Origin: Nitrosopumilaceae archaeon | GTDB taxonomy: Archaea; Thermoproteota; Nitrososphaeria; Nitrososphaerales; Nitrosopumilaceae | Direction: 5' to 3' | DNA length: 64,000 nucleotides | NCBI GenBank assembly: GCA_965208905.1 | Contig: OZ242365.1 | Span: 512,001 to 576,000 of the forward strand | Shown: positions 1-64,000 of the stretch, piece after piece | Layout: every line of letters starts with the position of its first letter | Position numbering within the stretch: position 1 is the stretch's first letter | Made by a program: the position numbers and the translations under genes | The notes under the pieces: generated by a model | Databases searched by the model: none | The model's input: only the letters and a program-made list of their open reading frames with translations | Told to the model about the DNA's origin: nothing

Positions 1-1
1 C

Positions 2-1939
2 TATATACTCGGTGAATTGATTATTCGTGTTGGGATCCAGATACAGTACAGGTGAAAATGGCATCATCATGCCCAGCATTGTATTACTCCAGTAATAGTC
101 GGTTCCACTAATACCATCTGAGAGTGTATATTTGGATACTGGCTCGCCAGCTATTCTCATAAACCACTGCTTCTTGGACTCATCGCCACCTCCCCCCAAG
201 ACATAGAGGGGTTCACCATCGGTCTGTAACCTTTCGGCTGCAACAAATATCATTATGTAGTCTGCATACAGGTCTTTGAGCATGGCATGCGCCTCATCAG
301 GATGGCTCAAAAACATGGTGGCTATATCTTCAATGCGTTCCTTACCGGTGGTGGCATTGTCTGCAATACTGGCCCGTTCGCCCAGAGTTTGAGTCCAGTA
401 GCCATAGTCCCACCAGGATGCCACTACAGCATCCTTGGGAGTGTTATTTTTTACCCATTCGTACGCATGTAGCCAATCGTTGGTGGTTACACCAAATACT
501 GTGGCACCACTCAGGATGCTGGGTGCGGACTGTGAGGCCGCTATGGTGTTGGTGTCCGGTATTATCAGAGGCAGAACCAATAGTATGGCCACGCCTGCAA
601 CAAGACCCATTCGTATTGGTATGGTTGCCTGAGATCTGGAAGAGTCTGTCATGATACGTCTCACCAAGACCGATACTCCCAATGCTGAAAGTACTATCAC
701 TGCGATGGACCCAAATACTTCTAGGCGAATAAAGGCTGAGCTGATATACACGCCAAATATACCCATCACCAAGGCAAATGCTATCATGTCTGAGTTTATC
801 TTGTGGAACTCTTTGGCGCGTTTGTCCAGCAACAACCAGATACCTATACCGGCAAAGACCATCAGTACCGAGTGAAATAGGAACGACTGCATGATACTGG
901 TCGTCTGGTGTTCGGATACCGAGTCGGTGAGGGGATCTGTGGCCACTAAGAAAGGATTTACCGCATTCAAATATCTGAAACTGGGCGTGGATATCACTCC
1001 CACCTCTGTGGCCAGTGGAATTGCTCCTGCACCTGCTACGATTATACCAATCAGTAGTAGCGCATAGTTGCGTCGGGCATTCTTGCCGTTGGTGACTTTA
1101 TGTATTGCAGAACATATAACCAAGAATATGGTGGGGCCCAGTATGGCTATGCCTCCAAATCCCAAGACAAAGCTCAAACCTGGACGCTCAAAGAGCATGC
1201 TTGTAGATAGTAGAGATACGGCAAAGAAGGGCACGGCCCAAATCAAAAATGATCTATCTTTACGTATGAATGGCAGACACATTATGAATACTCCTATGGG
1301 TATGACAAAGAACTGCGAACCGCCCCAGGCCGAGAGGGAGAATGATACAAACAAGGCACCAAAGAAGAGTTTTGCGGCAGCTATGGGGTATCGATCAGTC
1401 TTTATTCCACTCAAAAACAGATAAGTTCCCAACAGTCCATAGAATAACCCTAATGGCTCAGACTTGAACCATCCAGCAGTACCACGTATTATGATGGGTA
1501 GTGATACTGACATCAACATGGCTGCTATGAGGCCGGCGGTGGTTCCGCCTATAACCCGTACCAACGCAAAGATGACTATTACAGAGAGGGATCCAAATAC
1601 CACCGGAAACATTATGGTAAAGTCGTAGAGGGGCGAACCAAATCCAAATAAAGTATAAGTGACTGCTGCTGTCTGATGCAGCACCACCTGAGAAGAGGAG
1701 GATACATCGCGGCCATCCGGATACCAGCTTAGATCATCATTCCATGCATAGTATGCCTCCCAGCCATTATCCACTAGATATTGTGTGGCTCTATAGTTGA
1801 AGAATGGATCAAACTCGTGCAGTTCAAAGCCAAACTCCAAAGGCTGGGATCTTATTATAAATGCAGTACTGAACGCTAGGATCAGTATACCCACTATAAT
1901 TAAATGTCGTAACTCAAATCGTGTGCGTGTTTCAGACAA
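2..1939 (-). CDS. aglB: Oligosaccharyltransferase AglB/STT3 (3' end runs off window)
   Basis: Manual minus-strand translation from TTG at 1939: MSETRTRFELRHL...ELHEFDPFFNYR...; contains VVASWWDYGYW (WWDYG motif) near 390-430. Missing from the ORF track because there is no stop in the window. Confidence 0.92.
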   Translation of the reverse strand, partial: MSETRTRFELRHLIIVGILILAFSTAFIIRSQPLEFGFELHEFDPFFNYRATQYLVDNGWEAYYAWNDDLSWYPDGRDVSSSSQVVLHQTAAVTYTLFGFGSPLYDFTIMFPVVFGSLSVIVIFALVRVIGGTTAGLIAAMLMSVSLPIIIRGTAGWFKSEPLGLFYGLLGTYLFLSGIKTDRYPIAAAKLFFGALFVSFSLSAWGGSQFFVIPIGVFIMCLPFIRKDRSFLIWAVPFFAVSLLSTSMLFERPGLSFVLGFGGIAILGPTIFLVICSAIHKVTNGKNARRNYALLLIGIIVAGAGAIPLATEVGVISTPSFRYLNAVNPFLVATDPLTDSVSEHQTTSIMQSFLFHSVLMVFAGIGIWLLLDKRAKEFHKINSDMIAFALVMGIFGVYISSAFIRLEVFGSIAVIVLSALGVSVLVRRIMTDSSRSQATIPIRMGLVAGVAILLVLPLIIPDTNTIAASQSAPSILSGATVFGVTTNDWLHAYEWVKNNTPKDAVVASWWDYGYWTQTLGERASIADNATTGKERIEDIATMFLSHPDEAHAMLKDLYADYIMIFVAAERLQTDGEPLYVLGGGGDESKKQWFMRIAGEPVSKYTLSDGISGTDYYWSNTMLGMMMPFSPVLYLDPNTNNQFTEYI

Positions 1940-2021
1940 TAACAACTCTCTCTGTCTTGGCTTTATTACTATTTTGGGCCATATGGTTCACCGCCCGCAA
2001 GTTTGGATGATGATGTATGTT

Positions 2022-2492
2022 TTACTCGCTGGTTTTACGGTGTGCAATTGGGGCATATTTGCCTTTTAGTATGGCTGTATCAATCACATGCCCTTTCATG
2101 GCACTCCTCAACTCTTCCTTGGAGGAGCCTTCCTTTAGATTTAGTGATTTCGTCAAAGCGTATAGCTTAAAGAGGTATGTGTGCTGACCATCCGGTGGTG
2201 CCGGGCCACCATATTTAGTCTCATCAAAGTCCGTCTTGCCTTGCGTGGCCCCTGACGGTACGCGCCCTTCGGGTATCTCTGTCGTGTCCGCACTGATATT
2301 CCACATTAGCCAGTGCACCCAAATTTTGCCTGCTGGTTTTACGGCATCAGGGTCATCCATTATAAGCGCCAAGGATTTAGTATCATCAGGTACTTCAGAT
2401 ATGCTTAATGGCGGATTAACGTTCCTTGCTTTGTATCCGTATTTGCGGGGAATAGAGCGACCATTATCAAAAGCGGTCGACGCTAACTTCAT
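2022..2492 (-). CDS. YbhB/YbcL (PEBP/Raf kinase inhibitor-like) protein
   Basis: DPDA, WVHW, YGGPAPP and HTY motifs. Confidence 0.9.
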   Translation of the reverse strand: MKLASTAFDNGRSIPRKYGYKARNVNPPLSISEVPDDTKSLALIMDDPDAVKPAGKIWVHWLMWNISADTTEIPEGRVPSGATQGKTDFDETKYGGPAPPDGQHTYLFKLYALTKSLNLKEGSSKEELRSAMKGHVIDTAILKGKYAPIAHRKTSE

Positions 2493-2572
2493 GTCTTGTA
2501 TATCATACAGGCCTATGTTAAACTTTTTGGGGAACTACATCTTTAAGTAGACATAACCACTCTTTCGGGTGA

Positions 2573-2944
2573 TCACTGTAGTACGATACTGTTGTTGTGT
2601 AGTGATATTACACTTTGGCCGGCGGCCTTTATGGCCTTCTTTAGCTGTTTATCGGTGGTGGCCACTATGCCCCCATGAGTCTTTACATAATCCAATAAGG
2701 CCCAGTCTGCATACTTCTTTCCCAGTTGTATATGCTGCATATTGCGTGCCAACTTTAAAGCGCCAGATGCATCATGACATTTGGCAGGATTCTTCATTAG
2801 GCCGTTTAGCTCAGATATGACCACATCTGGAACCACATATGTTGCAGAGTCAACTACATATTTCATATCTTGAATGCGTCCGGTGGCCATGTGGATTAAA
2901 AACCCCGTATCGCAGATTATTTTAAGCAACAGTACCTGCACCAA
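2573..2944 (-). CDS. PIN-domain protein (Fcf1/Utp24-like)
   Basis: CDTGFL, VISEL, AD, VATTDKQL motifs; follows aIF2-gamma; true start may be slightly downstream. Confidence 0.8.
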   Translation of the reverse strand: MVQVLLLKIICDTGFLIHMATGRIQDMKYVVDSATYVVPDVVISELNGLMKNPAKCHDASGALKLARNMQHIQLGKKYADWALLDYVKTHGGIVATTDKQLKKAIKAAGQSVISLHNNSIVLQ

Positions 2945-4184
2945 TAAGCCGCCAACGATCAGCTATCCTTCTACTGATCGCCACATTCTCATCCTCAAAT
3001 ATACACGCTGGTCTCCTCAGGTCCAAATGAACTATTCCCTTCTTTATCTTTGTCACTTTACACAGTACGGGCGCCGTTCCTATGTTTAGTCGCAACATCT
3101 CACCCACCATTATAGGAGATACCTTTGTCTCATTGACAGCACCCACTGCCGAGTCGAACAGATTGGTTCGCATGCTTAATGTAGAAGAGTTCTCAGGTAG
3201 CGTTCCGGGCTTTCCTATCACCGAACCTATAAGCGAATCACTGTGTGTCATGGCCGGATCTAGTTTTGTTCCTATTGCCACCAGTCCTCCTGGCTTTACC
3301 TCATCAACAATTCCTGCTCCTGTCCCCAACGAGACTATCTCTGTATGTATGGACTCGTAGCCCTTCTTCTTGTTTCGTATTATACCTGGCTTGATCTCTA
3401 CTTCATCCCCTATACGAAATACTCCCTGCGTCAGACTGCCCCCTATCACACCCCCACGTATGTCTTTGATTGGAGTTCCAGGCTTGTTGACATCAAAGGA
3501 GCGTAACACATGCATGACCGTATCCTTGCTCTCATCTCGGGTGGGAGTCTGTATTGTGGACTCGATGGCGCCTATCATGGCATCTATATTCAATTTTGAC
3601 TGCGCCGATATTGGTATTATGGGTGAGGACTCGGCGGTGGTACCTTTCACAAATTTTTTTATGTCTTTATAGTTGGCAATGGCATCTTCATAGCCAATTA
3701 AATCCACCTTGTTTTGTAGTATTAGTACCTGTTTGATCCCCAATGTGTGTAGTGCCAGCATGTGTTCCTTTGTCTGGGGTCTGGGTACTTTTTCGTTGGC
3801 CGCCACCAGCAATAGTGCTCCATCCATCAAGGCCGAACCCGACAACATATTGGCCATCAAGCTCTCATGTCCCGGACTATCTACAAAGCTGACCACCCGA
3901 GATAGTTCGCAGTCTTTGTTGCAGTTGGGACAGTTAGGCTGTGTTGAATATCCTGTTGGTTCAGGACACGATTTACATTTGTAGAATGCTGCATCTGAGT
4001 ATCCTATGCGTATTGTAATACCGCGCTTTAACTCTTGACTATGTACGCTTGTCCACGACCCTGTAAGTGCTTGTATTAGAGTGGTCTTGCCATGATCCAC
4101 ATGACCAGCAGTACCTATGTTAACACAAGGCTGGTGTCCATACTTTTTTGTGTACCACTCAGGTAGCATATCTCGCCAGTGCAT
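2922..4184 (-). CDS. eif2g: Translation initiation factor 2 gamma subunit
   Basis: GHVDHGKTT, RGITI, DSPGH, NKVD motifs, Zn knuckle, C-terminal RWRLIG. Confidence 0.97.
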   Translation of the reverse strand: MHWRDMLPEWYTKKYGHQPCVNIGTAGHVDHGKTTLIQALTGSWTSVHSQELKRGITIRIGYSDAAFYKCKSCPEPTGYSTQPNCPNCNKDCELSRVVSFVDSPGHESLMANMLSGSALMDGALLLVAANEKVPRPQTKEHMLALHTLGIKQVLILQNKVDLIGYEDAIANYKDIKKFVKGTTAESSPIIPISAQSKLNIDAMIGAIESTIQTPTRDESKDTVMHVLRSFDVNKPGTPIKDIRGGVIGGSLTQGVFRIGDEVEIKPGIIRNKKKGYESIHTEIVSLGTGAGIVDEVKPGGLVAIGTKLDPAMTHSDSLIGSVIGKPGTLPENSSTLSMRTNLFDSAVGAVNETKVSPIMVGEMLRLNIGTAPVLCKVTKIKKGIVHLDLRRPACIFEDENVAISRRIADRWRLIGAGTVA

Positions 4185-4220
4185 CTATAAACTCTTAACG
4201 TTTCACGTTCTTAAATTAAC

Positions 4221-4580
4221 CTATGTTTTGTCGGACTCCAGTATTCCATCGAATCTGCAGTTTATCTGATATATCTCTTCAGATATTGTGTTACCCCGCA
4301 TCAACTTTCTAAAACGTTGACCAGACTCGGCCTCTTGGAGTCCTACGCCCTTTGTCAATAAGACAGCCTTACGGGCTGCACCATGAATATCACGTCTCAT
4401 GGGTATTCCAGACTTGTCGCTGCCACCTGTAATGCGTATCTTGCCATCAAGGCCCATTATGGCAGCATCAGCTTCGTCTCCCAACTGTAGACCTAGTAGT
4501 GGGTTAGCATCACTGTCTTTCAACTCCCGGCTCATGGACTTTCCCTTTGTGTCAGATATTGTGATCTTGAAACTTGCCAA
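4221..4580 (-). CDS. rps6e: 30S ribosomal protein S6e
   Basis: ITGGSDKSGIPMR and RGNTI...QIN motifs. Confidence 0.96.
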   Translation of the reverse strand: MASFKITISDTKGKSMSRELKDSDANPLLGLQLGDEADAAIMGLDGKIRITGGSDKSGIPMRRDIHGAARKAVLLTKGVGLQEAESGQRFRKLMRGNTISEEIYQINCRFDGILESDKT

Positions 4581-4697
4581 TAGTTACGTGCAATCTCTAA
4601 GCTCTAATTAACGTTTTGAAGGGTGGTGTAGAGAGTTATCATGCTACTACACATGACGAACGCATCACTCTCAGAACAGTGCGGGCGCGCCCTCACG

Positions 4698-7600
4698 CTA
4701 GTAGTCGTTGGCCACAATACGCCACGCGCCGTCCCGTACCACCCATGCCGCATAGTTGGTGTCTATTAGATCGCCGGCAGGATTAAGCTCGGTGGATCCT
4801 ATCAAACCCACATATCTGGAGGCAATGTCGGGCAGTACGTTCATCACGTCGACGGGGTCGGAGCTCCGAGCATACATGATAGACAGGCCCAAAAGCCACA
4901 CCGAATCGTACTCGTATACGGCGTACGGGCTTGGCTCCATCTCCAAGTATCCCCCGATTATCGAGTATATCCTCCCATCCAGTATGTCATCCGGAACCGA
5001 GGGCTGCACTACGGTAAACGTCACCTTCTCGGCGAATGCGGTGGCCTGCGGACTGTCCAGTACGTTGGGCTGCGCCGTGTTCTGGTCGGCTCCGAACCAC
5101 CGGACATCGCCCAGTATCTTGTGGCCGGATGCCGCATTCATGAATCCGGGCGCCCCGCCATATCCCACGTATAGCACGGCCACCTTGTCCAGCCGATTAT
5201 CCTCGTCCATGTCGATGACAGCTGTGGCCAAGGCTTCGGTGGCATCCTCAAATTCCGCGTTGGACTCATACGTGACTATATCCGCGGCGCTCCCGCCCAT
5301 CTCTATGAACGTGGCGGTTGCCGCATCCAGCAGATCTACAGACCAAGTCCCCTCTATTCCCACCGGAGCGATGGCCCTTACTCCTTCTTCGTGCATGAGG
5401 CGGGCGATGGCCTCTCCGTGTCTCTCCTGATCTGGCAGCAGGCGGAATAGTGAATCTCCCTCTATAGTCAGGGAGGGTGTCGAAGAGCAGCAGCTCATCA
5501 GCAGCATATCGTGATCATCGGCAAATCGGATTACCTCGTCGCTGACTATGTCGATGGCAGGTCCGTCCACTATGCCGATTCCCATCTCCTCGAACGTATG
5601 CAGTCGGTGCAGCAGCACCTCCGGATTGGTCATCGAATCGAACCTGACCATCTCCATACGCCACGGCTCGCCGCGCCTCTCTAGGTACTCGTTAAAGTCG
5701 GCCACGGCCAGTATCGATGCCTGGGTCACATCTGCCCCGTACCGGTCCGCCCCACCAGACAGCGGGGCCACCGAGCCGACCAGCACTGTCCCTCCGAAGT
5801 CTCCCAGATCAGCAAGCCAACTCCAGTGGCCAGGCTCAAACGGATAGGTATCATCATCAAAGGACACGGCGTGCAGCGTCCCGTTCTCCGGCCAGTACGC
5901 CTCCAGTTGGTACGGGCCATTGCCTATTACCGAGTGCCCGTTCTCGTTCATCCACGATATGGTGGAGTTATATCTGGACAGGGCGTACTCGGTGCCGTTT
6001 CCGGTGTGCCTCACCTGGACCGGCACGTATCCCTCGCGCACAAAGTCCTCCAGATATCCCCGGAGCAGTGTCGTATCGTCGGGATCCAGCATAGACAGCC
6101 AGCTTACACCGTGGTTCTGGGCATCAGCCACCCTGAATGCAGTACTCCCGTCCATGGCCGCCGCCTCCATGGCCGCGAGTAGGTCCCAAGGAATGTCTGT
6201 CCAGACAGAGGCAAATCTTACAATCCGATCTTGGTCGCGGTCCCAGTAGTCCGTGTACACCTCGACCGTATGGTCGTCTACGACCCTGATCCCGCGCAGA
6301 TTGTCCACGACGGCGTTGAACCGCGGTTCAACAGCCGTGTCGTGATCGTGGCCGTCATGGTGTGCCATATGCTCGATGACAAAGTACAGGTCGTACAGTA
6401 TATCGTTGATGTCCATGGGGGCACCGCTGTGCCAGTTGCCCAAGGCCAAATCAAACGTGACCTTGCTGGTGGCCCTGCTCCCGGGCGGAACGGTTTCCCA
6501 CTCGTGGGTGAACGGGTTCCAGATGATGGCATCCTCCGGCATGGCCATGCTGCCGTCCGGCCCGGCGGTATCCACCTGCCACTGTGCCCTGACAGGCATT
6601 AGGTCTCCGGTGAAGGGGTTGGAGGAATAGGCCGGATCTCTCATCATAGACCATATGGCGACGGCGTCCGTATCAGTGAAGCCTCCCACCGGATTCCACG
6701 CGCTCTGCGTTATGTACTTGGCACCGATGGTGAGATCCCCGTCCGGGGCCTGTACATTCAGGGTGTTGTACCTGCTGATCAGGCCCTTGCCCGGCGCATT
6801 TACCACGCCGACGACATCACCGTTTACCAGATAGCGCGAGTTCTCCACGGCGATTCCGAGGCGTACCGCATCGTTCATCCCCTCGCTCAGCGCTCCGCGG
6901 AGCAGACGCGCCCTCTCCTCGGTGGACTCGTGGTCCTCCAGATATATGGCGCGCGTGAGATCATCGAGCAGACGGTTCTCGTAGTTCCAGTAGTCCGGAT
7001 TTGCCCCGCCGGGCATGCGACCGGCCCATGGAGCATACAATACTGCTACCAAACCGTTGTTGGCTTTTTGGACGCTGAACCCTCCATACACTTCCACTAT
7101 CAGGTGCCACTCAAAGTCGGCGGGATCCGTCCCGTCAATCACGTTAAATGCATCTTCCAGATCGCCGAACCGGTGCTCTACCGCAAACCCGACACGCTCC
7201 AGCTCAAGCGTCAGCATCTCGCTCACCAGAACAGCCACCGGATACTCCAGTACGAACATGGTCACGGATATTGGGTTACCGTCATGGTACCATGTGCCGT
7301 CCACCTTGTATGCGCCCTGCGCCAAGAGCGCCTTTGTTATTGTCCTGTCCGCCAGTACCGGATCATACGATATGCCCAACTCGTCCAGCTGCCTGTATAC
7401 CAGCGGGAAGTCAGGATGCAGTGGATATACGACGGACGGTATGGCGGCACCATACCCGTATAACCCATCCCGTACCACGTTGTCACGGTCCAACAGATGG
7501 TTCATGGCGTAGCGAACCTCCCGTATGGAGAAGGGGTTGAACGGTTCACCCGCCGCGGGATTCAGATATAGCGTGTAGAGGGACGCCCCAGCGGCACCGT

Positions 7601-7838
7601 GGACCTGAAGATTAGGATCTCCCAAGGCTCGTTCCACCAGACCCAACGGAATCGGATCAGTGTGCAGGTCGAGTGTGCCGTTGCTCACCGCACTGAGCGC
7701 GTCCAGACCCCCAGGATACTCGGTGAATGTCAGGCTGTCCGAGTATGCGGCAGCAGATCCGACCACGCCTCCAGCCAACACGAACATAACCAGCGCCATA
7801 TGGGGTGGCAACATAGCCACGAACAGGCTTTTGGACAA
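4698..7838 (-). CDS. Secreted fused ABC substrate-binding protein (family 5 peptide-type N-terminal part + branched-chain/Peripla_BP-type C-terminal part)
   Basis: Signal peptide; NPFSIREVRYAMNHLLDR, WHSG, GNGPY (SBP5 motifs); C-terminal VGSVAPLSG...ADFNEYL...YDSVW...GD; visibly GC-richer than its neighbours. Confidence 0.85.
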   Translation of the reverse strand: MSKSLFVAMLPPHMALVMFVLAGGVVGSAAAYSDSLTFTEYPGGLDALSAVSNGTLDLHTDPIPLGLVERALGDPNLQVHGAAGASLYTLYLNPAAGEPFNPFSIREVRYAMNHLLDRDNVVRDGLYGYGAAIPSVVYPLHPDFPLVYRQLDELGISYDPVLADRTITKALLAQGAYKVDGTWYHDGNPISVTMFVLEYPVAVLVSEMLTLELERVGFAVEHRFGDLEDAFNVIDGTDPADFEWHLIVEVYGGFSVQKANNGLVAVLYAPWAGRMPGGANPDYWNYENRLLDDLTRAIYLEDHESTEERARLLRGALSEGMNDAVRLGIAVENSRYLVNGDVVGVVNAPGKGLISRYNTLNVQAPDGDLTIGAKYITQSAWNPVGGFTDTDAVAIWSMMRDPAYSSNPFTGDLMPVRAQWQVDTAGPDGSMAMPEDAIIWNPFTHEWETVPPGSRATSKVTFDLALGNWHSGAPMDINDILYDLYFVIEHMAHHDGHDHDTAVEPRFNAVVDNLRGIRVVDDHTVEVYTDYWDRDQDRIVRFASVWTDIPWDLLAAMEAAAMDGSTAFRVADAQNHGVSWLSMLDPDDTTLLRGYLEDFVREGYVPVQVRHTGNGTEYALSRYNSTISWMNENGHSVIGNGPYQLEAYWPENGTLHAVSFDDDTYPFEPGHWSWLADLGDFGGTVLVGSVAPLSGGADRYGADVTQASILAVADFNEYLERRGEPWRMEMVRFDSMTNPEVLLHRLHTFEEMGIGIVDGPAIDIVSDEVIRFADDHDMLLMSCCSSTPSLTIEGDSLFRLLPDQERHGEAIARLMHEEGVRAIAPVGIEGTWSVDLLDAATATFIEMGGSAADIVTYESNAEFEDATEALATAVIDMDEDNRLDKVAVLYVGYGGAPGFMNAASGHKILGDVRWFGADQNTAQPNVLDSPQATAFAEKVTFTVVQPSVPDDILDGRIYSIIGGYLEMEPSPYAVYEYDSVWLLGLSIMYARSSDPVDVMNVLPDIASRYVGLIGSTELNPAGDLIDTNYAAWVVRDGAWRIVANDY

Positions 7839-8141
7839 TATAAAGTGTTGATTTATCGGTTCTCGTGCAAACGCGGGCGTTATTCTAAACTTGCCCGCTT
7901 CAGTCCCCGGATCTTTGTCCAGAACGGCCGGATGGCTGTATAAACAGAGACATATCAGTCTCCCCGTATGGATTGTGTATTCTCAGCCCCATACTAACCC
8001 CCGCAGAATGATAAGCGTATAGTAACTAAATTAGGTAGTGGGATTCAGCCAGATACAAAATATACACTTGGTCTCATCTAACTGTACAATACAGAATCGT
8101 TCCATAAAGGATAATAGAATATAGTGGTAATTGTATACATT

Positions 8142-9152
8142 ATGATAAAGTTGGGAGAGGCCGAGCTGGCAAAGTATCCATTTTTAGCAGATGCAGGCCA
8201 GCATCTTCCTGAGTACGGATTTACTCTAGAACAGTTGGCCCAAGATCCGGACTTGGCTGTTGTGAGGGAGAAGGCATTTAATCGCATATACACCACAACT
8301 CAGACGGGAAAGATATACAAACCAAGCCCCAAAGGATCAACTGCCTTGCCATTAGAGGTGCTGTCGTTCATCTTGGCCATAGTACTACTAAAACAGAGTC
8401 GCGCTAACTTTTTAATTAAAAAATTTGCAATGCAGGAAGCCCGGGGAGCTGAGCGGTTCTTGGAGAGGGACTTGGGTCAGGGTACCACCGATATACAGAT
8501 AGAGACAACACGAAAGATAATCTGGGATTTGGCGCATATTGAGATATCCAAACGGGGCCGATACTTTGTAATTGCAGTACCGGATTATCTGCATCGGGCT
8601 GTACTGTTTCATGCTAGAGAGTGGAAGTTGATAAACCGACAGGTTAAAGATGGATGGGTATACCTTAATCCCCATGAGACTGTGAGGCTCATACGGCAGG
8701 AGCTTGTAAATTACATATCCGACAAAATATCTTCTGCCGCCACACCACCAGTGGTATCCGGCCTACAAGATATGGTGGACAAATTAATATTATTAAATAG
8801 TAAATTCCAGCCGCAAATTGCTTATTCTGACAAGAATCCGCCCTGTGTACAACATGCCATAGATACACTATCTGATGGAAAGAACCTCTCCCATGCAGGT
8901 CGGTTTATGCTGGCGACATATCTGCTGTCCCGTGGATATAATGTAAAAGAGATAGCACCCTACTTTAAGAATGCCCCAGACTATAATGAATCAATTACTC
9001 TGTATCAGCTAAATCATCTGGCAGGAAAGTCAGGTAATAACACCCAGTATGCCTGTCAATCTTGCGCAAAACTAAAGTCAGCGAACCTATGTTATGCCAC
9101 ATCAGAGTGTGAAGGAATACATAATCCCATGCAGTTTGGCGTTAAAAGATGA
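8142..9152 (+). CDS. priL: DNA primase large subunit
   Basis: AKYPFL, PPCV, HAGRF, Cys cluster ligands, HNPMQF. Confidence 0.93.
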   Translation: MIKLGEAELAKYPFLADAGQHLPEYGFTLEQLAQDPDLAVVREKAFNRIYTTTQTGKIYKPSPKGSTALPLEVLSFILAIVLLKQSRANFLIKKFAMQEARGAERFLERDLGQGTTDIQIETTRKIIWDLAHIEISKRGRYFVIAVPDYLHRAVLFHAREWKLINRQVKDGWVYLNPHETVRLIRQELVNYISDKISSAATPPVVSGLQDMVDKLILLNSKFQPQIAYSDKNPPCVQHAIDTLSDGKNLSHAGRFMLATYLLSRGYNVKEIAPYFKNAPDYNESITLYQLNHLAGKSGNNTQYACQSCAKLKSANLCYATSECEGIHNPMQFGVKR

Positions 9153-10255
9153 ATTCGGCCGATGAAGAGTTTATCTCGCAGTGCTTGCGCAAGTACTATT
9201 ATGAGTATTTTGGAATAATTGACATTCCATCAAAATTAAACCGTCATGAGTTTGGGTACCAAAAACCCAACTCTCCAATGATACGACATATACAACTTCA
9301 GGATGCCGCCGAGCTGCGCAGCACACTGATGCAAGAGTTGCCTTTGGATGTCTTTCTCTCTTCGGCCCGCTACCTATTTCCTAGTCTACCAATGGCAGAG
9401 AAGGAGTGGCAGGATGCCGATTTAATCTTTGATATAGATGCCAAAGATTTGAATCTTGAGTGTCGTCCATCCCACACCGTCCAGATCTGCGCAACATGTG
9501 GTAAGGTAAATAATAAAGGGTGTGCGTGTGACTCTCCCCAAATTAAGGATGTGTCTGTAACATGTGACAGATGCATAAATGCATCAAAAAAAGAGGTAAA
9601 AAAATTACTTGACATATTATATGACGATATTGGAATAAAAGAGTCACAGACTGAGGTTTATTTTTCTGGCAATGATGGATTTCACATTCATGTGCACGAT
9701 TTAAAATTTTTAAATTTAAATTCTTTAGAGCGCTCTGAGCTGGTCGACTATGTAATGTGTAATGGCATACTTCCAGAGAGATTAGGGATGAAGAGGGAGG
9801 GTGCAACATCACTGCCACAGCTGACTGATGCAGGGTGGCCGGGTAGATTTGCCCGTCACATGTTCGGCTCAAAAACGGCACGCCCGAAAGAAATTAAAAA
9901 AATTACAGCAGACGGCTATGCACGATTTACAGACACATTAAAGAGACTCTCACATACATTAGGGGCTTGTATAGACTCTGGTGTGACTACGGATGTGCAT
10001 CGGATATTTCGCATGCCCGGAACCATAAACGGAAAGAGTGGTATGACAAAGATGGCCTGTCCGGATATAGCCAAATTTAATCCCTACAAGGATGCGGTTC
10101 TCATAAATGACAATAAAGTCACAGTAAACGCATTGTGCCCAATCCCGTTTAAATTAATGAATAAAAAATTTGGTCCGTATAATAATAAAGATGTAGACAT
10201 ACCCTCATACGCGGCCATGTACCTGATGTGTAAGGGGTTGGCGCACAGGGTGTAG
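9149..10255 (+). CDS. priS: DNA primase small subunit
   Basis: HEFG, LIFDIDAKD, FSGNDGFH, D..VT.D..RIFRMPG motifs; ATGA overlap with priL. Confidence 0.95.
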   Translation: MNSADEEFISQCLRKYYYEYFGIIDIPSKLNRHEFGYQKPNSPMIRHIQLQDAAELRSTLMQELPLDVFLSSARYLFPSLPMAEKEWQDADLIFDIDAKDLNLECRPSHTVQICATCGKVNNKGCACDSPQIKDVSVTCDRCINASKKEVKKLLDILYDDIGIKESQTEVYFSGNDGFHIHVHDLKFLNLNSLERSELVDYVMCNGILPERLGMKREGATSLPQLTDAGWPGRFARHMFGSKTARPKEIKKITADGYARFTDTLKRLSHTLGACIDSGVTTDVHRIFRMPGTINGKSGMTKMACPDIAKFNPYKDAVLINDNKVTVNALCPIPFKLMNKKFGPYNNKDVDIPSYAAMYLMCKGLAHRV

Positions 10256-10260
10256 TGGTT

Positions 10261-11745
10261 TTATTTTTCGGAATTTTTTTTTATTTGCTCTATTATATCG
10301 TCTATTTTATTCCAGATTTTATATAATGCATCAGCGGGGTGGTCTTTATCCAACTTCACCTGTAAAAACGCAGACTCCAGCTCTTTACGCCTATCTTGAA
10401 TCATACGGCTCTGCTCTTTTGTGGATGTACTTCCCATGGAGCGGCGCTTGTACGCCGACTCTCGTGTGGTACACTGATTAAATATATTAAGTATTATTTT
10501 TGCATCCAAGGTCGTAGTACTCGCTATCTCCTCATGGGTAAGATCAATCAACTCTTTGTCCTGTGAACGTGCCACAGACACCAGCGCACCCACCTCCATA
10601 TGCGCCTGACGAAAAGGTATATTTTTTTCTACTAATTTTTCTGCAACGTCTAATGCCAATAGGTGGCCGGTCTTGGCGGATTTAAACATGCGATGTTTGT
10701 CTATATTCAGATTAATCAGTATTAGAAACATTGCTTGTAGTGCCCCCTGTGCACTACTTGATGCACTCCATACAGCCTCCTTTGTCTCTTGCAAGTCTCG
10801 ACCATATCCGGTTGCCAGTCCCTTCTGTATGGTTAGAACAGATGTCAAATATCCAATCGTACTGGCAGCCTTTCCCCGTATCAACTCTAACACATCAGGG
10901 TTTTTCTTCTGAGGCATTATACTGGATGGTGATGTTAATGCATCCTTTATTGTAATAAAAGAGAATTCACTACTAGACCATATTACAAAGTCTTCGGCCA
11001 TTCTGCTGAGGTTGACCATCATTATGGCCACACATGATGCAAACTCAGACATGTAGTCACGTGAACTAGTTGCATCTAGAGAGTTCTCCTGTATATCAGA
11101 GAATTCCAGTATGTTGGTTGTCACATCCCTGTCTATGGGAATATTGGTTCCTCCTACCGGCCCCGAACCCAATGGATTTGTATCTAAACGTTTGTACAAG
11201 CTCGAGAATCTTTCATAGTCTCTAAACAGCACATCTACATACGCCATAAAGTAATGTGATAGTACTCCCACCTGTGCATGTTGTAGGTGTGTATATAATG
11301 GAACGATGGTCTCTTTGTTGTCTGTGGCAAGCTCCAAAAGGACCTCTATTAGTTGTAGCGTAAACGTCTGTATTATGGTGGTGTCATGGCGCAGTTTCAT
11401 CTTTATAGCAGTCACCACCTGATCATTTCGTGAGCGCCCGGTCTGTATCTTTCCTCCGGTATCATCGCCCACCGTATCTGTGATGTACCCCTCCAGCACT
11501 TCATGCCAGTCTTCGGCTTTTTTACTGATGATACTGGCGTCAATTCCTTCCTGTTTCAGCTCTTTGAGGGTTGTCAGTATCTTGATGGTGTCGGACTTTG
11601 ATATTATTTTGGACTTGTATAGCATTATTGTGTGAGCTGCAGTTCCTGCAATATCAAAGGCGGCTATCTTTATGTCTGAACGTACTGAACTTACAAACTC
11701 CCGGGCTACATTATCTAAATCATCATCAAGGCTGCTTCTATACAT
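10261..11745 (-). CDS. argH: Argininosuccinate lyase
   Basis: TGRSRNDQ, YTHLQHAQ, SSIMPQKKNPD; start placed at MYRS. Confidence 0.95.
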   Translation of the reverse strand: MYRSSLDDDLDNVAREFVSSVRSDIKIAAFDIAGTAAHTIMLYKSKIISKSDTIKILTTLKELKQEGIDASIISKKAEDWHEVLEGYITDTVGDDTGGKIQTGRSRNDQVVTAIKMKLRHDTTIIQTFTLQLIEVLLELATDNKETIVPLYTHLQHAQVGVLSHYFMAYVDVLFRDYERFSSLYKRLDTNPLGSGPVGGTNIPIDRDVTTNILEFSDIQENSLDATSSRDYMSEFASCVAIMMVNLSRMAEDFVIWSSSEFSFITIKDALTSPSSIMPQKKNPDVLELIRGKAASTIGYLTSVLTIQKGLATGYGRDLQETKEAVWSASSSAQGALQAMFLILINLNIDKHRMFKSAKTGHLLALDVAEKLVEKNIPFRQAHMEVGALVSVARSQDKELIDLTHEEIASTTTLDAKIILNIFNQCTTRESAYKRRSMGSTSTKEQSRMIQDRRKELESAFLQVKLDKDHPADALYKIWNKIDDIIEQIKKNSEK

Positions 11746-11846
11746 GCCATCTATAATTAATTGCCCAATATAGGCATTTGATTTTATTTTGGTATGGCAA
11801 CTTTTGTTTTTTGTATTAAATTTAGTTCGTTTATTGTACAGAAATA

Positions 11847-13169
11847 TCACAGATACTCTGATAGATGCACATTCTCAATGTTGGGTATACGGGCAACCTC
11901 AAAACCTTCGGGTCGACGGTCCAGTGGTATTGTGGCATCTATGCCCATCTTGGCTGTCTTGAGATTTTTTTGATCACTAGACGGATCCAGACTCGAGCCC
12001 CGCACATTCTGTTTTATTATTATGTCCTTGTCTGCCTGAAATCTGGTGGCCAGAGCGTACTCGACAGCTTCGGCATCATCGACATCTATATCATCATCCA
12101 CCACTGTTACGCACTTTAAGGACCTGTGCGCATCAAATGTCTTCTCTATTATCTCTCTTGCATCAGACTCGCTCCTCTTCTTTATACTTACTACTGCATG
12201 TAACCAGTTACAACCACCATTACTCAGGGATGCGGATGTGGCTATCGTACCGTCTAATGCACCATTTATCTTTGACTCCACAGGCATGCCCATCAACAAT
12301 CGGTGTTCTGCGTATCCGGATAGTACATCATGATATATTGGATCATCCTTTGTATGTACAGACTCGACCTCAAAGACAGGCTGCTGACGTTTGTAGTCGT
12401 ATGTCTGTAGCATCTCCACCATCCACTCTTCGTGTGTTACATCCTGCAGTATGCGCCCTTGTATGACTATCTCGGTCTTCTCGGGTACGTGCAGGCCTGA
12501 CCATTCCAATGGAGACATCTTTAGTGTGCCGCCGGTTATGGCATTGGCTATGCCCATCTCATCGCAGCCCCACTGGGCCTGATAGGCTCCAGCAATCAGT
12601 ATGGATGGATGCACCCCCACTGCTATGGCCACCCTCAAATCCTCGCCGTGCTCTTTGGCATATACATAACATCGGTGTAGATGCCGCCCATCCACCATTC
12701 GTATGGAAAAGTGCTTATCATCTATGGGCATCATTCTATGAACCGAAGAGTTTTGCTGGTGGGTGTCAGGGTTTGGTGCAAAGACCAACGAGGATGTTAT
12801 GAATGGTCCGGGCTCTTTCTCAAAGTGCGTTACTATGGGTAATACATCTGTGGTCTTGTATGTATTCTTCATAAAGTGGCCATGTCCTGTAACATCAGGT
12901 GGTGTTGCGCCACGGATGGCCATCATAATACGCTGGTGTATCTGAGTATCAGCAACACCGAGTGCTGCGGCAAACATCTGACGATTACCCACAATGTTGG
13001 TTACCAATCTACAGTCATCATATCCATCAATACTCTCAAAGAGTAGTGCTTTTTTGGTCTGGGCTGTCAATGCAGCAATCTCATACTTTACAGAGACATT
13101 ACGCTTTATTCGATGTAGTAGTCCTTTATCTTCTATATCACAGATGTGTCTTCGTATATCATCACTCAT
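11847..13169 (-). CDS. UbiD-family prFMN decarboxylase (possibly anhydromevalonate phosphate decarboxylase)
   Basis: GPFITS, VHR, VVDDDIDV, ATRFQ, SSLDPS, KMGIDAT. Confidence 0.88.
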   Translation of the reverse strand: MSDDIRRHICDIEDKGLLHRIKRNVSVKYEIAALTAQTKKALLFESIDGYDDCRLVTNIVGNRQMFAAALGVADTQIHQRIMMAIRGATPPDVTGHGHFMKNTYKTTDVLPIVTHFEKEPGPFITSSLVFAPNPDTHQQNSSVHRMMPIDDKHFSIRMVDGRHLHRCYVYAKEHGEDLRVAIAVGVHPSILIAGAYQAQWGCDEMGIANAITGGTLKMSPLEWSGLHVPEKTEIVIQGRILQDVTHEEWMVEMLQTYDYKRQQPVFEVESVHTKDDPIYHDVLSGYAEHRLLMGMPVESKINGALDGTIATSASLSNGGCNWLHAVVSIKKRSESDAREIIEKTFDAHRSLKCVTVVDDDIDVDDAEAVEYALATRFQADKDIIIKQNVRGSSLDPSSDQKNLKTAKMGIDATIPLDRRPEGFEVARIPNIENVHLSEYL

Positions 13170-13498
13170 AATGCCATCATATCGAGCTCACTCATAATAC
13201 CTTTTGCCATCTCTGCAGATATATTCTGTATGTTAGCCGACAATAACACGATACCGTTTAGTCGTGTAGCCAGTCGCTCTGCTGCCAGCCTCATAAATAA
13301 TGATTCGGACTTTGAGGGTATCACCTGAGTGGTGGTGGGTACAGACTTGTTATACAATGATGCCACAACCGCTCCTAACCGCTCCTCGCCTTCGGATATG
13401 GAGACGAAGCAACCGTTCTGAAACTGTAGTATTCGTAAAGAAAAAGTACGTCCCTCCACACAGACGGACTTTTCTCCAAGTCCGTGTGGAGGGTTCAA
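13166..13498 (-). CDS. Proteasome assembly chaperone 4-like protein
   Basis: F.NGCFVSISE..RLG pattern; operonic position. Confidence 0.55.
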   Translation of the reverse strand: MNPPHGLGEKSVCVEGRTFSLRILQFQNGCFVSISEGEERLGAVVASLYNKSVPTTTQVIPSKSESLFMRLAAERLATRLNGIVLLSANIQNISAEMAKGIMSELDMMAL

Positions 13499-13503
13499 TA
13501 CCC

Positions 13504-13749
13504 TTAAACCTGCGCAGCTAGAGACTCCACCTTTGAATCGGCTTCTGCCTCTACTCTGGCACGTAACTTAGCCTTGTACTTGAGGTTTCTAGGCTTTGTT
13601 CGTAGTCTGTAACCGCAACATGGACACCAGAGACCTTCCCATTTGATAAAGATCTCACATATCTGGCAACGACGTTGTCCTGATGCATATCTTCCGGTTC
13701 CAACCGGCTTTTGGGCTTTATGTCTTACGCATATTCCTTTGCATGTCAT
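13504..13749 (-). CDS. Conserved thaumarchaeal Zn-finger protein
   Basis: MTCKGIC...RY..G..RCQIC...CPCCGYRLRTKPR. Confidence 0.85.
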   Translation of the reverse strand: MTCKGICVRHKAQKPVGTGRYASGQRRCQICEIFIKWEGLWCPCCGYRLRTKPRNLKYKAKLRARVEAEADSKVESLAAQV

Positions 13750-13932
13750 CTTTGTACTTATATTAGAATTACATGGTATTTAAAATTGAATTAGAAATTT
13801 TCACTGAATATGACAATATTTTTTACATATATTGGAAGTTATAAATTCACAAAAAAAAATAGTGCATGTAAAACCATCAAATTCTACATTTTTAACATCT
13901 TCCGTGGAGGCAAACAATTTGGTTATATAAAT

Positions 13933-14976
13933 CTACCTCTGATATAGTGTCTTTTCGATATTCAAGTTCAAAACAATCTCTGCTATGTCTACAGAGTACT
14001 CTGCTATACGTCGAATATTAGCTGCTATCTCGCGGGTCCGGAATACTATCTCACTATCCCATATGCCATCTGTTATCTTGTGCAGTTTTTTATCAAACTC
14101 GGATATCTGCGCAGCTTTGATGATGGTTGCCTCGGCCTGGTGGTAGTCGTCCTTGAAGAGTGCAAGACACGCATCATCTAGTACGGAGAGCGCAAATGTA
14201 TTCATATCTTGTAGTATGGCTATGGCTTCAGGATCTATCTTTTTATCGAATTCCAGGACATCTCTAGCTATCAATACGGCGTGGTCACCCATTCGTTCGA
14301 TACATTTTACTAGTATTCTGTATCCAAGGCAGCTTCGAGCGTTCTTGAATCCTATCTCCTTTAGTATATGATCGTTTTGTATAGCTATCTTTAGTTGTCG
14401 TATTATGTAAAAGCCGAATCGGTCTATCTCATCATCCATGTTGGTGACTTCGGTTGCTAGCTCCTTGTTGTTCTCCTGTACTGCTGATAGTGCATCCCGG
14501 GAGACAGACTTTGCCAAATGCACCATCCTCTTGAATGCGCCCTCAACTGTCAGCTCCAACAGGTTGATGAGTACCTGTATTGTAATTATTGTGGAAGAGT
14601 CAGATATTATCTCAGAGCCCATCAGAATTCTTCTTACTGACTCTTTGATGTGCAGACGCTGGTTTGGCCGCAGCCTATTGGTCTTTGGTTTGACATGTAT
14701 GGTTTTGAATCCCATAAAGTATAGTGATATGAGTTTGCGGGTTATGGATGGGGGCTTTTCGTTGGGATCAATCTCTATTGTGGCTGCCTCTGCGTGTGCG
14801 GTCTTTGGCTGGACGCTGGGCGGATATAGTATGAGGTTGGTCGAGCCACTCTTGGATATGCGAATTTGATCTCCCTGCTTTAGACCCAGCTCCAAAATCC
14901 AATGCTTTGGGAGTGATATTATATATGAGGATCTGCCGGTGTACTGTATCTTTCTAGTTTCGTACTTCTCCGTCAT
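13933..14976 (-). CDS. phoU: Phosphate uptake regulator (AbrB + PhoU domains)
   Basis: RKIQYTGRSSYIISLPK.W AbrB N-terminus; DDEIDR and ERMGDHA PhoU repeats. Confidence 0.9.
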   Translation of the reverse strand: MTEKYETRKIQYTGRSSYIISLPKHWILELGLKQGDQIRISKSGSTNLILYPPSVQPKTAHAEAATIEIDPNEKPPSITRKLISLYFMGFKTIHVKPKTNRLRPNQRLHIKESVRRILMGSEIISDSSTIITIQVLINLLELTVEGAFKRMVHLAKSVSRDALSAVQENNKELATEVTNMDDEIDRFGFYIIRQLKIAIQNDHILKEIGFKNARSCLGYRILVKCIERMGDHAVLIARDVLEFDKKIDPEAIAILQDMNTFALSVLDDACLALFKDDYHQAEATIIKAAQISEFDKKLHKITDGIWDSEIVFRTREIAANIRRIAEYSVDIAEIVLNLNIEKTLYQR

Positions 14977-15028
14977 TATACATGAATGTATATTGGTCTA
15001 TATAGAATAATCGGGTCTCCCACAAGTT

Positions 15029-16337
15029 TTGGTGATGTGTGGAAAGTTTGAATCTTTGATCTTTTATCACAATAGACATCACTACATTAGGAGGGTCATG
15101 TATAGGAGTGACCAACATTATCCTCTAAGGATATTGGACGCAAAAAAACTGACCATTAAAGATCACCATCCCCCTACACTAAAACCCGTATGCCAAAATC
15201 AGATTCCTGCTACATTACATCACTATTCTAACCCCTCAAAACCTACGTGCCGTAAAATGATTCCCTGCGGTTCTCTGTACTGTAAGGCTTGCCGTCATGT
15301 CTGGTGTGCCCAAAAACGTGGCATTATATCCTATGGTGCTAATATACTGCAAGACTCTCAAGGATACTTTGTTACATTGACCATACAAGGCTCTAAAAAT
15401 ATGCTGAATCGTCTCATGGATGCCTACAGACAGTTCCGCAAAAACGTCCTGAATCGTTACTATAAAGGCTCATACTATGTTACCATGCTTGAATTCGGTA
15501 CAAAATCTACAAAACGTCCTCATCTACATTTATTGATATATCCGCTTAGTGACCTTCCCACCTGCGGTAAACGTTCTCTGTATTACAGAGTCTACATGGC
15601 AAAAAACCCTCTATCCGGATGCTTTACTGATGCAAAAACGAATAACTGGTTCTGGTCTTGGACGTGTCTTTCATATACAAAAACCCCGTCATGGCTCCGC
15701 TGGTGCTGTCTCCTATGTTGGTAAATACCTCTCAAAAGTCCCTCGTAAAACTGCTAAAATCAACCGTGCTAATACTCGAATGTTCAACTGCTCTAGGAAT
15801 TGGCCTCGCCTAAGACCGTTACCCATATTCTTCTACTCTAACTTAAAATTCGATAAGGGTCATGAGTATGATCATCTTCCCAGTACGCCTCCTCTACCTA
15901 ACTCTCCTCAAGAATTACTCTACATGCGTAAAAAATCCCTCAAAGTATGGACAAAACCCCTCTTTGATAAAATACCTCCTGAAAAACTCTTCTTGATGCT
16001 AAAACACTTCAAGTACTCTTACCAAAAATACTATTACGAAAAGCATAAAATTGAAAAATATGTCTATAAACAGGAAAAATTATACGATGCTCAACTTAAC
16101 GAGTGGCTCTCTGTGTTTAATATGTCTGGTTTGCTGTCTGCCTCTGTTATTGACTTGCCTAAGATTCCGTCTTCTATTGATGTTCTTCTTGCACTAACGC
16201 CTTTCTTGGATGAAAAAGATACTGCTCTTGATAACTTCCGTGAGTGTGGCTATTATGGTTCTGTTACTCTATTGCACTGGCTCTCAAAACGTGAGAACTT
16301 TGACTATGTACATAAACTCGTTTGTACTTCCTTATGA
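15029..16337 (+). pseudogene. Rolling-circle HUH replication initiator (Rep), split by a +1 frameshift
   Basis: ORF 15029-15724 has PCGSLYCKAC, motif I FVTLT and motif II EFG...RPHLHLL; ORF 15549-16337 has motif III YVGKYLSK; removing one A from the A6 run at 15601-15606 fuses them. Confidence 0.8.
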
Positions 16338-16487
16338 TATACCGTGCTGAATGTTACGTTGCTTGGTCTGGCGTGTTCGCCTCTGTATGATATTAGTACA
16401 TGTGATACAACATTGTGTGTTACTCTCGATATACATCTTACATCGTTCACATCTCATTACACTATATGACGTTATACACTTGGTCAT
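16332..16487 (-). CDS. Small Cys-rich Zn-finger protein, similar to 13504-13749
   Basis: RCERCKMYI-x6-CITC...RRTR has the same Cys spacing as RCQICEIFI-x6-CPCC...TKPR. Confidence 0.6.
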   Translation of the reverse strand: MTKCITSYSVMRCERCKMYIESNTQCCITCTNIIQRRTRQTKQRNIQHGIS

Positions 16488-16528
16488 ACATCTATGGATA
16501 AAAATAATAAAAATTTTTATCAAATTAG

Positions 16529-17755
16529 TTATTTCCAGTATTCGCTTCTTACTATATGTGTTAGAATAGCAGATCTTATTTCAACAAGAATATCTTGTCT
16601 GTCGTCTTCTGGTGTGTTTGTCAGTATTGTTTGTAGTAATTCTAGGTACTCTGTGACTGTGGGATGTTTCATGAATTGATCTATGTCTATTGTTGTCGTT
16701 GTCGTGTTTGTTGTCAGAATAAGGTTTGTGTTGACTTGCTCTTTTGTATCAATATCTTTTGCAGAAGCACCGCCATAAACAATAGTATTATCAAACTTGT
16801 TTGTGTTATTTGTATCAATATCTTTTGTGTGGTCTATGTAGTCATTGTCCTTGCCTAATATTTTCTGCTCGTTTATTGGCTCTGTCATACGTGGCACATT
16901 GATGTTACGTGCCTCCCAATAATCTCTAACATCATTAGCGTGTACTGTGTTCATTATGTGGTCTGGGTCTATATGGTGTGGTAATCCTATAAGATGCCCA
17001 AATTCGTGGGCTATTGTGTATTCTATCGCTGGCGCGCTTAGTAGTGTCTGTTGCTTACCTACATTTACATCTGTAAATAGTTGAATTGTACATTGTTCCT
17101 CATCAAATAGGCATCCTGGAATAGCGTTCCCCATTTGTCTACCGTCTCCTATGTGTTGTTGGATTACTATGTCCGCCTGTAATCTACTGTCTGTATAACT
17201 GAATGTTATATTGTTGATGTCTGCCCATTTGTCAAAACCTGCCTCTACGCCTGTTGTTACTATATTTTTGTAATTTGGTGGTAATTCTCTGTCTCGTGGT
17301 AAGTCTATTATCGTATATTTGTACTCGTCTTGTACTGTATTTACGTACCAATATCCGCATAGGCATTCGTGATGGGCTTGATATTCTTCTTCTGTTTTAT
17401 TTATACTACTCTTTACATTGTTAAGATATCTTTCCTCAGTCTCTTTATTCCCACATTCATCTCTTCGTTGATTAAGGGCGTTTATTTCATTTATTTTTTC
17501 TACTGATGGTGCAGTCCAACCATGAGAAATCCTAAATAGTGTATTTATATCACATGTTAGCCAGTGGCTCTCTACAAAACCATCATACCTATAATGTGCT
17601 TCTATGTGGTCTTTTGCCTTTTGTGTTTCCATTACAAAATTTCCTTCTGCAGTCTCTATCCATATGTGATTGTCTATATGGTCAGCATAGGCTGTCATGA
17701 CTGTTGTTAGTGCTATTGTTGTTACCATTGCTATTGTTATTATTGTATTGTTCAT
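16529..17755 (-). CDS. Secreted matrixin/M10-like zinc metalloprotease
   Basis: Signal peptide; HEFGHLIGLPH (HExxHxxGxxH) followed by Met-turn HIM; GFDKW...ITFS...ADIVI. Confidence 0.85.
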   Translation of the reverse strand: MNNTIITIAMVTTIALTTVMTAYADHIDNHIWIETAEGNFVMETQKAKDHIEAHYRYDGFVESHWLTCDINTLFRISHGWTAPSVEKINEINALNQRRDECGNKETEERYLNNVKSSINKTEEEYQAHHECLCGYWYVNTVQDEYKYTIIDLPRDRELPPNYKNIVTTGVEAGFDKWADINNITFSYTDSRLQADIVIQQHIGDGRQMGNAIPGCLFDEEQCTIQLFTDVNVGKQQTLLSAPAIEYTIAHEFGHLIGLPHHIDPDHIMNTVHANDVRDYWEARNINVPRMTEPINEQKILGKDNDYIDHTKDIDTNNTNKFDNTIVYGGASAKDIDTKEQVNTNLILTTNTTTTTIDIDQFMKHPTVTEYLELLQTILTNTPEDDRQDILVEIRSAILTHIVRSEYWK

Positions 17756-18075
17756 TGTGGTCTCTCCTGTCCTTTTCCTTCTTTCATGTTTTTTTCTATA
17801 ATAAGTGCTCCCTTCATTAATCCAATTTCATGACTGTTGTCTATTGCTTCTTGGACTATACGTTCTGGGCTTATTCCTTTGTGCTTTCCTATCGCCTCTA
17901 CTTGTTTGTATAATTCGTTACTAATTTCTATAGGTTTGTATGTGCCGTATTCCGCTTTTATTCCTTCTCTGACTATGTCGTCTGTTTTTTTGTTGCCTTG
18001 TGCTTTGTATTCTTCTAGTGCTTTGTGTGTGTCTTCTGTTATCATTATCTCTCTTGTTGCTTTCTCTTTTGTCAT
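17752..18075 (-). CDS. Small putative DNA-binding protein (two ribbon-helix-helix-like repeats)
   Basis: EIMITEDTHKALEEYK...DDIVREGI and PIEISNELYKQVE...ERIVQEAI. Confidence 0.55.
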   Translation of the reverse strand: MTKEKATREIMITEDTHKALEEYKAQGNKKTDDIVREGIKAEYGTYKPIEISNELYKQVEAIGKHKGISPERIVQEAIDNSHEIGLMKGALIIEKNMKEGKGQERPQ

Positions 18076-18182
18076 TGTTGTTGCTTGTGCTTTGTGTGTA
18101 TTATGTTATTTGTCCTTCAAACTAATACCCACAGTCTCTAAATTCCTGTGCTTGTGGGGAGGGACCAGCAATCGTAAATATT

Positions 18183-19647
18183 GGGAATTATATACAAAAG
18201 TACACAACCCCAATTCTGAGAGTTAATGCCTGAACCACGGATCGCGTCCATACAACTCCCCTTAAATACTAGCATACCGTATTATATATCATGATACGGG
18301 TAGTTAAGGTACCGCTACGGAGGGATGTGTTGTTTGCAGAGTGGGCGCACCGCACGAATCATGCGTCAAGATATGTGTACAACCGCGCCGTATCAGAGTA
18401 TTTGTTTGGTGGCGAATATAGGAGAGGGTGGTAGTGGACATCCTGCAGCCCTTCAAACTGCCGGGCAAGCTGGATTTTACATCAGGTATGCTGGACGATG
18501 ACTACCATACATATGATTTTGGGCCATCAAAGAATGTATTAAAGTACGGCATGTTCAAGCAGCTTACGGAGTGGCGCGCTGAACATGCATGGGTATCTGA
18601 CTTGCCTATGGTGTTTGGCAGGGGCGCCATACAAGATGCCTCTATCGCATGTAGAAGAGTTGTAGATGACAACTCCGGCCATGCGCCATACCGCCGCAAA
18701 GACGGCCGCATCATACTATACAGTGTAAATCCGCCTGTACGAAAAGGTGAGCACACCATACATATCCCCGGATATGGTATTGTAGAGACCGCCAAGCCCA
18801 TCGATGTATCGTGGGACATGCGGTCATTCAAGATAGTTGATGTCACCAAACGGGTGGACAAGCATACAAAGCCGTCAGACCACATGTTTGAGCTGCATAT
18901 TGCCGTGCGTGTACCGGTCGAGCCACACCATAATACAGGTGTAATGCGTGGCGTCGATGTGGGCGGCAAGCACCTGGCAGTTACTGTCGACACAAATGGC
19001 AATGTTACAATACACAACACCCGCCATAGAGCAATCCTGCGGGAGATTGACGCGCTAAAGAGTTTGCGCGACCGCAAGACACGGCATGGCCGGAAGTGGC
19101 ATATATTGAATGACCAAATAAAGCGGCTATACAGGAAGGCCAACAACATAGCCGCGAACACGATAAATCAGACGATTGCGCAGATAACTAGTGGTGTGGA
19201 CGCAGTCGTGGTCGAGTCGCTCTCCGTAAAGGACATGACCACACATGGTGGGAATTACAAACGCGCTATGAACCGTTCAATGCGGGAGAACCATGTTGGG
19301 GAGTTCCTGCGCAAGCTTGCGCAGTGGTGTGAGATACACAACATACCGCTGTTGGGGGCATCTGCCAAATACACGAGCCAGACGTGCCATGTGTGTGGTC
19401 ACGTAGACTCAGAGTCGCGTATATCACGCGACAAATTCATTTGCACAAATTGTACCAGGGTATTCCACGCGGATGTCAATGCCGCCTGGAATATTCTGTA
19501 TAGGGCGGCGGGGAACGTCGTCCTAAGACGGCCGGGGCACAAGGAGGGCTACAAGCCAACACCTTCTATGCTCCACTCCATACAACGAAGTCGTCAGAAA
19601 AGGCATGAGTGTACAGCCGAGGCTGTGTACTTTTGTATATAATTCCC
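18183..19647 (+). mobile_element. Non-autonomous TIR element encoding TnpB (element A)
   Basis: Perfect 24-bp TIR GGGAATTATATACAAAAGTACACA (18183-18206 / 19624-19647); perfect 8-bp TSD TAAATATT (18175-82, 19648-55). Confidence 0.93.
18291..19642 (+). CDS. tnpB: RNA-guided nuclease TnpB, with a frameshift near 18420
   Basis: N-terminus MIRVVKVPL...ASRYVYNRAV from 18291 in another frame; RuvC GVDVG / VVVESL / HADVNAA; Zn finger TSQTCHVC...CTNC; TATA-like CTTAAATA at 18262. Confidence 0.9.
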
Positions 19648-19676
19648 TAAATATTTGGGTGTATTACATATGAGTT

Positions 19677-20147
19677 GTGGACAGTCATCATAAAATCAAT
19701 TGTACTGTTGATGCACTATATGGTGCTGGCGCCTCGGCATACATCCCCTCAGATATAACAATGACGTATTATCGGACGGGTCGTATTCGTGAGGTGTATC
19801 ATAATGGCACGCTCTTGTGCACTCTGCGTATAGATGGGGGACTTGCCATCACTCTGGACTTTGCGCGTATACTACTGCAGTGTAAGGATTTTGATGAGTA
19901 CTGTATAGAAGTAGACGATGATGCAGCTCCCTTTGTTGCCGAAGGCAAGTCGGTCTTTGCATCACATGTAGTACGATGCGGCAAGTATGTCCGGATATCA
20001 TCAGATGTGCCTATATTGTATAACAATGATGTAATAGCCGTGGGGCGGGCGGTCTTGTCTGAACCAATGATTGCAGGGTCCCGTAGGGGCGTAGTGGTAC
20101 GAGTCAGGGATAGTTTAAAAAGAAGAGGCCGCATATTCTCAACATGA
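19677..20147 (+). CDS. PUA-domain protein (archaeosine TGT C-terminal-like)
   Basis: TGRIR, PFVAEGKSVFASHV, AVGRA, VRVR. Confidence 0.85.
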   Translation: MDSHHKINCTVDALYGAGASAYIPSDITMTYYRTGRIREVYHNGTLLCTLRIDGGLAITLDFARILLQCKDFDEYCIEVDDDAAPFVAEGKSVFASHVVRCGKYVRISSDVPILYNNDVIAVGRAVLSEPMIAGSRRGVVVRVRDSLKRRGRIFST

Positions 20148-20485
20148 TGCGCTCGGGTAATCGCAATATGCGCCGGATGATGAACCGTATGGGTGTCAGT
20201 ATGGATGTCATAGATGATGTTCAGGAAGTCATAATTCGTACTTCCACCAAAGAGATAGTCATACAAAACCCTCAGGTAAACATGGCAGATGCCAAAGATT
20301 CCACGACATTTATTGTGGCTGCCGAAAGTTATGAAGAGCGAGAGTTGGAGGCTCCCGCATACTCAGAAGATGACATCGAGTTGTTGTGTCTGCACGCCAA
20401 TGTGGACCGGGATACAGCTATTTCCGCATTGAAAGATTGTGATGGCGAGGTGGCCACCGCCATGGTGCGCCTAAAATCTGACTAA
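20144..20485 (+). CDS. nac: Nascent polypeptide-associated complex protein
   Basis: RRMMNRMG, V.EVII, EDDIEL, UBA-like C-terminus. Confidence 0.9.
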   Translation: MMRSGNRNMRRMMNRMGVSMDVIDDVQEVIIRTSTKEIVIQNPQVNMADAKDSTTFIVAAESYEERELEAPAYSEDDIELLCLHANVDRDTAISALKDCDGEVATAMVRLKSD

Positions 20486-20649
20486 ATTACGACTTTATGT
20501 ATTATACAATAATGGTATTGCATGGTGTGCTACATGCTGCGTATATCACCCAAGGCAATCAAGCACGCTAGTTGCGCAGACTCATTTGACAGTACGATGC
20601 ATCTGCCACTGTATGATCTGGGGGCTTTAATAGCATTTAATTAACGGAT

Positions 20650-21000
20650 ATGCGAGCGATACAAGTGATGGCGGTTGCAGAGTCGCAGGTGAAGGGCATA
20701 ATCAGTGCTCTAAAGGATTTGGAGACAAGTATTGACTCTTTGGATGCAACCATATCCGAGATGAAGAGAGAGATGTCGTCTCTGGTTCAAAAAGAGATAG
20801 ACAGGCTATACGAAGAGACCCGTGCCATGGCGACGGTGGAGGCTGAGCAGATTGTCGAGGCGGCAAAAAAGTCTGCTGATAAGAAAGCCGCAAAGATAAC
20901 CAAAGATGCCAACGCCAGTCTAGAAAAACTACGTCAGGATATTGATTCTGGTTTCAAGGATGCAGTGGATGTGGCGGTAAATGCCATAATGAAGGCATAA
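20650..21000 (+). CDS. Coiled-coil protein, possibly A/V-type ATPase subunit H/G-like
   Basis: Ala/Glu/Lys-rich helix (EAEQIVEAAKK..KA). Confidence 0.45.
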   Translation: MRAIQVMAVAESQVKGIISALKDLETSIDSLDATISEMKREMSSLVQKEIDRLYEETRAMATVEAEQIVEAAKKSADKKAAKITKDANASLEKLRQDIDSGFKDAVDVAVNAIMKA

Positions 21001-21062
21001 TTCACTAAAAATATTAACACCCATACAATACATGTATCATCAACGCAATAGAGAGATATCGT

Positions 21063-21659
21063 ATGGGAGTAGCAACGGCTCAAGGTAGGCCCTATTACTT
21101 ATTTACTCGCTGGTTGAGAGGTTTAAATATAAAATTCGATGTGCTAAAGCCCGACGAGATACCAAACTATACCGGTGATGTTATACTCACCACCAGAGAG
21201 GAGTTCCCATCAAAGAGCGATAAAATACTCTTGTATGACGATGAGATGAAGCATGGCTCCACCATCACTTTGGTGTTGTTACTACAAAGGTGCGGCATAA
21301 CAGGTGATGATTTGATAGTGGGTATAGACCCGGGCAGGCGCATAGGCCTGTCTGTCTTTTATGGCAGTGTAGAGATAGATAGACAGTTGTTCATATCCAT
21401 AGAGAGAATGTCATCGCACATACGTCACATATTCAAGTACATCAAGTCTACAAGGCATCTGATACGTATAGGTGATGGTGATATGACTACAGCATGGAGA
21501 ATATGTAGAATGTTGGATGTCATCGATACGCCGTATAGTCTTGAGTTTGTCAATGAATCCGGAACCAGTCCTAGAACCAGACACTGCAACAGTAGAGGTA
21601 AACAAGACATGTTGGCAGCAAGAGCCATAGCCCAGAGAGATCCGTGGGTGATGGCATAA
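21063..21659 (+). CDS. Conserved archaeal protein with RNase H-like domain
   Basis: [24 protein letters not shown]. Confidence 0.7.
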
Positions 21660-22726
21660 TAGACTCGGCCATACTGATTACCTATGATCGTCGTGATGCC
21701 ACTGATGAGGCAGTGGCATTGTGTGAGGCGGCCGGCTATACAATATCACATATAATAAAACAAAAATTTCTGAACCGACCAAAGTATGGTATTAGTGAAG
21801 ATATGCTGTTCAAATTAAAAGATCTGGCAAATACGTTAAATCCTGACGTTATCATATATGATGAGGTTCTCAGGCCCAGCCAAAACTACAATTTGGCATC
21901 AAGATTACATAGAAACGTACTGGACCGGGAGACGCTCATACTAGAGATATTTGAGCGGAGGGCGTCTAGTGCCGAATCACGCCTGCAGGTAAAGATGGCT
22001 CAGATGCGGTATGAATCCAATCGCGCTCGTGAGAAGGTTCGTCTGGCAAGGGCAGGAGAGCAACCTGGTTTTATGGGCATAGGCAAGTTTGAGGTGGATG
22101 TATACTACAATGACATACAACATAGAATGAACTCTGTGCGGCACAAGTTGGAGAAGGCCGGCAGACAGAGAAGACTTCACCGTCAGGGTCGAATACGAAT
22201 GGGGCTAAAGACAGTCTCACTGGCAGGTTACACCTCGGCGGGCAAGACTACTCTCTTTAATATTTTGACCGGTGAGAATAACAAGAGTAGTGATGTCTTG
22301 TTTACAACCCTGTCGACGACCACTAGGCGTTTTTATGCCAACAACGAGCCGTTCCTGCTATCCGACACTGTGGGTTTCATAAGCAAACTACCTGCCTACA
22401 TGATTGATGCATTCAGGTCCACACTTGAAGAGATGATTCACGCTGATGTGACGATAGTGGTACTAGATGCGGGCGATACTGAGGTTAACCTACTGCGCAA
22501 GTATCGCAGCTGTATGAGTACGCTGAATCGTTTGGGTGTGGAAGGTCATCGCTTGGTCTTTGCGCTAAATAAGTCTGATACAGTAACAGAGTCTGAGATG
22601 GCCTCTAGAGTTGATCGTCTAAATATACAGGACAAGAGGTGGGCGGCCGTATCTGCCCTTACTGGCCAAGACGTAGAGTCGTTACGTGAATTAATATTTG
22701 CAGCAGCTGGTACAAAATCAGTATAA
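21644..22726 (+). CDS. hflX: GTPase HflX
   Basis: [38 protein letters not shown]. Confidence 0.95.
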
Positions 22727-23247
22727 TGACGATAGAGGTGGTCCGTATAGGCCAGAGGTTGGTACGAGATGATCGTGTAACTACGCATGCAGCATTGGTC
22801 TCAAGAGCGTTTGGAGCTTCACGCATATACATGAATGAGACCAACTCAGAGATACTACAGGTTATAGACGGCATGAACAAGAGTTGGGGCGGTTCCTTTG
22901 AGGTGGCTCTAGAGGATAATTTAAAGGACATAATCAGACAGAAGAAGGACTCGGGTTACATGATAGTACACTTGACCATGTACGGGTATGCACTACATGA
23001 TTACCTGAAATTTAACACCGTACCAGAGAAGATACTGATTGTTATAGGTGCTAGCAAGGTTCCGCGGGAGATATACAGTATGGCCGACTACAATGTGTCA
23101 GTGGGGCTGCAACCACACTCGGAGATTGCAGCCTTGGCGGTATTTTTAGATCGCATACAGTGTGGAGAGCAATTCAAGAGGGAGTTTCCTGGAGCCAGTA
23201 AACGCATAATTCCCAGCCGAACGGGCAAATGTGTAAGTGATTTATAG
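22726..23247 (+). CDS. trm56: tRNA (cytidine-56-2'-O)-methyltransferase
   Basis: RDDRVTTHAALVSRAFGA, VHLTMYG, QPHSEIAAL. Confidence 0.93.
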   Translation: MTIEVVRIGQRLVRDDRVTTHAALVSRAFGASRIYMNETNSEILQVIDGMNKSWGGSFEVALEDNLKDIIRQKKDSGYMIVHLTMYGYALHDYLKFNTVPEKILIVIGASKVPREIYSMADYNVSVGLQPHSEIAALAVFLDRIQCGEQFKREFPGASKRIIPSRTGKCVSDL

Positions 23248-23267
23248 CGGAAGATAGATTATATATT

Positions 23268-23783
23268 GTGATTCAAAAGTATGACGATCCATTCATTAGA
23301 ATATCCGCCATGATTGGGGGCGATGAATACCAAAAGGTAGCTCGCTCGCTTCTAAAGACTGAAGATGCAACAGATGAAGAGATTGCTAGCTCTACTGGAC
23401 TTCGAATAAACATAGTGCGTAAAGTCCTCTATGGACTGTTTGGTAAGTCGCTGATTACTGCCGTCCGTGTCAAGGATGAGAGGAAGGGTTGGTTTGTATA
23501 CAGATGGCGAACCCGACGCAACGAGGCAGAGTTATTCATAGAGAATCAGAAACGACAGGTGATGGAACGTCTACAACAACGTCTTGACTTTGAAAACTCT
23601 ACTCAGTTCTATCATTGCGGTAATGAGGACTGTCCTCGGGCCACCTTTGAAGAGACTTTGGGCGATATGTTCAAGTGCTCAAACTGTGGTGGTGTCATGA
23701 ATCCTAAAAACAATGATCGTATAAAGAAAGCCCTCAAAAAGAAGATAGACGTAATAGAGGCAGATATGCAGCAGACGTTCTAG
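23268..23783 (+). CDS. tfe: Transcription factor E alpha
   Basis: TDEEIA, VRKVLY, GWFVYRW, Zn ribbon FKCSNCG. Confidence 0.93.
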   Translation: MIQKYDDPFIRISAMIGGDEYQKVARSLLKTEDATDEEIASSTGLRINIVRKVLYGLFGKSLITAVRVKDERKGWFVYRWRTRRNEAELFIENQKRQVMERLQQRLDFENSTQFYHCGNEDCPRATFEETLGDMFKCSNCGGVMNPKNNDRIKKALKKKIDVIEADMQQTF

Positions 23784-24514
23784 ACTCTAAAGGGGTTTTT
23801 ATCATGAGGGTTTCTCTTGCCAAGTCTATTCATATCATCCAAACATAGTTGGTGAAATACAGTACAGCCGTTATGTTTGGCATCAGATATTATCCTAGAG
23901 ATATCATCATCCAGTAGTCCTTGCGCAGCCAAGAATGACTCATCGTCCAGCCCCAATGATTTATACGCATCAGTCCGGGCGGTAACGGCCTCTGAAAGGG
24001 AGGGATTTACAAGTAGCGCCTCATCATACCAGTGTATGGACTCTTGAAGTTTGCTCTGTCGGCGGAATATTAGTGCCATGTTCAGTAGTGCAGTCACATT
24101 ACGAGGGTCCTGTTTTAGTGCACGCTCAAAGTATTGTATGGCATCTTTGTATTCATCCAGCTCAGCGGATGCCAACCCCGCGCTGTTCAAGGCCCATGTA
24201 TCTGTGTTGTCCATATCCAATAATGTATTGCAACACTCCAGAACATCATCATATCGGTGGAGATTCTCCAGTGCGTATATTTTGTTGTGTAGGGCATATG
24301 CATCAGTATGATCACGCTTCAAGACCTCATCGCAGTATTGTATGGTTTTGGTGAACTCTTCTAAGTTTAGGCATGCCAGTGATATGTTTTGTAACGCCAG
24401 TATATCTGTGGGGTCTTTACTGAGTAGTGCTTGGCAGTAATGGTACAACTCCTCAAATCTCTTTGCGTTGTACAGTCGATTTATTACGTTGGATGGCTCC
24501 AATACATCTGACAT
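23780..24514 (-). CDS. Tetratricopeptide repeat protein
   Basis: Several TPR-like 34-aa repeats (AIQYFERALKQDP). Confidence 0.85.
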   Translation of the reverse strand: MSDVLEPSNVINRLYNAKRFEELYHYCQALLSKDPTDILALQNISLACLNLEEFTKTIQYCDEVLKRDHTDAYALHNKIYALENLHRYDDVLECCNTLLDMDNTDTWALNSAGLASAELDEYKDAIQYFERALKQDPRNVTALLNMALIFRRQSKLQESIHWYDEALLVNPSLSEAVTARTDAYKSLGLDDESFLAAQGLLDDDISRIISDAKHNGCTVFHQLCLDDMNRLGKRNPHDKNPFRV

Positions 24515-24540
24515 ATTGTGTTATGTTTGGTGGGCTGAAT

Positions 24541-25407
24541 TTAATTTTTGGATTCGGTTGCATTCAATACTGCGAGGGCCTGTTTGTAGTGTACCTCATC
24601 AATCATCCTGCCATCCAAAGTGGTAGCACCCTTTCCTGACTGTAATGTATGCTCGTACGTATCACAGACGCGCCGCGCCCAGTCCATCTCCGATGGTGTG
24701 GGGGCAAACAGGGTGTGTGTCGTGTCAATCTGCGCAGGGTGAATTAGTGACTTGCCAGAGTATCCCAAGCTACGGCCAAATTTGCAGTCGGCCTCAAAGC
24801 CCTCAACATCATGTATGTCCTGCCATATGCCGTCTATTGCCGCCACACCTGCTGCTGTAGCATCAACTGGTACCTTGGAGCGAGAGTAGATGGCGGTCTC
24901 TGTACTCTTTGTGTACTCAACGCCCATATCGTTTAGTAGGTCGAATATTCCAAACACTACGCTGCATACACGTTCACTGCACGCAATATCATGTGTATTC
25001 AGGACGCCAGCTGCCGACTCTATGGAGGGTAGCATCAGAGTCTTGCATCCCGCAGGCTCCAACTCTTTTGTTAAATCCAGTACTCTGTGCAGGTCTTTGG
25101 TGTCGTTCACTTTTGGAATTACAACTCCATCAGGGGGCGTTCCCTTCATTATATATTTGAGATCATCAATGTACAGACTTGTATTTGGGTTGTTTATTCG
25201 TACAAATACAGAGTTTGATCTGTCTTTGGACAACAAATCTGAGATTAGACGTCGGGCCTCGGACTTTTGGTTTAATGGAACAGAGTCCTCCAAGTCCAAA
25301 CATATTATGTCTGCATGTAGCATGAGAGATTTTGCAAGGAATTTAGGGTTATTTCCTGGTACAAAAATAAGACTACGAAAGAGATTTGGCATGGATTGAT
25401 TAAGCAC
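24541..25407 (-). CDS. HpcH/HpaI aldolase-citrate lyase beta (CitE-like) family protein
   Basis: RSLIFVPG, DLEDSV, VRIN, IESA, GKSLIHPAQI, GRMID. Confidence 0.9.
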   Translation of the reverse strand: MLNQSMPNLFRSLIFVPGNNPKFLAKSLMLHADIICLDLEDSVPLNQKSEARRLISDLLSKDRSNSVFVRINNPNTSLYIDDLKYIMKGTPPDGVVIPKVNDTKDLHRVLDLTKELEPAGCKTLMLPSIESAAGVLNTHDIACSERVCSVVFGIFDLLNDMGVEYTKSTETAIYSRSKVPVDATAAGVAAIDGIWQDIHDVEGFEADCKFGRSLGYSGKSLIHPAQIDTTHTLFAPTPSEMDWARRVCDTYEHTLQSGKGATTLDGRMIDEVHYKQALAVLNATESKN

Positions 25408-26479
25408 CCTCAGGTTTTAACAGTATCTTGCCAAACATACCTTTACCATTCAGCATTTTAGTGTGTGCCTCTGCGGCTTGCTCAAAGCTATACACAGAGT
25501 CAATGACAGACTTTATCTTGCCACGACCCATCCAAAAGAGTCCTTGCTCCAGCTCGGCTTTGGTTCCCTGTGTAGCACCTAGTATGTTTGTACCTTTGAA
25601 GAATATGTGACGTAGGTCGGTATGCGCATCGTAGCCGGTAGTGGCTCCGCACGATACCAAGGTGGCTCCGTACTTTAGCAGAGTGAGTTGTTTGTTCCAG
25701 TGGGTCTGTCCTATGTGATCAAATGAGAGATCAATTCCCGGCAGTGTACCCTTCTTTTTAGCTATCTCTTTACTAATGGCGCGTACCTCTTTATGCCAGT
25801 CATCCTTACGGTGATCCACTGCATAATCTGCTCCCAACGCCGTTAGTTGATCTAGTTTGTCTGGGCTGGCAGTAGCAATAACATCACAGTTGTATAGTTT
25901 TGCTATCTGAATTCCAAAGGAACCAACTCCGGATCCACCACCCATTATCAGAACGGTCTGGCCTGGAGTTATATTTGCTCGACCCACCAACATGTGCCAA
26001 GCCGTAAGGATTGTCATTGAGGCGGCGGCAGCGTCATCATATGAGACGCCTTCGGGTATCTTTGTAACGTTCACCTCAGGAAGATGTATGAGTTCGGCAT
26101 ATGCACCCCATACGGGACCGGTCTGGAAACCCCATATGGTCCTGCTGGAGCAGTCAAACTCTCTTCCGCTAGTACACTCTTGACACACTCGGCAAGTCAT
26201 ATTGGCATGGGAGACTACTCGATCTCCTACCTTGATGCGTTTTACATCCTCACCAACGGCAACCACATCACCAGCGGCATCTGAGCCAGATACATGGGGT
26301 AGTTTGACAGGTACGGGTGCTCCTCTCATACCCCAAATATCGTTGTAGTTTAGCGCCGCAGTTTTTAACTTAAAGATTACCTCATCAGGCTTTGGCTTTG
26401 GATCATCGAGATCTTCCACATTCAGTATTTTAGAGTAGTTATCATCAGGGGCGTATTCATGGTATACAACAGCTTTCAT
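25400..26479 (-). CDS. Zinc-binding alcohol dehydrogenase/quinone reductase family protein
   Basis: CRVCQEC...C Zn site, GGGSGVG, GKILL. Confidence 0.9.
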   Translation of the reverse strand: MKAVVYHEYAPDDNYSKILNVEDLDDPKPKPDEVIFKLKTAALNYNDIWGMRGAPVPVKLPHVSGSDAAGDVVAVGEDVKRIKVGDRVVSHANMTCRVCQECTSGREFDCSSRTIWGFQTGPVWGAYAELIHLPEVNVTKIPEGVSYDDAAAASMTILTAWHMLVGRANITPGQTVLIMGGGSGVGSFGIQIAKLYNCDVIATASPDKLDQLTALGADYAVDHRKDDWHKEVRAISKEIAKKKGTLPGIDLSFDHIGQTHWNKQLTLLKYGATLVSCGATTGYDAHTDLRHIFFKGTNILGATQGTKAELEQGLFWMGRGKIKSVIDSVYSFEQAAEAHTKMLNGKGMFGKILLKPEGA

Positions 26480-26539
26480 TAAGATGATTCTATACTACCC
26501 TTAATTATAGGTAGTGAGAATTTCCACCTAAAATCATTA

Positions 26540-27973
26540 TCATATAAAGTGTATATCCTGATGTATGTCATGTATGGCTCGTATGGCCTTGGGCAGATTA
26601 CTCTTAAAGTCTTCAATGATGATTATTATTCTTGAGGTCTCTTCCTGCGCATCCATGTTCAATATGTTGATGCCGGCCTCTCCCACTTGGAAGGCAATCT
26701 TGGATACTACATGTTGTACACGCCACATATCATCCCCAATCAGTGTGATTGCTCCTCGATTATACACTATGGTAGCGGTGGGATCAAACTTTAACAGGTA
26801 CTCTTCGTTTCGTCTAACATAGTTACCATCGCTGAATAATATTCGGGAGAACCACATGTTGTTCTTGGTGTATGGTGAGAGTGGTACGAACTCGTTGTAC
26901 CTCTTTACCTGTTCTAGTGAGTTTTGTAGATCTAAAAATTTACTGGACCTTAATCTCAGAATCGCACAGTTTCCCAGACCTGTGACTATCTTTATTGGAT
27001 GATTGTCATCGTTGTTCACGCTTCGTTGAATTATGGTGGTGTGGGATGAGTCTTGCATGTCGGTGATTTGGAGTGGTACGTAGACGTCATTATCCAGTAT
27101 ATCTTTGATGGCCATGGTGTCTAAAATCTTCATTCCAAACATTCCAGCCATTCTAGCCTCGTTGTACGAGAGATACTTTACTTCAAGCAATCCTGACTTT
27201 ACCATTTTGGGATCTGCAGATGCCACGGCTCGGTTCTTCTCCCAGACTATGCGGACATTATAATATCTTTGAAGTAAGATTCCCATATCAGCAGCAGTCC
27301 GGTCAGTACCACCTCGTTCATAAGTACTCATCTTTCCGGTCAGCGTCTTTCCAATAAATCCACCCATACATGTCACATCATACTCTTTGATTATGTCCAA
27401 TGTAGGTTGTAGTTGTTTCTTGGACTCGGCCGCTAAAAAGTTCGTATACTCGTAGGCTTCAGATGTAATTATGGGCCACTTCTCATATGGCACAAATGAT
27501 GACTTTATATCGTTACTCTGAAGTATGTAATTCATGACACAACTCATCAATAGTTCGCCCGAATAGCCCAATGCCTGGGCACGGTTGATGTCACTAAATT
27601 TACGTTCGTTGTAAGACCTTTCAAGTGCGTCTTGACATCTGGATAGAAAGGTTTTGATGGTATCTTGACACTCTTGGCGCAGACTCTCATCGACCATGAG
27701 GGATATATCATCGTATAACTTTCGTACAGGCTCCAAGTCTGGCGGTATGCCCCGTTCTGCATTGTAGCCCACCCACATTACCACATCGGTTATAGAGCGG
27801 CTCTCTCCCCGCTCCAAGACTAGAGGGGCAGAGAAGACTGCCATTACTTTGGAGTCAACAGATAGTTGTTTTATATTTTTTATTATATTTGGTATGTACT
27901 TGCCGCCATCACCAATTGTACTACCACCGTACTTGGCTACAACCAAATCCATAATTATACCCATACAGACCAT
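26540..27973 (-). CDS. lysC: Aspartate kinase
   Basis: VAKYGGS, SGE, GGFIG, RGGTD, SADP, LSYNEA, FGMKIL; ACT-like C-terminus; start at 27973 or 27952. Confidence 0.85.
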   Translation of the reverse strand: MVCMGIIMDLVVAKYGGSTIGDGGKYIPNIIKNIKQLSVDSKVMAVFSAPLVLERGESRSITDVVMWVGYNAERGIPPDLEPVRKLYDDISLMVDESLRQECQDTIKTFLSRCQDALERSYNERKFSDINRAQALGYSGELLMSCVMNYILQSNDIKSSFVPYEKWPIITSEAYEYTNFLAAESKKQLQPTLDIIKEYDVTCMGGFIGKTLTGKMSTYERGGTDRTAADMGILLQRYYNVRIVWEKNRAVASADPKMVKSGLLEVKYLSYNEARMAGMFGMKILDTMAIKDILDNDVYVPLQITDMQDSSHTTIIQRSVNNDDNHPIKIVTGLGNCAILRLRSSKFLDLQNSLEQVKRYNEFVPLSPYTKNNMWFSRILFSDGNYVRRNEEYLLKFDPTATIVYNRGAITLIGDDMWRVQHVVSKIAFQVGEAGINILNMDAQEETSRIIIIIEDFKSNLPKAIRAIHDIHQDIHFI

Positions 27974-27995
27974 TAAATTAAATATTGGGATATAA

Positions 27996-28350
27996 GGTTC
28001 CTCCCGCAAGGACGGATACTATGTGTCACATCTCAACTATCTTTTTAAACATGTAAACCGTACTGTACGCTAATGGTACTACGCACATACACATTCGGCG
28101 TTATATTCCGTAAAGGGTTCAAGAAGGAGATGTTGGCCAGACAGGCCAGCATGGACAGGTACGTGTATAACAAACTAGTGGAAACCTTCAAGGAAGAATA
28201 TCGTAGAACAGGTAGAGTAAATGCGACGCAGGGTACCCTGAGAAACGTCAAGCACAGACCGGGGAACGAGATGCTCTATGCACCGTCGTCCTCTGGCGTG
28301 ACGTGTGATGTATTGTGGATGCGGGAACCCCCGTGCTTGCAGTAGGAACC
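27996..28350 (+). mobile_element. MITE-like internally deleted tnpB element with IS6-like TIRs (element C)
   Basis: TIR GGTTCCTCCCGCAAGGACGG vs reverse complement GGTTCCTACTGCAAGCACGG (17/20); TSD GGATATAA (27988-95) / GGATATGA (28351-58). Confidence 0.85.
28073..28345 (+). pseudogene. tnpB: TnpB N-terminal fragment fused to a 3'-end remnant
   Basis: MVLRTYTFGV...LARQASMDRYVYNKLV matches the TnpB N-terminus (RYVYN/RFVYN in elements A and B); no RuvC domain. Confidence 0.75.
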
Positions 28351-29340
28351 GGATATGAGTTGGGCTGCCTTCCCAGCCCCTGATGGAGTAGTGTTATGTG
28401 GACGGGGTTGCCGTAGTTTCTCTAGTACCAAATCATGTATATTATGAATATCTGCATGCGTGTAGCCAAATTGTTCTGCATTATCTTCTTGCTCAAAGTG
28501 ACCCGATATGGGTATGAATATACCTGGCGTGCCGTATGAGGTGGCTTCATCCATTGTGGATCGGCCAGCCAGAGACACTACTACATCTGCAGCATATATC
28601 ATCTGGTGTAGATTGGTAGTTGAATCTCCCAAGATGGGACCTCCTACAAATATTGTATCGGCTACATCTGTAATATCTGCTGCAACGGGTCTCATGGCAT
28701 CCAGAAGAAACTTGCCCGCCTCTGTACCGCCCACAGTGACCAAGACCGTCTTTCTACGCATATTGTACTTTTGCCGTAGGTACTCTCTAGGGTGGTGTAT
28801 CTGCCTCACTATTGGACCCACATTGTGGATGTTTTTATGATCAGATGTAATATTTGGTGTTATTACAGCGTCGCATTCGAGTATCATATCTGTCATTTTG
28901 TGATTTAGTCTTCTCTCCACCATGCCGGATATGCCTTTTGTAAAGCGGCTCTGTAGTACGTCGGTGATCAACACTTTACATCCTGTGTACATGGCCAGCG
29001 CTGCAAAGTCTTCATCTGATACTATCATCTTGGGATTGTATCGTTTGATCAAATCCAAGGATATACGGCGACACCTATAGTGATATTTCATGTAGCGAAT
29101 AAGCCATATGGTTTTGTGCCGCAGATGACCCGATACTATATCGAATTTAGGTGGCGTATACACATCAAGAACTGTATGGCCACATTTTGATAAAAAACTG
29201 GCAGCAACACCCCCGCTTACAAATATCACATCCACATCCTTGCGCAGCTGCTCGGCTATGGCCGAATCTCTACTGGCATGTCCCAATCCTATGGGACTGG
29301 TAAAGAATAGAATGGTTGTGTTATGTTTTGTACCCGCCAT
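28276..29340 (-). CDS. GT-B glycosyltransferase (MurG/GT28-like); C-terminus altered by element C
   Basis: GLGHASR, VTVGG, AGRST..EA...G.P, HFEQEDNA. Confidence 0.85.
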   Translation of the reverse strand: MAGTKHNTTILFFTSPIGLGHASRDSAIAEQLRKDVDVIFVSGGVAASFLSKCGHTVLDVYTPPKFDIVSGHLRHKTIWLIRYMKYHYRCRRISLDLIKRYNPKMIVSDEDFAALAMYTGCKVLITDVLQSRFTKGISGMVERRLNHKMTDMILECDAVITPNITSDHKNIHNVGPIVRQIHHPREYLRQKYNMRRKTVLVTVGGTEAGKFLLDAMRPVAADITDVADTIFVGGPILGDSTTNLHQMIYAADVVVSLAGRSTMDEATSYGTPGIFIPISGHFEQEDNAEQFGYTHADIHNIHDLVLEKLRQPRPHNTTPSGAGKAAQLISGSYCKHGGSRIHNTSHVTPEDDGA

Positions 29341-29378
29341 GCACCATAGTATATAGAAGCCATATTGACTATTATACA

Positions 29379-29981
29379 ATGTTGTTCACTGGTATAATTC
29401 AAGGAATCGGAAGGGTGCAGAGCATATCGCCCAGCGACAGACGTAGTGTGTTATGTATGGACATTGATCTGGGTGGTTGCGCAGAGGGTCTAGAGCAAGG
29501 CCACAGTGTGGCCATAAATGGTGTCTGTCTAACAGTTGTGGACATCCATGATACGCGTTGTACATTTGAGATGATACAAGAGACCGTGCAGACTACAGGG
29601 TTAAGATCGTTAAAAGCTGGCGACAGCGTCAATATAGAGCGAAGCCTTCGCGTGGGCGATAAGATAGAGGGACATTTTGTGTTGGGACATGTGGATGGAA
29701 CCGGTGTAATAGATGAGATTCAAGAACGCCCCGGCGAGGTCAGTATCAAGATTCGCGTACCAGAAACACTATCAAAGTATATAGTCAAGAAAGGGTCCAT
29801 AGCAATCGACGGTACAAGTTTGACCATTACGGATATACAAGACAATATGATACAGATATCATTAATACCACATACCATGGAGGTCACAAACTTTGGTACG
29901 CGCCAAGCAGGAGACATCATCAATATAGAGACGGACATACTGGGCAAATACGTTCTAAAGGAAGATAATATACAAGTATAA
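29379..29981 (+). CDS. ribE: Riboflavin synthase (alpha-chain type)
   Basis: LFTGII, SVAINGVCLT, GHFVLGHVD, GSIAIDGTSLT. Confidence 0.95.
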   Translation: MLFTGIIQGIGRVQSISPSDRRSVLCMDIDLGGCAEGLEQGHSVAINGVCLTVVDIHDTRCTFEMIQETVQTTGLRSLKAGDSVNIERSLRVGDKIEGHFVLGHVDGTGVIDEIQERPGEVSIKIRVPETLSKYIVKKGSIAIDGTSLTITDIQDNMIQISLIPHTMEVTNFGTRQAGDIINIETDILGKYVLKEDNIQV

Positions 29982-30037
29982 TTGTACTTACCAAAAAATA
30001 TGTAAACTTTATAACATCATGACATATAGAAGAGACC

Positions 30038-30703
30038 ATGCCCATCCAAGATGCCATAAATGATCTGCAGAATGGTCGCTTTGTCATGATACATGATGCA
30101 GGTGAGCGCGAGAATGAGTACGACATGGTGATAGCTGCGCAGTTCATCAAACCCGAGCATATATCCAAGATGAGGGTTGATGCTGGAGGCCTACTATGCT
30201 TGGCCCTAGAACATAACTTTGCCATATCACTGGGACTAGAGTATATGCATCGCATACTTGAGGACTCTTCAATACCATCACAGATGATACTAGGACGGGC
30301 CAAGTATGGGGATCATCCCACATTCTCCATTGGAATAAATCACATAGATGCATACACAGGAATAACCGATATAGAGAGGGCGCACACCATACGCCAGATG
30401 TCTAGATTGTATGAAGCCGATGGTGATATGCGTTCAAAGTTTATACAGTCGTTTCAGACACCTGGCCATGTACCTCTTCTGATAGCTGCTGATGGACTGC
30501 TTTATACACGACAGGGCCACACCGAGATGTCTGTATATCTGGCTGGTATGGCAGAACTATTACCGATGGCAGCAATCTGCGAGATGATGGATTCGAAGAC
30601 GCATATGGCGTTAAAGGAGGATGAGGCGCACAAGTTTGCCCAAAAAAATTCTATAAAGATAGTCGAGTCGACTGAGTTGTTGGAGGAGCTCACAGTACAA
30701 TGA
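30038..30703 (+). CDS. ribB: 3,4-dihydroxy-2-butanone-4-phosphate synthase
   Basis: RENEYD, TGITD.ERA, PGHVP, RQGHTE, CEMM. Confidence 0.95.
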   Translation: MPIQDAINDLQNGRFVMIHDAGERENEYDMVIAAQFIKPEHISKMRVDAGGLLCLALEHNFAISLGLEYMHRILEDSSIPSQMILGRAKYGDHPTFSIGINHIDAYTGITDIERAHTIRQMSRLYEADGDMRSKFIQSFQTPGHVPLLIAADGLLYTRQGHTEMSVYLAGMAELLPMAAICEMMDSKTHMALKEDEAHKFAQKNSIKIVESTELLEELTVQ

Positions 30704-31116
30704 AGATTGCCATTGTGGTCTCTGAATTTAACTTGGAGATTACAAGTCGTATGTTAGAGGCTGCGCAGGATAGGGCGGCTGAGATTGGTCTAGATATTGT
30801 AAAAGTCTGCCATGTTCCTGGCGCCTACGATATTCCATATATGGTAAATGTGTTGTTTGGTGGAGGCCAGATAGACGGTATAGCCACACTGGGCGCAGTA
30901 ATAAAAGGAAAGACAAAGCATGATGAGATAATATCACATGTTACAGCATCAACACTACAGAGTCTGTCTATAAAGTATGACAAGCCAGTATCATTGGGGG
31001 TTACCGGGCCCGGTATGACCGAACGGCAAGCCTATGCCCGAATAAGACCGGTTGCTCGACACGCCATAGAGTCTTTGGTATATCTACATAAGGAAGCGGC
31101 AAGGGTGAGATCATGA
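30700..31116 (+). CDS. ribH: 6,7-dimethyl-8-ribityllumazine synthase
   Basis: IVVSEFN, VPGAYDIP, LGAVIKG.TKHD. Confidence 0.95.
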   Translation: MKIAIVVSEFNLEITSRMLEAAQDRAAEIGLDIVKVCHVPGAYDIPYMVNVLFGGGQIDGIATLGAVIKGKTKHDEIISHVTASTLQSLSIKYDKPVSLGVTGPGMTERQAYARIRPVARHAIESLVYLHKEAARVRS

Positions 31117-31835
31117 TGCAGGTTACAGTGGCCAACATACGCGGATACGGGCCTTGGACTTTAACACTGGGCCATGACCGGGAACACCACCTACAGATGC
31201 TACAAGCTTCGCTGTATCGCAAGACACAGCAGTTATTCTCAGAGAAGGGAGCATTGGTCTTTCCCAACAGATATGATGAATATATCATAGCGTCCAGTGG
31301 CATGGATGCTGAGGAGCACTCTAATATTTCAAATATAATATCAAACGAATTTCAGGTGAAATTGGATATGTATGTTGGTCACGGAGATACACCACAAAAA
31401 GCAGAGCAGTCTGCCCACATGCATCGCTCAGTGGATACAGCCAAAAAACATTCAGATGACATAGTAACTGTAATGCATATAGATGTGGACAACCTTACTG
31501 ATAGAACACATAGTGTCTCTCCCTATGGCATAAGCCAGATTATGCTAAAGTTACATTTAGAGATGTCAGAGTATTTTTTGGAACGGGAGTCACTCTCATT
31601 TTTTATGGGTGGAGATAATTTTATGGTGTTAGGGTCAGACCAGGGAAGAGATGCCAGTCAGGGATTTTTAGATAAGATAAAGCAAGGGATGGGAATAAAT
31701 CTAAACTGTGGGATTGGTGTAGCATCTACAGGCAGAGAGGCAGCCCGACGTGCAACAAAATCTCTTGATACAATAAGGGAGATTCGTGAATCAGGCGCAG
31801 AAGAGATACCGCGAATATATGAGGCAGATTGTTAA
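31113..31835 (+). CDS. gch3: GTP cyclohydrolase III (archaeal)
   Basis: GYGPWT.TLG.DREH.LQ, FMGGDNF. Confidence 0.9.
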   Translation: MMQVTVANIRGYGPWTLTLGHDREHHLQMLQASLYRKTQQLFSEKGALVFPNRYDEYIIASSGMDAEEHSNISNIISNEFQVKLDMYVGHGDTPQKAEQSAHMHRSVDTAKKHSDDIVTVMHIDVDNLTDRTHSVSPYGISQIMLKLHLEMSEYFLERESLSFFMGGDNFMVLGSDQGRDASQGFLDKIKQGMGINLNCGIGVASTGREAARRATKSLDTIREIRESGAEEIPRIYEADC

Positions 31836-33001
31836 TACAGAATGTATCTGCCCTTTTAGGATTAGACTTAGAGTATAAAGAATCAGTAGACATACGTATG
31901 CAAAATGGCATATTCACAGATATAGGAGAGGGTTTGGATAGTATAGGCGAGAGCACATATGATGGCCAAGGGCTCTTGGCAGTGCCGGGTTTTGTAAACT
32001 GTCATACTCACATAGGTGACTCCATAGCAAAAGACATATCATTGGGTTTGGATGTAAAGGGGGGCGTACATCCAGTTTATGGTGTAAAATCCCGGGTATT
32101 AAACAGAACAGAACCCAAGCATTTAGTACAGTTTATGCAGAATACCTGTCTATCCATGTTGGCCGGTGGAACTACTACCTTTGTTGACTTTCGAGAAGGC
32201 GGAATCTCCGGAGTACATATGGCACAAAGCGCGTGTGATGTAACTTCCATAAAGGGGATAATATTGGGTCGTACAAATAAATATCAAGATAAAAATCAGA
32301 TTAAAAATAACATAATACCAAATAATATAAAAAATGATCTAAAAAACGTTATTGTTCAAGCAGATGGTCTAGGAGTTAGTGGTGCCAATGAGAACAGTGA
32401 TGCAGTGTTAGAGTTGTACTCGGAGACCTCAAAGATTAGGGCAATTCATGCCGCCGAAACTGCAGAGAGTGTACAGGACTCTTATGATATGACAGGTAAA
32501 GGTGAGGTGGAACGGGCCTTACTAATGAAACCTCATTTTTTGGTGCATATGGTGCATGCCAGTGATACCGAGTTAAATACTGTATCTGAGGCCCGCATAG
32601 GTGTGGTGGCATGTCCTAGGTCCAATGCAGTTCTCAGTGGTACGATTCCAGATATATCTAGAATGGTGAATATGGGTTGTATAGTAGCCTTGGGCACAGA
32701 CAATATAATGGTAAATTCTCCAGACATGTTTCGAGAGATGGAGTTTGCATGGAAGACCTCCAATGGAAGACTGACTCCTCATGACACATTACGGATGGCA
32801 ACGGTCAATGGGGGGCGTGTTTTAGGTATGAAATTGGGAGCTATATCTATGGGGTATATGGCCGATCTTATATTATTTGAAAAACATCATATTAGCATGG
32901 AGCCCATGCATAATCCTTATGCGGCCTTGGTGCACAGGGCCTGTGCCGATACCATACGGGCGGTGGTTGTAGATGGTAGTGTTGTCCATGGACGTATGTA
33001 A
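31829..33001 (+). CDS. Amidohydrolase family protein (riboflavin operon)
   Basis: PGFVNCHTH, IHAAE, VH, CPRSN, LGTDN. Confidence 0.85.
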   Translation: MLIQNVSALLGLDLEYKESVDIRMQNGIFTDIGEGLDSIGESTYDGQGLLAVPGFVNCHTHIGDSIAKDISLGLDVKGGVHPVYGVKSRVLNRTEPKHLVQFMQNTCLSMLAGGTTTFVDFREGGISGVHMAQSACDVTSIKGIILGRTNKYQDKNQIKNNIIPNNIKNDLKNVIVQADGLGVSGANENSDAVLELYSETSKIRAIHAAETAESVQDSYDMTGKGEVERALLMKPHFLVHMVHASDTELNTVSEARIGVVACPRSNAVLSGTIPDISRMVNMGCIVALGTDNIMVNSPDMFREMEFAWKTSNGRLTPHDTLRMATVNGGRVLGMKLGAISMGYMADLILFEKHHISMEPMHNPYAALVHRACADTIRAVVVDGSVVHGRM

Positions 33002-33686
33002 GAGGCCGCGCATAATAATTAGCGCCGCAGTTACAATTGATGGTAGAATAGCCACCAAGGCTGGGGACTCAAAGATATCCTCAGATATAGATATGGTGCG
33101 TCTGCATAAACTACGCGCCAGTATAGATGCCATACTTGTCGGCCGAAATACAATGATGCATGATGACCCGTTACTGACTGTACGATATACAACAGGCAAG
33201 AATCCTATACGTATAATATTAGACCCGTGTGGTGAGATACCATCAAACTCACAGATTTTAACCACATCTAGTGCGGTCCCCACAATATTGGTATTAACAA
33301 ATAATGCCAGTGTAAAAGATCAGAGACGATTGGCAGATTTTAATGTAAAAATAATACACACTGGGACTGAGCGTATAAACCTAAAATGGTTGGTAACCGA
33401 ATTATTTGAAAAATACAATATTAAAACAGTTTTAGTTGAGGGCGGAGGCAGGACCAACTGGTCGTTCATAAAAGAGGATATATTCGACGAGATAATACTG
33501 ACTGTATCGCCACATATAGCTGGAGATGGAATAAATCTCATACATGGGGATGGGTTTGCGCAGATACATGAGGGTCCATCTTTGCACTTAAAATCGGCGC
33601 AGACACAAGGTGATGAGATAGTTCTGCATTATACGCGACACACTACTCCACATAGTGATGATGAATTAAATTGTCATAAAATCTGA
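32988..33686 (+). CDS. 2,5-diamino-6-ribosylamino-pyrimidinone 5'-phosphate reductase (RibD C-terminal type)
   Basis: A.TIDGRI, H.LRA..DAILVG, DDP.LT.R, LVEGGG. Confidence 0.9.
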   Translation: MDVCKRPRIIISAAVTIDGRIATKAGDSKISSDIDMVRLHKLRASIDAILVGRNTMMHDDPLLTVRYTTGKNPIRIILDPCGEIPSNSQILTTSSAVPTILVLTNNASVKDQRRLADFNVKIIHTGTERINLKWLVTELFEKYNIKTVLVEGGGRTNWSFIKEDIFDEIILTVSPHIAGDGINLIHGDGFAQIHEGPSLHLKSAQTQGDEIVLHYTRHTTPHSDDELNCHKI

Positions 33687-35034
33687 CAGATTTTATATTA
33701 ACAAACTCCATCATGCCGTGTTTGGAGAGTTCACGACCAAATCCACTATTCTTTATACCGCCAAATGGTATACGAGGGTCTGAGACTACAACATTATTTA
33801 CGCTCACTATGCCCGACTCTATGCGTCTTGACAGACGTTCGGCCTTTGCCAGATCTCTAGTCCATATACTTGCCCCCAAGCCAAACTCAGTGGAGTTTGC
33901 CATCTTTATTGCGTCTCGCTCATCATCAATTATTGCAATGGGAGCGATTGGTCCAAACGTCTCTTCGGTGTGTAGTAGCATGTCATCTTTTATGTCCGTA
34001 ATAATTGTGGGCTCATAAAAACAGCCCCGGTTGCCAATCTGCTTTCCGCCTACTAGTACATTGGCTCCCTTGGCGCGGGCATCCTCAACCATCTCAGAGA
34101 TGGTCTCTAGGCCTCCCTTGGTGGAGAGTGGTCCAATGTCTGTATCCATGGATGTGGGATCGCCCACTGTAAGACGGGATGTATTCTTTACAAACTGCTC
34201 TATGAATTCGCCAGCTATATTCTTGCCTAGAATGAATCTCTTGGAGGCTACGCAGCTCTGGCCACAGTTGATAAATCTCCCTTTGACTGCACCTTCGGCG
34301 GCATCCTCAATTATGGCGTCATCCAGTACGATAAAGGGATCGCTACCGCCCAGTTCCAGAACACACTTCTTCAACTGTCCAGTAGCCCTCCTACCCACCT
34401 TGGCACCAGCTTGAGTGCTACCGGTGAATGTAATGGCAGCGACATCAGAGTCGATTAGATGGGTGGCCGTATCTACAGAACCTGTCAGTGTTTGAAGTAC
34501 ACCATCAGGTATACCAGCCTCGGCAAATGCCTTCATAACCTCAAGACCTGATTGCAGTGTCACCCTAGATGGTTTCATCACAATGACATTTCCTGCCATC
34601 AAGCAGGGTGCTGCAAATCGTAGTGCTTGCCAGTATGGAAAGTTCCAAGGCATTATGGAGCCTACCACTCCTAGAGGTTCAAATGCCAAAAAACTCTTTC
34701 GTGCGTCTGTGTTGAGTACCTCATCGGCCAAAAAACTATCACCATGATCTGCATAATATATCATAGTTTTAGCGCATTTTTCCACCTCACCCACAGACTC
34801 TTTCATGGTCTTTCCCATCTCAGCGGTGGCTACTTTCGCTAGTTCATACTTGTGTTTTGTCAGATACTCTGCCAAATTATAGATGTATCCTTGGCGCGAT
34901 GCATAGCTGCGCCTCCATTCAGGAAACGCCCTTTTGGCACGTTTTACAGTTTCATCAGTTTGTGTTTTATCCATTATGTCATATTCAGCTATGGGTTCAT
35001 CGGTAGCTGGATTTACAGTTATGATTTGATTCAC
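33643..35034 (-). CDS. NAD(P)-dependent aldehyde dehydrogenase (succinate-semialdehyde DH-like)
   Basis: IMPWNFP, FTGST, LELGGSDP, GQSC, EETFGP, PFGG.K.SG.GRE. Confidence 0.93.
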   Translation of the reverse strand: MNQIITVNPATDEPIAEYDIMDKTQTDETVKRAKRAFPEWRRSYASRQGYIYNLAEYLTKHKYELAKVATAEMGKTMKESVGEVEKCAKTMIYYADHGDSFLADEVLNTDARKSFLAFEPLGVVGSIMPWNFPYWQALRFAAPCLMAGNVIVMKPSRVTLQSGLEVMKAFAEAGIPDGVLQTLTGSVDTATHLIDSDVAAITFTGSTQAGAKVGRRATGQLKKCVLELGGSDPFIVLDDAIIEDAAEGAVKGRFINCGQSCVASKRFILGKNIAGEFIEQFVKNTSRLTVGDPTSMDTDIGPLSTKGGLETISEMVEDARAKGANVLVGGKQIGNRGCFYEPTIITDIKDDMLLHTEETFGPIAPIAIIDDERDAIKMANSTEFGLGASIWTRDLAKAERLSRRIESGIVSVNNVVVSDPRIPFGGIKNSGFGRELSKHGMMEFVNIKSVRFYDNLIHHHYVE

Positions 35035-35492
35035 GCGCTCTTCCTCCGGCCCCTGCGAGTTCGAGTCTGTTTTTTAGTATCCAAGGATGTCTTGCTCTTG
35101 GGAGTGTTGGAGGTTGATCTCTTAATTGGCATACCAGCCATGCTCATACAGTTATGAATAGCCTGGTCTAGCGACTTCATGCCAGCCAATCGTATATCAG
35201 AGTACCACTTTAGATACTCACCATACATGTCCAACCCCATTAAAACTGCATTTGAGTATGTTCGTATATTATACTCAACAATATCTTTGGATAACTGATT
35301 CTGAGGTAGTTTATTCGTCTTTGCGAGCTCCAATGTGTGTCCTGCTTCAAAAGTGTCTTCTATAATACGCATGTACTCCCGGTAGAGATCCGAATACATC
35401 TTTACGTATAGTGGTATCTGTGTGTCAATCTTCTTCATTACACGGGCGGCATTATCCTTAACTATATCACTGGTAAGTTGTTCTTCTGACAT
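35031..35492 (-). CDS. Hypothetical protein
   Basis: 153-aa ORF overlapping the ALDH start; basic C-terminal tail. Confidence 0.65.
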   Translation of the reverse strand: MSEEQLTSDIVKDNAARVMKKIDTQIPLYVKMYSDLYREYMRIIEDTFEAGHTLELAKTNKLPQNQLSKDIVEYNIRTYSNAVLMGLDMYGEYLKWYSDIRLAGMKSLDQAIHNCMSMAGMPIKRSTSNTPKSKTSLDTKKQTRTRRGRRKSA

Positions 35493-36466
35493 ATCATAAT
35501 GTGATATTCTCCCGCTAATATATCTAGAGTCGGGTTGTTACCACAAGAGTTACAACCAAAACATAATACTACCATGCAGAGCAGTCTGCATCTGTAATGC
35601 CAGAGCAAACTATACAAATATTCCACACATCATGATGCTAAAAATTTAGATCTATTAATTATTTAATGTAATAATGATTAAATTTGTGATATATGATGAA
35701 AGATTACACCCTATGATTGTTTAAGACATTGCAGTGTGCCATCACATACCAGAGTGTAATGAACTTGATCAAAGTCCAAACATTCTGCATGATAATTTCA
35801 GTTAAAATCCATACAAAAATTATATAAACATAGTATTGTCTGGGCCTTGTTAGAATGAGACTAGTTAAAACCAAATGAATTCGCTCACAGACGAGAAAAT
35901 AAAAATAAATAATAGTTAAGATCATTTAAAAATCAGTGCATAAAACTATAATAAAAGACAGGATCCAGATCAAGGAAGAGTCACATACTAAATAATATTA
36001 TAATAATGTCTGCGCAATCATAATTGTCGCACATCAAGCAAGATACATGAAATTATCAAAGTTATCATAGGATGAACTGTGGTATTCGTATGAAATGTAG
36101 ATTTCTCCTTAAAAATAAAAGTCATAAAATCATGTGGTGGCTCAAGTATATACAGATAAAATTAAGTTGTTAAATTTGGTCACAAAATTTTAGTCATGTG
36201 TTACCAGCGTCATTTTTTACTACTTTTAGATAATTACAAGATAAAACATAGAGATAATAGCCTGTTGTTAGATGTAGACCATCATAAATTATTATGCTAC
36301 ATAGCGCACCGTAGATAATACATGAGGTGCCATAAAATGGGACCTGCAGTGTAGAGTTGAGGTTTTACGATCGAAACTTAAGAATGTCATTCATCAATGT
36401 GTACCTGCCAGAGATCCATATATGATATATTTATATATCAATACTACTTATAGTTATAATAATATC

Positions 36467-37255
36467 ATGAATGAAATAACAAACTTACGTATACACATTG
36501 CTCCAATGGGTTTTGAGGTGGATCGTATAGTAATTCCTGCAAAAGAACAGAGAGCGGACCGCCTCTGGCTTCTTACAACAGCGATGTCCAACCAAGTAGG
36601 CCCGTTTAAAGAGACAATAACAGAGCAGTTACAGGCCCACAACATAGAAGTAAAAGAGATGATACATGACAGAAGTGATCCATTTGATATTATCCGGGCA
36701 ACACGTCAGATAATACAACAAGAGGATGGCAACAATATAGCGGTAAATCTCTCGTCTGGCTCTAAGATACAGGCGGTCGGATGCATGCTTGCATGTATGA
36801 TGTTCAATCATAATCGAAATGTGAGTTCCTACTATGCTGAGCCGAAAAAGTACAGTCAGAGTGTAGATGGGCCTCTCTCGGAGGGCGTGCAACGCATAAT
36901 GACCATGCCCGGATATGATATTCAGATACCCGACAAGATGTTGGTCTCTGTATTACACATTATACAAGAGCGTGGTAGAATCAATAAAAAAGATCTGTTA
37001 AGAAAGATGCAAGACGTTGGCCTTGTAGTAATTTATGAAGAGTTAGACTCGAGTATAAAACAAGACAACAATGTGATATTGATACAGGCAAAACGTGGTG
37101 TAGAGACAGTGGCAGGGCTTACTCGTCTAAACAACAAAATCATTACACCTCTTTTGAAGTGGGGATTCATAGATGTGGAACAGGTGGGACGCAACAACTA
37201 CATCACGCTGACCAGCAAAGGAAAGAACGCCATAAAGTTTCTCCCAAAGTTATGA
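36467..37255 (+). CDS. DUF6293/HFX_2341-like CARF-fold + wHTH regulator
   Basis: RIHIAPMGFEVDRI, VNLSSGSKI, YYAEP..Y, C-terminal wHTH (GRNNYITLT.KG). Confidence 0.75.
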   Translation: MNEITNLRIHIAPMGFEVDRIVIPAKEQRADRLWLLTTAMSNQVGPFKETITEQLQAHNIEVKEMIHDRSDPFDIIRATRQIIQQEDGNNIAVNLSSGSKIQAVGCMLACMMFNHNRNVSSYYAEPKKYSQSVDGPLSEGVQRIMTMPGYDIQIPDKMLVSVLHIIQERGRINKKDLLRKMQDVGLVVIYEELDSSIKQDNNVILIQAKRGVETVAGLTRLNNKIITPLLKWGFIDVEQVGRNNYITLTSKGKNAIKFLPKL

Positions 37256-37456
37256 CTACAATCTCTCGGCGACATACCAAAGTACTATGCCAACGCCTAT
37301 AACTCCATACCATTTGAAGTTGGCCTTATGTGTAAACATGGTCGGTGAGCCCGTCTCGTTCTCATTGGCAAGGCGTATTTTTCTCATCTCAAATGCCTGT
37401 CCCACCAACCCTATCACTAAGCACGCTATACCACCAAAGCCTAGATACCAATCCAT
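37256..37456 (-). CDS. Small two-TM membrane protein
   Basis: Two hydrophobic helices, GQAFEMRKI. Confidence 0.7.
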   Translation of the reverse strand: MDWYLGFGGIACLVIGLVGQAFEMRKIRLANENETGSPTMFTHKANFKWYGVIGVGIVLWYVAERL

Positions 37457-37713
37457 GACTTGTATTGTAGTGACACTAAATTTGTATTATACGCATGGGG
37501 GCAGATACTCTGACTTTTTTATAATGTGTCATGCCTGCAACACACCTCTAGTATCGGTATAGACACCTAACATTGTACCAGCAGAGTACTTTGGGCGTGT
37601 ACCTAACAGACTACACCACATAGTACTTGTATTATACGTACAGAGGCTGTCACACTATTTGATACGTTGTAACCGCATCTTCTTTATACTACCTTTTGTA
37701 CAAACTACTGGTA

Positions 37714-37871
37714 TGATGTGTGATAATGAGTCAACCAAAGAGATCTGTTGGTTTTGTAGGAATGGTCGATGTAGTGATTGTATGGGTTCCATACCGGTGA
37801 GCGCCCCCTCAGAAGGTCCCCATGACTGCACATTCGATACCAAGATGGTAGAGTGCAAGTGTACTCATTAA
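37714..37871 (+). CDS. Small Cys-rich metal-binding protein
   Basis: CWFC...C..CM...P, C-terminal CKC.H. Confidence 0.6.
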
Positions 37872-37894
37872 AATTGCCTTGTATGCCCATCTAG

Positions 37895-38452
37895 ATGATG
37901 TATGATGTATCATACTGGGACGAATATGCTCGTTGTAATGAGTCTAGATACAGTGAGGCGTTCGCCACCACCATCTCAAATATGCTGTATGATCTGCAGT
38001 GTCATAGTGTCTTGGAGGTGGGGTGTGGTACTGGCATTGATCTATTAAAAATAAACCAAGATGTCCTGATGTGTGGTGCCGACTTGAACAGTCAGGCATT
38101 ATGCATGGCAAAAAGACTAAACCCTTTGGGTAACTTTCAAAGATGTACTGTTGAGCAACTCCCTTATGCAGACTCGTCAATTGACTTTGTCTTTAGCCAT
38201 GGACTACTAAGTTGTTTGGATGATACCATACTAGTGAGAACCATGTCTGAGATGTATCGTGTTGCCCGCCGGTACATAATGGATTGTGAGATGTTGGGTG
38301 ATGATGGAGAGGTCATTGATGGTCCGTTTTACCAGCGAAACATGCAAGCCAGGTGGCAATGTCATGGTCTCCAACCAATCAGAACCCAGACTATACCAGG
38401 GGCTGCACATCTAGTGCCGCGCACATTACAGCTTTACGGTCTTGATGAATAA
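37895..38452 (+). CDS. Class I SAM-dependent methyltransferase
   Basis: VLEVGCGTG, LPY.D.S.DFVF, EMYRV. Confidence 0.88.
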   Translation: MMYDVSYWDEYARCNESRYSEAFATTISNMLYDLQCHSVLEVGCGTGIDLLKINQDVLMCGADLNSQALCMAKRLNPLGNFQRCTVEQLPYADSSIDFVFSHGLLSCLDDTILVRTMSEMYRVARRYIMDCEMLGDDGEVIDGPFYQRNMQARWQCHGLQPIRTQTIPGAAHLVPRTLQLYGLDE

Positions 38453-38562
38453 TACGTTGGTTGACTATCAACCGATCTTAAATTAAAATAGTGATTGATC
38501 ATAAAAATATCTAAACAGTAAAATGTTATATAGACAAGTCAGCGTTGTTATAATTATGAATT

Positions 38563-41220
38563 TTGTTAAAAACCAGGTTAGGTGTAATTAGGTTGGCCCT
38601 AGCTAGTGCGATCACCAACGTAATAAAACGCAATGGTAGTACGGCCAAGTTCAATAAGAGCAAGATCTCCAATGCCATATACAAAGCCATGAACGCATGT
38701 TCAAAGCCTGACAAGCAGTTAGCCGATAGTCTAGCAGATCAGGTTATAGAGAATCTCATAAAGGGTGGATACTCTGACAAGTCCGTGCCCGGTGTCGAGA
38801 ATATACAAGATACTGTAGAGATAGTCCTCTTAGAAAACAAGCATAGCGATATAGCAAAGGCGTACATCTTGTATAGGCAAGATCGTCGAAAGATACGTAA
38901 TGAAAAGATGCACATACTCAACACAAAGACACTAGACCCGGTTGCTAGAAAATTTGATGCCAACTGTTTACGTGTACTAGCATCCCGATATCTATTTCGG
39001 GATTCGAACAGTCGTATTGTCGAGTCGCCCCAGCAGCTGTTTGAGAGAGTGGCAATACAAATTGGCATAGGGGATATGTTGTATGATCCCACGCTGTTTG
39101 ACAGGGACGGCGCACATACGCAAAATATTGAGGTTGCGCAGCAGTATCTACGAAAGCTTGACAATTTTGACAACAAGTTTCACATTGGCAAGTATTATCT
39201 AAATAAATGGCATTTTAGATCACTTATTACTCACTACATATATCTAGCTCGGAACAACAAGATGCGTGTCAAGTTTCGCGACATACTAGAGCTACTGGCA
39301 TCCAACAAGTTCGATGAGCTTGAAAACAAGATAACCAGTTATCTAGAGATAATGACATCACAGAAATACCTCCCCAACTCCCCCACCATGATGAATGCAG
39401 GGGGCCGTTTAGGTCAGCTTTCAGCATGTTTTGTTTTGGACATGAAAGATGACATGGAAGGTATAATGAAGTCCACCTCGGATGCAGCTCTCATATTCAA
39501 ATCCGGTGGTGGTGTGGGAATAAACTATTCAGATTTGCGCCATGAGGGCGACACTGTAGCCTCTACATTTGGAGTGGCATCAGGTCCTGTCTCATTCATG
39601 AATATAATCAATACAGTAACCGAGGTGGTGAAACAAGGAGGAAAGAGACGTGGCGCCAACATGGGGATTTTGGAGGTATGGCATCCAGATATAGAAAAGT
39701 TTGTGAGCAACAAGACAAAACCTGGTGTCTTGGAGAACTTTAACGTCTCAGTGGGTATATGGGAAGACTTTTGGGATGCCCTTCTTAACTCAGAGGATAA
39801 AAAGTACACACTGCGAAATCCTCGAGATCAAACTCCAGTGAAAGAGATCAACGCTCAACAACTGATAGACCAGATAGCGCTCTCGGCATGGAAGAGCGCT
39901 GAGCCTGGACTGATATTCCTTGATCAAATCAACAAGTATAATGTAATGGCCAAGGCACGCATGACACCTTTGCGAGCCACCAATCCGTGCGGCGAACAGA
40001 GTCTGTATCCCAACGAGTCCTGCAACTTGGGTTCTATAAATCTGGCAAACTTGGTCCATAAGACAGAAGATGGCACATATGAGTTCGATTGGGAAGACTA
40101 TGAGCGTATAATACGTCAGACGACTAGATTCTTAGATAATGTGGTGGATGTAAACCAATATCCTGTAGAACAGATTAACGAGGCCTCCAAGGAGTCCCGG
40201 CGTATTGGATTAGGTGTAATGGGCGTAGCAGATTTACTGTACAAGCTGCGTGTACCATATAACTCAGAGGAGGGATATGCACTACAGTCTCGTTTGGCCG
40301 AGGCTCTATCGTACTTTTCCATGGATGAGTCAGTTGAGCTGGCAAAGGAGAGAGGCGCCTTCAAGCTGTATCCAAACACAGAGTATCCTGAAGGTCGTAT
40401 CCCCATAGCTGGACATTATGAATGCGAGGATAGTATGTACGATTGGAGTTCTTTAATTAAGAATATCACAACATATGGTATAAGGAACGTACTCACGACT
40501 ACTGTAGCCCCCACAGGCACGCTGTCCATGATTGCAGATTGCTCTAATGGCATGGAACCCAACTTTGCCTTGGTGTATGAAAAGCGTGTCACTATAGGCA
40601 AGTTCATGTACGTCAACAAGATACTCAAAGAAGCCCTAGAAGAGGAGGGACTATACAATGATAGTATACTTGAGAGTATAATAAACAACTACGGCTCACT
40701 TCGAGGCATAGATGATATACCCGGGTGGATGCAGGACGTCTTTGTTACGGCCATGGACATACATTGGTCAGATCATTTAATGGCCCAGGCGGTGTGGCAG
40801 AGATGGATAAGTAATGCCATTGCAAAGACCATCAATATGCCGTATGATGTTACCGTTGAGGATGTAAAGGCGGCATATCTTTTGGCACATGAGATGGGAT
40901 TAAAAGGAATTACAGTATATAGGGATGGTTCAAGGCAGAGTCAGGTTATGAATATGGCCGATGATGATGCTAAAAAATTGTTTGAGGTGGCCCCCAGTAA
41001 ACTAATGTTAAAATTTGTCTCGGAGCATACAACAGATTCATACGCAGGACAGCGTGTCCGCGATGCGCTAGTTCCAAAGATATACAATCGTGAGACCCAC
41101 ATCAACAATGTTGAGGTGTCCGAAGAGATGCTGTGTCCTACCTGCAAGAGTCATCTGATATTTGCTGAGGGTTGTAGCATATGTGTAGAGTGTGGCTTTA
41201 GCGGTTGTACTTCCAGTTAA
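38563..41220 (+). CDS. nrdJ: Adenosylcobalamin-dependent ribonucleotide reductase (class II) with ATP cone
   Basis: VIKRNG ATP cone, PNSPT, SACF, TNPCGE, APTGT, KGITVYRDGSR, C-terminal Zn ribbon; no intein seen; start uncertain. Confidence 0.95.
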   Translation: MLKTRLGVIRLALASAITNVIKRNGSTAKFNKSKISNAIYKAMNACSKPDKQLADSLADQVIENLIKGGYSDKSVPGVENIQDTVEIVLLENKHSDIAKAYILYRQDRRKIRNEKMHILNTKTLDPVARKFDANCLRVLASRYLFRDSNSRIVESPQQLFERVAIQIGIGDMLYDPTLFDRDGAHTQNIEVAQQYLRKLDNFDNKFHIGKYYLNKWHFRSLITHYIYLARNNKMRVKFRDILELLASNKFDELENKITSYLEIMTSQKYLPNSPTMMNAGGRLGQLSACFVLDMKDDMEGIMKSTSDAALIFKSGGGVGINYSDLRHEGDTVASTFGVASGPVSFMNIINTVTEVVKQGGKRRGANMGILEVWHPDIEKFVSNKTKPGVLENFNVSVGIWEDFWDALLNSEDKKYTLRNPRDQTPVKEINAQQLIDQIALSAWKSAEPGLIFLDQINKYNVMAKARMTPLRATNPCGEQSLYPNESCNLGSINLANLVHKTEDGTYEFDWEDYERIIRQTTRFLDNVVDVNQYPVEQINEASKESRRIGLGVMGVADLLYKLRVPYNSEEGYALQSRLAEALSYFSMDESVELAKERGAFKLYPNTEYPEGRIPIAGHYECEDSMYDWSSLIKNITTYGIRNVLTTTVAPTGTLSMIADCSNGMEPNFALVYEKRVTIGKFMYVNKILKEALEEEGLYNDSILESIINNYGSLRGIDDIPGWMQDVFVTAMDIHWSDHLMAQAVWQRWISNAIAKTINMPYDVTVEDVKAAYLLAHEMGLKGITVYRDGSRQSQVMNMADDDAKKLFEVAPSKLMLKFVSEHTTDSYAGQRVRDALVPKIYNRETHINNVEVSEEMLCPTCKSHLIFAEGCSICVECGFSGCTSS

Positions 41221-41233
41221 ATTATACACTTTG

Positions 41234-41917
41234 ATGTATCATGTGGTTTTAGCCGAATCAGCACTTGAGACTGTTCCTAATTCAATTGCAAATCATCCTG
41301 CTGTGATGCATCATGCCCAAAAGTTGGGGCGTCATGTATCCCAAATACTATTGGACAAATCTTGGCATTATGCTGCAATGAAGGGTATGCAAGATGTTCA
41401 TAAGCGTGGACGGCCTGATCTGGTTCATTTCTCCCTACTGTCGGCCATAGCTACGCCCCTATATCAGCGTGCATTGATGAAGTTGTACATACACACAATA
41501 CAGGATACGGTTATACGGTTTGCAGATAACATAAGAATACCAAAGTCGTATCACCGATTTGAAGGGTTGTTCTCCAAGTTGCTATACCAAAACAGTATAG
41601 AGTCTGAGGGTCGTATGCTACTAGAGGCGCAAAAAGGTACCATGTATGATCTGATAAAATCGATAAATCCCACAGATACAATAGGTCTCTCTGTGCGCGG
41701 CAAACAGATTATCGATGAGAATGTAATTGGTAGATTGGGAGAGAATCCATGTATTGTAATTGGAGGCTTTCAGAAAGGAGAGTTCACCAGACCAACTAGT
41801 AATACATTTGATTGCATATATAGTGTGTCGTCCATGCCACTGGAGGCTCACGTTGTAATGAGTCGTATCTTATATGATATGGAGCGATGGTGCTCATCTC
41901 AATTCAACGGTGTCTGA
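41234..41917 (+). CDS. nep1: 16S rRNA pseudouridine N1-methyltransferase Nep1
   Basis: AESALE, RGRPDLVH, RIPKSY.RF, IGGF. Confidence 0.92.
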   Translation: MYHVVLAESALETVPNSIANHPAVMHHAQKLGRHVSQILLDKSWHYAAMKGMQDVHKRGRPDLVHFSLLSAIATPLYQRALMKLYIHTIQDTVIRFADNIRIPKSYHRFEGLFSKLLYQNSIESEGRMLLEAQKGTMYDLIKSINPTDTIGLSVRGKQIIDENVIGRLGENPCIVIGGFQKGEFTRPTSNTFDCIYSVSSMPLEAHVVMSRILYDMERWCSSQFNGV

Positions 41918-41921
41918 TTTC

Positions 41922-43341
41922 GGGAATTATATACCTGGGTATGCACGCGTAACATACGCGTACATTCCTAGGTGCTTCATGGCGCTTGATGTCTTGGGTC
42001 GATTGCACGCTTGATTCTCACGCCGCCGTCTGGCGTCCGGAACTGCACAAACAGGTGGCTTCCGGGTCCGGCCCATTTCACGCCTTTCGAGGGCTATTCC
42101 TTCCCCCGCGGGAACCTTCATACCGGTCCCCCGTTGTATGATATTCACCGGCGCATTGCCATCGGCGTTTGCTACATGGTTACATCTAAGGCACTTGAAC
42201 ATCTCCCCATTTCGGTTCTCCTTGGATATGTAGCCGCATATACTGCACTCCTGGCTCGTGTGTTTTGGACTTACCTCTACTACACGGATGCCCAGCCGCT
42301 CTGCGATGGTGTGGATCTTTCGCAGTATTGCATAATGCCGAATGAACCTCATACCGCGGTTCATACCCTTCTTGTGCCTGCCACCGCGCCTGCTCATGGC
42401 CTCGAGGTTGAGCTGCTCGACATATATTACATCCACGCCCTCGCATATCTTCTTGGCCAATAACCACTCTGCATACTCGCGGTCGTTCGCATTACCGCGG
42501 TTGTACTTTTCTCGCTTGCGTTTAATTTTACACGTCGAGTTGGAGTGTTTATTGCGATGTGAGATGGTACGGCGCGTCTCATCATTCCATGTACGGTTCG
42601 TGCGGAATGCGGTTGCTGTATCGTATAATGTTATATTTGAGGCGTTATGGTCTGTCTTGCACACGACGGTCGGATTTGTTATCCCTCTGTCTATGCCGGC
42701 AACAACACCAGTCTTGGCGCGCCGTTCGGGTACTGGTACGTCATATGTTATGTGCAGCCGGTAGATATGGTCACATGACTTGACGTGCCCCCATGACTTT
42801 GGTGTTACACATACCAAACGGAAAGACCTTGAGCCATACAGCCAGTTATGTGGAAACTGATATGGCTGCTCCTCAGACAACTCAACAACACCAAGGCCCG
42901 GCAATGACGCGTGCCTGTTGTCCACAAATCGCGGCTGCACATCACATGATACTGCCTTTTTATTATCGCGCTTTCTGGAGCGGAAACTCAGCTCGCCATT
43001 GCCGTATTTGTTCGAGACATCCACAGCAGTGCGGGCCTGATGGATGGCCGTATTTTGGTAGATGCGCTCCACTGTTTGTAGCCACGATACGGAACGCCTC
43101 ACCTTGGTGAACTCTCTGGAGAGGTCATATGTAGTAAGTGTGGGGTTAGTAAGCAGCCGCTCCACGGCCCAGTTGTACACGAACCGTTGTGAGTCCCGTA
43201 TTTTGGATATGTGACGCGCCTGAGAGCGTGTCAGGTCTATGCGGAAGCCATAAGACCGATACATGTAGTTTTGTATACCATAATACTTTATAAACATGTA
43301 CTCTACAGGACTTGCCTTGCCTACCCAGGTATATAATTCTC
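41922..43341 (-). mobile_element. Non-autonomous TIR element encoding TnpB (element B)
   Basis: TIR GGGAATTATATACCTGGGTA (41922-41) vs GAGAATTATATACCTGGGTA (reverse complement of 43322-41), 19/20; flanks CTGATTTC (41914-21) / TTAATTTC (43342-49), 6/8. Confidence 0.9.
41927..43264 (-). CDS. tnpB: RNA-guided nuclease TnpB (intact)
   Basis: MYRSYGFRI...RFVYN; RuvC GIDRG / IYVEQL / NADGNA; TSQECSIC...CLRC; TATA TTTATAAA about 25 nt upstream. Confidence 0.92.
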   Translation of the reverse strand: MYRSYGFRIDLTRSQARHISKIRDSQRFVYNWAVERLLTNPTLTTYDLSREFTKVRRSVSWLQTVERIYQNTAIHQARTAVDVSNKYGNGELSFRSRKRDNKKAVSCDVQPRFVDNRHASLPGLGVVELSEEQPYQFPHNWLYGSRSFRLVCVTPKSWGHVKSCDHIYRLHITYDVPVPERRAKTGVVAGIDRGITNPTVVCKTDHNASNITLYDTATAFRTNRTWNDETRRTISHRNKHSNSTCKIKRKREKYNRGNANDREYAEWLLAKKICEGVDVIYVEQLNLEAMSRRGGRHKKGMNRGMRFIRHYAILRKIHTIAERLGIRVVEVSPKHTSQECSICGYISKENRNGEMFKCLRCNHVANADGNAPVNIIQRGTGMKVPAGEGIALERREMGRTRKPPVCAVPDARRRRENQACNRPKTSSAMKHLGMYAYVTRAYPGI

Positions 43342-43392
43342 TTAATTTCACCTACATCATTTTTATGTAGGTCAGCGATTGGTGTGACTTGT

Positions 43393-43466
43393 GCGGTCAT
43401 AGTATAGCCTGGTTAGTATGTTGGCCTTCCAAGCCAATTACCCGGGTTCAAATCCCGGTGACCGCA
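43393..43466 (+). tRNA. tRNA-Gly(TCC)
   Basis: Acceptor GCGGTCA/TGACCGC, anticodon arm TTGGC-CTTCCAA-GCCAA, T-loop GGTTCAAATCC. Confidence 0.96.
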
Positions 43467-43482
43467 CTGTGGTGTTATTGAT

Positions 43483-43773
43483 ATGAGACGAAAAGACCGA
43501 GTAGCAGCCTTAAAAGAGATGGCAGATATACTAGAGATGGCTGCTCTCTCTACTGATGTTGTTTTGGCACAAAAGTATGCGGCCATGGCCTGGCGCATAA
43601 GTACCAAACATCGAATCCGCATGCCATACATAATGCGATTTATGTTCTGCAAAAAATGTAAAAAGTTTATGCGGCCCGGCGTAGATTCCAGAATCAGATT
43701 GTGTGGTGGCCGTCCACGAACAGTTAGAGTGACGTGTCTATACTGCAGTCACATATACCGCAAAGTGTTATAG
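43483..43773 (+). CDS. rnp4: Ribonuclease P protein component 4 (Rpp21)
   Basis: FCKKC...PG...R.R...TCLYC. Confidence 0.9.
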   Translation: MRRKDRVAALKEMADILEMAALSTDVVLAQKYAAMAWRISTKHRIRMPYIMRFMFCKKCKKFMRPGVDSRIRLCGGRPRTVRVTCLYCSHIYRKVL

Positions 43774-43959
43774 TTGTTAGGGATATAGGTTTGTCACTAC
43801 GTAGACTTTCATGTGTAGTGCAGTTAGCTGGTTAGATTCGCAGTTTGGGATCAGAAGTCATGTATGATGTGTTGGTTGCAGAATCTACTCTCTCTTCATT
43901 GTGCCAGCTAGTGTCCAGTTACCATTATGGACATTCCACACCTCCAAAGAGCCTCCCAG

Positions 43960-44290
43960 CACATCGCCGTTGGAGTCCATCCTCCAAACTTAATGAGTCA
44001 GTAGTTGCACAGCAACTTACTACCACTATATCATCACTGTGTCGGCTTAGATCATAGAGTTGTCCCGTCTGGTGGGCCCAAATATACTGATGTGTCTATC
44101 TCATCGATTATCTCTGAAATACTCTGCTGGTGTATATCGCGAATATTCAGCGCCATCTGCCAATCCTCATGTATGTCTCTCAAGTAATCATTAAAGTCCT
44201 CCACACCAATCTTTGTGGCCTCCAGTATAGCAGTACCAAACCTGCTCAAAGTAGAGTTCATTGGAAATGGGGCTCCGATCACACCCGGAT
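43960..44290 (-). pseudogene. Decayed branched-chain-type substrate-binding protein
   Basis: KIGVEDFNDYL and VVSCCATTDSLSLEDGL parallel LAVADFNEYL and MSCCSSTPSLTIEGD of 4698-7838; interrupted by stops/frameshift; boundaries approximate. Confidence 0.6.
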
Positions 44291-44496
44291 TAAATGAGTC
44301 CAGATGACAGTAGGCATCACGTCCCCCTGCATATGTTATGGTTGCAACTGCTTAAACTCCAAAGTCCGAGGATATCCGTATTGGAATCATCAGAGCCGGG
44401 TTGAGAAAGTATGATGGAAAATGATCCTAAATCTATAGTACTGTCTCGTATTAGCTCCAAACGGATATCGCCCGAGTATCCATCATGCTCTAAAAT

Positions 44497-44790
44497 CTAG
44501 CCGTTCTGTCTTATGGAGTCCTTTTTTATCACGTACGTAGTTCCACCGACAAACATGTCCATGGAGTATAGTATTATATCATCAGTACACCACAAAACCA
44601 CTCTATGTGTTGAGTCACCGCCGGGTATGACATCATATATGGTATCGGTCCAAAGTAAAAGACTTCGGGCTTCATGTGTATTTGACTCTGTGTGTACAAG
44701 CAGTGCATCTGGTATATTTAGTGGCTCTTGCTGGGCCATGGCTATCGGGGGTATCACGCATAAAAGTAGCATGATTACATGCCGCCACAT
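44497..44790 (-). CDS. Hypothetical secreted protein (possibly a fragment)
   Basis: Signal-peptide-like N-terminus. Confidence 0.4.
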   Translation of the reverse strand: MWRHVIMLLLCVIPPIAMAQQEPLNIPDALLVHTESNTHEARSLLLWTDTIYDVIPGGDSTHRVVLWCTDDIILYSMDMFVGGTTYVIKKDSIRQNG

Positions 44791-45010
44791 GTTTAGTGGT
44801 TACAGCGTGTAGGCTATTAAGCATATTTTATGGTACAGAAAAATGGTCAGTCCGGTTGGAGTTTGATGTGTAGTGTTACGTATAGTCAGTCTGTATCAAT
44901 AGTTGGGCATCTGGTTTGGCTGGTCTGGCCCATATGGTATCTGACAAATGCTATCATCCCAAGTTTGTACTTTCAAAACCTTTAAATCAACTTTCAGTTG
45001 GGTTTTGTAT

Positions 45011-45607
45011 ATGGCCACGGTCACAAAATCGATAGAGATCAAGGCTCCTGTTGATAATGTGTTTACTTACTTTGCTCGCCCTGAACATGTATCAGATCAA
45101 ATAAAGAATGATGCTGTTGGAATGGCCGTTGTTCCCATGGATATAAAGGAAGGCATGGGTGTTGGAACTACATTTCGCATAATCGGCAACTTTAATGGCA
45201 AACAACTAGAATGGGATTGTGAGACCACACAGTTTGATCGAAATGAAAGAATATCTGCAAAGCAGATTGACGGTCCCTTCAAAAAATGGAGTATCACCAA
45301 CGAGTTCAAATCATTGGGTCCTAACAAGACTCGAGTCACCATGACCGTTGACTATGACATGCCCTTTGGTCCGTTGGGAAGTATTATGGATAAGGCAAAG
45401 TTTGCAAAGTCAGCAGAGAGAGGTATGGAAACTGCACTGTATAACGTACGCGGGTTACTAGAAGGAAATGGCTCAATACCAGTATACATAACACTAGACG
45501 CATACCGCAAGTTGTTAGACGAAAAGAAGAAGATGAATGACTTGCCAGTATCTACTGTACTTACTGCCATTTTAGAAAAGTACGAGCAGACTAAAACTGC
45601 TGTATAG
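45011..45607 (+). CDS. SRPBCC/polyketide cyclase family protein
   Basis: SIEIKAPVDNVF, GVGT.F, GPFKKW, TRVT. Confidence 0.85.
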   Translation: MATVTKSIEIKAPVDNVFTYFARPEHVSDQIKNDAVGMAVVPMDIKEGMGVGTTFRIIGNFNGKQLEWDCETTQFDRNERISAKQIDGPFKKWSITNEFKSLGPNKTRVTMTVDYDMPFGPLGSIMDKAKFAKSAERGMETALYNVRGLLEGNGSIPVYITLDAYRKLLDEKKKMNDLPVSTVLTAILEKYEQTKTAV

Positions 45608-45649
45608 AAAATCTCAAGATTAATAACGATATATCTTACTCATACATTT

Positions 45650-45723
45650 GGGTCTATGGCTCAGCCAGGTAGAGCACCGGACTCTTAATCCGGCTGTCGG
45701 GGGTTCGAATCCCCCTAGACCCG
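45650..45723 (+). tRNA. tRNA-Lys(CTT)
   Basis: Acceptor GGGTCTA/TAGACCC, anticodon arm CCGGA-CTCTTAA-TCCGG, T-loop GGTTCGAATCC. Confidence 0.96.
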
Positions 45724-45767
45724 TCTATTTAACAGTTCTTTTATAGGTTCCTGATCTATGCTTATAT

Positions 45768-47198
45768 GTGAAGCTCAACAAAGAAGACATCGTGCGGGTT
45801 GAAGATGACTCACCACTAGAGTTGTTCAGGCAGGGTATAAAGTCCAAGGTGACGGCCGAAAAGTATACGCGGACACTCAGGCAAATTCTGTGCAAGATAC
45901 TTGAGAATGTACTGACAGGTACATTTGAGGAGCGCGTACAGCAGCTGGTCAATATGGGCAGGGAGGATCCCAGGTGGGTGCGCGACCTGCTGCTGAATCT
46001 GTCAAAGAAGTTACGCGAGAGGACAGAACTTGACATCGAAGACAAAGAATACCTTAATCCGGATACGGTTGGGAACTACTTCAAGCCCATCAAGAAACTA
46101 TTCGACATGAATGATATCTCCATACCGTGGAGGAGAATCTATGCTACATATCCTGAACGGGACAATATGGCAGATTCCAGAGGCTGGACTAGACAAGAGA
46201 TAGCCTTGATGCTAAAGCATGCACACGGTCCACTGGACAGGGCCCTGGTACTTGTACTGGCAAGCTCGGGCATGCGTGCCGGCGGTCTTGATCTGATATG
46301 GGAGGACCTAACGGCAGTATATCGCATGGCCGACGGCAGCCTTGTACTGGATCCGGGAAAAGATGACAGCAGCGTGGCATGTGCAGTACTGCGCGTATAC
46401 AGGGGGTCGCCCGAGAGCTATCTGGCATTTATTACACCGGAGGCGTTTGATGCCCTGCAGGTATATGGCCGCACATGGGTCAAGCAGAGGTGTCATCTGC
46501 CGCGTCCAAAGGATCCCATATTCTTGGTACAGAACGGCGCCCACAAGAACGCGTCCGTAAAGATACTCCGGGACAGGGTTGCCAGGATGGCCACAAAAGC
46601 AGGACTGCGAGGAGCCAAGGAATCCAAGAGATTCGAGGTACCTGCAATGAACGGCTTTCGTCGATTCTGGAACAAGACATGCAAGGAGACTGCATCTGGA
46701 GATTCATTGGCCTCATTGATAAAAAAGGAGTACATGATGGGACATCAGGGGCTGGTATCACTGGACCAGAACTACTTTAAGACAAATTTGATGGAGCTGG
46801 CCACAGAGTACATCAAGGTCGTGCCTGACCTTACGATAGAGGACTCTGAGCGGTTGCGGCAGTCCAACCGTACAATGTCATCCAACATACAGAAGCTTGA
46901 AAGTGAGAAGGATGAGAAACTGGAGCGTCTTACGCGCAAGGTTGATGATATGAGGCGTGAGAGAGATAGTATGAGACAGGAGATATTCGAGCTAAAGAAA
47001 CAGCGGGAATCGCCGGCTATGGATTTGCTGGATGCGCTAAAGAAGCACTCTGGTACGGATGGAATATCTGAGGATGTGTTGGGACCTTTGACGAGCATGA
47101 TGCATCAACTTACTGCGATGCATAAGAATGATCTAGAGGAGATACGGCGCGAGTATGGTGCAGAGATAGACCGTCTGAAGCGTGCCGCAGACGACTGA
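45768..47198 (+). CDS. Tyrosine recombinase/integrase with C-terminal coiled coil
   Basis: SGMRAG (R), NGFRRF (HxxR variant), MMGH, NYF (Y). Confidence 0.9.
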   Translation: MKLNKEDIVRVEDDSPLELFRQGIKSKVTAEKYTRTLRQILCKILENVLTGTFEERVQQLVNMGREDPRWVRDLLLNLSKKLRERTELDIEDKEYLNPDTVGNYFKPIKKLFDMNDISIPWRRIYATYPERDNMADSRGWTRQEIALMLKHAHGPLDRALVLVLASSGMRAGGLDLIWEDLTAVYRMADGSLVLDPGKDDSSVACAVLRVYRGSPESYLAFITPEAFDALQVYGRTWVKQRCHLPRPKDPIFLVQNGAHKNASVKILRDRVARMATKAGLRGAKESKRFEVPAMNGFRRFWNKTCKETASGDSLASLIKKEYMMGHQGLVSLDQNYFKTNLMELATEYIKVVPDLTIEDSERLRQSNRTMSSNIQKLESEKDEKLERLTRKVDDMRRERDSMRQEIFELKKQRESPAMDLLDALKKHSGTDGISEDVLGPLTSMMHQLTAMHKNDLEEIRREYGAEIDRLKRAADD

Positions 47199-47405
47199 CA
47201 TGCATGCTGCCAATATGGTTCCTGCCCATGCCATGATATGCCTGCATTTGTTGTAATTAGGCTCTGGGACGGCCGGTGTTTGCTCATATATCGATGCAAT
47301 CTTCACAATATGGATCTAATGATTTAATGTCGCATTCTAGTGTTTGCCGTACATTTTGCATGGTATGACACCATGGTAACTTGATATAAAAAAAGAAGGA
47401 GGTAA

Positions 47406-47963
47406 TTAATGCTGTCTAGGTAGGCTTATGCGCAGTACGCCGACGGATGCTATTGCCGAGATGGTAACGACAATTTTGAATATGTCAATTACATATATTG
47501 CAGATTCTTTCACTTTGTCGTTTACCATTCGGATTTCGTCAACTATGCGGTTACCACCGGCGTTGCTGTTATTGCTGTCGACATTAGAGGCATCATAATG
47601 ATTAATCATTGCCTGAAGGCGGTCATATTCGGCGGGGTCTGCGGTAGGCGAGCCGGGGCCGTATGAGTCACGGACCAATACGAGTTGTGCGCGAGTCCAG
47701 CCGTCCGGGTGGGCGGCATGCGCAGTTGTACCCATTGAAGTGGTTGATGTCTTGTCGTCCAAGTCAATGCCAAGTAGTGGTCCGGCAAGCCATAATATGG
47801 CTGCCAGCGTAATCAAGACGTAGATTACATTCTTGGTATTATCCAACGTGTTGTCTCTGTCTCCGACTTTGTCGGCATTGCCGGTTATTCTTTTTAGCAT
47901 ACTATACAACTGTTCAGGATCCGTTAATGGGTTACAGAGGCTATCTTGCATACGACCGCGCAT
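47406..47963 (-). CDS. Hypothetical membrane protein
   Basis: Two hydrophobic segments. Confidence 0.55.
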   Translation of the reverse strand: MRGRMQDSLCNPLTDPEQLYSMLKRITGNADKVGDRDNTLDNTKNVIYVLITLAAILWLAGPLLGIDLDDKTSTTSMGTTAHAAHPDGWTRAQLVLVRDSYGPGSPTADPAEYDRLQAMINHYDASNVDSNNSNAGGNRIVDEIRMVNDKVKESAIYVIDIFKIVVTISAIASVGVLRISLPRQH

Positions 47964-48050
47964 AGTATAACCAACTGGTGTATTTTGTCATGTTTAATCA
48001 CAATATGGGACCATGATAGACTATATATGATAACAAATTGTATAACTTAC

Positions 48051-48311
48051 ATGGATGTCAGCGAAGAGATGATAAGAAAGCTTGGATACAAGGGTGTAGC
48101 AGACAAGGTAGGAACGGTGCGGCTTTGGGATGCATGTGGAAATAGTTTTCGGGCGGAAATATTGGACCAGCTCGGAGTGAAGCGTATCGCAGATGAGATA
48201 GGCATGGCGCGATTATGGGACGAATGTGGTACACGTTTTCGGGTGGAGATACTAAAGGAGTTTGGCCGCGCTGAGCTCAAGAATAAAGGAATAGATGCCA
48301 GCGGGTATTAG
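48051..48311 (+). CDS. Small protein with two 30-aa internal repeats
   Basis: LGYKGVADKVGTVRLWDACGNSFRAEIL / LGVKRIADEIGMARLWDECGTRFRVEIL. Confidence 0.65.
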   Translation: MDVSEEMIRKLGYKGVADKVGTVRLWDACGNSFRAEILDQLGVKRIADEIGMARLWDECGTRFRVEILKEFGRAELKNKGIDASGY

Positions 48312-48543
48312 TTACAATACCCTACTCTTACCCATGGCAGCCAGGACAGCAACGAATGACCCATCGGCAACGAAATAGTAAATCTGACGTACGTCACGGT
48401 GGTTCCACCGTGGGGGCCGTTTTTTGGAACTTTTCCTGACAGGAAATGAGTCGTGAAAGGTGGTCGGCCTGGGGACATCCCTGCTGCCGGACATAGGCCA
48501 GGGCGCCGTCCACGACCTAGCCGGCAACCCCATCGCCGCCCTT

Positions 48544-48667
48544 CCGGCAGCGCGAAACGCAACAGGCAACCCTTGGTAATTCCATACCTAAAACCGTATA
48601 AAACAACATTTTATGCCTAAAACCGTATACCCATATGGAATTAACCCCTTCTACCGTTAATTACAAC
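48544..48667 (+). repeat. Copy 1 of a non-coding direct-repeat module with AAAACCGT(T)ATA boxes
   Basis: CCGGCAGCGCGAA.CGCAACAG.CAACCC.TGGT ... CCTTCTACCGTTAATTACAAC, shared with 57524-57749. Confidence 0.85.
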
Positions 48668-48720
48668 GCACTTGACCAGACATTTACACACAAAAAGCGG
48701 TTTTCTTAGAAAGACCAATA

Positions 48721-50069
48721 GTATTCCTGCTTAAAATCGCTACAATAACCATCCGGCAAACTACTGCAACCGCCCCTGCACCACTGCGCAGAACCCAGTA
48801 GAACTGCCATGAAGTGGTTTGGCGGCCGGTATCTGTCCATACGTGCGCAGCCTCCCCCATACGGCCGGTTTGGCCGCCATACCAGACGCTCAGGCAGCCG
48901 AGGCAGTCAGGTAATCGTACGTTTTAACGGTCTTTATCTCCCCGGTTTCATACATCGTATCAATCGATCTCTGCATGTCCTCGGCGCTCTGGTATTGTCT
49001 ACCGGCGGTATGTCGTTTCTGCTCCCTCCATTGCGTCTCCACAGGGTTGAGATCAGGGGTGTACGGCAGAAAGTATTCCAGAATGACATCACCGCAGAAT
49101 TTCTCGACAGCGTCCAGTACCGCCTTTGACTTGTGATAGCTGGCGTTGTCCAAAAATATCACGCATCTGCCAAATGTACGGTGCGCCTTCCCGATAAACT
49201 CCAGAAAGTTGTCTCCGTTCGCCTTTTCATAGAACGTGTGAAACTCCCGGCCGTGACCCAGAACCCCAAACGTGTAGAATCGCTCGCCGGACAGCGTGGT
49301 CGGCACGGTAATCTCCTCGCCTCTTGGAAGCCAGCCTGACTTGTTGCCCCATCCCACTATGGTGGAGCACTCATCCTGTGCCAGGACTGCGTATCCCCTG
49401 CGTTTGTATTCGGCAACCAACTGTGTAGCTTTTTTTTATATTTCTCTTTTTCCTCCTCGGAGGCGGCCTTTGTGTGTCGCGGACGCGCCTTTCTCCAGGA
49501 GAATCCCATACGGTGCAGCAGGTCTTCCATTCCGCTGCTCTTGTATTTGATGTCAAACTTGCTGTAGACATGCGCTATGACCATGGGGGCGGTCCACATG
49601 CCCGATTCAAAGCCGCATTCGATGGGTCCGGCTATCAGATCCTTCTTTAGTTCCACCAGCCGTTCTGGTTTCAGCTTGCATGCGGCCCCCGGATGCATAT
49701 CGTGGTATCTTCCTGCAAGGCCCATGCGGTGCATGCGGTGCAGCCACTTGCCTATCATCCCAAATGATTTATCCAAGACGGCTTCTATCTGGCGTAGAGT
49801 CATGCCCTCTTTTCGTTTCAGGGCCGCCCGCAGCCTGTTGTGTGCGTTGGCATTCTTTTCTTTCCTGATGGCACTGTTCAGCTGTTTTACACTGACGTTG
49901 GGCATGAATTTGTCGCCCTTGGGTAACCGTTGTGTATTTGTCATTACCATGTATTACAAAATTAGTATATATGCGCCTGATACCTGCGAGTTTTGGTGTA
50001 GTTAGGCATGGTGCCGTCTGGCACGGCAGTTTGCCGGATGGTTATTGTAGTGATTTTAAGCAGGAATAC
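48721..50069 (-). mobile_element. IS630-family insertion sequence, complete
   Basis: 42-bp IR GTATTCCTGCTTAAAATC(G/A)CTACAATAACCATCCGGCAAACT (48721-62 / 50028-69, 1 mismatch); TA duplication at 48719-20 and 50070-71. Confidence 0.95.
48890..49950 (-). CDS. IS630 transposase, OrfA/OrfB joined by a -1 frameshift
   Basis: OrfA HTH (WTAPMV, LHRMGFSW..ARP); OrfB QDE, LDNASYH, PYTPDLNPVE; slippery A-AAA-AAG at about 49429-49437. Confidence 0.93.
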
Positions 50070-50334
50070 TACAGTATAACTCGCCGTCCCGCACACCGAC
50101 CTCGGCTATCATACCTGTGGTGTGGTCGCGCAGCACCGTAGTGTCTCCGTCTATACCTATCTTGTACATTATTGGATTGGACTCGCGCATGACCTTGTCC
50201 TGTATGATGCGCCCCTCAAGCATGTGCGATACATACTTGGAGAGGCTATAGTCACTGTCGTTGTCTTTGTACGACTTGAACCTGTCGTATATCTCCTCGG
50301 GGATTGTTATTGATTTGTATCCTGGTTTTGGCAT
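50056..50334 (-). pseudogene. Small DNA-binding protein (MPKPGYKSITI type) interrupted by IS630
   Basis: RHH-like N-terminus; ORF runs into the IS630 IR. Confidence 0.65.
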
Positions 50335-50563
50335 TGTACGGTACAGTGTTGGTGGCTTTTAAGGGAGGTTGTGGGTTGGATGGGAGGAAATGGTAGCCTG
50401 GCAAAGAGTGGAAAGTTTGTGACAGGGTGGAAACGGCGGTACATACTGTACAGTGGAAATAAAGGTTGAAGTGGAAACAGTACGCCAAGTTTCGCACAGG
50501 CGCTATAACTGAACAGTTCCAACCAATTACTATCTTTATAAATAATGAGCTCTTGGATGGCGT

Positions 50564-53500
50564 ATGGATAACACGCCTACTGCGATAGTTTTTGTAGCCG
50601 TCGCCGGTGTAATGTGGGGCGTATACGACGCTGCCTATGCCACGAACAGTACGGAACTTGACAATATCCGAACAAGCGTGATTGCCGCTGGCTCCATACC
50701 TGACACATACCTGATTAAACCGTCCGGCACATACTGGGATGCCAGAAACATGACTGCAGTGTATGAGCGCCTTGAGGCATGGACGCTTGCCAAGGACGAA
50801 TCCATTCCGTCTGAACGCTTTCAGAACGAGGTGAACCGGGAGCTGTTTAATACGGCCATTCTGCTGGAGGGCCGCATTGACATACACCATGTGACCGCAC
50901 TAGCCATTGCAAGGGAGCTTGCCCTTGGCACATACGACAACAATACGGCACAATATCTGAAAAAGTACCATGATTATATAATCGATACATTTGACATACC
51001 AAATACGGCCAGCGGCATAAACGCAACACTACACCAAAAGCTGGGCGACATGGCTCCGTTGACCGACGAGATCGTATCCATAACGCACAGGGCCGCCTCA
51101 ATTGCAGGTATACCAAACAAACTGTTGGAGTCCGATATTGAATACTGGGTGGACATAGAACTGGCCACGTATTGTAGACTGAACGGCGGGAGTGGTGGTG
51201 CCAACTGCGTGTATGTCCAACCTGTTACTGATGCCGTAATCGATGGTCAGGATGCCGCCTCGGCAGGCAGTTCACTCTCTTCAACATGGTATTGGCGAGC
51301 ACTCGTATGTTTATCATCGTTTCGAGGCTACAGCCAAGGCGCTATCTGCAGTGACACAATTGGTTTTAGTACGGGTACCAAAGAAATTGATGAAACTGTA
51401 TCTGGCCGCGGAATATACTCTAAATTGAGTGTAAGCGGCGAACCACGTGGCACCACGGGTAAGTTGCATATCGAAGTAGGTGCAGGTGAGAAAGAATCTA
51501 AAACTATAGCTGGGCCTGTGGCATGGAATAGTCCCATAAAAGGAACATGGTCGGCATGGTCGAATCTAAATGATCATCCCTGTTATAGAACGCCCAGCGA
51601 TGCATCAGAACTTCCATATTGCTTAGTAAGTACTACTTGGTCCTTCAAGGGTACGGCAACAGTTACACCACCAACACCTCCATCTCTAGTTAATAGCGCT
51701 CCGACCGCCAATGCCGGAAAGGATCAGATTGTACAGGCTGGCGACACAGTCACGTTGAGTGGCACTGGCTCAGATTCGGATGGGGATACGCTGTCATACG
51801 AATGGAAACAAACATCTAACAATACGGTCCAGCTGAACGGTTCTGGCAAATCCCGGACGTTTACAGCCCCGGAGGGTCCATCCACATTGTTGTTTATGCT
51901 GACTGTCAGTGATAACCGTGGCAAGTCGGCCACAGACACAGTCCAAATTAGAGTCAACGGACCCCCGATGGCCAACATAGGTCCAGTCCCCCAACCGGTC
52001 AACCCTGATACGAAGGTGGAACTAGACGGCAGTGTATCTACTGATCCTGACAACGATCTCCTGACGTATTCATGGGAACAACACCCCACATCCACCGTAA
52101 CCCTGTTAGATTCGGATACCGCAACACCGTCATTTATGGTCGAAGATGATCATGGTCTGGATGTCGTACGGTTCATACTTACCGTTACAGACATACATAA
52201 TGCAACAGATACTGCCATGATCGACATTGAAGTAAATGCAGCCCCCCACCTTGATGTGGAACAGCCTGAAATGATCTGGATATATTCCCTGCGGAACCCC
52301 GCCGAAAAACTGAACAATGAAATACTGGAATTTTTTGGATTGCACCAGTTTGTAACCCATACGGACAGCACGCCAATCCACACGTATACCGGCATCCTGG
52401 CTGGCGAGGCCAGATTTGGTTTAAACGGCACTGACACAAACGACGACACTCTTGATATTTTAGTTGCAGAAAAACCAAAGAGAATTTATCTGGTCGACTG
52501 CGATTCCATCGATGTGCAGTATAAGAACAATAACACCATCACCAGTGGGCCCAGTCCGCTTGTCGGTTCGGTGTGTCTGATGGCACTGGACACAGGGAGC
52601 GGCATATTTGAATTGATGGCCAAAGATGAACATGATGCGTCAACCAATACCGAGGTTGGATATAACGTGTTTAACGGTGCCTCCGTCGAGTTCCCTGAAA
52701 TAAAATTTGAAAGTGACGAACAACAAAATACAAAAAAACCAAAATCGACATTTAAAGCCAGCATTAAAAAACCCGGACTTGGTGGAGAAGTGCCGGATAT
52801 CATTTTATATGTCGCATCTGTGGAGGTTCTCAAATGCGTCAACGGCGACGATACACGAAACTACGTGTTTTGCAACATCATAAATCTTATCCGAGGAACC
52901 GACTATGCCAGCGCGTTGCATGGCGACTCTGACAAACCGCAACAGCACAAAAACAACGCTGCGTGGGATGTTGTGGCAGTCATATCGGAAACTACGACTA
53001 GCACCCATCCTGATGTGGTGGTGACCATCAATACGGCAGGTACTGAGGCACACTCACGATTAACAACCGACGCAAATATGGGTGCATCTACTAAAGATAT
53101 AACAGTCGAGGATCATGGTGTGGAGGAAGGTGGCATGTACTCGTATGCACTGGGCGTTACCCTAAACGACGGGAGCCACAAATACATCCCATTGGGGAGT
53201 GTGACCGTTCCGGACATCACTGCACCGACAATTACGTTGTTGGGTAATGTGGACATAACCATGCCGTTCAATTCTGCATATGTGGAACCAGGTTACAACG
53301 CCACCGACAATGTGGATGGCGACATCACATCCAAGGTAATAGTAACCAGCACGCTGAACACTACCAAGGCGGGCACATATCACATACACTATGATGTGGC
53401 AGATGATGCGGGCAATCAGGCCGTACGGCAGAATAGGACGGTCACGGTGGCGCCCAACATGCATCCGCTTGCCGATGCCGGAGTGAACCAGACAGTACGG

Positions 53501-55624
53501 TTTGGCGATGTGGTGAGGCTGAATGGTTCGGCATCTACGGATCCCGATAACGGAACAATATCGCACACATGGAGGCAGACGGCGGGGCCGGCCGTAGTTC
53601 TGTCGGATAACATGTCGCCATCTCCGACATTCACGGCACCGGACAGTGTCGGTACGTTTACGTTTGAGCTGACCGTATCTGATGGCTATGACACCGGTAC
53701 GGATACGGTTACAGTCACGGTGGCGGGGTTTCCGACTGCCGATGCGGGTATAGACCAGACCGTGCATCGCCTGCAAACCGTATCGCTGGACGGCTCGGCC
53801 TCACATGATCCTGACAACGATACCTTGTCATACCTGTGGAGGCAGACGGTGGGTCCGGCCGTAACACTATCCAATGGCACGGCGCCATCGCCGACGTTCA
53901 CATCCCCGGATAGCGCGGCCGCCATTACGTTTGAGCTGACCGTATCAGACGGTACATATTCAGATACCGACACGGTCACCATACATGTGGTGAACCGCCC
54001 GCCCGTTGCCAACGCCGGACCCGACCGGACAGTACAGTCGGGCGAGAACATGACATTGAGCGGGGCAGCATCCACCGATGCGGACGGCGACACATTGTCA
54101 TATTCCTGGAGTGTGGTGACGGGCCCAAGGATATCTTTGACAAATCCTGACAGCGCGCAGGTCAGTTTTGTCGCCCCCACCGGCCCTGTACTCCTGGGCA
54201 TCCTGCTTACCGTACATGACGGCTGGGACTCCTCGCAGGACTTGGTTGTTATAGACGTGCTCAGGCCGCCCAACCGCCCACCCGTATCAGATGCCGGCAT
54301 AGACCGGACTGCCGGATACGGCAAGACCATACATATTGACGGCTCCACATCACACGACCCGGACAGCGATACCATATCATACGTATGGAACCAGACGGCC
54401 GGCATTGCAGTCTCGCTGTCCGACCATACGATACCAAATCCCGCGTTCACCACGCCAAATGCCACCACATCCATAACATTTGAGCTGACCGTGTCGGACG
54501 GACATCTGGCGCACACCGACGCCGTTACCATAACCGTGGCCAACCGCTCCCCAGCCGCTGACGCAGGCGCAGACCGGGCCGCAGGGTTCGGCCATATTAT
54601 AACGCTGGACGGCTCCGCATCGGATCCCGACGGCGATGCCATATCATACGTATGGAACCAGACATCGGGGCCGGCAGTCATTCTATCAGATAATGCGGCG
54701 CTGTCGCCCTCATTTGCGGCGCCCACCAGTATGGCCACCATGACATTTGAGATTACCGCATCGGACGGATGGCTGTCCCATACGGATGCGGTTGCCATAA
54801 CCGTGGTGAACCATCCACCCACATCCGATGCGGGTGTAGCCCAGACCGTACGGCTTGGCGATACGGTAACACTGGACGGCTCCGCATCAGATCCTGACGG
54901 CGATACCATATCATACATGTGGAACCAGACTGCGGGTCCGACCGTAGCCCTCTCGGATGATGCCGCATCATCGCCTACATTCACGGCGCCGAGCAGCGCC
55001 GGCATATTGACATTTGAGCTGACCGTATCGGACGGATACGATACAGACACCGATACGGTCACGATAACCGTGGTGAACCGGCCCCCCGTGGCCAGTGCGG
55101 GCGCAGACCAGACAGTGCGGTTCGGCGATACCGTAACCTTGGACGGCTCCGCATCTACCGACCCGGACGGTGATGCCATAACATATGTCTGGAAAGAGAC
55201 GTCGGGGACAGGCGTAAAGCTGTCCGATACTACCGTACAATCCCCCACGTTTACGGCGCCCGGCAGCGCTGCAACATTAACATTTGAGCTTACGGTATCC
55301 GACGGCGAGTTCAGCAGCACCGGTACAGTTACAATAACGGTAAAGCATCCCAACCGCGCCCCCACTGCCAACGCCGGTCCAGACCATACCGCCGGTGTGG
55401 GCGATACAATAACACTAAGCGGGGCCGCATCCACCGACCCGGACAATGACACATTAACGTATACGTGGGAGGTCCTAATCGGCCCATCACAAATACTATC
55501 TGGCACGACAGGCCCTTCGGTTACAGTTACCGTTCCGAGCGGTGTGGGCCTTCTAGGAATATACCTTACTGTATCTGATGGCCAGTATGCATCGCAAGAC
55601 CTGGTGGTAATCACGGTGGAATAA
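50564..55624 (+). CDS. Large secreted/surface protein with about 10 PKD/K319L-like Ig repeats and a DUF5011-like domain
   Basis: Signal peptide; repeats P.ADAG.DQTV..G..V.LDGS.S.DPD.D..SY.W.QT.G...FTAP...FELTVSDG; DITAPTITLLG...YVEPGY.ATDNVDGD. Confidence 0.9.
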   Translation: MDNTPTAIVFVAVAGVMWGVYDAAYATNSTELDNIRTSVIAAGSIPDTYLIKPSGTYWDARNMTAVYERLEAWTLAKDESIPSERFQNEVNRELFNTAILLEGRIDIHHVTALAIARELALGTYDNNTAQYLKKYHDYIIDTFDIPNTASGINATLHQKLGDMAPLTDEIVSITHRAASIAGIPNKLLESDIEYWVDIELATYCRLNGGSGGANCVYVQPVTDAVIDGQDAASAGSSLSSTWYWRALVCLSSFRGYSQGAICSDTIGFSTGTKEIDETVSGRGIYSKLSVSGEPRGTTGKLHIEVGAGEKESKTIAGPVAWNSPIKGTWSAWSNLNDHPCYRTPSDASELPYCLVSTTWSFKGTATVTPPTPPSLVNSAPTANAGKDQIVQAGDTVTLSGTGSDSDGDTLSYEWKQTSNNTVQLNGSGKSRTFTAPEGPSTLLFMLTVSDNRGKSATDTVQIRVNGPPMANIGPVPQPVNPDTKVELDGSVSTDPDNDLLTYSWEQHPTSTVTLLDSDTATPSFMVEDDHGLDVVRFILTVTDIHNATDTAMIDIEVNAAPHLDVEQPEMIWIYSLRNPAEKLNNEILEFFGLHQFVTHTDSTPIHTYTGILAGEARFGLNGTDTNDDTLDILVAEKPKRIYLVDCDSIDVQYKNNNTITSGPSPLVGSVCLMALDTGSGIFELMAKDEHDASTNTEVGYNVFNGASVEFPEIKFESDEQQNTKKPKSTFKASIKKPGLGGEVPDIILYVASVEVLKCVNGDDTRNYVFCNIINLIRGTDYASALHGDSDKPQQHKNNAAWDVVAVISETTTSTHPDVVVTINTAGTEAHSRLTTDANMGASTKDITVEDHGVEEGGMYSYALGVTLNDGSHKYIPLGSVTVPDITAPTITLLGNVDITMPFNSAYVEPGYNATDNVDGDITSKVIVTSTLNTTKAGTYHIHYDVADDAGNQAVRQNRTVTVAPNMHPLADAGVNQTVRFGDVVRLNGSASTDPDNGTISHTWRQTAGPAVVLSDNMSPSPTFTAPDSVGTFTFELTVSDGYDTGTDTVTVTVAGFPTADAGIDQTVHRLQTVSLDGSASHDPDNDTLSYLWRQTVGPAVTLSNGTAPSPTFTSPDSAAAITFELTVSDGTYSDTDTVTIHVVNRPPVANAGPDRTVQSGENMTLSGAASTDADGDTLSYSWSVVTGPRISLTNPDSAQVSFVAPTGPVLLGILLTVHDGWDSSQDLVVIDVLRPPNRPPVSDAGIDRTAGYGKTIHIDGSTSHDPDSDTISYVWNQTAGIAVSLSDHTIPNPAFTTPNATTSITFELTVSDGHLAHTDAVTITVANRSPAADAGADRAAGFGHIITLDGSASDPDGDAISYVWNQTSGPAVILSDNAALSPSFAAPTSMATMTFEITASDGWLSHTDAVAITVVNHPPTSDAGVAQTVRLGDTVTLDGSASDPDGDTISYMWNQTAGPTVALSDDAASSPTFTAPSSAGILTFELTVSDGYDTDTDTVTITVVNRPPVASAGADQTVRFGDTVTLDGSASTDPDGDAITYVWKETSGTGVKLSDTTVQSPTFTAPGSAATLTFELTVSDGEFSSTGTVTITVKHPNRAPTANAGPDHTAGVGDTITLSGAASTDPDNDTLTYTWEVLIGPSQILSGTTGPSVTVTVPSGVGLLGIYLTVSDGQYASQDLVVITVE

Positions 55625-57277
55625 ATGAGGCGCGATATACATATTCCAGTATTGTTGGCGGTCGTGTTCGCCGCTGCAATGGGCACTGTTGCCGTCTCCA
55701 TGGCTGCCGAGGATTTGGCGGGGGCGGATCTATTCGGCGCCAACCTGACAGGGGCGGACCTGTCTTATGCGGACATGCGGGGAGCGGACCTGTCTTATGC
55801 GGACATGCGGGGAGCGGACCTGTCTTATGCGGACATGCGGGGAGCGGACCTGCAGTATGCCGTACTGTCAACTGAGACTAACTTCAAAAACATGTCTGGC
55901 ACAAACATGGCATTTGCCAACCTGCGCGGCGCCAACCTGACAGGCGCCACACTGCAGGGCGCGGATCTGACAGGCGCCACACTGCAGGGCGCGGATCTGA
56001 CAGATGCGGATCTGCGGGGCGCCAACCTGACGGACACAAAATTGTGGGGTTCGACTCTCACCGGTACAGATCTGAGCCGCACTGACATAGACGACACTGA
56101 TCTGCGGTATCTAAACCTGCAGGGGACAAGTCTGCGGGGAGTGTTTCTACAGCATATAGACTTGCAGGATGTGGATTTCAGGGGAGTGGATCTGTCGGGA
56201 GCACGCCTATGGAGGTGTAGCTTGGAAGGCGTGGATATGGAGGGTGCGGTTCTGGTGGGGGCGGATCTGAATGGTGCAAAGATGGCCGGAGTTAACCTAA
56301 GGGGTGCCAACCTGACAAACGCGTCATTATTGAATACGCATATGACTAATGCAAATTTGGAGGATGCAGATCTGCGGGGCGTTGCTCTGGGAAATGCAGA
56401 TCTGCGGGGTGCAGATCTGCGGGGTGCAGATCTGCGGGGGGTACGATATCTACTTTCTTCGTATTTGCAGGGGGCAGACATGGCGCATGCAGTTCTCTCG
56501 GATTTAGATCTACGGGACATAGACCTGCGGGAGGTGGACCTGACACACGCCAACATGCGCGGGGTGGACCTGCGTGATACAGACCTGCGGGAGGTGGAAC
56601 TGTCGATATTTTTAGAGAGTGCGGATCTGCGGGGCGCAAACATGGAGGGCATGAGCCTTACAAGTGCACGCCTGTGGCATGCGAATCTGGAAGGCGCAAA
56701 CCTGAAGTTTGCAAACCTAACCGATGCATACCTGTCTGCCGCAAACCTGCGGGGTGCGGATCTGCAGGGCGCCCGTCTAACGTCACATCTGGACGGGGCG
56801 GATCTGCGCAACGCAAACCTGCGCAACGCAAACCTCTGGAGGGCACTCATACACAATACAAACCTGTCGGGCGCAGACCTGCGCAATGCAAATCTCTCAG
56901 GCGTTGACTTTTCAGGCAACCATCCGGGCGTTTTATCATTTTCAGACATTATACCGCTACTCGCCAACCTGACAAACATCGACCTGACAAGCTCCGCCCA
57001 AACGGATACGCCCCCACGACTTTCCATCACATCATACCCCGTCCGCTTCAATGGTACAGACGTGACGTTTGCCGACCTGCGTGGCGCGGACCTGAGCGGG
57101 GCGGGACTGGCCAACATCAACTTTACGGGTGCGGACTTCCGCAATGCGGTTTTGTGTGGTGCGGACCTAACCGGCGCCACCCTGAATGGCGCGGACCTAA
57201 CCGGCGCCACCATACACCAAAACCAGTCGCGGGCCCAAGAGCTCATCAAACTGGGAGCCATATACGCATGCAGATGA
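55625..57277 (+). CDS. Secreted pentapeptide-repeat protein
   Basis: Signal peptide followed by many A(D/N)LxG repeats. Confidence 0.92.
   Translation: MRRDIHIPVLLAVVFAAAMGTVAVSMAAEDLAGADLFGANLTGADLSYADMRGADLSYADMRGADLSYADMRGADLQYAVLSTETNFKNMSGTNMAFANLRGANLTGATLQGADLTGATLQGADLTDADLRGANLTDTKLWGSTLTGTDLSRTDIDDTDLRYLNLQGTSLRGVFLQHIDLQDVDFRGVDLSGARLWRCSLEGVDMEGAVLVGADLNGAKMAGVNLRGANLTNASLLNTHMTNANLEDADLRGVALGNADLRGADLRGADLRGVRYLLSSYLQGADMAHAVLSDLDLRDIDLREVDLTHANMRGVDLRDTDLREVELSIFLESADLRGANMEGMSLTSARLWHANLEGANLKFANLTDAYLSAANLRGADLQGARLTSHLDGADLRNANLRNANLWRALIHNTNLSGADLRNANLSGVDFSGNHPGVLSFSDIIPLLANLTNIDLTSSAQTDTPPRLSITSYPVRFNGTDVTFADLRGADLSGAGLANINFTGADFRNAVLCGADLTGATLNGADLTGATIHQNQSRAQELIKLGAIYACR
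55754..55852 (+). repeat. Perfect 30-bp tandem repeat x3 (ADLSYADMRG)
   Basis: GCGGACCTGTCTTATGCGGACATGCGGGGA repeated. Confidence 0.9.
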
Positions 57278-57523
57278 CATAACATATCACAGCCGCGGTG
57301 TCTAATGAAACTGGATGTGAGTATGTAGGTAGTTAGCGGCTCAACTAATTCTAGGTGCGACCTAGTGCATGTTGCAACAGGCTGTGTACCACGGACATTA
57401 CCATCTTAAGATCGTAAAGTATATTGATCATATTATCGCAGTCCACAATATATGCGAATCAAACAAATCTATTCGGCACTACTGCAGAATACTGCGATAC
57501 CGCCCCCACCAGTTGCCGCCATT

Positions 57524-57749
57524 CCGGCAGCGCGAAGCGCAACAGCCAACCCCTGGTGACATTGTATACTAAAAACCGTTATAAACGAATTACATTGTAG
57601 GCGTAAAACCGTTATAAAGAGACGCTGCATGCGACAAAATCACCATAAAACGGCTGACATTGTATACTAAAAACCGTTATAAAATGACATTGTATACTAA
57701 AAACCGTTATAACCATAAGGTATTGACTCCTTCTACCGTTAATTACAAC
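57524..57749 (+). repeat. Copy 2 of the non-coding module, with four 28-bp repeats
   Basis: TGACATTGTATACTAAAAACCGTTATAA at 57557, 57655 and 57685, degenerate copy at 57590; ends CCTTCTACCGTTAATTACAAC. Confidence 0.9.
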
Positions 57750-57924
57750 CTTTAATCGCCCCCCCACAACATAATATCATGAAGATATTCAACAAACATG
57801 ACACATCAGATACTATACCTACAGGTGTAGTAACAATATCAAAATCCAAACCATATAGTACAATAAGAATAAACAATGCTGCTCACAGCAACGTACTAAA
57901 CAGATGTGCTGGCACAACTAACCA

Positions 57925-58191
57925 ATGCCTTTCATATCTGTGATGACATACACTATCATGAAGCTAAAGCAATACAACATAGTTGATCTACAACTCAAAC
58001 AAGATGCCTCAGATCAAAAAATTCTACGTACTATAGGCATTTCACTAGCATTTGGGACGTTAGCAGGTTTTGCATCATATTTATCAACAGAAACTGTTGA
58101 ATATTCCATTCCAAACCATACTGTGATGGTTGCATCCATTGCTGCTGTACCAACGGTTTCTGTTATACTATCTTGGTTTGAAGCTAGATGA
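57925..58191 (+). CDS. Small two-TM hypothetical protein
   Basis: Two hydrophobic segments. Confidence 0.45.
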   Translation: MPFISVMTYTIMKLKQYNIVDLQLKQDASDQKILRTIGISLAFGTLAGFASYLSTETVEYSIPNHTVMVASIAAVPTVSVILSWFEAR

Positions 58192-58326
58192 CATACACTA
58201 CGAATCAACTGTCTAATTCAATTTTAGCCACCATATTGCAGTGATGTGCATCATACTTTCTTGGAGCCAACTCCTCAACAACAGATTCTCGATTCCTTTA
58301 ATTATGATTCGTCGTTATGCATACTC

Positions 58327-58698
58327 ATGGTATACCTAGACTATAATGCCACCACACCCGTGGACAGTAGAGTAATAGATGTAATGATGCCACTATTAGC
58401 AGAAGGCTTTGGTAATCCATCAAGTAGCCATAAGTCTGGTAGACTGGCTGCGCAGGTAGTAGAAGAATCGCGCAGAAACGTAGCAGAGGCCGTGGGTATG
58501 GGTAAATCTGATGTGATATTCACTTCTGGGGCAACTGAGGCCAACAACTTAGCCCTAACCGGTCTACAAAAAGGACTTGGGCGAGTCATCAATACACTGA
58601 CGGGAGCCACAGAACACAAGTCAGTCCTCCAAACATGTGGATGCAAATACTTTGACAACGGATGCTGTCCGTCTCAAAATAATACAGTTGCCGGATAG
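58327..58698 (+). pseudogene. Truncated cysteine desulfurase (IscS/DndA-like)
   Basis: YLDYNATTP, FGNPSS.H, IFTSGATEANN, EHKSV, then stop; PLP-Lys and catalytic Cys regions absent. Confidence 0.85.
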
Positions 58699-58761
58699 CC
58701 AAAAGATTTTGCGTATAGTGAAACTGTAACACTATCAATAATATTATCGAATCATAATAAT

Positions 58762-59316
58762 ATGACAAGATTGCTTAAATCCAAACATGGTGGGGCCAAC
58801 AGGCGGTGTCCTTTGAAACGTAAACCTACTCTAAAATCTCTGCTGGATAGGTTCAACCTAGACAAGGTGAGTATAAACATGCCATTCCTCACAGCAGACA
58901 TTACATTCAAAGCTCCAGACAAAGATGCGGCTTGGGACCTGTATGTAGAGATGCTCACCAGAGTTGTTACCCAGCCACTTCCGCCCAACTCCGGCGATGA
59001 AAAGGCAGCCTTAGAGAGCGTACACACACTCTTTTCTACCACTCGGGAAATTTTGCGACACCATGGCAGAAAAGCCACTACATTCAGCAAGGTTGCCATA
59101 CCAATACTGAACCAAGTGGTGCGCCCGTTCACAACCAAATGGCATGCACGCCTAAAAGACGGCACGTCTTGCAGCCAAGAAGAACTTGATGAGTTTCGCA
59201 CAGAATTGGACGTTCTTGCTAAAGACTTGCGCAATTATGCCAAGTTGTTGGCAGAGATTGCATGTGTAGAGGACTTGACAGATTTAGAACAGGTTGAAAA
59301 CGGGCAACATGACTAA
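58762..59316 (+). CDS. Uncharacterised helical protein upstream of the TIR gene
   Basis: AAWDLYVEMLTRV.TQPL...E.AL.S...LF..TREIL...LNQVVRPF..KWH. Confidence 0.75.
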   Translation: MTRLLKSKHGGANRRCPLKRKPTLKSLLDRFNLDKVSINMPFLTADITFKAPDKDAAWDLYVEMLTRVVTQPLPPNSGDEKAALESVHTLFSTTREILRHHGRKATTFSKVAIPILNQVVRPFTTKWHARLKDGTSCSQEELDEFRTELDVLAKDLRNYAKLLAEIACVEDLTDLEQVENGQHD

Positions 59317-59354
59317 CCCACTCCAATAAATACTGGTAAAATACCATAGCAGTA

Positions 59355-59906
59355 ATGACTGATAGGCATAAGGTATTCGTATCATTTCATCACGATGATG
59401 AGGAATACAAGGACCAGTTTGTGGATATGATGGAGGGGTATATTGTGGACAAGTCTATACACGACCAAGATATAGACGATGATAACCTGAAGACTGAAAC
59501 TACGCGTCAAAAAATTCGGGATAATTTTATTGCGGACGCGACGGTGACCGTGGTGCTTGTTGGTAAATGCACATGGCAGCGGAAGCATGTTGACTGGGAA
59601 ATTGGGTCCAGCTTGAGGGATACAAAACACAATTCCCGGTGTGGACTGCTAGGCATTCTACTTCCAACACATCCAAGCTATAATAAGGAAAAATACAATC
59701 CATATTTGGTGCCACCGAGGCTAGCCGACAATCACGATAATAATAATTCTTATGCACGAATGTATGATTGGTCAAATTCAGCAGATATGGTTCAAAAATG
59801 GATTCATGAGGCTTTTACCAGAAGAGACAAGATAAATCCAAACAACAGTCGGCAACAGTTTAAGCATAATCGAAGTGGTAAATGCTCACAAGGCTGGTCT
59901 GAATAA
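59355..59906 (+). CDS. ThsB-like TIR-domain protein (MTH538/DUF1863)
   Basis: HKVFVSFHH, IRDNFI, VTVVLVG..TW.RKHVDWEI (catalytic Glu). Confidence 0.85.
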   Translation: MTDRHKVFVSFHHDDEEYKDQFVDMMEGYIVDKSIHDQDIDDDNLKTETTRQKIRDNFIADATVTVVLVGKCTWQRKHVDWEIGSSLRDTKHNSRCGLLGILLPTHPSYNKEKYNPYLVPPRLADNHDNNNSYARMYDWSNSADMVQKWIHEAFTRRDKINPNNSRQQFKHNRSGKCSQGWSE

Positions 59907-60437
59907 GCAGTATATCGCGCCGAAAACATGTATTATTTTGTGTAACAATATTTTACGGTGGCTTAGTGACTGTTTCACTTTTTGAAGATACATCCATTTG
60001 TAATACTTGGTCAGGTCGTGCTTATTGTTCTAAGTAAAAAACCACCTATGTAAACCAAGCCTGGGAGAGTGTGTCGCCGCATACCTTGTTGAATGCCAAG
60101 TACGATAGCCAGTCGGTATTATGTAAACAATCGGTGGTTGGAACAACTTTTTCGACCTGACGGGAGGGGGAAGGAGGGAGTCGAAGCCGCCCCTCGCCTG
60201 AATGGGGGCGGCAAGATGCCACCCGCGCCGCCGGACAAAATGCAATGCGCAGAATCCCCCACGGGCGGCGGACCCCAAAAACAAATATCGTGTCCTTCCG
60301 AGTCTTCCGATGCGGCACAAAACAGCCGGGTTTTTTAGGGGCGTATGGCCCCGGAAAAGCAGCGCGTCTGATGTATTGTATCGACATATGCCGGAACCGT
60401 CCCATTGTAGTTTGAGGGCTCAGTTGCGGCATACGGC

Positions 60438-61524
60438 CTAGGGTTTCGGCTTTAGGCGCGCCAGCTTTTGCCTGTATTTTTTATCGTCGCGGTATCCGTA
60501 TAGTTCGCCCCTGGTCAGCATGTGCCAGATGTATTTGGCCATCTTGTTGCCCACAATGCTGCGTGCCACCTTTGGCGGGTGGCTCTTTTTGGCATCCTCG
60601 TAGATGCCCTTCAGATGCGGGTCGTGTTTCCCTGCTATCATGGCTGCCTGCATCATTGTCCATTTCAGGTTGGAGTCTACGTTCTGTATCGTGCGGCCGT
60701 ATTTGATGCTCTCGCCGGACTGGTACGCTCCAGGACACAATCCCGTGAACGATACCAGTTTTTTGGGGGTCGTCGAACCTCTTTATGCCGTCTATGGGCG
60801 CCGCCACCAACAGCGCCCCGAGCGGGCCGAATCCGGGAATACTCATTATGGTTCTGGCATCTTTGTTTTCGTATGCGGCCCCGCAGATGCTCTTCTCCAA
60901 TGTGTCTATCTCTCCGTTCAGATATCTGACGTGTTGTACATACTGCATCATTATTTTTGTGTCGTGCGAATTTAGCGCCAACTTTTCAAGTAACTGTTGG
61001 TGCTTCTCGTTGTGCGTGTTGCCGTGTCCCGTAACTAGTTCATAGTCGTACCTCTCGCACAGGCTGCTCTGTCGGTTCAGGACGCGGGTTCTGTCCCTGA
61101 CCAGTGTGATGCGATGGCGCATCAGATCCAAAAGTCGCCTGGACTCTTTTGGGTAGACGTAGCACTCTGGAACCGCGTTCATTCTGAGCCGGTCCGCCAG
61201 CTTCCTAGCGTTGAGCTTGTCCGTCTTGACGCCGGACTGGGCCATCTTCATTCGAATCGGATTTCCCAAAATGATGGGTATTCTGTGCTCTTCAAACGCT
61301 TCGTATGTCTTCATCCACATTTTTGATGTTGACTCGCACACGGCGCTGCATGTGCCGTACTTTGACAGTACAGTCTTGGCTAATTTGTCTGCATCCTCGC
61401 GCGTATTTTTGTATTTCATCTGCTCCAAAACGTTGCCGCCACTGTCCATGATACAAACGGCGCAGATTCGCTTTCCTATATCGATTCCAACGTATTTTAT
61501 CGTGTCTATTGTTACGCAATTCAT
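60438..61524 (-). pseudogene. IS110-family recombinase with a +1 frameshift at about 60765
   Basis: YVGIDIG, VCEST, KTDKLNA, SIPGFG; extra C in a C5 run, whose removal restores DDPKKLVSFTGLCP...QSG; Shine-Dalgarno AGGAGGTGA upstream. Confidence 0.88.
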
Positions 61525-61539
61525 TTTTTTCTCACCTCC

Positions 61540-61730
61540 TTTTTCTTTTGGTTGGCAAGCAGCAAGGCTACAATCACCTATCAGAGCTCGAAGCCCACTA
61601 AAGTCGTAGCTTGACTGTCCCCATTCACTCCGGAGAGCTCGAAGCCCATGGAAACAAAGGGGTCTGCTTACCGCTCTCCACACGGTGAACGCGAATTTAC
61701 TCGCTTTCACTCTTAGCCAAAGCATCTGAG
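61540..61730 (-). ncRNA. Candidate IS110 bridge RNA in the 5' non-coding end
   Basis: About 200-nt non-coding region with a 15-nt direct repeat TGGGCTTCGAGCTCT (61583-97, 61634-48) and a GGAGAGC/GCTCTCC stem. Confidence 0.5.
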
Positions 61731-61791
61731 CATAGATTTAGCCAACTTTTTGTTCGACCCGGTTATATAGCACCGCGTAAACCCCACAACA

Positions 61792-62790
61792 GTGTCCCTA
61801 ACCTCGTTCTTGACCATAAAGGAAGTCAAAAGCCTCTTCAGGCAAACCTTCGAGTTTAAGCCGGTAAACATGGAGGCGCCGATGAAAGCCCCGCCGCTCA
61901 CGGCCAACCACTCGATCATAGGCAACGCCTTTGACTATCTGGTGAGATTCTGGCTGGAACGGCGCCACAAGGCAGTTAAATCCTACCAGTGGATAGCAGA
62001 GCGTGCTGTAGTTTACCTAAGCGTGGAGAGCGGCGATTACGTACTGGTAAGCGTTGATGGTACGCGGCGGTTGATGCCAACCAAAGAATGGGAAAGCGTG
62101 CAGTCTAAAGGCTGGCCAGCAGGCTACGGACCGACCCGCATCGCCTCCAAACCTGATCCGGCAATTTCAAGGGTTGCTGCCGCTGCGCGAGGCGTGCTAA
62201 AGGCCACAAAAGACGATGCCGCGGCGTATATAGAGTCCGGCGTGGTCACTGATGAACTGCTTCGTTCAGCCCTATTGCTGGGCGGATTGGATGTGGTGTT
62301 CAGGACCAAGCAGGCAAAATACTTCAGCACGTCAACCACCGACAAGGACGTTGAAGACTTGCGCAACCTTTGGAACGTTCTTGAAGAAGGTGATCTGCGC
62401 GATATGACTGAACCGGTGCAGCTCAACCCAACATTCGGTGAGGCATCAGTGATGGTTGGCGGAGCCGATGCCGATTTCATAGCCGGAGATACACTTGTCG
62501 ATGTAAAGACGACAAAAAACGGCCGGTTTACGCGTGACCGCTTTAACCAACTGGCTGGATACTGCGTTCTGGACTACTTGGAGCGGAAACACGGCATGCG
62601 GAACGACGCTAGCCTGAATCGGGCTGGTGTGTATTTTTCCAGGCATGGTACCCTCATGACGGTGGATACGGAACGGATTTACAACGCTCCCGGTTTTGCC
62701 GGTTTTGTCGATGAGTTTTCCAGGCTGGTCAAGGAGAGGCCCTCGTGCGTCATGTCGGTGTCAGTTCAACCCGTGAAAGGGCCACCATAA
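61792..62790 (+). CDS. PD-(D/E)XK nuclease family protein
   Basis: GGADADFI...LVDVKTT...QLAGY. Confidence 0.75.
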   Translation: MSLTSFLTIKEVKSLFRQTFEFKPVNMEAPMKAPPLTANHSIIGNAFDYLVRFWLERRHKAVKSYQWIAERAVVYLSVESGDYVLVSVDGTRRLMPTKEWESVQSKGWPAGYGPTRIASKPDPAISRVAAAARGVLKATKDDAAAYIESGVVTDELLRSALLLGGLDVVFRTKQAKYFSTSTTDKDVEDLRNLWNVLEEGDLRDMTEPVQLNPTFGEASVMVGGADADFIAGDTLVDVKTTKNGRFTRDRFNQLAGYCVLDYLERKHGMRNDASLNRAGVYFSRHGTLMTVDTERIYNAPGFAGFVDEFSRLVKERPSCVMSVSVQPVKGPP

Positions 62791-63243
62791 CCGCATGCAG
62801 ATGTCGGAGAAATGATACGACAAGGTAATAAGCAATAGTGGGACCCTGTCACCAATGGGAAAATATTCTGGAAGCGGCGACAAGGCCGATTTGGACAACC
62901 ACAGTAACCATCTGAATCCCAACCATAAGGAGTACGCTGGTGACGACGAAGACGACGAGTAGAATCGTCCAACCTCTTTCTTTTTTGTTTATGACAGTGG
63001 TGGCGTCACCTGCAGGCCTGGCTCTTGCAACGTCAAACTTTTACAAGTAGCAGCGGTGTTGCCGCGAGTGATAGATGACTGATGTTGATAGTATGCGCGT
63101 TATAAAAAATCGCAAATTTTTAGCGCGCCAGCACCGTCAGACGTAAGTGATCGAATAACTTGCGATGGCGCCTGCCTAAAATTCAAAACCATGTAGCCGG
63201 ATTAGCATGCCAGATCATACAGCAAAAACAATGCAAACACATT

Positions 63244-63525
63244 CTAGAGTTGCTTGTAATCATAATGCAAACAATGTTTGATGTCCTCAATTACCGCTTC
63301 AAACTTGGCCAGCATGTTTTGAGCCACCTCCTGTGTGTAATGGGCATTGGTTACATACCGTTTACCCCCATAATCCACGCCTGATATGCCGAGTCCGGCG
63401 ATCTCATCTTTTGAGAATTTTACGGATTGGCCATCCACGATCATTGGATAGTGCGTGCACTGTTGGTGAATGTATGCAGGGCACATGATATTAACATGTT
63501 TTATCAGCGCAAGCAACGGAACCAA
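63244..63525 (-). CDS. Hypothetical protein (possibly a fragment)
   Basis: ORF only. Confidence 0.3.
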   Translation of the reverse strand: MVPLLALIKHVNIMCPAYIHQQCTHYPMIVDGQSVKFSKDEIAGLGISGVDYGGKRYVTNAHYTQEVAQNMLAKFEAVIEDIKHCLHYDYKQL

Positions 63526-64000
63526 TCTTTTGAATGCTTTATTGTCAACTCAGGCTTATTCTTATACGACATTAGCTTTTTACAAATAGGATCTTGGACT
63601 GCCAACCCGCACGTGGACCTGTTCACGCGCTACGGCACCGAGTTCTTTGCTTCCATGTCAGGCAAGAATCCTGATACTGGGGCGCCTTGCACCAAGGCTA
63701 TCTATGCTGGTGGCAGGCACGAGTACCGGCACATGACCGGGCCAGGCGTCAACGATGTTGGCGGATACGTGTGCCTGGAAGGCTCGCCTTGAAGTGACGA
63801 AACGCGCGAGAGTACGTGCGCCGAGTTTGGACCGCTGAGGTGCCGCAGATGCGTACTAGCGGACAATAGGATCCGATAGTCTATCCGGCGAAGGGTGATG
63901 CCCATGTGGTTTTTGTCAAAGTCCGATGACTTTAGTGCGGTCAGCTGTCCAGAGGCGGGAGAATATACCTGATGTATAGTGTTTTGATGGATCGTATCGT

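Follow-up and report, generated by a model that had tools for sequence, protein, structure and literature searches.

Small rolling-circle plasmids of the pGT5/pTN1 and pC194/pUB110 types are about 3 kb long and carry a Rep, an RHH/CopG-like regulator and cargo. To our knowledge, no genetic system exists for ammonia-oxidising archaea, and hardly any small replicons have been described from them. The Rep cassette analysed here lies in a 64,000-nucleotide stretch (the window) of the genome of a marine, ammonia-oxidising Nitrosopumilaceae archaeon and has the size, the Rep with an RHH/CopG-like regulator and the cargo of such plasmids, whereas its genes are convergent and not co-directional. With the PF23343 Reps (Microviridae VP4/gpA-type and related plasmid and prophage Reps), the cassette Rep has in common the HUH motif, the YxxKY motif, motif I and the Pfam score. 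It is only 14-22% identical to the viral models listed and differs by an N-terminal four-Cys cluster and a helical C-terminal domain of ~130 aa ending Y-G-S-x-K-L-L. No capsid gene is linked to it, and a tblastn search of plasmid and phage records with its homologue P0003 gave no match.

A survey of 20 thaumarchaeal genomes reports a single cryptic integrated element, NitAQ6f-E2, that encodes a rolling-circle endonuclease; its Rep is homologous to SNJ1 RepA and thereby to IS91 transposases, and XerC/XerD integrases are the commonest genes in the elements of Table 1 (PMC6563490, in the parts drawn on here). Like NitAQ6f-E2, the cassette is small, is integrated in the genome of an ammonia oxidiser and encodes a rolling-circle Rep; RHH-type regulators are common in such elements. 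Its Rep belongs to PF23343 and has no IS91-family match, which sets it apart from the Rep of NitAQ6f-E2 as described there; in contrast to the elements of the same parts of that survey, the cassette has no integrase or att repeats and is seated inside a MITE. This MITE shares with IS6/IS26 elements and their MITEs (PMC7986276, as excerpted) the 8-bp duplication, short ends with GG tips, CAA(G/A) and a form of a few hundred bp. It differs from that excerpted description in that no DDE_Tnp_IS240 lies inside, cTGTt is replaced by CCTCCC and the enclosing element is single-copy. IS91/ISCR elements, Helitrons and Replitrons (bioRxiv 10.1101/2022.12.15.520654, in part) have, like the cassette, a Rep-class HUH enzyme and no junction duplication; the cassette is distinguished from them, so far as those parts describe them, by the lack of a family-level match, repeated copies, a fused helicase and demonstrable conserved ends.

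The MITE, its target duplication and the cassette boundaries

The cassette is situated between divergent phoU and PUA-domain genes, in a region that we read, on balance, as a nested series of three insertions. The outermost repeat consists of two 8-bp copies, AATAATCG at 15006..15013 and AGCAATCG at 18167..18174, which match at 6/8 positions. In the 85%-identical relative G008, AAGAATCG occurs only once and directly adjoins the PUA gene region, and the alignment of G008 with the genome under study (G000) stops at 15013. The flank repeat noted in the first-pass annotation is thus a true target duplication, because G008 has one copy at an empty site of the kind that the annotation had suggested seeking in relatives. 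The two copies are the same in the 97%-identical sister genome G005, including the 2/8 positions at which they differ.

Within the duplication, the left arm of an IS6-like MITE (15014..15121, plus strand) is orthologous to G005 and begins with the left inverted end GGTCTCCCACAAG (15014-15026, plus strand). The right inverted end, reverse complement GGTCCCTCCCCACAAG, is at 18151..18166 on the minus strand and is present in G005 with one 1-nt indel. Judged by the IS6 criteria of PMC7986276, the ends have GG tips and CAAG but no cTGTt; 13/16 positions pair, with 3 gap positions. The right-end motif is unique in the window (0 occurrences expected) and does resemble the ends of 'element C' (27996-28350), a likeness pointed out earlier.

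In G005 the same ends and duplication surround only 176 bp, with 51 bp in the place where G000 has about 3,026 bp (15122/25-18150). Homology of G005 to G000 ends at 15124 and resumes at 18151, leaving a 111-bp left arm common to both. An X6 metagenome contig of 181 bp likewise joins 15121 to 18151, with 51 letters between matching stretches of 100 and 30; other X6 contigs hold the Rep cassette. Since G005 and X6 carry the same ends, duplication and left arm around 51 bp, the cassette is nested inside the MITE, and comparison of the alleles likewise shows that the MITE and a TnpB-only IS were inserted separately. The foreign cassette spans 15122..18150 (~3.03 kb, left edge ambiguous within 15122-15125), narrower than the 15006..18174 unit first proposed. 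Integration by borrowed transposon ends, or a hybrid element, does not fit alleles that keep the ends, the duplication and the left arm without the 3 kb. Two parts of the earlier account are retained, namely that the segment is foreign and that the IS6-like ends flanking it are genuine; these ends are probably not its vehicle.

Past CAAG, the inverted ends of G005 keep matching in ~9/12 further columns, whereas the match in G000 falls to 4/13 exactly where homology to G005 breaks. Formally, the reverse event, loss of 3 kb from G005 with a 51-bp filler put in its place, would give the same pattern as the replacement of 51 bp by 3 kb. The MITE arm has 12 differences between G000 and G005 over 108 aligned positions, with 6 gap columns (2 indel events); at third codon positions of the flanking genes, 28/505 differ. 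Because the duplication is degenerate and identical in both genomes, the MITE insertion is old. G000 and G005 each have one copy of the MITE, and the 8 other genomes of the genus gave no significant match to it. Judging from these alignments, the ends and the duplication belong to an old, single-copy, IS6-type MITE of about 176 bp. The cassette, at 37.8% G+C where the genome has 45.6%, seems to be a recent, AT-rich newcomer, its youth following from its almost intact genes. The strand skew described in the first-pass annotation is present (plus strand A.241, C.210, G.168, T.382) and mostly tracks gene orientation. No direct or att repeats were found at the cassette junctions.

The Rep protein and its rare family

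The rep gene (15134..16337, plus strand) encodes an N-terminal Cys cluster followed by an HUH nuclease with YVGKY, and is split by a frameshift near 15584-15590 into a first half within ORF 15029-15724 and a second half within the +1-frame ORF 15549-16337. The former ORF matches Pfam PF23343 (REP_ORF2-G2P; E 3.9e-7, 30.7 bits, cut-off 27.8). The same family was found in 10/10 Rep homologues (best E 9e-14), and both frames are colinear with intact homologues of 353-479 aa. Invariant across the homologues are C..C..C, FxT, ExG..R(P)HxH and YxxxY..K; FVTLT, EFG..RPHLH and YVGKY of the cassette sit on the invariant columns F81, T83, E129, G131, R136, H138, H140, Y203, Y207 and K210. The model of P0003 (pLDDT 76.5) has the HUH nuclease fold and matches, with moderate Z values, the SIRV1 ORF119 Rep (Z 8.1, rmsd 3.0, 113/116 aligned) and the Helitron nuclease (Z 7.3, 149 aligned). 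The frameshift-joined protein is an HUH rolling-circle Rep of the two-tyrosine type, as had been surmised from its motifs. A PDB sequence search with its N-terminal part gave chance matches only (E > 0.5). Translation would start at the TTG at 15134, with the ATG at 15257 as the alternative; the family profile match begins at 15149.

The frame change lies between GKRSLY and TESTWQKT, and the reading frame is therefore not intact in G000. It is a 2-nt deletion, the single frame-breaking change in the 1.2-kb gene, and contigs from X1 and X5 share it. A variant without the deletion, in which AA is inserted behind 15586 and the frame is restored, is represented by one X7 contig (depth 2.2).

Comparison of the P0003 model with BFVD yielded 277 viral models at E<=0.001, with microvirus Reps at E about 1e-8; among the best 50 of the 277, the three named entries are microvirus or VP4 replication proteins. 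Neighbours of the Rep in a language-model atlas are PF23343 clusters, mostly Phixviricota. Weak Rep_1 matches were seen in 2/10 homologues. The family is very rare: a search of 1.84 billion representatives returned 13 matches, comprising 11 other true family clusters, the window's own ORF and one spurious hit. No relatives were detected in 2.9 million viral contigs (single-protein pattern and family alignment), in species-representative genome contigs (family alignment, one peptide pattern only) or by a word-index search with the C-terminal Rep ORF. Within the class, Rep was absent from 399/400 other genomes searched, outside two weak fragments. Metagenome contigs gave one distant locus, L048, with 26% identity on a 4.2-kb contig, whose neighbouring ORFs resemble phage tail-collar proteins as judged by eye from sequence. 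Nine of the 15 Rep cluster members read sit on contigs of 1.4-3.9 kb, sizes that could also reflect repeated transposons.

At another locus, G005 holds a second, degraded and divergent Rep C-terminal fragment, convergent with a C-terminal fragment of the protease described below, which suggests an independent integration. The possibility that this remnant adjoins an IS6-like MITE was considered and rejected; judged by eye from its translation, the repeat next to the remnant resembles the 3' end of a multi-copy transposase gene.

The convergent minus-strand operon

Convergent with rep is a minus-strand operon of an RHH-like gene, a protease gene and a Zn-ribbon-like ORF. The putative tandem RHH regulator (17752..18075, minus strand, 107 aa) has a stop that overlaps the protease start by 4 nt. 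Its earlier description as RHH-like stands with reserve: an RHH-like ORF is there, but family matches are weak (Pfam 56B_RHH, E 0.047; PHROGs repressor families, E 0.0012-0.035). Neither 40 relatives nor a 5.8-billion-cluster collection contained homologues, and its single-sequence model (pLDDT 46.5) was too poor for a fold search. The protease gene that had been annotated (16529..17755, minus strand) was borne out by a Peptidase_M10 match over the cut-off (E 7e-7); it encodes a metzincin-type metalloprotease, predicted to be secreted, with HEFGHLIGLPH. Homologues are found in G002 (55% identity) and G005 (41-47%, one piece with an internal TAG), and a paralogue in G000 is 57% identical over residues 163-303; none of these adjoins Rep or RHH. 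The protease is probably cargo related to host genes. The last gene of the operon, a Cys-rich, Zn-ribbon-like ORF of 63 aa in the ORF list (16332..16523, minus strand), corresponds to the zinc-finger gene noted before; it is present, but has no Pfam or PHROGs match and is uncertain as a real gene. The five cassette ORFs scanned with Pfam and PHROGs gave no match to capsid, integrase or DDE families, in line with what had been reported. A bacterial-type promoter and terminator scan, with models ill-suited to archaea, gave nothing above shuffles.

Origin of the cassette

We favour, with a probability of about 0.55, the reading that the cassette is a decaying, integrated rolling-circle plasmid-like element and not a hybrid transposon. 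It is unlikely, in our estimate, that the whole of 15014-18166 is instead a non-autonomous IS6-type transposon with the Rep cassette as cargo, inserted once and mobilised in trans by an IS6-family transposase, with the 176-bp element of G005 as an internally deleted descendant. Such a unit would account for inverted ends and an 8-bp duplication that enclose the cassette exactly, and for the single copy of the 176-bp element, as expected of a deletion derivative; moreover, DDE_Tnp_IS240, the IS6 transposase domain, scores over the cut-off at 13 loci elsewhere in the genome, though in none of the cassette ORFs, and the genome holds many elements with similar ends, some internally deleted to 174-570 bp. 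However, nothing in the cassette matches the 51 bp found in G005, so a plain deletion is no explanation. The same 51-letter form also occurs in X6, and the G005 stretch lengthens the match between the inverted repeats, as native MITE sequence should. The old duplication and ends also contrast with a rep that is nearly intact. Full-length elements of the genome with related ends carry tnpB and not a transposase, and the pairs of ends within a few kb of each other, as read from the genome list, enclose no cargo besides tnpB; at three IS6-transposase loci, no inverted ends were found at seed 9. The search for further copies with the same ends, which had been proposed, therefore succeeded for elements with similar ends but not for the 15014-18166 unit, which is single-copy, and G005 and the X6 contig keep the ends without the cassette. 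Inverted ends and a target duplication around a cassette do not prove that these ends moved it.

We give still less credence to a rolling-circle transposon like IS91, ISCR or Helitrons, in which the Rep would act as transposase, moving a single strand from origin end to terminator end and inserting next to a short target without duplication. IS91 has a Cys-rich N-terminus before the nuclease, and CTTG is its target; IS91/ISCR elements as a group insert next to CTTG/GTTC. The cassette Rep combines two tyrosines with an N-terminal Cys cluster, the cassette's own junctions show no duplication, and CTTG (18151-18154) abuts the right junction, although a 4-mer at one junction is weak evidence (2/256 by chance) and a target loss of 51 bp would be atypical. 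A 5-bp hairpin at the right tip (18130-18134 / 18146-18150), the Helitron nuclease among the fold matches, the second insertion in G005 and the short contigs of the homologues are also consistent with an element of this kind. Against this, neither the window ORFs nor 10 homologues gave an IS91-family match (Y2_Tnp or Zn_Tnp_IS91) at E<=0.1, the cassette is present at one copy per genome, nearly all of the class genomes searched lack the Rep, and the cargo genes form a separate convergent operon. The least probable of the readings, to our mind, is the remnant of an integrated, microvirus-like ssDNA virus that has lost its capsid genes. The Microviridae/Phixviricota replication proteins are the nearest fold and feature neighbours of the family, and its distant relative lies beside the tail-collar-like ORFs; but no capsid or other virion protein family is recognised in the cassette by Pfam or PHROGs, and neither the viral contigs nor the phage records contain a relative. 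The cassette is also about the size of the homologue contigs, leaving little room for a ~1.5-kb capsid gene beside a rep of 1.1-1.4 kb.

If the cassette is a plasmid-like element, as we favour, its history may be reconstructed as follows. An IS6-type MITE of ~176 bp inserted just beside the phoU TATA box, making the 8-bp duplication, between the branching of G008 and the split of G000 from G005; this step is shown by the comparison of genomes. Into the MITE interior, a circular rolling-circle replicon of ~3 kb would then have integrated recently in the G000 lineage, replacing 51 bp. It would have carried the Rep, with its Zn-binding Cys cluster, HUH motif and two catalytic tyrosines (YxxKY), and a divergent RHH/protease/Zn-ribbon operon, and the circle would have been opened in the control region between the Rep start and the RHH-operon promoter. 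The circular plasmid past and the chemistry of integration are our reconstruction: the cassette would have entered without MITE ends, integrase or target duplication, by joining that may have been either Rep-catalysed or illegitimate. No circular form, circular joint or excess depth, as one might look for in such a replicon, was seen in contigs of 4 runs, which cannot show absence. No origin or nick site emerged: the fold of a hypothetical circle junction does not exceed that of shuffles (MFE -10.9 vs -11.9 +/- 3.1), and CTTGATA occurs twice, about the chance expectation. The 2-nt deletion would later have broken rep in this strain, leaving the cassette an immobile, decaying remnant.

Taken with its intact relatives from metagenomes, the cassette suggests that ammonia-oxidising archaea harbour a rare family of small Rep replicons. 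A circular member, if recoverable, would be a candidate vector backbone, and a natural strain variant has an unbroken rep. A more speculative idea, which we regard as improbable though worth stating, is that the family is an undescribed lineage of ~3-4 kb rolling-circle replicons of marine Nitrosopumilaceae-like archaea, kin to microvirus Reps, that integrate without integrase via their own Rep and favour hairpin-forming transposon ends such as the MITE interior. Were this true, plasmids, ssDNA viruses and Rep transposons would have a natural intermediate in this lineage, which could also supply a candidate first small plasmid backbone for ammonia-oxidising archaea.

The locus also serves as a worked example of nested insertions. 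The last step was the arrival of the TnpB-only IS (18183..19647, plus strand), a later and separate insertion outside the cassette, 8 bp beyond the right edge of the MITE. This IS is missing at the orthologous site in G005 and in one X6 contig (loose end at 18182), and is flanked by an 8-bp duplication, TAAATATT, at 18175-18182 / 19648-19655. Its TnpB matches Pfam Cas12f1-like_TNB and OrfB_IS605. Genome-wide, 15 near-full-length copies and additional fragments of this IS are present, with inverted ends and 8-bp duplications in their flanks; the Rep cassette occurs once in G000.

Rep cassette and the rarity of its family

The ~3.03-kb Rep cassette (15122/15125-18150) is best read as a decaying integrated rolling-circle replicon that is nested, by chance or target preference, in an IS6-type miniature inverted-repeat element (MITE, ~176 bp without the cassette). 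To the left of the segment at 15006-18174 lies a PhoU-domain gene on the minus strand (13933-14976), and to its right a PUA-domain gene (19677-20147); the window is G000:C1:512001-576000 of the complete 2.21-Mb genome G000. A split Rep is encoded on the plus strand: the first frame (ORF 15029-15724) matches PF23343 (REP_ORF2-G2P) above the cut-off and the second (ORF 15549-16337) continues it. Three minus-strand ORFs form a tightly packed operon: the first (18075-17752) encodes 107 aa, the second (17755-16529) encodes a 408-aa protein with an above-cut-off Peptidase_M10 match and the motif HEFGHLIGLPH, and the third (16523-16332) is a Cys-rich ORF of 63 aa. The protease bears out one of the convergent genes of the first-pass annotation and the Cys-rich ORF may be another; the RHH assignment of the 107-aa protein finds weak RHH/repressor matches only (Pfam E 0.047; PHROGs E 0.0012-0.035), and homologue searches left this protein an orphan. 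Capsid, integrase and DDE genes had been described as absent, and none of these families was matched in family scans of the cassette ORFs. The reported strand skew was reproduced as a pyrimidine-rich plus strand (T.382, G.168), much of the excess arising because the minus-strand genes have A-rich coding strands.

The cassette Rep is a genuine HUH enzyme, and its family is very rare. When 1.84 billion cluster representatives were searched exhaustively with phmmer, 13 matches were obtained, comprising G000's own ORF, one spurious match and 11 real family members of 180-479 aa, the 180-aa one being broken. Both window frames could be aligned end to end with intact homologues; the invariant columns include three Cys, FxT, ExG..RxHxH, Y203 and Y207 with K210, and SRxWP. 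PF23343 was matched by all 10 homologues scanned (best E 9e-14), which also gave weak Rep_1, RepSA and Phage_GPA matches and no IS91-family match. The AlphaFold model of the intact homologue P0003 (pLDDT 76.5) resembled the SIRV1 ORF119 Rep (Z 8.1, 113/116 residues) and a Helitron nuclease (Z 7.3). The family match, the invariant motifs and these HUH folds support the rolling-circle Rep originally proposed. Comparison of the P0003 model with viral models yielded 277 matches at E<=0.001; among the 50 listed, the three named rows were microvirus or VP4 replication proteins. Language-model neighbours of the Rep were PF23343 clusters, for the most part from Phixviricota.

Neither the phage nor the plasmid records contain the family, and in the protein collections searched it is rare. 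Viral contigs yielded no relatives; in 401 genomes of the class and in the 40 closest relatives, none turned up beyond this genus. Of 15 members of the homologues' clusters, nine come from contigs measuring 1.4-3.9 kb and six from contigs of 5-122 kb. A 4.2-kb metagenome contig (L048 1-4152) encodes a distantly related Rep of 330 aa (26% identity) that has its motifs in the same order, beside ORFs that by eye resemble phage tail-collar proteins. A survey of 20 thaumarchaeal genomes describes one integrated element with a rolling-circle endonuclease, SNJ1-RepA/IS91-like, and its Table 1 has integrase as the commonest gene (PMC6563490). By that description, rather than by sequence, the cassette Rep differs in belonging to another Pfam family, and the cassette has no counterpart of that commonest gene. 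What makes the cassette notable is chiefly how rare its Rep family is, and that small replicons are scarcely known from ammonia-oxidising archaea.

Comparison with the homologues places the frame change in rep between GKRSLY and TESTWQKT (~15584-15590), outside any homopolymer. The broken form recurs in contigs of sequencing runs X1 and X5, from two studies. One contig of X7, an independent metagenome, carries an AA insertion behind 15586 (depth 2.2); read by eye, it gives ...SLYYKESTWQKT..., a continuous frame in line with the family alignment. This unbroken variant argues for a recent 2-nt deletion in the G000 strain. Five of the six X5-G000 differences within rep fall at first or second codon positions (hand count), a pattern that fits a gene released from selection.

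Inverted ends and the site in relatives

The left inverted end reads GGTCTCCCACAAG (15014-15026) and the right end (18151-18166) has the reverse complement GGTCCCTCCCCACAAG; the two pair at 13/16 positions and are flanked by AATAATCG and AGCAATCG. The more distant relative G008 (identity ~84% on the phoU-side flank, 74% on the PUA-gene side) aligns until 15013 and resumes at 19691, with 29 bp and a single AAGAATCG between, a true empty site. The ends and flank duplication noted at first pass are real, but on these comparisons would belong to an element other than the cassette. In the sister genome G005 (flanks 97% identical) the two ends, the two copies of the duplication and the left arm of 111 bp are all present, but the stretch corresponding to 15124-18151 measures 51 bp where G000 has 3,026 bp. 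Similarly, a 181-bp contig of run X6 connects 15121 with 18151 and has a further 51 letters that match neither side; as the cassette is present on other X6 contigs, both alleles circulate. The first-pass interpretation is supported in part: the segment is foreign and encodes a rolling-circle Rep, but the borrowing of transposon ends is not supported, G005 and the X6 contig having 51 bp in place of the cassette.

The 176-bp element occurs once each in G000 and G005, and eight further genomes of the genus gave no significant match to it. Its ends are similar to those of abundant G000 elements (GGTTCCTCCCGCAAG..., 8-bp duplications) that are 1.5-1.6 kb at full length and 174-570 bp in deleted forms. 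The IS6 family is described as having such 8-bp duplications, together with GG tips and a CAA motif (PMC7986276). The MITE duplication abuts a CTATATAG box ~30 nt upstream of phoU.

Order and route of cassette entry

In the order that we prefer, the MITE is old and the cassette young, because of the 51-bp evidence, the degenerate duplication, the near-intactness of rep and the G+C contrast (cassette 37.8%, genome 45.6%). No counterpart of the G005 51 bp was found in the cassette; they lengthen the inverted-repeat match (~9/12 columns), which in G000 falls to 4/13 exactly where G005 homology stops. The duplication copies differ at 2/8 positions, identically in both genomes, so the MITE insertion is older than their split. 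Between G000 and G005 the MITE arm shows 12 differences in 108 positions plus two indel events, and the flanking genes differ at 28/505 third codon positions. A 1.2-kb rep drifting since the split should have gathered several indels; one is present, and it is polymorphic. That the whole unit instead arrived as a cargo transposon and was then gutted in G005 is unlikely, as this requires a 3-kb deletion plus a 51-bp filler that is MITE-like by coincidence, together with long-term preservation of rep.

Neither a duplication nor a direct repeat is present at the junctions of the cassette itself. The likely TTG start of rep (15134; the family profile match begins at 15149) follows the left break by 10-13 nt, and the right break is 75 nt upstream of the RHH gene, so that a circle would have been opened within the ~85-90-bp divergent control region separating the two start codons. 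A 6-bp/3-nt hairpin spanning the left junction, a 5-bp hairpin at the right tip and a CTTG adjoining the right junction are each weak evidence alone, and folding of the joined tips does not exceed that of shuffled sequences; we therefore infer, rather than conclude, that integration may have occurred by Rep-mediated or illegitimate joining. At a different locus in G005, a divergent Rep C-terminal fragment is convergent with a protease C-terminal fragment, as in the architecture of the cassette. This degraded second Rep-protease module (L054 4062-5206; G005:C1, about 1824061-1825205) adjoins a transposase gene fragment and, together with the short homologue contigs, supports an element integrating by itself. 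The module lies on the edge of an island of genes specific to G005, in which there are large ORFs of uncharacterised function.

The cassette protease is probably a host-derived passenger. Its relatives in the host genus show 55% identity in G002 and 41-47% in G005, and a G000 paralogue shows 57% across the catalytic part; these relatives have no Rep or RHH gene alongside.

TnpB-type insertions and IS6 transposases

Beyond the right edge of the MITE, at a distance of 8 bp, lies a TnpB-only IS (type T, 18183-19647), whose insertion created a duplication of TAAATATT ~21 nt before the start of the PUA gene. This later insertion is lacking from the site in both G005 and an X6 contig. The TnpB N-terminal 47 codons (18291-18434) are out of frame with the 404-aa main ORF (18428-19642), and this copy may be broken. 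Three G000 IS families (e.g. 18183-19647 and 27996-28350 in the window) encode a TnpB-like protein only, but their inverted ends are IS6-like and they are flanked by target duplications of 8 bp; IS200/IS605 elements are described as usually having neither inverted ends nor target duplications (PMC3119063). G000 contains 15 near-full-length type-T copies plus fragments, eight full-length and one near-full-length type-A copies (1.52 kb, 464-aa protein), and 12 full-length and one near-full-length type-B copies (1.62 kb, 528-aa protein). These TnpB-type elements also leave many deleted derivatives of 174-570 bp.

DDE_Tnp_IS240, the IS6 transposase domain, exceeded the cut-off at 13 G000:C1 loci, in long open frames of 356-501 aa (for example 1337897-1338319 and 2095979-2096395; L055-L060). 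These loci are candidates for mobilising the TnpB elements and MITEs in trans; a search at seed 9 gave no matching inverted ends for the three loci tried. The IS6-like elements here adjoin core promoters (14977-15013; 18175-18182 / 19648-19676), and in G006, another member of the genus, the spacer upstream of phoU likewise contains a type-T-like end (L013 2225-2250).

Follow-up and report, generated by a model that had tools for sequence, protein, structure and literature searches.

What moves a tnpB gene that lies between inverted repeats in an element with no transposase, and what might its nuclease do there? The question is raised by a locus in the window, the 64,000-nt stretch of DNA analysed here, from the genome of a sponge-associated archaeon. 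The unit at 18183-19647 is most likely a non-autonomous member of the IS1595 family, with IS1595-type ends and without the transposase.

The element, its tnpB gene and its genomic copies

Analysis of the locus confirmed the perfect 24-bp terminal inverted repeats and the exact 8-bp TAAATATT target-site duplication described in an earlier note on this DNA, and tnpB, said there to be the sole gene between the repeats, is the only gene in that interval that can be assigned to a family (Table 1). A search of the window for the 24-bp repeat, allowing up to 3 mismatches, returned exactly 2 matches, and 100 shuffles returned 0. The outer 13 nt of the left repeat, GGGAATTATATAC, are common to IS1595-family elements. 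Upstream of the gene, the heptamer TTAAATA possibly serves as a tnpB promoter element. The interior also contains an antisense open reading frame of 219 aa.

Table 1 Features of the tnpB element and its flanks, in window coordinates
Feature	Position	Strand	Basis or remark
ATCG, candidate TAM (G at 18174 directly 5' of left duplication)	18171-18174	+	consensus about A-T-N-G
Left target-site duplication copy, TAAATATT, 8 bp	18175-18182	.	sequence; single TAAATATT at empty site elsewhere
Left terminal inverted repeat, 24 bp, GGGAATTATATACAAAAGTACACA	18183-18206	+	perfect
TTAAATA, possible archaeal TATA box	18262-18268	+	conserved in 15/15 copies; about 23-29 nt upstream of tnpB ATG
tnpB N-terminal piece, ATG 18291 and 47 codons, then TAG	18291-18434	+	alignment with other copies
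tnpB main open frame, 404 aa	18428-19642	+	Pfam; RuvC D-E-D; CxxC...CxxC motifs
Candidate omega-RNA scaffold	19478-19647	+	overlaps tnpB 3' end and tail; reaches element end
Right terminal inverted repeat, 24 bp, exact reverse complement of GGGAATTATATACAAAAGTACACA	19624-19647	-	
Right target-site duplication copy, TAAATATT, 8 bp	19648-19655	.	

The encoded protein was identified as a TnpB by OrfB_IS605 / Cas12f1-like TNB domains that exceed the curated cut-offs (PF07282, 3.1e-16, 59.7 bits, cut-off 26.3; PF01385, 1.3e-9, 38.8 bits, cut-off 30.5), and an intact paralogue scores 130.7 bits against NCBIfam NF040570, guided_TnpB (cut-off 100). Its RuvC D, E and D motifs (GVDVG, VVVESL and HADVNAA) align with those of a solved TnpB structure (PDB 8iaz), and a zinc finger, CHVCGH...CTNC, is present. 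The tnpB stop codon sits inside the right inverted repeat. Alignment with the 14 other full copies revealed that the window gene is broken by the absence of one T after 18420, as a result of which the true start runs into the TAG at 18432-18434, leaving an open frame of just 404 aa; 14 of the 15 full copies have an open frame of 450-451 aa, an example of an intact copy being the paralogue at genome positions 456071-457536. The window copy is frameshifted and may therefore be dead cargo. The deletion may also be an assembly error: the extra T is present at this site in all contigs of four public runs, which possibly derive from other copies and decide neither way.

The genome holds 15 full copies of the element, 1426-1479 bp in length. 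Target duplications are exact (8/8) in 11 of them and 7/8 in one, all with different sequences, and the three copies without a duplication (5/8, 4/8 and 2/8) are tentatively attributed to recombination between copies. Genome-wide, the 24-nt end matched 41 times with up to 3 mismatches, versus 0 in the control, and four IS1595-family DDE elements share its outer part, an outcome in favour of the earlier note, which had proposed this search. The other copies have no IS605-type ends. An empty allele with a single TAAATATT, also foreseen from the window alone, is present in a same-genus relative (G005), in the order left flank, one TAAATATT, right flank, and in a 47-kb contig of public run X7 that joins 18174 to 19648, the 8 letters fitting either side.

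Scans of metagenomes with the exact 24-mer gave 0 matches. A degenerate 18-mer matched at least 120 stretches; among the matches listed, 23 ends share GGGAATTATATACAAAGTTAC and one end pair has an 8-bp duplication, enclosing open reading frames without a Pfam match. These degenerate matches carry no information on the window element.

Candidate omega-RNA and flank motif

The candidate omega-RNA region has a conserved structure in 13 sequences from 3 lineages, with 20 predicted pairs, 9 of them showing compensatory change; 93.6% of cells are paired, versus 41-56% with the partners slid. An Rfam scan of 18000-19800 gave only a sub-threshold HDV-like match (20.5 bits versus 44), and hence no known RNA family in that interval. 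The first predicted stem has an invariant GGGAA loop, for which the UUCCC at the end of the inverted repeat is a possible partner; in this putative pseudoknot 4/5 pairs never vary, and one sequence would double as transposase site and omega-RNA pseudoknot. If the RNA is made in the manner of IS200/IS605 TnpB omega-RNAs, the predicted guide would begin with the 8 nt of the right duplication copy. In two sponge metatranscriptome runs, whose libraries may contain DNA, tnpB copies are covered in part and by short contigs alone; one of these extends past the right end of another copy into its flank, and the contigs show no RNA ends.

Bases flanking the duplications were counted programmatically, and Fisher tests were run on these counts. 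A G directly 5' of the duplication occurs in 13/15 full copies on the tnpB-upstream side and in 4/15 on the opposite one (p=0.0025), and in 12/12 versus 3/12 when only duplication-bearing copies are considered; both tnpB-upstream flanks without the G belong to duplication-less copies. The corresponding numbers in relatives, counted by reading, are 8/11 and 1/11, and in G006 one of five exact-duplication copies is without the G.

This asymmetry fits a TAM external to the duplication and a TnpB directed at the empty site. TnpB and the omega-RNA, guided by the duplication and the right flank, would read the TAM followed by the single 8-bp target and right flank, exactly the arrangement of a site that is empty or from which the element has been precisely excised, and would drive the element back into it. 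We consider the case for such a TAM to be about evenly balanced. The conserved G-ending motif directly 5' of the duplication would serve as the TAM for cutting of the empty site, upon which recombination would copy the element back in. Only insertions beside a TAM and in the right orientation would persist, which would account for the clade-specific motif on the tnpB-upstream flank: G in the IS1595-ended clade A, and TA or TTG in the clades with GGTTCC... ends, the motif being absent from the other flank and from transposase-only IS1595 elements.

Alternatively, the conserved G could arise because the transposase complex prefers its targets asymmetrically. DDE-type movement would then be real, the G would be no TnpB TAM, and TnpB might work at other sites, if it acts at all. 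The sequences immediately internal to the 24-bp repeats are not the same at the two ends, which makes such a complex conceivable, and enrichment of A and T on both sides, at -12 and -11, indicates a degree of target selectivity in the transposase. However, the ends of transposase-bearing IS1595 elements carry G at the same position in only 3/18 cases, and TnpBs of a second family, whose ends are unrelated, have an upstream-side motif of their own, TA, at 14/15 flanks versus 2/16 (p=7e-6). A sub-family of this second group has TG in 5/8; such a change of motif with the TnpB clade is the behaviour of a TAM. We therefore regard target preference as a possible but doubtful source of the G.

Candidate IS1595-family partners and probable mobilisation in trans

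The cassette is probably moved in trans by an IS1595-family DDE transposase encoded by another element, and TnpB may cut the empty site. Four IS1595-family DDE elements of 2131-2837 bp are present in the same genome (PF12762 at about 1e-40, with Zn_ribbon_IS1595), among them those at genome positions 1043578-1046414, 1770047-1772736 and 675271-677401. Their termini begin GGGAATTATA(TAC), and they are flanked by exact 8-bp duplications (AAAATTAT, AAAAAAAT, AAAATTAT and CAATTTTA). The tnpB elements have in common with these carriers of a zinc-ribbon DDE_Tnp_IS1595 transposase the 8-bp length of the target-site duplication and the outer 10-13 nt of the termini. With inverted ends of IS1595 type and an 8-bp duplication, the element is most likely moved by an IS1595 transposase. 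Recognition of the GGGAATTATATAC... termini by this enzyme, supplied by another element, and insertion of the cassette with 8-bp staggered cuts would yield the 8-bp target duplication; the identity of the acting transposase is inferred, and the movement may be of the cut-and-paste kind.

Relatives were sampled by protein search of five named genomes, and IS1595 transposases were found in 5/5. In the sister genome G005, an IS1595 transposase (L072; NF033547, 163 bits) adjoins the end GGGAATTATATACAATAGTACA, which is identical to the repeat at 21/22 nt. A 2.56-kb unit in the relative G001 (L056 1606-4167) encodes a TnpB of 441 aa together with a 320-aa IS1595 transposase (169.7 bits against NF033547) within one CCGGTATC duplication. 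The earlier note had proposed that TnpB was captured by a DDE transposon family and mobilised in trans, and the multiple copies, the empty site, the IS1595 ends and this two-gene unit support the proposal.

Another enzyme might nevertheless move the element, its true partner lying on a virus or plasmid or being a gene that was not recognised, and the shared termini would then reflect ancestry or convergence. In the IS1595 elements of this genome, the match to the 24-nt repeat stops after its outer 10-13 nt; the closest match, 21/22, comes from another genome. The inner 11 nt are conserved across genera and are accounted for by none of the transposases found. The full 24 nt are kept across genera with no matching reader found; in another genus (G015) the identical repeat bounds elements whose interiors are beyond alignment and which also have 8-bp duplications. 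Against a different enzyme stand the equal duplication length, the AT-rich 8-mers of both kinds of element in this genome, the G005 end, the joint TnpB-transposase unit and the occurrence of IS1595 transposases in every relative searched, and we consider it improbable.

An ordinary tnpB-only element of the IS200/IS605 family (IS1341 group), mobilised by a Y1 TnpA and showing repeats and a duplication by chance, is hardly credible here, even though this family is the commonest TnpB carrier (PMC10691335). That reading is refuted by the perfect 24-bp repeats (0 matches in shuffles), the 7-8/8 duplications that 12/15 copies each have as their own, the empty site with one 8-mer copy, and a score of 77.8 bits against NCBIfam NF038281, IS200_TnpB (cut-off 425).

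The score against NF038280, the IS607-type TnpB protein, is likewise below its cut-off (83 versus 350). Movement of these elements may involve more than one transposase, or another influence on target choice, since in G006 the 8-mers around clade-A-like copies are AT-rich and those around clade-B-like copies GC-rich. A quick tree, with noisy end-type labels (any 10-mer match within 500 bp), places the TnpBs that have IS1595-type ends in three or more well-separated clades (15, 5 and 3 rows). For a second TnpB end type, GGTTCCTCCCGCAAAGTCGGGTG, one decayed non-TnpB element with these ends was found, which has no Pfam match. We take the GGTTCCTCCCGCAAAGTCGGGTG ends to resemble those of the IS6 family; PF13610 matches were rejected as partners of the GGTTCCTCCCGCAAAGTCGGGTG-ended elements, being located elsewhere in the genome.

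Relation to known systems and significance

The termini of the window element begin GGGAATTAT, like those of the IS1595 family. GGGAATTAT fits the ISNwi1-group consensus ggnnatTAT, and, as the earlier note suggested, the element is a candidate member of that group. The 8-bp duplication is shared with a family that includes forms with passenger genes and transposase-less cassettes of the MITE or mobile insertion cassette type. In IS1595 partner elements the encoded DDE transposase has a zinc ribbon at its N terminus, and some of these elements also carry passengers such as a methylase-HNH gene, whereas the window element has no transposase and its cargo is an RNA-guided nuclease.

Members of the IS200/IS605 family, including the IS1341 group, resemble the window element in having a single tnpB and a probable omega-RNA that runs over its 3' end to the element end. 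According to the part of a 2026 review consulted, they have neither inverted terminal repeats nor a target duplication (PMC13565253); the window element has both.

Prokaryotic TnpBs associated with DDE transposases and inverted ends (branches DDE-1 to DDE-6) have been described by Altae-Tran et al. 2023, PNAS (PMC10691335), who also proposed, in the part consulted, that solo TnpBs flanked by the ends of transposase-bearing relatives are mobilised in trans. The principle of a DDE-borne TnpB is thus already published. Like the window element, these TnpBs lie within inverted terminal repeats, with the tnpB 3' end near the transposon end. They differ in the partner: IS630 is the sole DDE partner named in the main text of that paper, in which 'IS1595' has 0 occurrences, and its supplementary branch lists may include an IS1595-linked branch. 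The 2026 review, in the part consulted, names ISL2, IS630 and IS1031 as DDE partners (PMC13565253). No link between TnpB and IS1595 was found in the literature searched, and the supplements of PMC10691335 possibly hold one. Nor did the parts of the literature on DDE-linked TnpBs that were searched yield a statement on a motif 5' of the target duplication, and the flank motif outside the duplication looks to be a new result.

Fanzors, the eukaryotic TnpB homologues, offer a parallel, being likewise RNA-guided nucleases captured by DDE transposons with inverted ends and target duplications. For Fanzor1, the reviewed part of PMC13565253 reads the short, fixed 5' duplication (TA or TTAA) as part of the TAM and places the 3' duplication in the RNA scaffold. 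In the window element, by contrast, the 8-bp duplication is variable and does not include the conserved motif.

The use of a TnpB guide RNA by duplication-making transposons is an open point in prokaryotes, and study of OMEGA systems beyond IS200/IS605 and IS607 is called for in the 2026 review, as far as consulted (PMC13565253). The genome provides a compact natural test set for it, with about 15 near-identical, active-looking copies, an empty site and candidate partner transposases, together with a two-gene autonomous relative and a flank motif that predicts both TAM and guide. If the motif is a TAM, it would show the adaptation of an RNA-guided homing nuclease to DDE transposons, and would provide small archaeal TnpBs with predicted new TAMs.

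Anatomy and insertion history of the TnpB element

The source genome is a single contig of 2,214,775 bp with a G+C content of 45.6%, in which the window occupies 512001-576000. Public runs containing the window stretch originate from sponges, and the source organism is therefore a sponge-associated thaumarchaeon. The earlier note had described a tnpB gene between perfect inverted repeats flanked by an exact duplication. Repeats, duplication and TnpB identity were all confirmed, but the frame of this tnpB is broken by the loss of one nucleotide. The 24-mer has exactly two matches in the window at up to three mismatches, and none in 100 shuffles. TnpB appears as a 404-aa open frame at 18428-19642 (Pfam PF07282, 3.1e-16; PF01385, 1.3e-9), which matches the solved TnpB structures 8iaz (1.8e-12) and 8exa (ISDra2 TnpB, 1.4e-7); in these alignments the D, E and D motifs of RuvC fall in register. 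An intact paralogue passed the NCBIfam guided_TnpB model (130.7 bits, cut-off 100), and scored far under the NCBIfam cut-offs for IS200/IS605-type and IS607-type TnpB. Alignment revealed that the window copy lacks one T after 18420 that is present in 14/14 other full copies, so that the frame from the real start (ATG 18291) stops at TAG 18432-18434. The T is present in every contig at this position from four public runs, but these contigs may derive from other copies; the missing T may reflect a genuine frameshift or a slip in assembly.

Coordinates of the TnpB and IS1595 elements
Feature	Location	Strand	Description
Left 8-mer	window 18175-18182, left edge of 18175-19655		TAAATATT, target duplication
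Left terminal repeat	window 18183-18206		24-mer GGGAATTATATACAAAAGTACACA, directly inside left TAAATATT
Interior	between the two 24-bp repeats		1417 bp
Right terminal repeat	window 19624-19647		exact reverse complement of GGGAATTATATACAAAAGTACACA
Right 8-mer	window 19648-19655, right edge of 18175-19655		TAAATATT, second duplication copy
Second tnpB-only element (clade B)	window 41922-43341	minus	456-aa TnpB, ~32% identical to the first
IS1595 element	source genome 1043578-1046414
IS1595 element	source genome 1770047-1772736
IS1595 element	source genome 675271-677401
IS1595 element	source genome 1211856-1213986
GGTTCCTCCCGCAAAGTCGGGTG-ended element	G000:C1:239554-241169		example
GGTTCCTCCCGCAAAGTCGGGTG-ended element	G000:C1:894636-896248		example
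GGTTCCTCCCGCAAAGTCGGGTG-ended element	G000:C1:2201020-2202634		example

Across the source genome, 41 matches to the 24-mer were found (up to three mismatches), compared with none for the reversed control. Fifteen full elements of 1426-1479 bp, here called clade A, each carry tnpB, with a 450-451 aa frame open in 14/15. Their duplications are exact over 8 bp in 11 copies and 7/8 in one, and absent in the other three (5/8, 4/8 and 2/8); the duplicated 8-mers are all different and AT-rich. The 8-mer flanking the TnpB element is a true target duplication. A further copy (G000:C1:1972621-1975198, 2578 bp) is split by an IS630-like element encoding a 335-aa DDE_3 transposase with HTH domains, its outer 8-bp duplication AAAAGATA remaining intact, and a 641-bp derivative formed by internal deletion is also present.

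The empty allele with a single TAAATATT that the earlier note sought in relatives was found twice. In the same-genus genome G005, the left flank, one TAAATATT and the right flank (96% match) follow one another with nothing between, and a 47-kb contig of public run X7 joins 18174 to 19648, where the 8 letters fit either side and the shorter side is only 24 letters. In G005 and in the X7 contig alike, the left-flank match stops ~24-33 nt from the insertion site. The right flank of G005 is 96% identical over 1 kb, yet the left match ends at window ~18151 (~1478 in the G005 locus, L036), and 5/7 bases directly after the 8-mer differ; this break beside the insertion site suggests that the sequence was rearranged there or has diverged locally. 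A search of the G005 genome found no clade-A tnpB (best match 31% identical); hence either the source genome has seen a recent expansion or G005 has lost the family.

TnpB-like frames of 300 aa or more number 56 in the source genome. Among them, the frames with IS1595-type ends form, in a quick tree only, at least three separated clades of 15, 5 and 3 rows with ~30% mutual identity, and DDE-ended tnpB cassettes extend beyond the clade-A family. The clade-B element in the window has ends GGGAATTATATACCTGGGTA... and an imperfect flanking duplication (CTGATTTC / TTAATTTC, 6/8). A second end type, GGTTCCTCCCGCAAAGTCGGGTG, occurs at ~45 ends genome-wide and flanks tnpB-only elements of ~1615 bp with 8-bp duplications. 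These ends presumably resemble those of the IS6 family; a search of the source genome for their partner transposase found none. Two clade-B-type ends also lie 11.6 kb apart at G000:C1:1098872-1110533, where the flanking 8-bp duplication TTGGCACA is exact. Pieces of split tnpB are found at each end, and the ORFs between them are unrelated; among these are a frame of 983 aa and a match to an IS240-like transposase. Either insertions have broken up one element here, or the locus is a large composite.

Ties between the TnpB element and IS1595 elements

A genome search for the same ends with an IS1595 transposase, as the earlier note had suggested, returned four IS1595 elements encoding a DDE_Tnp_IS1595 transposase (PF12762, ~1e-40) with the family zinc ribbon. 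Both ends of all four start GGGAATTATA(TAC), and their exact 8-bp duplications are AAAATTAT, CAATTTTA, AAAATTAT and AAAAAAAT; the outer 10-13 nt only are common to them and the TnpB element. The 12-mer GGGAATTATATA occurs 92 times at up to one mismatch, compared with 3 for the control. Methylase-type passenger ORFs are present in the elements starting at 1043578 and 1770047, the former a DNA methylase with an HNH domain (Pfam).

IS1595 transposases were present in 5/5 relatives searched. One in G005 (NF033547, 163 bits) adjoins an end, GGGAATTATATACAATAGTACA, identical to the TnpB-element repeat at 21/22 positions. In the relative G001, a 2562-bp unit (L056 1606-4167) with CCGGTATC on both sides holds genes for TnpB (441 aa) and an IS1595 transposase (320 aa) that point the same way, and a further IS1595 end lies inside it at 2984; from this layout, the far end of the transposase and the 3' end of the TnpB module are used jointly. 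At two more loci, L055 and L057, tnpB abuts an IS1595 transposase gene. G015, from another genus, has elements of 1870 and 1918 bp whose 24-nt repeat is identical and which show 8-bp duplications and encode a larger TnpB; across the interiors, alignment at the DNA level is lost.

What is observed directly is the DDE-style layout of the element, its recurrent insertion at independent sites, the empty site, and the links to IS1595 transposases, both physical and by sequence; the insertions, empty site and links support the earlier proposal that TnpB is carried by an IS1595-type DDE element moved in trans. We infer that an IS1595-family transposase mobilises the TnpB element, and would do so by acting in trans on the termini common to both element types.

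Related arrangements were seen elsewhere. In G008, an IS1595-type end pair (L052, G008:C69, 1314-2771) encloses part of an IS1595 transposase and, after it, the 3' half of a tnpB resembling clade A; the locus may be a recombinant of the two element types. In G006 (comparison of L058-L062 and L065-L070), clade-A-like elements lie in AT-rich 8-mers (TATAATTA, TAAGAATT, TTAAATTA) and clade-B-like elements in GC-rich ones (TGACGACC, GCCGGCTG, TGGCGCGA), with GGGAATTATAT... termini common to both groups. Metagenome loci from many environments (L089-L165) include at least 23 ends with GGGAATTATATACAAAGTTAC(C/A)C; among the metagenome matches listed, L106 4984-6851 has an end pair spaced at 1868 bp and flanked by the 8-bp duplication CTTGCTTG, and its ORFs gave no Pfam matches.

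Flank asymmetry and a candidate TAM

The base directly 5' of the duplication was scored with each element oriented by tnpB. In clade A, G is found on the tnpB-upstream side in 13/15 copies versus 4/15 on the other side (Fisher p=0.0025), or 12/12 versus 3/12 for copies with a duplication (p=3e-4); both copies without upstream G also lack a duplication. Flanks of relatives, read by eye, gave 8/11 versus 1/11: 5/7 in G006 (4/5 with exact duplication), 2/2 in G015 and 1/2 in G008, where the remaining copy has G adjoining a 7-bp duplication. Transposase-bearing IS1595 elements have G on 3/18 ends, both sides pooled. In the GGTTCC-ended (GGTTCCTCCCGCAAAGTCGGGTG) family, TA precedes the duplication in 14/15 upstream versus 2/16 other flanks (p=7e-6), and a sub-family has upstream TG in 5/8; side was assigned here from the sequence just inside the repeat, which is tied to tnpB orientation in 4/4 elements. 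For clade B, no motif stood out among the 10 flanks examined. The main rival to a TnpB-based explanation of the clade-specific motif is that the transposase selects its targets with an asymmetric preference.

The last 170 nt of the element keep a structure across three lineages, with 20 predicted pairs, 9 of them with compensatory change. In this structure 93.6% of cells are paired, versus 41-56% in slid controls, and 8 pairs carry double changes, versus 0-3; independent changes are few because only three lineages contribute. If the guide were made as in IS200/IS605 elements, it would be transcribed from DNA past the right end and start with the 8-bp duplication. Its sole perfect target not adjoining the element's own end would be the empty site, where the upstream flank would lie 5' of the target, the position of the clade-specific motif. 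The occupied site would be spared from cleavage on the left, where the guide match would stop after 8 nt, and on the right, where ...TTCCC, not the motif, would precede the target. From the motif's position at the empty site and the escape of the occupied site, we propose by analogy that the motif may be the TAM and that TnpB may convert empty or precisely excised sites, so that insertions beside a TAM would persist; this reading we hold about evenly balanced between right and wrong.

Comparison with known TnpB carriers

IS200/IS605 elements have neither inverted ends nor a duplication, whereas the window element has both; it is therefore not to be classed under that family, two of whose defining features fail. 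DDE transposase-associated TnpBs in elements with inverted ends are described in Altae-Tran et al. 2023 (PMC10691335), with the tnpB 3' end at most 250 bp from the transposon end, as are solo TnpBs bounded by the ends of transposase-bearing relatives and proposed to be mobilised in trans; the principle that the earlier note had put forward, capture of TnpB by DDE transposons, was already published. The main text of that paper names IS630 as a DDE partner and nowhere mentions 'IS1595'; a 2026 review lists ISL2, IS630 and IS1031 (PMC13565253). A full-text literature search, judged by titles and abstracts, found no paper on a TnpB-IS1595 link; searches for TnpB with DDE_Tnp_IS1595, ISXO2, IS1595-like or IS1016 gave no paper containing TnpB, and TnpB with Thaumarchaeota, transposase and sponge gave nothing. 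In Fanzor1, according to the same review, the TAM includes the 5' duplication and the scaffold includes the 3' one (PMC13565253), whereas here the conserved motif lies outside a variable 8-bp duplication, an arrangement of which the portions of the literature examined contained no description. The original observation is confirmed, and its interpretation as an IS1595-ended archaeal TnpB cassette is supported. This cassette provides an unusually complete natural data set, in which the flank motif is the part most worth pursuing.

Follow-up and report, generated by a model that had tools for sequence, protein, structure and literature searches.

Two TIR-bounded elements with tnpB as cargo

The window, a stretch of 64,000 nt, comes from the genome of a Nitrosopumilaceae archaeon (G000, a single contig of 2.21 Mb that is 99.6% complete) and contains two TnpB genes only. 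One of these is the cargo of element A, which is bounded by TIRs and occupies positions 18183-19647 on the plus strand. The gene (family A; 18428-19642, plus strand) encodes a protein of 404 amino acids with the Pfam domains OrfB_IS605 and Cas12f1-like_TNB. The left TIR (18183-18206) and the right TIR (19624-19647) are identical across 24 nt, and the outer 12 nt of the left one, GGGAATTATATA, are common to IS1595-type elements. An 8-bp TSD flanks the element, with its left copy, TAAATATT, at 18175-18182 and its right copy at 19648-19655. Going by what is known of TnpB biology, the right TSD together with the adjoining flank (19648-19667) is the predicted guide segment. On the other side a TAM-like motif, ATCG (18171-18174), adjoins the left TSD, with its G at 18174.

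The first-pass annotation had described, for elements A and B, a reading frame that stays open for about 50-65 codons beyond RuvC-III, stops at a TAA within the TIR and is accompanied by a stem-loop with the inner TIR as its 3' arm. In element A the RuvC-III Asp codon lies at 19472-19474 and is followed by a further 55 codons. The frame closes with TGT ATA TAA (19634-19642) within the right TIR, so that the stop codon (19640-19642) ends 5 bases before the last base of the element. The hairpin AGTGTACAGC-CGAG-GCTGTGTACT is present as well and was folded by RNAfold at 19603-19636, with the inner right TIR as its 3' arm (-16.2 kcal/mol, z -3.0; 3 of 200 shuffled sequences folded equally well). 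It is followed by 11 unpaired nucleotides and then by the terminus. The same plan of TAA in the TIR plus hairpin was found in all 15 full-length family-A copies of this genome and in 3 solo right-end fragments. These three remnants have kept only the last 165-196 nt and the TIR.

The second gene belongs to family B and is carried by element B on the minus strand (41922-43341; ORF 43264-41927, stop codon 41929-41927), its product having Pfam TnpB domains. The 8-bp TSDs of this element are GAAATTAA (43349-43342) and GAAATCAG (41921-41914). Its arrangement is also as described: the final codons, GGT ATA TAA (41935-41927), are placed inside the TIR of an element that ends at 41922, and a hairpin at 41973-41933 (RNAfold, -25.4 kcal/mol, z -4.4) was matched by none of 200 shuffled sequences. 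Its 3' arm is again the inner TIR, and 11 nt separate it from the terminus. Copies of subfamilies B1 and B2 follow this plan. In B2 the right TIR is different, the TAA lies 14 nt from the element end and the hairpin is weaker (-13 to -16 kcal/mol).

A third element, C, had likewise been said to have a frame that stops in its TIR, and this was not borne out. The third TIR element of the window, probably the one meant, is of IS630 type (48719-50071, minus strand) and lies outside the TnpB system. It has a frameshifted transposase with HTH_33 and DDE_3 domains, and its last ORF stops at 48890, which leaves 128 nt to the TIR arm (48719-48762).

The TnpB proteins

Both proteins score above the cut-off for PF01385 and PF07282. 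Residues D176, E262 and D348 and the cysteines C319/C322/C338/C341 are invariant in 5/5 aligned proteins (56-100% identity), and the best PDB matches of the family-A protein are structures of TnpB and Cas12f. By these residues the nuclease is catalytically intact. In a scan of a genome collection by protein alignment, close relatives (55-69% identity) came only from Nitrosopumilaceae or Cenarchaeum MAGs; all remaining matches had at most about 30% identity over long matches. No paper naming Cenarchaeum together with TnpB was among the literature matches listed. The family-D protein of this genome is 28% identical to that of family A, and its element has a similar TIR. A metagenome scan with the 22-nt left terminus returned 0 matches.

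Shared termini point to IS1595-type transposases as candidates for mobilisation in trans

In total, 61 TnpB matches were found in the genome, including the 15 full-length family-A copies, which have 79-100% protein identity. On each strand of the genome there are 21 copies of the 12-nt terminus GGGAATTATATA. They bound the elements of family A, of subfamily B1 and of family D, as well as small MITE-like elements and two transposase-bearing elements. Intact transposases of IS1595 type (DDE_Tnp_IS1595, E ~1e-40, plus Zn_ribbon_IS1595) are encoded by four elements, which measure 2.1-2.8 kb. Two of the four share the full outer 12 nt of the terminus and the other two, a 2.1-kb pair, the first 10 nt only. 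The inner TIRs of the transposase elements differ from those of A and B. The two with the full 12-nt terminus have a DNA methylase-HNH fusion aboard as a passenger.

All elements with the shared terminus are flanked by 8-bp duplications, and 8 bp is the usual TSD length of the IS1595 family. Among 13 paired family-A elements the two TSD copies match at 7 or more of the 8 positions in every case, and at 8/8 in 12 of them; in a 641-bp deletion derivative of family A they match at 6/8. A profile for the Y1 TnpA (PF01797) had 0 matches in this genome and matched 6 of 14 control genomes. Membership of the IS200/IS605 family (IS1341 group) was considered and is excluded by the 24-nt TIRs, the 8-bp TSDs and the absence of the Y1 enzyme. 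Transposition of the DDE type with TIRs and TSDs, as the first-pass annotation had assumed, is supported by these features, and a candidate transposase of IS1595 type that could act in trans was identified. Elements A and B are thus very probably non-autonomous IS1595-type (DDE) elements with tnpB as cargo. We infer that they are mobilised in trans by the resident IS1595-type transposases, and put this no more strongly because the TIRs have just the outer 10-12 nt in common and are different further inward.

Empty sites in a sister genome

G005 is a sister genome within the same genus, with flanks that are about 86-99% identical. Empty sites in which the 8-mer is present only once were found there for 8 insertions of family A, 3 of family B, 1 transposase element and 1 MITE. 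Elements A and B of the window are both among them, and GAAATCAG is present once in the empty site of element B. Families A and B are absent from the sister genome, where five IS1595-type transposases were found (59-67% identity). These single-copy empty sites show that A and B were recently active.

The site of element A reads ...AATCG TAAATATT GAGG... in the sister genome, with a single copy of the TSD and with the same G directly in front of it as at 18174. It had been proposed that a guide consisting of the TSD and the right flank would target the empty allele, and this sequence matches the real empty allele in G005. At this site positions 9-15, counted from the start of the TSD, differ between the two genomes. 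Among the 8 empty alleles of family A in G005, 4 are identical across at least the first 16 positions; the other four comprise one with T at -1, one altered at target position 2, one altered at position 8 and one with a cluster at positions 9-15. We considered whether the changes in the candidate TAM or the seed of these empty alleles could be escape mutations, and rejected this since G005 is without the nuclease and no pressure is to be expected there.

A one-sided motif beside family-A insertions

The check that had been suggested, for a conserved motif 5' of the left TSD across insertions, was positive for family A and negative for family B. All flanks were read in the orientation of tnpB. 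At position -1, directly 5' of the left TSD, a G was found in 20 of the 24 insertions of family A in G000, G006 and G008 (background G frequency 0.23, binomial p=6e-10), and in 14/14 family-A insertions with paired TSDs in this genome. In addition, T is found at -3 in 15/24 and A at -4 in 13/24. The preference is strand-specific, C being present at the mirror position, +1, in 4/24. Further left ends from G008 have the G in 3/3 cases and mirrored right ends from the same genome in 1/6, and family D has it in 3/3. Transposase-only elements with perfect TSDs have it in 2/7, and in 2/7 on the mirror side. In family B the G was found in 0/7 insertions, and these 7 yielded no other motif. Two of the four family-A exceptions have mismatched TSDs, and one of the four gains the G if its TSD is taken as 7 bp. 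The G was present beforehand in 7/8 empty sites and was therefore not created by the insertion.

It had been argued that TAM use must be relaxed, as a DDE transposase does not select a TAM. For family A the one-sided G does not support this, and judged from these flanks TAM use in this family is probably not relaxed. We lean slightly towards reading the flank motif of family A as a TAM, which would be 5'-(A)TNG. A different view is that the omegaRNA is real and the TAM relaxed or absent, the G having some source other than recognition by TnpB, for instance a bias in target choice or orientation that the transposition complex has independently of TnpB. The family-B insertions without a motif would fit this, and weak mirrored A/T preferences at +3 and +4 (10 and 11 of 24) hint at a target preference of the transposase. 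However, with TIRs that are identical over 24 nt there is no obvious way in which a DDE dimer could orient such a preference; the transposase-only elements are near the 23% background on both sides, and the mirror base of family A is at background. We consider this explanation unlikely.

Many TnpB TAMs are A/T-rich. The TSDs of family A are A/T-rich too, with A or T at position 2 in 24/24 insertions, while positions 5-8 are merely A/T-rich and have no defined motif. This composition would agree with a logic like that of Fanzor, in which the TSD would itself be the TAM (a relaxed, A/T-rich 8-mer), the 3' TSD would be part of the scaffold and the guide would begin after the TSD. A 2026 review does place the 5' TSD of Fanzor within the TAM and the 3' TSD in the scaffold (PMC13565253). 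Yet such a logic would leave the conserved, strand-specific base at -1, which lies outside the TSD in 20/24 insertions, unexplained, and a variable 8-mer would make a poor scaffold element. It seems quite unlikely to us that family A works in this way, and we retain the flank motif as the candidate TAM.

A predicted omegaRNA scaffold at the 3' end of tnpB

An alignment was made of the final 210 nt in 16 copies of family A and in 7 copies from G006 and G001, the latter with 56-58% protein identity to family A. RNAalifold predicted three helices within the reading frame of the family-A tnpB, all on the plus strand. Helix 1 (19503-19523) has 8 bp and the loop GGGAA; 2 of its 8 pairs change on both sides, and 98.4% of the cells are paired. 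Helix 2 is long-range (19527-19532 with 19590-19595) and encloses helix 3 (19534-19538 with 19570-19574). Two of the 6 pairs of helix 2 are compensatory, with the compositions AU:16/GC:7 and GU:10/GC:6/CG:6/UG:1. Over the 19 helix pairs, 98.9% of 437 cells are standard pairs; the share drops to 36-56% once the partners are shifted by 1-3 columns, a comparison that favours the real over the slid pairing in that the helices were derived from the same alignment on which they were scored. Four pairs change on both sides versus 0-1 in the slid controls, and the covariation score was reached by 0/500 shuffles; the covariation is mainly between two clades (the 16 copies of this genome versus the 7 from G006 and G001) and thus represents few independent events.

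Indels prevented scoring of the terminal hairpin on the alignment, and it was therefore folded singly. It was recovered in 7/7 sequence variants (2 from family A, 2 from G006, 2 from G008 and 1 from B1), always ending 11-12 nt before the terminus, although the arms of the outer helix differ among variants (CAUGAG/CUUUUG, GAUAAG/CUUAUC, CAUGG/CUAUG). The hairpin geometry was found at 12/12 TnpB right ends tested and was absent at the matching left ends, as well as from the 6 ends of 3 transposase-only elements. With helices that covary and a hairpin that recurs in every variant, the 3' structure is conserved and covarying among copies, which supports the first-pass annotation.

The codons that overlap this structure vary little at synonymous sites. 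In the 15 family-A genes synonymous diversity is 0.05-0.12 in the last 45 codons; further upstream, across 24 windows, it is 0.09-0.41 (mostly 0.13-0.25). Over the final 15 codons nonsynonymous diversity (0.19) is above synonymous diversity (0.05), which indicates that the constraint in the last codons acts on the nucleotides and not on the protein.

From the folding and covariation, the 3' structure is probably an omegaRNA scaffold, the RNA and its scaffold-guide boundary being predictions. One could also suppose that it is a transposase-binding or other DNA end structure, a terminator or an mRNA-stability element, and that TnpB has no homing role. In the relatives from G006 the hairpin has an inner helix that forms a palindrome in a 36-nt TIR and so is present at both ends, as a DNA end structure might be. 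Against this, families A and B1 have the hairpin at the right end only, and the ends of transposase elements are without it; helices 1-3 lie in the reading frame, 50-145 nt inside the element, and covary; every aligned copy has retained its catalytic residues; and the position agrees with that of the omegaRNAs of characterised TnpBs. A function unrelated to a guide RNA is in our opinion very unlikely.

A search of Rfam gave no family at gathering score in the window, and nothing with E < 0.1 in 19300-19720. Three sponge metatranscriptome runs contain 5-10% of the sequence words. Their contigs, of depth 3-6, cover scattered parts of the element and are uninformative on strand, ends or transcription; one starts at 19552, crosses the right end and continues in flanking sequence that belongs to another copy. 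Two further ideas about the RNA were dropped. In family A the loop GGGAA (19511-19515) is complementary to the terminal UUCCC, as a pseudoknot would require, but both partners are invariant. A fixed guide, with the scaffold extending to the hairpin and the 12-nt terminus as a constant guide for cutting transposon ends, would target every copy of the element itself and leaves the flank G unexplained.

Proposed mechanism

The explanation that we prefer as a whole, and which we regard as reasonably likely, is that of IS1595-type elements mobilised in trans, with a fused tnpB/omegaRNA/TIR end, a read-through guide and retention that depends on the TAM. In such an element the transposase gene would have been replaced by an intact tnpB and a guide-RNA gene. 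IS1595-type transposases encoded elsewhere would act in trans via the shared 12-nt terminus and generate the 8-bp duplications. The last ~150-190 nt would have a triple role, as a dispensable C-terminal tail of TnpB, as the omegaRNA scaffold and as the right TIR. Transcription reading through past the terminus would add the right TSD and flank as a guide, starting at TSD position 1. The only full match of this guide would be the unoccupied allele, where a single TSD copy follows the left flank, and in family A the end of that flank, 5'-(A)T-N-G, would be the TAM. The occupied allele has ...TTCCC ahead of the same sequence and would be spared.

Empty alleles restored by excision and repair across the 8-bp repeats would be cut by TnpB, after which either the element would be regained from a sister copy or the cell would be lost. 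The one-sided motif would accordingly become enriched after insertion, as copies adjacent to a TAM are retained and others are lost or move on. We favour enrichment after insertion because the TIRs are identical over 24 nt, so that a DDE dimer cannot orient a one-sided preference. The homing advantage in a cell with two chromosomes seems, taken alone, too weak to account for 14/14 insertions with the G. More tentatively, and with more doubt than belief on our part, TnpB may be an anchor or addiction module of a cut-and-paste DDE transposon, such that only insertions with 5'-TNG directly upstream of the 8-mer are kept. A bolder alternative would be that TAM-bound TnpB helps to choose and orient the insertion site.

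TnpB is understood mainly from IS605 and IS607 elements, in which the target site of the transposase is the TAM and excision is scarless. The elements described here offer a natural test case: the family was active recently and numbers at least 15 copies, its empty sites are preserved in a sister genome, and it comes with a candidate transposase, a compact predicted RNA module and a one-sided flank motif. They make it testable how a guided nuclease serves a transposon that is blind to the TAM, and whether the bias arises at insertion or by later selection. The mismatch between a TAM-dependent nuclease and a DDE transposase is named as a possible reason for the rarity of the pairing in prokaryotes in the 2026 review (PMC13565253). 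If the anchor reading were true, the motif would be the first trace in nature of DDE insertion sites being filtered by a TAM. A nuclease of ~400 amino acids with a possible short TAM of the TNG type may also interest tool builders.

Comparison with known systems

The superposition of stop codon, hairpin and TIR is a compact instance of a kind that has already been published, that of TIR-bounded, DDE-associated TnpBs. Altae-Tran et al. (2023, PNAS; PMC10691335) describe six DDE-associated TnpB branches, DDE-1 to DDE-6, with inverted terminal repeats, in which the 3' end of TnpB is <250 bp from the transposon end, and solo TnpBs that are probably mobilised in trans. Our elements agree with these branches in having TnpB in an inverted-repeat element with its 3' end near the terminus (here 5 nt), and in that solo TnpBs have ends resembling those of elements that encode a transposase, with mobilisation in trans as the implication. 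They may differ in the type of transposase: the main text of PMC10691335 names only IS630 (DDE-6) and has 0 occurrences of 'IS1595', and in the part available to us the review PMC13565253 lists ISL2, IS630 and IS1031, with IS1595 not among them. As far as the accessible text of PMC10691335 goes, no TAM-like flank motif beside a variable TSD is reported there. What is new here is the one-sided motif with G at -1 beside family-A insertions. Judged by titles and abstracts, no published case of TnpB in an IS1595 element was found.

In IS200/IS605 elements, which have subterminal hairpins, tnpB overlaps at its 3' end with the omegaRNA, the right flank supplies the guide, and the nuclease targets the vacant site. 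The tnpB-only elements of the IS1341 group (ISDra2 type) have a nuclease of the same family as that described here. The elements differ in their 24-nt TIRs and 8-bp TSDs, in the lack of a Y1 TnpA in the genome and in a motif that lies outside the duplicated target. IS200/IS605 elements have neither TIRs nor TSDs and are moved by a Y1 (HUH) TnpA, for which the TAM is at the same time the target site (PMC13565253).

Fanzors are eukaryotic or viral, and Fanzor1 is found in eukaryotic DDE transposons (Mariner/Tc1, hAT and others), with a guide RNA that overlaps the right TIR (PMC10530073). For Fanzor PMC13565253 describes a short, fixed TSD that doubles as the TAM, and a 3' TSD in the scaffold. 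The likeness to Fanzor1 is that of a TnpB-type nuclease travelling as the passenger of a TIR/TSD transposon. The Fanzor RNA extends past the ORF. In the present elements, which are archaeal, the reading frame itself continues into the TIR, the TSD is an 8-mer of variable sequence and the motif is located 5' of this TSD.

With the IS1595 family itself the elements share the 8-bp TSD and termini starting with GG. In the IS1595 sister elements of this genome the encoded transposases combine a Zn ribbon with an ISXO2-like DDE domain, and some of these elements have a passenger gene, here the methylase-HNH fusion. Unlike members of that family, A and B are without a transposase, and their cargo is an RNA-guided nuclease whose predicted RNA gene is fused to the right end of the element.

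Insertion sites of elements A and B

The left end of element B, a non-autonomous IS1595-type element with tnpB (41922-43341, minus strand), lies 52 nt from a tRNA-Gly(TCC) gene (43393-43467). The corresponding empty site in the sister genome G005 shows that this insertion next to the tRNA gene is recent. For element A (18183-19647, plus strand), 5 of the 7 bases directly after the right target-site duplication (TSD; 19656-19662) differ from the empty site in G005 (L137 1509-1515), and the right flank (400 nt) is 95.5% identical to that site overall. The mismatches could be due to chance or could be a repair scar, two explanations that a single case does not distinguish. In run X4, one contig joined position 18201 in the left terminal inverted repeat (TIR) to position 19629 in the right TIR, thereby skipping 1427 nt. 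The depth of this contig was 2.2, versus about 200 elsewhere; it could stem from a derivative with a deletion between the TIRs, from a MITE or from faulty assembly.

Dispersed copies and remnants

Elsewhere in the genome that holds the window (G000:C1), TSDs were swapped or unmatched between the copies at 1455266-1457300 and 2049471-2051500, and likewise in the family A copies at 116549, 1024220 and 1895580. In family D, for instance, a further TnpB family with a TIR similar to that of A, one copy has as its right TSD the sequence that the other has as its left TSD. Such exchanges indicate that dispersed element copies have recombined with each other and have therefore rearranged the genome.

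Three solo remnants of family A (G000:C1 1493807-1494010, 1694379-1694545 and 2197132-2197329) retain only the last 165-196 nt, corresponding to the predicted RNA module, and the TIR. The same G-to-C substitution is found in the 3' hairpin arm of each, and in one remnant a change in the 5' arm compensates for it. The remnants could be orphan guide-RNA genes or mere products of decay.

Other mobile elements and repeats in the window

An IS630-type element (48719-50071) is bounded by TIRs of 44 nt that are 98% complementary. Its transposase is divided over two overlapping ORFs in different frames, HTH_33 (49950-49357) and DDE_3 (49420-48890), and a T run in the overlap (at about 49433-49440) could mark a programmed or a decayed frameshift. 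The window also contains an IS110-family transposase gene (DEDD_Tnp_IS110; 60481-61725, minus strand), which brings the types of mobile element present in it to four or more.

Downstream of a pentapeptide-repeat gene, four 29-nt direct repeats (83-100% identical) are present at 57557-57713. Blocks of 43-49 nt from this region recur with 84-91% identity 9 kb upstream, at 48535-48667, directly left of the IS630-type element (repeat families D14-D18 of the window repeat search).

Passenger genes and other TnpB families

Two further IS1595-type elements (G000:C1 1043578-1046414 and 1770047-1772736) carry as passenger a gene for a DNA methylase-HNH nuclease fusion; one copy of this gene is intact, the other split. 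Other TnpB families of the genome (e.g. G000:C1 2210123-2210992, 250912-251766 and 768364-769128) are about 30% identical to A and are flanked by unrelated TIRs of 13-42 nt, with an 8-bp TSD (GTTCAGAG) at one of them at least. Because the genome is without Y1 TnpA, the IS200/IS605-type transposase, a large share of its TnpB complement may be carried by TIR-type elements.

Follow-up and report, generated by a model that had tools for sequence, protein, structure and literature searches.

How does an RNA-guided homing nuclease serve a DDE transposon that duplicates its target? This question is addressed by a locus in a 64,000-nucleotide stretch of an archaeal chromosome, referred to here as the window, in which a tnpB gene lies between inverted repeats and a target duplication. 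Prokaryotic pairings of TnpB with DDE transposases are called rare and their role only conjectured in a section of a 2026 review (PMC13565253). Positions 41922-43341 of the window probably constitute a non-autonomous transposon with IS1595-type ends, which carries an intact tnpB as its sole cargo, is moved in trans and inserts at the edge of promoters, and whose TnpB may act in homing.

Structure of the element and its insertion site

The element, called element B, occupies 41922-43341 (1,420 bp) between the host genes nep1 and tRNA-Gly. The features of the locus are as follows.

41192..41917, + strand: host gene nep1 (EMG1/NEP1 methyltransferase; Pfam PF03587, E 2e-49)
41914..41921: right-end copy of the 8-bp target duplication, CTGATTTC; the empty site of G005 has this same 8-mer once
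41922..41941, + strand: right-end (RE) terminal inverted repeat (TIR), at the tnpB 3' end, GGGAATTATATACCTGGGTA
41927..43264, - strand: tnpB, 445 aa, open and intact
43287..43294, - strand: TATA box of the element itself, TTTATAAA, 22 nt upstream of the ATG start codon of tnpB
43322..43341, - strand: left-end (LE) TIR, at the tnpB 5' end, GAGAATTATATACCTGGGTA
43342..43349: left-end copy of the target duplication, TTAATTTC, two transitions from CTGATTTC
43361..43366, + strand: TATA box of the host's tRNA-Gly promoter, part of tttttatg (43360-43367)
43393..43467, + strand: host gene tRNA-Gly(TCC), Rfam match

The only long ORF of element B is tnpB, and no transposase is encoded inside. Recomputation of the ends returned the values given by the first-pass annotation: GGGAATTATATACCTGGGTA matches the reverse complement of 43322-43341, GAGAATTATATACCTGGGTA, at 19/20 positions, the sole mismatch being a G-to-A change at the second base of the LE repeat, and the flanks CTGATTTC and TTAATTTC agree at 6/8 positions, a decayed 8-bp duplication. 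The locus is very compact. The tnpB stop codon (41927-41929, - strand) lies inside the RE repeat and the nep1 stop codon (TGA, 41915-41917) inside the RE-side duplication copy; only about 15 nt of room is left between the nep1 stop codon and the TATA box of the tRNA, a box located 12-17 nt from the duplication. The first base of the tRNA is 43393.

The same annotation had pointed to the empty site in relatives as a check. In the closest relative genome, G005, the nep1/tRNA-Gly site is empty (...gtgtCTGATTTCacctacatc...) and holds the 8-mer CTGATTTC once, together with the tRNA-Gly TATA box; the nep1 product of G005 is 93% identical in amino acids to that of the window genome. In another relative, G008, nep1 is followed directly by tRNA-Gly. 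Contigs with the insertion itself occur in three DNA runs, which stem from three studies. The RE junction is spanned by contigs in X1, X3 and X8; the LE junction is spanned too, over 43 letters in X8 and over 30 in both X1 and X3. An empty allele (41921 joined to 43342/43350) does not appear among the matches listed from four sequencing runs, which does not prove its absence.

All six other full-length B copies in the genome have end pairs, and their duplications match at 8/8 positions in five and 7/8 in one, so that tnpB copies of this type lacking the TIR pair were not encountered. Among B-lineage loci with an end pair the duplication is at least 7/8 in 23 of 25, and in 11/11 of a second batch. 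There are two other B1 copies at two sites, with cleaner ends and a mutual identity of 99.9%; the window copy, the oldest of the B1 copies, shares about 92% identity with them. It had been put forward as the best candidate for biochemical testing, which is doubtful, as the 99.9%-identical pair with its cleaner ends is the better test object.

A family of ends with several TnpB lineages

The outer 13-mer of element B, GGGAATTATATAC, also ends a second element of the window, element A (18183-18195 and 19635-19647).

18183..19647, + strand: element A, 24/24 TIR match, frameshifted tnpB
18175-18182 and 19648-19655: perfect 8-bp duplication of element A, TAAATATT

The inner TIR segments differ, AAAAGTACACA in A versus CTGGGTA in B. 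At up to 2 mismatches the 13-mer has 7 matches in the window compared with a shuffle mean of 2.07, and 0/100 shuffles reach 7. Genome-wide, the end motif at up to 1 mismatch has 77 matches versus 1 for the control, and it is enriched in 5/5 congeners tested. The common outer motif, the element-specific inner segment and the existence of a family rather than a one-off, all proposed in the first-pass annotation, are thus borne out.

A tblastn search of the genome gave 59 tnpB-like clusters of matches, and at least three TnpB lineages lie between such ends: A, B and a 1,639-bp type E. The TnpB proteins of B and A share about 30% identity over about 340 aa, and are as clearly different as had been stated. 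It had further been suggested that distinct TnpB lineages diversified inside these ends. The presence of several lineages agrees with this, but diversification in place is not resolved by a quick tree of 29 TnpB proteins of the genome (two proteins below 330 aa excluded), in which A, B, and E together with group C form a three-way split. The lineages may have diversified in place or may have been captured several times.

TnpB and its putative omegaRNA

The TnpB of element B matches the Pfam domains HTH_OrfB_IS605, OrfB_IS605 (6e-8) and Cas12f1-like_TNB (2e-16). It possesses a RuvC triad, D192/E283/D368, and a zinc finger composed of CSIC340 and CLRC358 (C340xxC and C358xxC). In an alignment with Cas12f/TnpB structures, the counterparts of D192 and D368 in chain 7l48_A are D326 and D510, which are catalytic in Cas12f; E283 was assigned by a hydrophobic-x3-E-x-L pattern and lies 2 residues off the printed alignment. 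The domain features of an OMEGA nuclease (OrfB_IS605 plus Cas12f1-like TNB, D-E-D and CxxC...CxxC) are all present. The TTTATAAA box upstream of the gene is kept in other B copies. Hence the description of this TnpB as intact, with a D-E-D triad, a zinc finger and its own TATA box, holds, and the 445-aa ORF is open. Over the first 1,125 nt of tnpB, third codon positions are conserved at 0.39-0.49 compared with 0.65-0.79 for first and second positions, a pattern that fits purifying selection on the protein.

Two features at the 3' end of the gene may belong to a guide RNA.

41922..42181, - strand: putative omegaRNA scaffold (RE TIR and the final ~200 nt of the ORF)
41902..41921, - strand: candidate guide region, reading outward from the RE through the 8-bp duplication and 12 nt of flank

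In comparison with 10 relatives of 55-67% amino acid identity, nucleotide identity in the tnpB 3' region climbs from about 0.6 to 0.76-0.88 and third-position identity reaches up to 0.70; the most conserved block of the putative scaffold is 41945-42124. The overlapping ORF constrains this sequence too. RNAalifold on 18 sequences predicted 56 pairs, of which only 6 have compensatory changes, and the covariation term is small (-2.38 kcal/mol). An Rfam search returned no family for the putative omegaRNA region, tRNA being the only match. Element B may encode an omegaRNA in the tnpB 3' end and the RE repeat. The assignment of 41902..41921 as a candidate guide region follows the build of IS200/IS605 TnpB RNAs and Fanzor reRNAs as described in part of PMC10711439. 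Contigs of RNA run X19 are 90-99% alike to the window over 41948-43166, although they are not exact window copies and DNA carry-over is possible; the same run has no contigs over the flanking genes or over 43182-43343. One RNA-library contig crosses a B2-type end and extends 2 nt into the flank, but contigs cannot show transcript ends and here too DNA carry-over is possible.

Target choice

Insertions of the B lineage occupy a fixed place relative to promoters. An AT hexamer is located at -17..-12 in 30/35 independent insertions (background 7%) compared with 2/35 at the mirrored RE position; the left end faces this host TATA box, which is 12 nt plus the duplication away. The left ends lie about 40 nt upstream of leaderless start codons. 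In 19/35 insertions an outward ORF starts 22-25 nt further on (background 7.7%), and hexamer and ORF occur together in 18/35 (background 0.55%). The ORF distance peaks at 23 nt, and of the 23 qualifying starts in the interval 15-34 nt beyond -17, 19 are found at 22-25 nt.

Lineage A has different sites, AT-rich and of the ATNG|TWAA type. Promoter targeting by lineage A is unsupported, as there is no fixed ORF distance and the AT hexamer is at -17..-12 in 6/14. In this lineage a G precedes the duplication at -1 in 14/14 copies of G000 and 6/8 in relatives, with no mirror at the RE; this G could be a TAM or a target preference of the transposase. No TAM-like motif was detected beside the duplication of lineage B, where positions -4..-1 are flat. 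A TAM reading of the flank asymmetry of lineage B was dropped: T at -8 and C at -5 are weak signals (corrected p ~0.05-0.2), and C at -5 occurred in 5/11 of a hold-out, with no clean replication. Once the TATA hexamer at -17..-12 is seen, these signals are more plausibly the A and G of the host BRE, read on the opposite strand.

What does the promoter rule mean? It is unlikely, though it deserves some weight, that the ends and mobility are as proposed here but that TnpB is a passenger with a role in regulation, defence or addiction, or that the apparent targeting of promoters is survivorship. The flat positions beside the lineage B duplication are in keeping with a passenger, and part of PMC13565253 is the source for the argument that a homing nuclease is less obviously useful when DDE excision already leaves a break. 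A regulator would agree with the fact that B elements always adjoin a promoter. However, the catalytic triad is intact and the protein appears to be under purifying selection, and TnpB is therefore not a nuclease-dead regulator. Survivorship is in line with the tiny intergenic room in the window, and the fixed promoter distance could in part arise because harmless insertions are the ones that persist in a compact genome. On its own, survivorship would be expected to produce neither the sharp distance (19/23 at 22-25 nt) nor the one-sidedness (30/35 versus 2/35).

Partner transposases

Element B shares its tips with elements that encode a transposase. Four elements in the genome with these tips encode IS1595-family DDE transposases (PF12762+PF12760).

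L001: IS1595 transposase element, 2,837 bp, duplication AAAATTAT
L002: IS1595 transposase element, 2,690 bp, duplication CAATTTTA
Two further IS1595 transposase copies, 2,131 bp each, duplications AAAATTAT and AAAAAAAT

All four begin with GGGAATTATA, the first 10-13 nt of element B are identical to them, and TGGGTAG at positions 15-21 is common to the type iii transposase element and the B1 repeat. The ends of the ISNwi1 group read ggnnatTAT, and some members have passenger genes. The tip GGGAATTAT fits an ISNwi1-type end. To our knowledge, it is not established whether IS1595 transposases act by cut-and-paste or by copying. The family is divided into the subgroups ISPna2, ISH4, IS1016, IS1595, ISSod11, ISNwi1 and ISNha5 in the portion of PMC8101967 devoted to it, which also lists an 8-bp target duplication and a Zn ribbon with DDE_Tnp_IS1595 as its features.

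In the congener G001 transposase and tnpB are joined. A composite at L107:1606-4167 (- strand) encodes an IS1595 transposase (320 aa) and a B-type tnpB product (441 aa); it is bounded by GATACCGG-GGGAATT... and ...AATTCCC-GATACCGG, i.e. by one perfect 8-bp duplication, and has the usual offset of the lineage from an AT hexamer. One transposition in this congener paired the left end of an IS1595 element with a TnpB right end. This is the only congener locus where the two genes are joined, and they reside on separate elements in the window genome. L106 of G006, where a transposase lies beside a tnpB, showed neither a matching duplication nor a left end at up to 2 mismatches, and this locus was set aside. 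The transposase-bearing elements of G005, G006, G009 and G001 gave 3 end pairs from 18 loci, the loci being too short. The composite transposase is only ~55% identical to the four intact transposases of the window genome. Its nearest kin there are fragments, one of them with 65% identity over 143 aa (1507156-1507572), and two more fragments belong to the same lineage. Since element B has no transposase, which is found only in its partners and in the G001 composite, it is termed non-autonomous.

The autonomous copies in the window genome have AT-rich duplications, like lineage A and unlike lineage B. A G stands beside the duplication on one side in 5/7 of the autonomous copies and MITEs of the genome, too few to be judged against chance. 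It had been proposed that one transposase recognises the outer motif. Separate IS1595 transposases with the same tips do exist, but their being a single one is not supported: A and B follow different target rules, therefore a single transposase is too simple, and the divergence of the composite transposase from the intact four points the same way.

Could TnpB, a nuclease of the RuvC fold, itself perform or direct integration, with the IS1595 elements merely sharing its tips? The TnpB-only elements are several-fold commoner in the genome than the four transposase-bearing ones, and A and B share the outer 13 bp, yet the target rules follow the TnpB lineage. Such a role is nevertheless very improbable, given that short MITE-like copies (115, 372 and 430 bp) that lack tnpB share these tips and are flanked by perfect 8-bp duplications, and that the G001 composite moved with the use of an IS1595 end. 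In addition, the 8-bp duplication is a hallmark of IS1595 in the relevant portion of PMC8101967, and sections of PMC13565253 and PMC10691335 on TnpB put no transposase activity of the protein on record.

Searches of the 99.6%-complete single-contig genome gave no match to a Y1 transposase (PF01797) or a serine transposase (PF00239), while the controls gave matches. Element B has neither the profile of IS200/IS605 (no TIRs, no target duplications, Y1 partner) nor that of IS607 (serine recombinase partner, likewise no TIRs or target duplications). That it is an ordinary TnpB-only member of IS200/IS605 (IS1341 type), with a Y1 TnpA moving it in single-stranded form, is an idea that the source names of its homologues ('IS200/IS605 family element transposase accessory protein TnpB', 'IS605 OrfB family transposase') and its usual Pfam domains invite, but it is already contradicted by the 19/20 inverted repeats and variable 8-bp duplications, neither of which that family has according to part of PMC13565253, by the lack of Y1 and serine enzymes and by the same tips on IS1595-transposase elements, and it can hardly be right. 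The IS1595 ends, the transposase partners, the composite and the absence of Y1 and serine matches therefore identify a non-autonomous IS1595-end element rather than an IS200/IS605 element, and the routine label 'IS200/IS605 accessory protein TnpB' assigns the wrong element family here.

Proposed mechanism and significance

If element B is a trans-mobilised IS1595-end transposon, it would be moved by an IS1595 transposase supplied from elsewhere, the likeliest source being the lineage that adjoins the B-type tnpB in G001. The same transposase would integrate the element at the upstream edge of a promoter, here that of tRNA-Gly, with the left end toward the promoter, and the last of the 8 duplicated bases would lie 39-42 nt upstream of where transcription or translation starts, at 4 nt beyond the BRE. 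The later steps are modelled on homologous systems. The element's TATA box may drive transcription of tnpB; the RE repeat and the final ~200 nt of the ORF may fold as an omegaRNA scaffold, with the transcript leaving the element; and the duplication with the adjacent flank may act as the guide. The TnpB-RNA complex would then cut alleles that are unoccupied or from which the element has been precisely excised, and the element would be restored by recombination with an occupied copy.

A more specific mechanism is offered tentatively. The DDE transposase may use TBP/TFB on BRE-TATA, or the DNA shape of this site, as a ruler, while TnpB-omegaRNA reconverts empty alleles. Integration would then have a single orientation and take place some 40 nt upstream of the transcription start, and the 8-bp duplication with the upstream flank would be the guide of the TnpB-omegaRNA cargo. 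If true, this would be the first promoter-edge-targeting transposon described in archaea, and the roughly 50 tnpB copies kept wholly on DDE-type vehicles would be a prokaryotic counterpart of the Fanzor arrangement.

The locus and its ~60 relatives in six genomes form a compact natural system, with defined ends, a partner transposase that is once joined to tnpB, an empty site, young copies and two TnpB lineages with contrasting target rules. The start of the guide relative to the duplication, the TAM and the protein that sets the target are all testable with it. If it is mechanistic, the promoter-edge rule (30/35) would represent a novel mode of target selection by mobile DNA in archaea and might offer a way to probe their pre-initiation complexes.

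Comparison with known systems

Integration near the transcription machinery is familiar from eukaryotes, where Ty3 inserts at Pol III starts and Dictyostelium TRE5-A inserts ~48 bp upstream of tRNA genes; both are retrotransposons tethered to TFIIIB/TFIIIC. Element B resembles them in its fixed distance and orientation to a promoter complex. Unlike them, it is an archaeal DNA element of the DDE type, and any tether is hypothetical. With members of the IS1595 family it has in common the 8-bp duplications, the GG-tipped repeats and partners with Zn ribbon and DDE_Tnp_IS1595, but it differs from them in having no transposase of its own. Archaeal IS1341-type elements, which are covered together with their 3' sense-overlapping RNAs in part of PMC4615843, likewise consist of a single tnpB with a conserved RNA-like 3' region; however, they have no TIRs or target duplications and depend on a Y1 TnpA, and element B fits neither description.

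TnpB branches with DDE transposases have been reported. Altae-Tran 2023 (PMC10691335) distinguishes DDE-1 to DDE-6 and names IS630 in the relevant section, and ISL2, IS630 and IS1031 are the DDE partners named in the corresponding part of the review PMC13565253. Element B is similar to the systems treated in PMC10691335 in that a prokaryotic TnpB lies within inverted-repeat ends with the tnpB 3' end less than 250 bp from the end, and solo TnpBs between near-identical transposase-element ends are read there as trans-mobilised. It is unlike the branches described in that portion of the paper in having several TnpB lineages on one tip, a promoter-edge rule and a transposase in separate elements. 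IS1595 has 0 occurrences in the main text of either PMC10691335 or PMC13565253, whose branch lists stand in the supplements, and TnpB as cargo of the IS1595 family was not found in the literature searched. TnpB with DDE transposons is thus known in general; the IS1595 partner and the promoter-edge rule were not found in print.

A further parallel is eukaryotic. Fanzor1 and 'Fanzor2*' occur in cut-and-paste transposons with TIRs and target duplications, as reported in parts of PMC3627910 (Bao & Jurka 2013) and PMC10711439 (Yoon et al. 2023). Element B is archaeal, with a typical short TnpB that is no member of the Fanzor clade as far as tested. Its duplication consists of 8 bp of variable sequence and therefore cannot be the fixed part of an RNA scaffold that has been proposed for Fanzors in the sections concerned. 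Like a Fanzor element, it is a non-autonomous TIR/duplication element in which the TnpB homologue is the only gene, and the Fanzor guide RNA, encoded at the 3' end and running through the inverted repeat into the flank, has an arrangement similar to the one suggested here.

Structure and insertion of the window element

The element lies in a single-contig genome (G000, 2.21 Mb, 45.6% G+C; window at G000:C1:512001-576000). It has near-perfect terminal inverted repeats (TIRs, 19/20), as the first-pass annotation had described.

Features of the window element (41922-43341)
41922-41941: TIR on the tnpB 3' side (right end), GGGAATTATATACCTGGGTA
43322-43341: TIR on the tnpB 5' side (left end), reverse complement GAGAATTATATACCTGGGTA
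ATG at 43264, - strand: tnpB, 445 aa, the sole long ORF inside the ends, with three TnpB Pfam domains
41927-41929: tnpB stop codon, within the terminal repeat, 5 nt from the tip
22 nt upstream of the ATG: the element's own promoter box, TTTATAAA, conserved in other copies
Flanking 8-mers: CTGATTTC and TTAATTTC, 6/8 match
Neighbours: nep1 (PF03587) on one side; tRNA-Gly, then an Rpr2-type gene, on the other

The gene had also been described as intact with its own TATA box, and both points hold. The full ORF carries D192, E283 and D368 as well as the CSIC (340) and CLRC (358) motifs. The three acidic residues are probably catalytic, given the roles of the aligned Cas12f residues.

An empty site, the check proposed at first pass, was sought in 30 relatives searched with nep1. 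In the closest, G005 (nep1 93% amino acid identity), the interval is unoccupied and ...gtgtCTGATTTCacctacatcatttttatgtagg... runs directly to tRNA-Gly, which shows the window element to be an insertion with an 8-bp duplication. The site in G008 is likewise without an insertion. Because of the G005 empty site, the left 8-mer (41914-41921, beside the right end) is the original, and the right copy has changed by two transitions and the adjoining repeat by one. The three differences between ends and duplications (window 43340-43349) are all transitions and fall within 11 bp that take in the left tip and the duplication copy next to it; the DNA run X1 has the same letters there. Three DNA runs, from as many studies, have contigs with the insertion. 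The right junction is spanned in X1, X3 and X8; at the left junction the span is 43 letters in X8 and 30 in both X1 and X3. The locus was found in runs labelled sponge metagenome.

A family of elements with common ends

The 13-mer outer TIR motif has 77 matches in G000 at no more than 1 mismatch, compared with 1 for the reversed control, and in 18 of the 29 candidate end pairs the duplication is perfect (8/8). The element is therefore one of a family, as first proposed. The majority of the end pairs bound elements of ~1.42-1.48 kb filled by one tnpB. The TnpBs of lineages A and B, noted before as clearly different, are ~30% identical. Lineage A has thirteen copies with a duplication of at least 7/8 and one deletion derivative, and lineage B has three B1 copies (symmetric ends), four B2 copies (left end diverged) and fragments. 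The duplications of the other B copies, which were also to be checked, are 8/8 in five and 7/8 in one, and that of the window copy is 6/8. Two B2 copies, at 862275 and 2182264, lack the ATG, and the former also has in-frame stop codons. For biochemical work the earlier choice was the window copy; a better one is the pair of B1 copies at genome 352058-353477 and 2062478-2063897. These share 99.9% identity and have intact ends, and their duplications match at 7/8 and 8/8, against 6/8 for the window copy, which has one repeat mismatch and ~92% identity to the pair.

The family also includes type E, a 1,639-bp element with 45-nt repeats and a third TnpB inside, and MITE-like copies of 115, 372 and 430 bp with no gene and perfect duplications. 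Two type-E copies (L007, genome 1455264-1456902, and genome 2049469-2051107), both 1,639 bp, lack matching duplications of their own. The left flank of one (TAATTTCC) is the right flank of the other, ~594 kb apart in the same orientation, which implies a rearrangement between the two copies. A lineage-A element with the perfect duplication AAAAGATA (L003:501-3078, genome 1972621-1975198) has been invaded by another insertion sequence, encoding a 335-aa DDE_3/HTH transposase (IS630-like domains), and its tnpB is thereby split. At genome 1098880-1110456 (L034, L035), pieces of a B-lineage tnpB (aa 255-445, 233-257 and 1-242) lie ~10 kb apart; a large insertion or rearrangement presumably broke the gene.

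At a threshold of E <= 1e-60, B-lineage TnpBs were found in 6 of 10 genomes of the genus, with none in G005, and were confined to that genus among 27 genera sampled from the family. Relatives at 55-67% protein identity retain GGGAATTATAT... tips and 8-bp duplications, and each of the five congeners tested is enriched in the end motif. Database names of the homologues, from Cenarchaeum-like and Nitrosopumilaceae assemblies, are IS200/IS605 TnpB or "transposase".

A putative omegaRNA at the right end

Compared with 10 relatives, the window copy has a nucleotide identity of ~0.6 along the ORF and 0.76-0.88 over the last ~200 nt, where third-position identity rises from 0.39-0.49 to 0.70. A consensus fold of the last 260 nt (18-sequence alignment) has 56 pairs, 6 with compensatory changes; in its terminal hairpin the inner segment of the repeat forms the 3' arm. 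This would account for the lineage-specific inner repeat, whose right-end copy would have to serve the putative RNA as well as the transposase. The region has no Rfam match, and no RNA ends were seen in the sequencing-run contigs.

Target sites of lineages B and A

Lineage B was examined at 35 independent insertions from six genomes (36 before one shared site was removed), leaving out loci with no recognisable end pair or a duplication below 6/8. On the left-end side, an AT hexamer occupies host positions -17..-12 relative to the duplication (A21 T25 A24 T20 A26 A23 of 35), with T at -8 and C at -5. Host DNA on the right-end side is flat, with no such signal.

Left-end signals at 35 B insertions (background: every other position in these loci)
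At least 5 A/T in the hexamer: 30/35; background 7%; p 5e-30
Outward ORF of at least 50 aa with its start 22-25 nt past the hexamer: 19/35; background 7.7%; p 9e-13
Hexamer and ORF together: 18/35; background 0.55%; p 1e-31

The mirrored right-end position gives 2/35. The hexamer-to-ORF distance peaks at 23 nt (11 cases), a spacing that we take to be that of an archaeal BRE-TATA promoter of a leaderless gene. In that case the T at -8 and the C at -5 would correspond to the BRE purines on the host strand. From the hexamer and start geometry, the duplicated 8 bp therefore end 39-42 nt upstream of the start. The left end is toward the promoter and tnpB is directed away. In the window the hexamer is the TATA box of tRNA-Gly (43361-43366; tRNA start 43393), also found in the empty site. 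This rule deserves a direct test.

Lineage A does not follow the promoter geometry of lineage B. Its duplications are AT-rich (TWAAWWWW), and G lies directly outside the left-end duplication in 14/14 G000 copies (p ~5e-9 for 13/13) and in 6/8 copies in relatives. Position -3 is often T and position -4 often A, giving ATNG followed by TWAA, with no mirror at the right end. The G000 sites are window 18171-18182 and 13 others. This motif may be a TAM, in which case the right-end tip ...TCCC would shield the occupied site, or it may mark an asymmetric target of the transposase.

Transposase partners

Four G000 elements that share the first 10-13 nt of the family's ends encode Zn_ribbon_IS1595 and DDE_Tnp_IS1595 proteins, and all four have perfect AT-rich 8-bp duplications.

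Elements bearing an IS1595 transposase
L001:501-3337 (genome 1043578-1046414): 2,837 bp; transposase and methyltransferase-HNH passenger
L002:501-3190 (genome 1770047-1772736): 2,690 bp; transposase and the same passenger, split
Remaining two: 2,131 bp each

The passenger is an N6/N4 DNA methyltransferase fused to an HNH nuclease (454 aa, intact in L001; 346 + 150 aa pieces in L002). The whole G000 genome has no match to Y1 transposase (PF01797) or serine recombinase/resolvase (PF00239), both of which are matched in control genomes; tblastn gives 59 tnpB-like hit clusters.

The congener G001 has a B-type tnpB and an IS1595 transposase gene arranged head to tail between GATACCGG adjoining GGGAATTATCG... 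and ...TATAATTCCC adjoining GATACCGG; the unit lies as far from a TTATTA hexamer as the B insertions lie from theirs. This composite moved in one transposition event that used the left end of an IS1595 element and the right end of a TnpB element. Of the observations made here, it argues most strongly that IS1595 transposases act on these ends. Its enzyme is ~55% identical to the four intact G000 transposases, which are 75-83% identical among themselves; its closer kin in G000 are fragments only. Three such fragments (genome 1506930-1507572, 1365500-1365727 and 79508-79789; 62-65% identity to the composite enzyme) are remnants of a second transposase lineage.

It had been suggested that one transposase recognises the outer motif. 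Elements that encode IS1595 transposases do share these tips, but more than one transposase lineage serves them, because the A and B rules differ and the composite transposase is only 55% identical. The same two observations indicate that the inner repeat probably matters. The window element is a non-autonomous IS1595-end transposon with TnpB and a putative omegaRNA as cargo.

Other TnpB groups are present in G000. Group C (L110, genome 250605-252075, and genome 2209813-2211265) has other inverted repeats (TGGGCTGTGACGTTATC...) and again 8-bp duplications (7/8 and 8/8). A 3.4-kb element, L108 (genome 1130913-1134319), has similar tips (12/16), and genes for an IS240/rve-type DDE transposase, a D12 methyltransferase and a HaeIII-like restriction enzyme. 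Together they may form a second TnpB-carrying DDE family. Group D (~8 in G000) has no inverted repeats of at least 12 nt in the scan.

Comparison with known systems

DDE-associated TnpB is already known; an IS1595 partner was not found in print. The main text of Altae-Tran et al. 2023 (PMC10691335) describes six DDE-associated TnpB branches with inverted terminal repeats, with solo TnpBs probably moved in trans, and that of a 2026 review (PMC13565253) lists ISL2, IS630 and IS1031. Neither main text mentions IS1595, and the supplements may list an IS1595 branch. Judged by titles and abstract openings, none of the papers found in a search on IS1595 and TnpB pairs the two. Literature searches found nothing on TnpB in Cenarchaeum, on Thaumarchaeota TnpB with insertion sequences or on archaeal IS target choice by TATA box or TFB, and nothing relevant on IS1595 with OrfB or IS1341.

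A possible role of TnpB in homing or retention is carried over by analogy from the accounts of IS200/IS605 and Fanzor work in PMC13565253 and PMC10711439. Microhomology-mediated precise repair across the two 8-mers would restore the exact target of a guide made of duplication plus flank. The Fanzors in transposons with TIRs and target site duplications (PMC10711439) are the closest working analogue.
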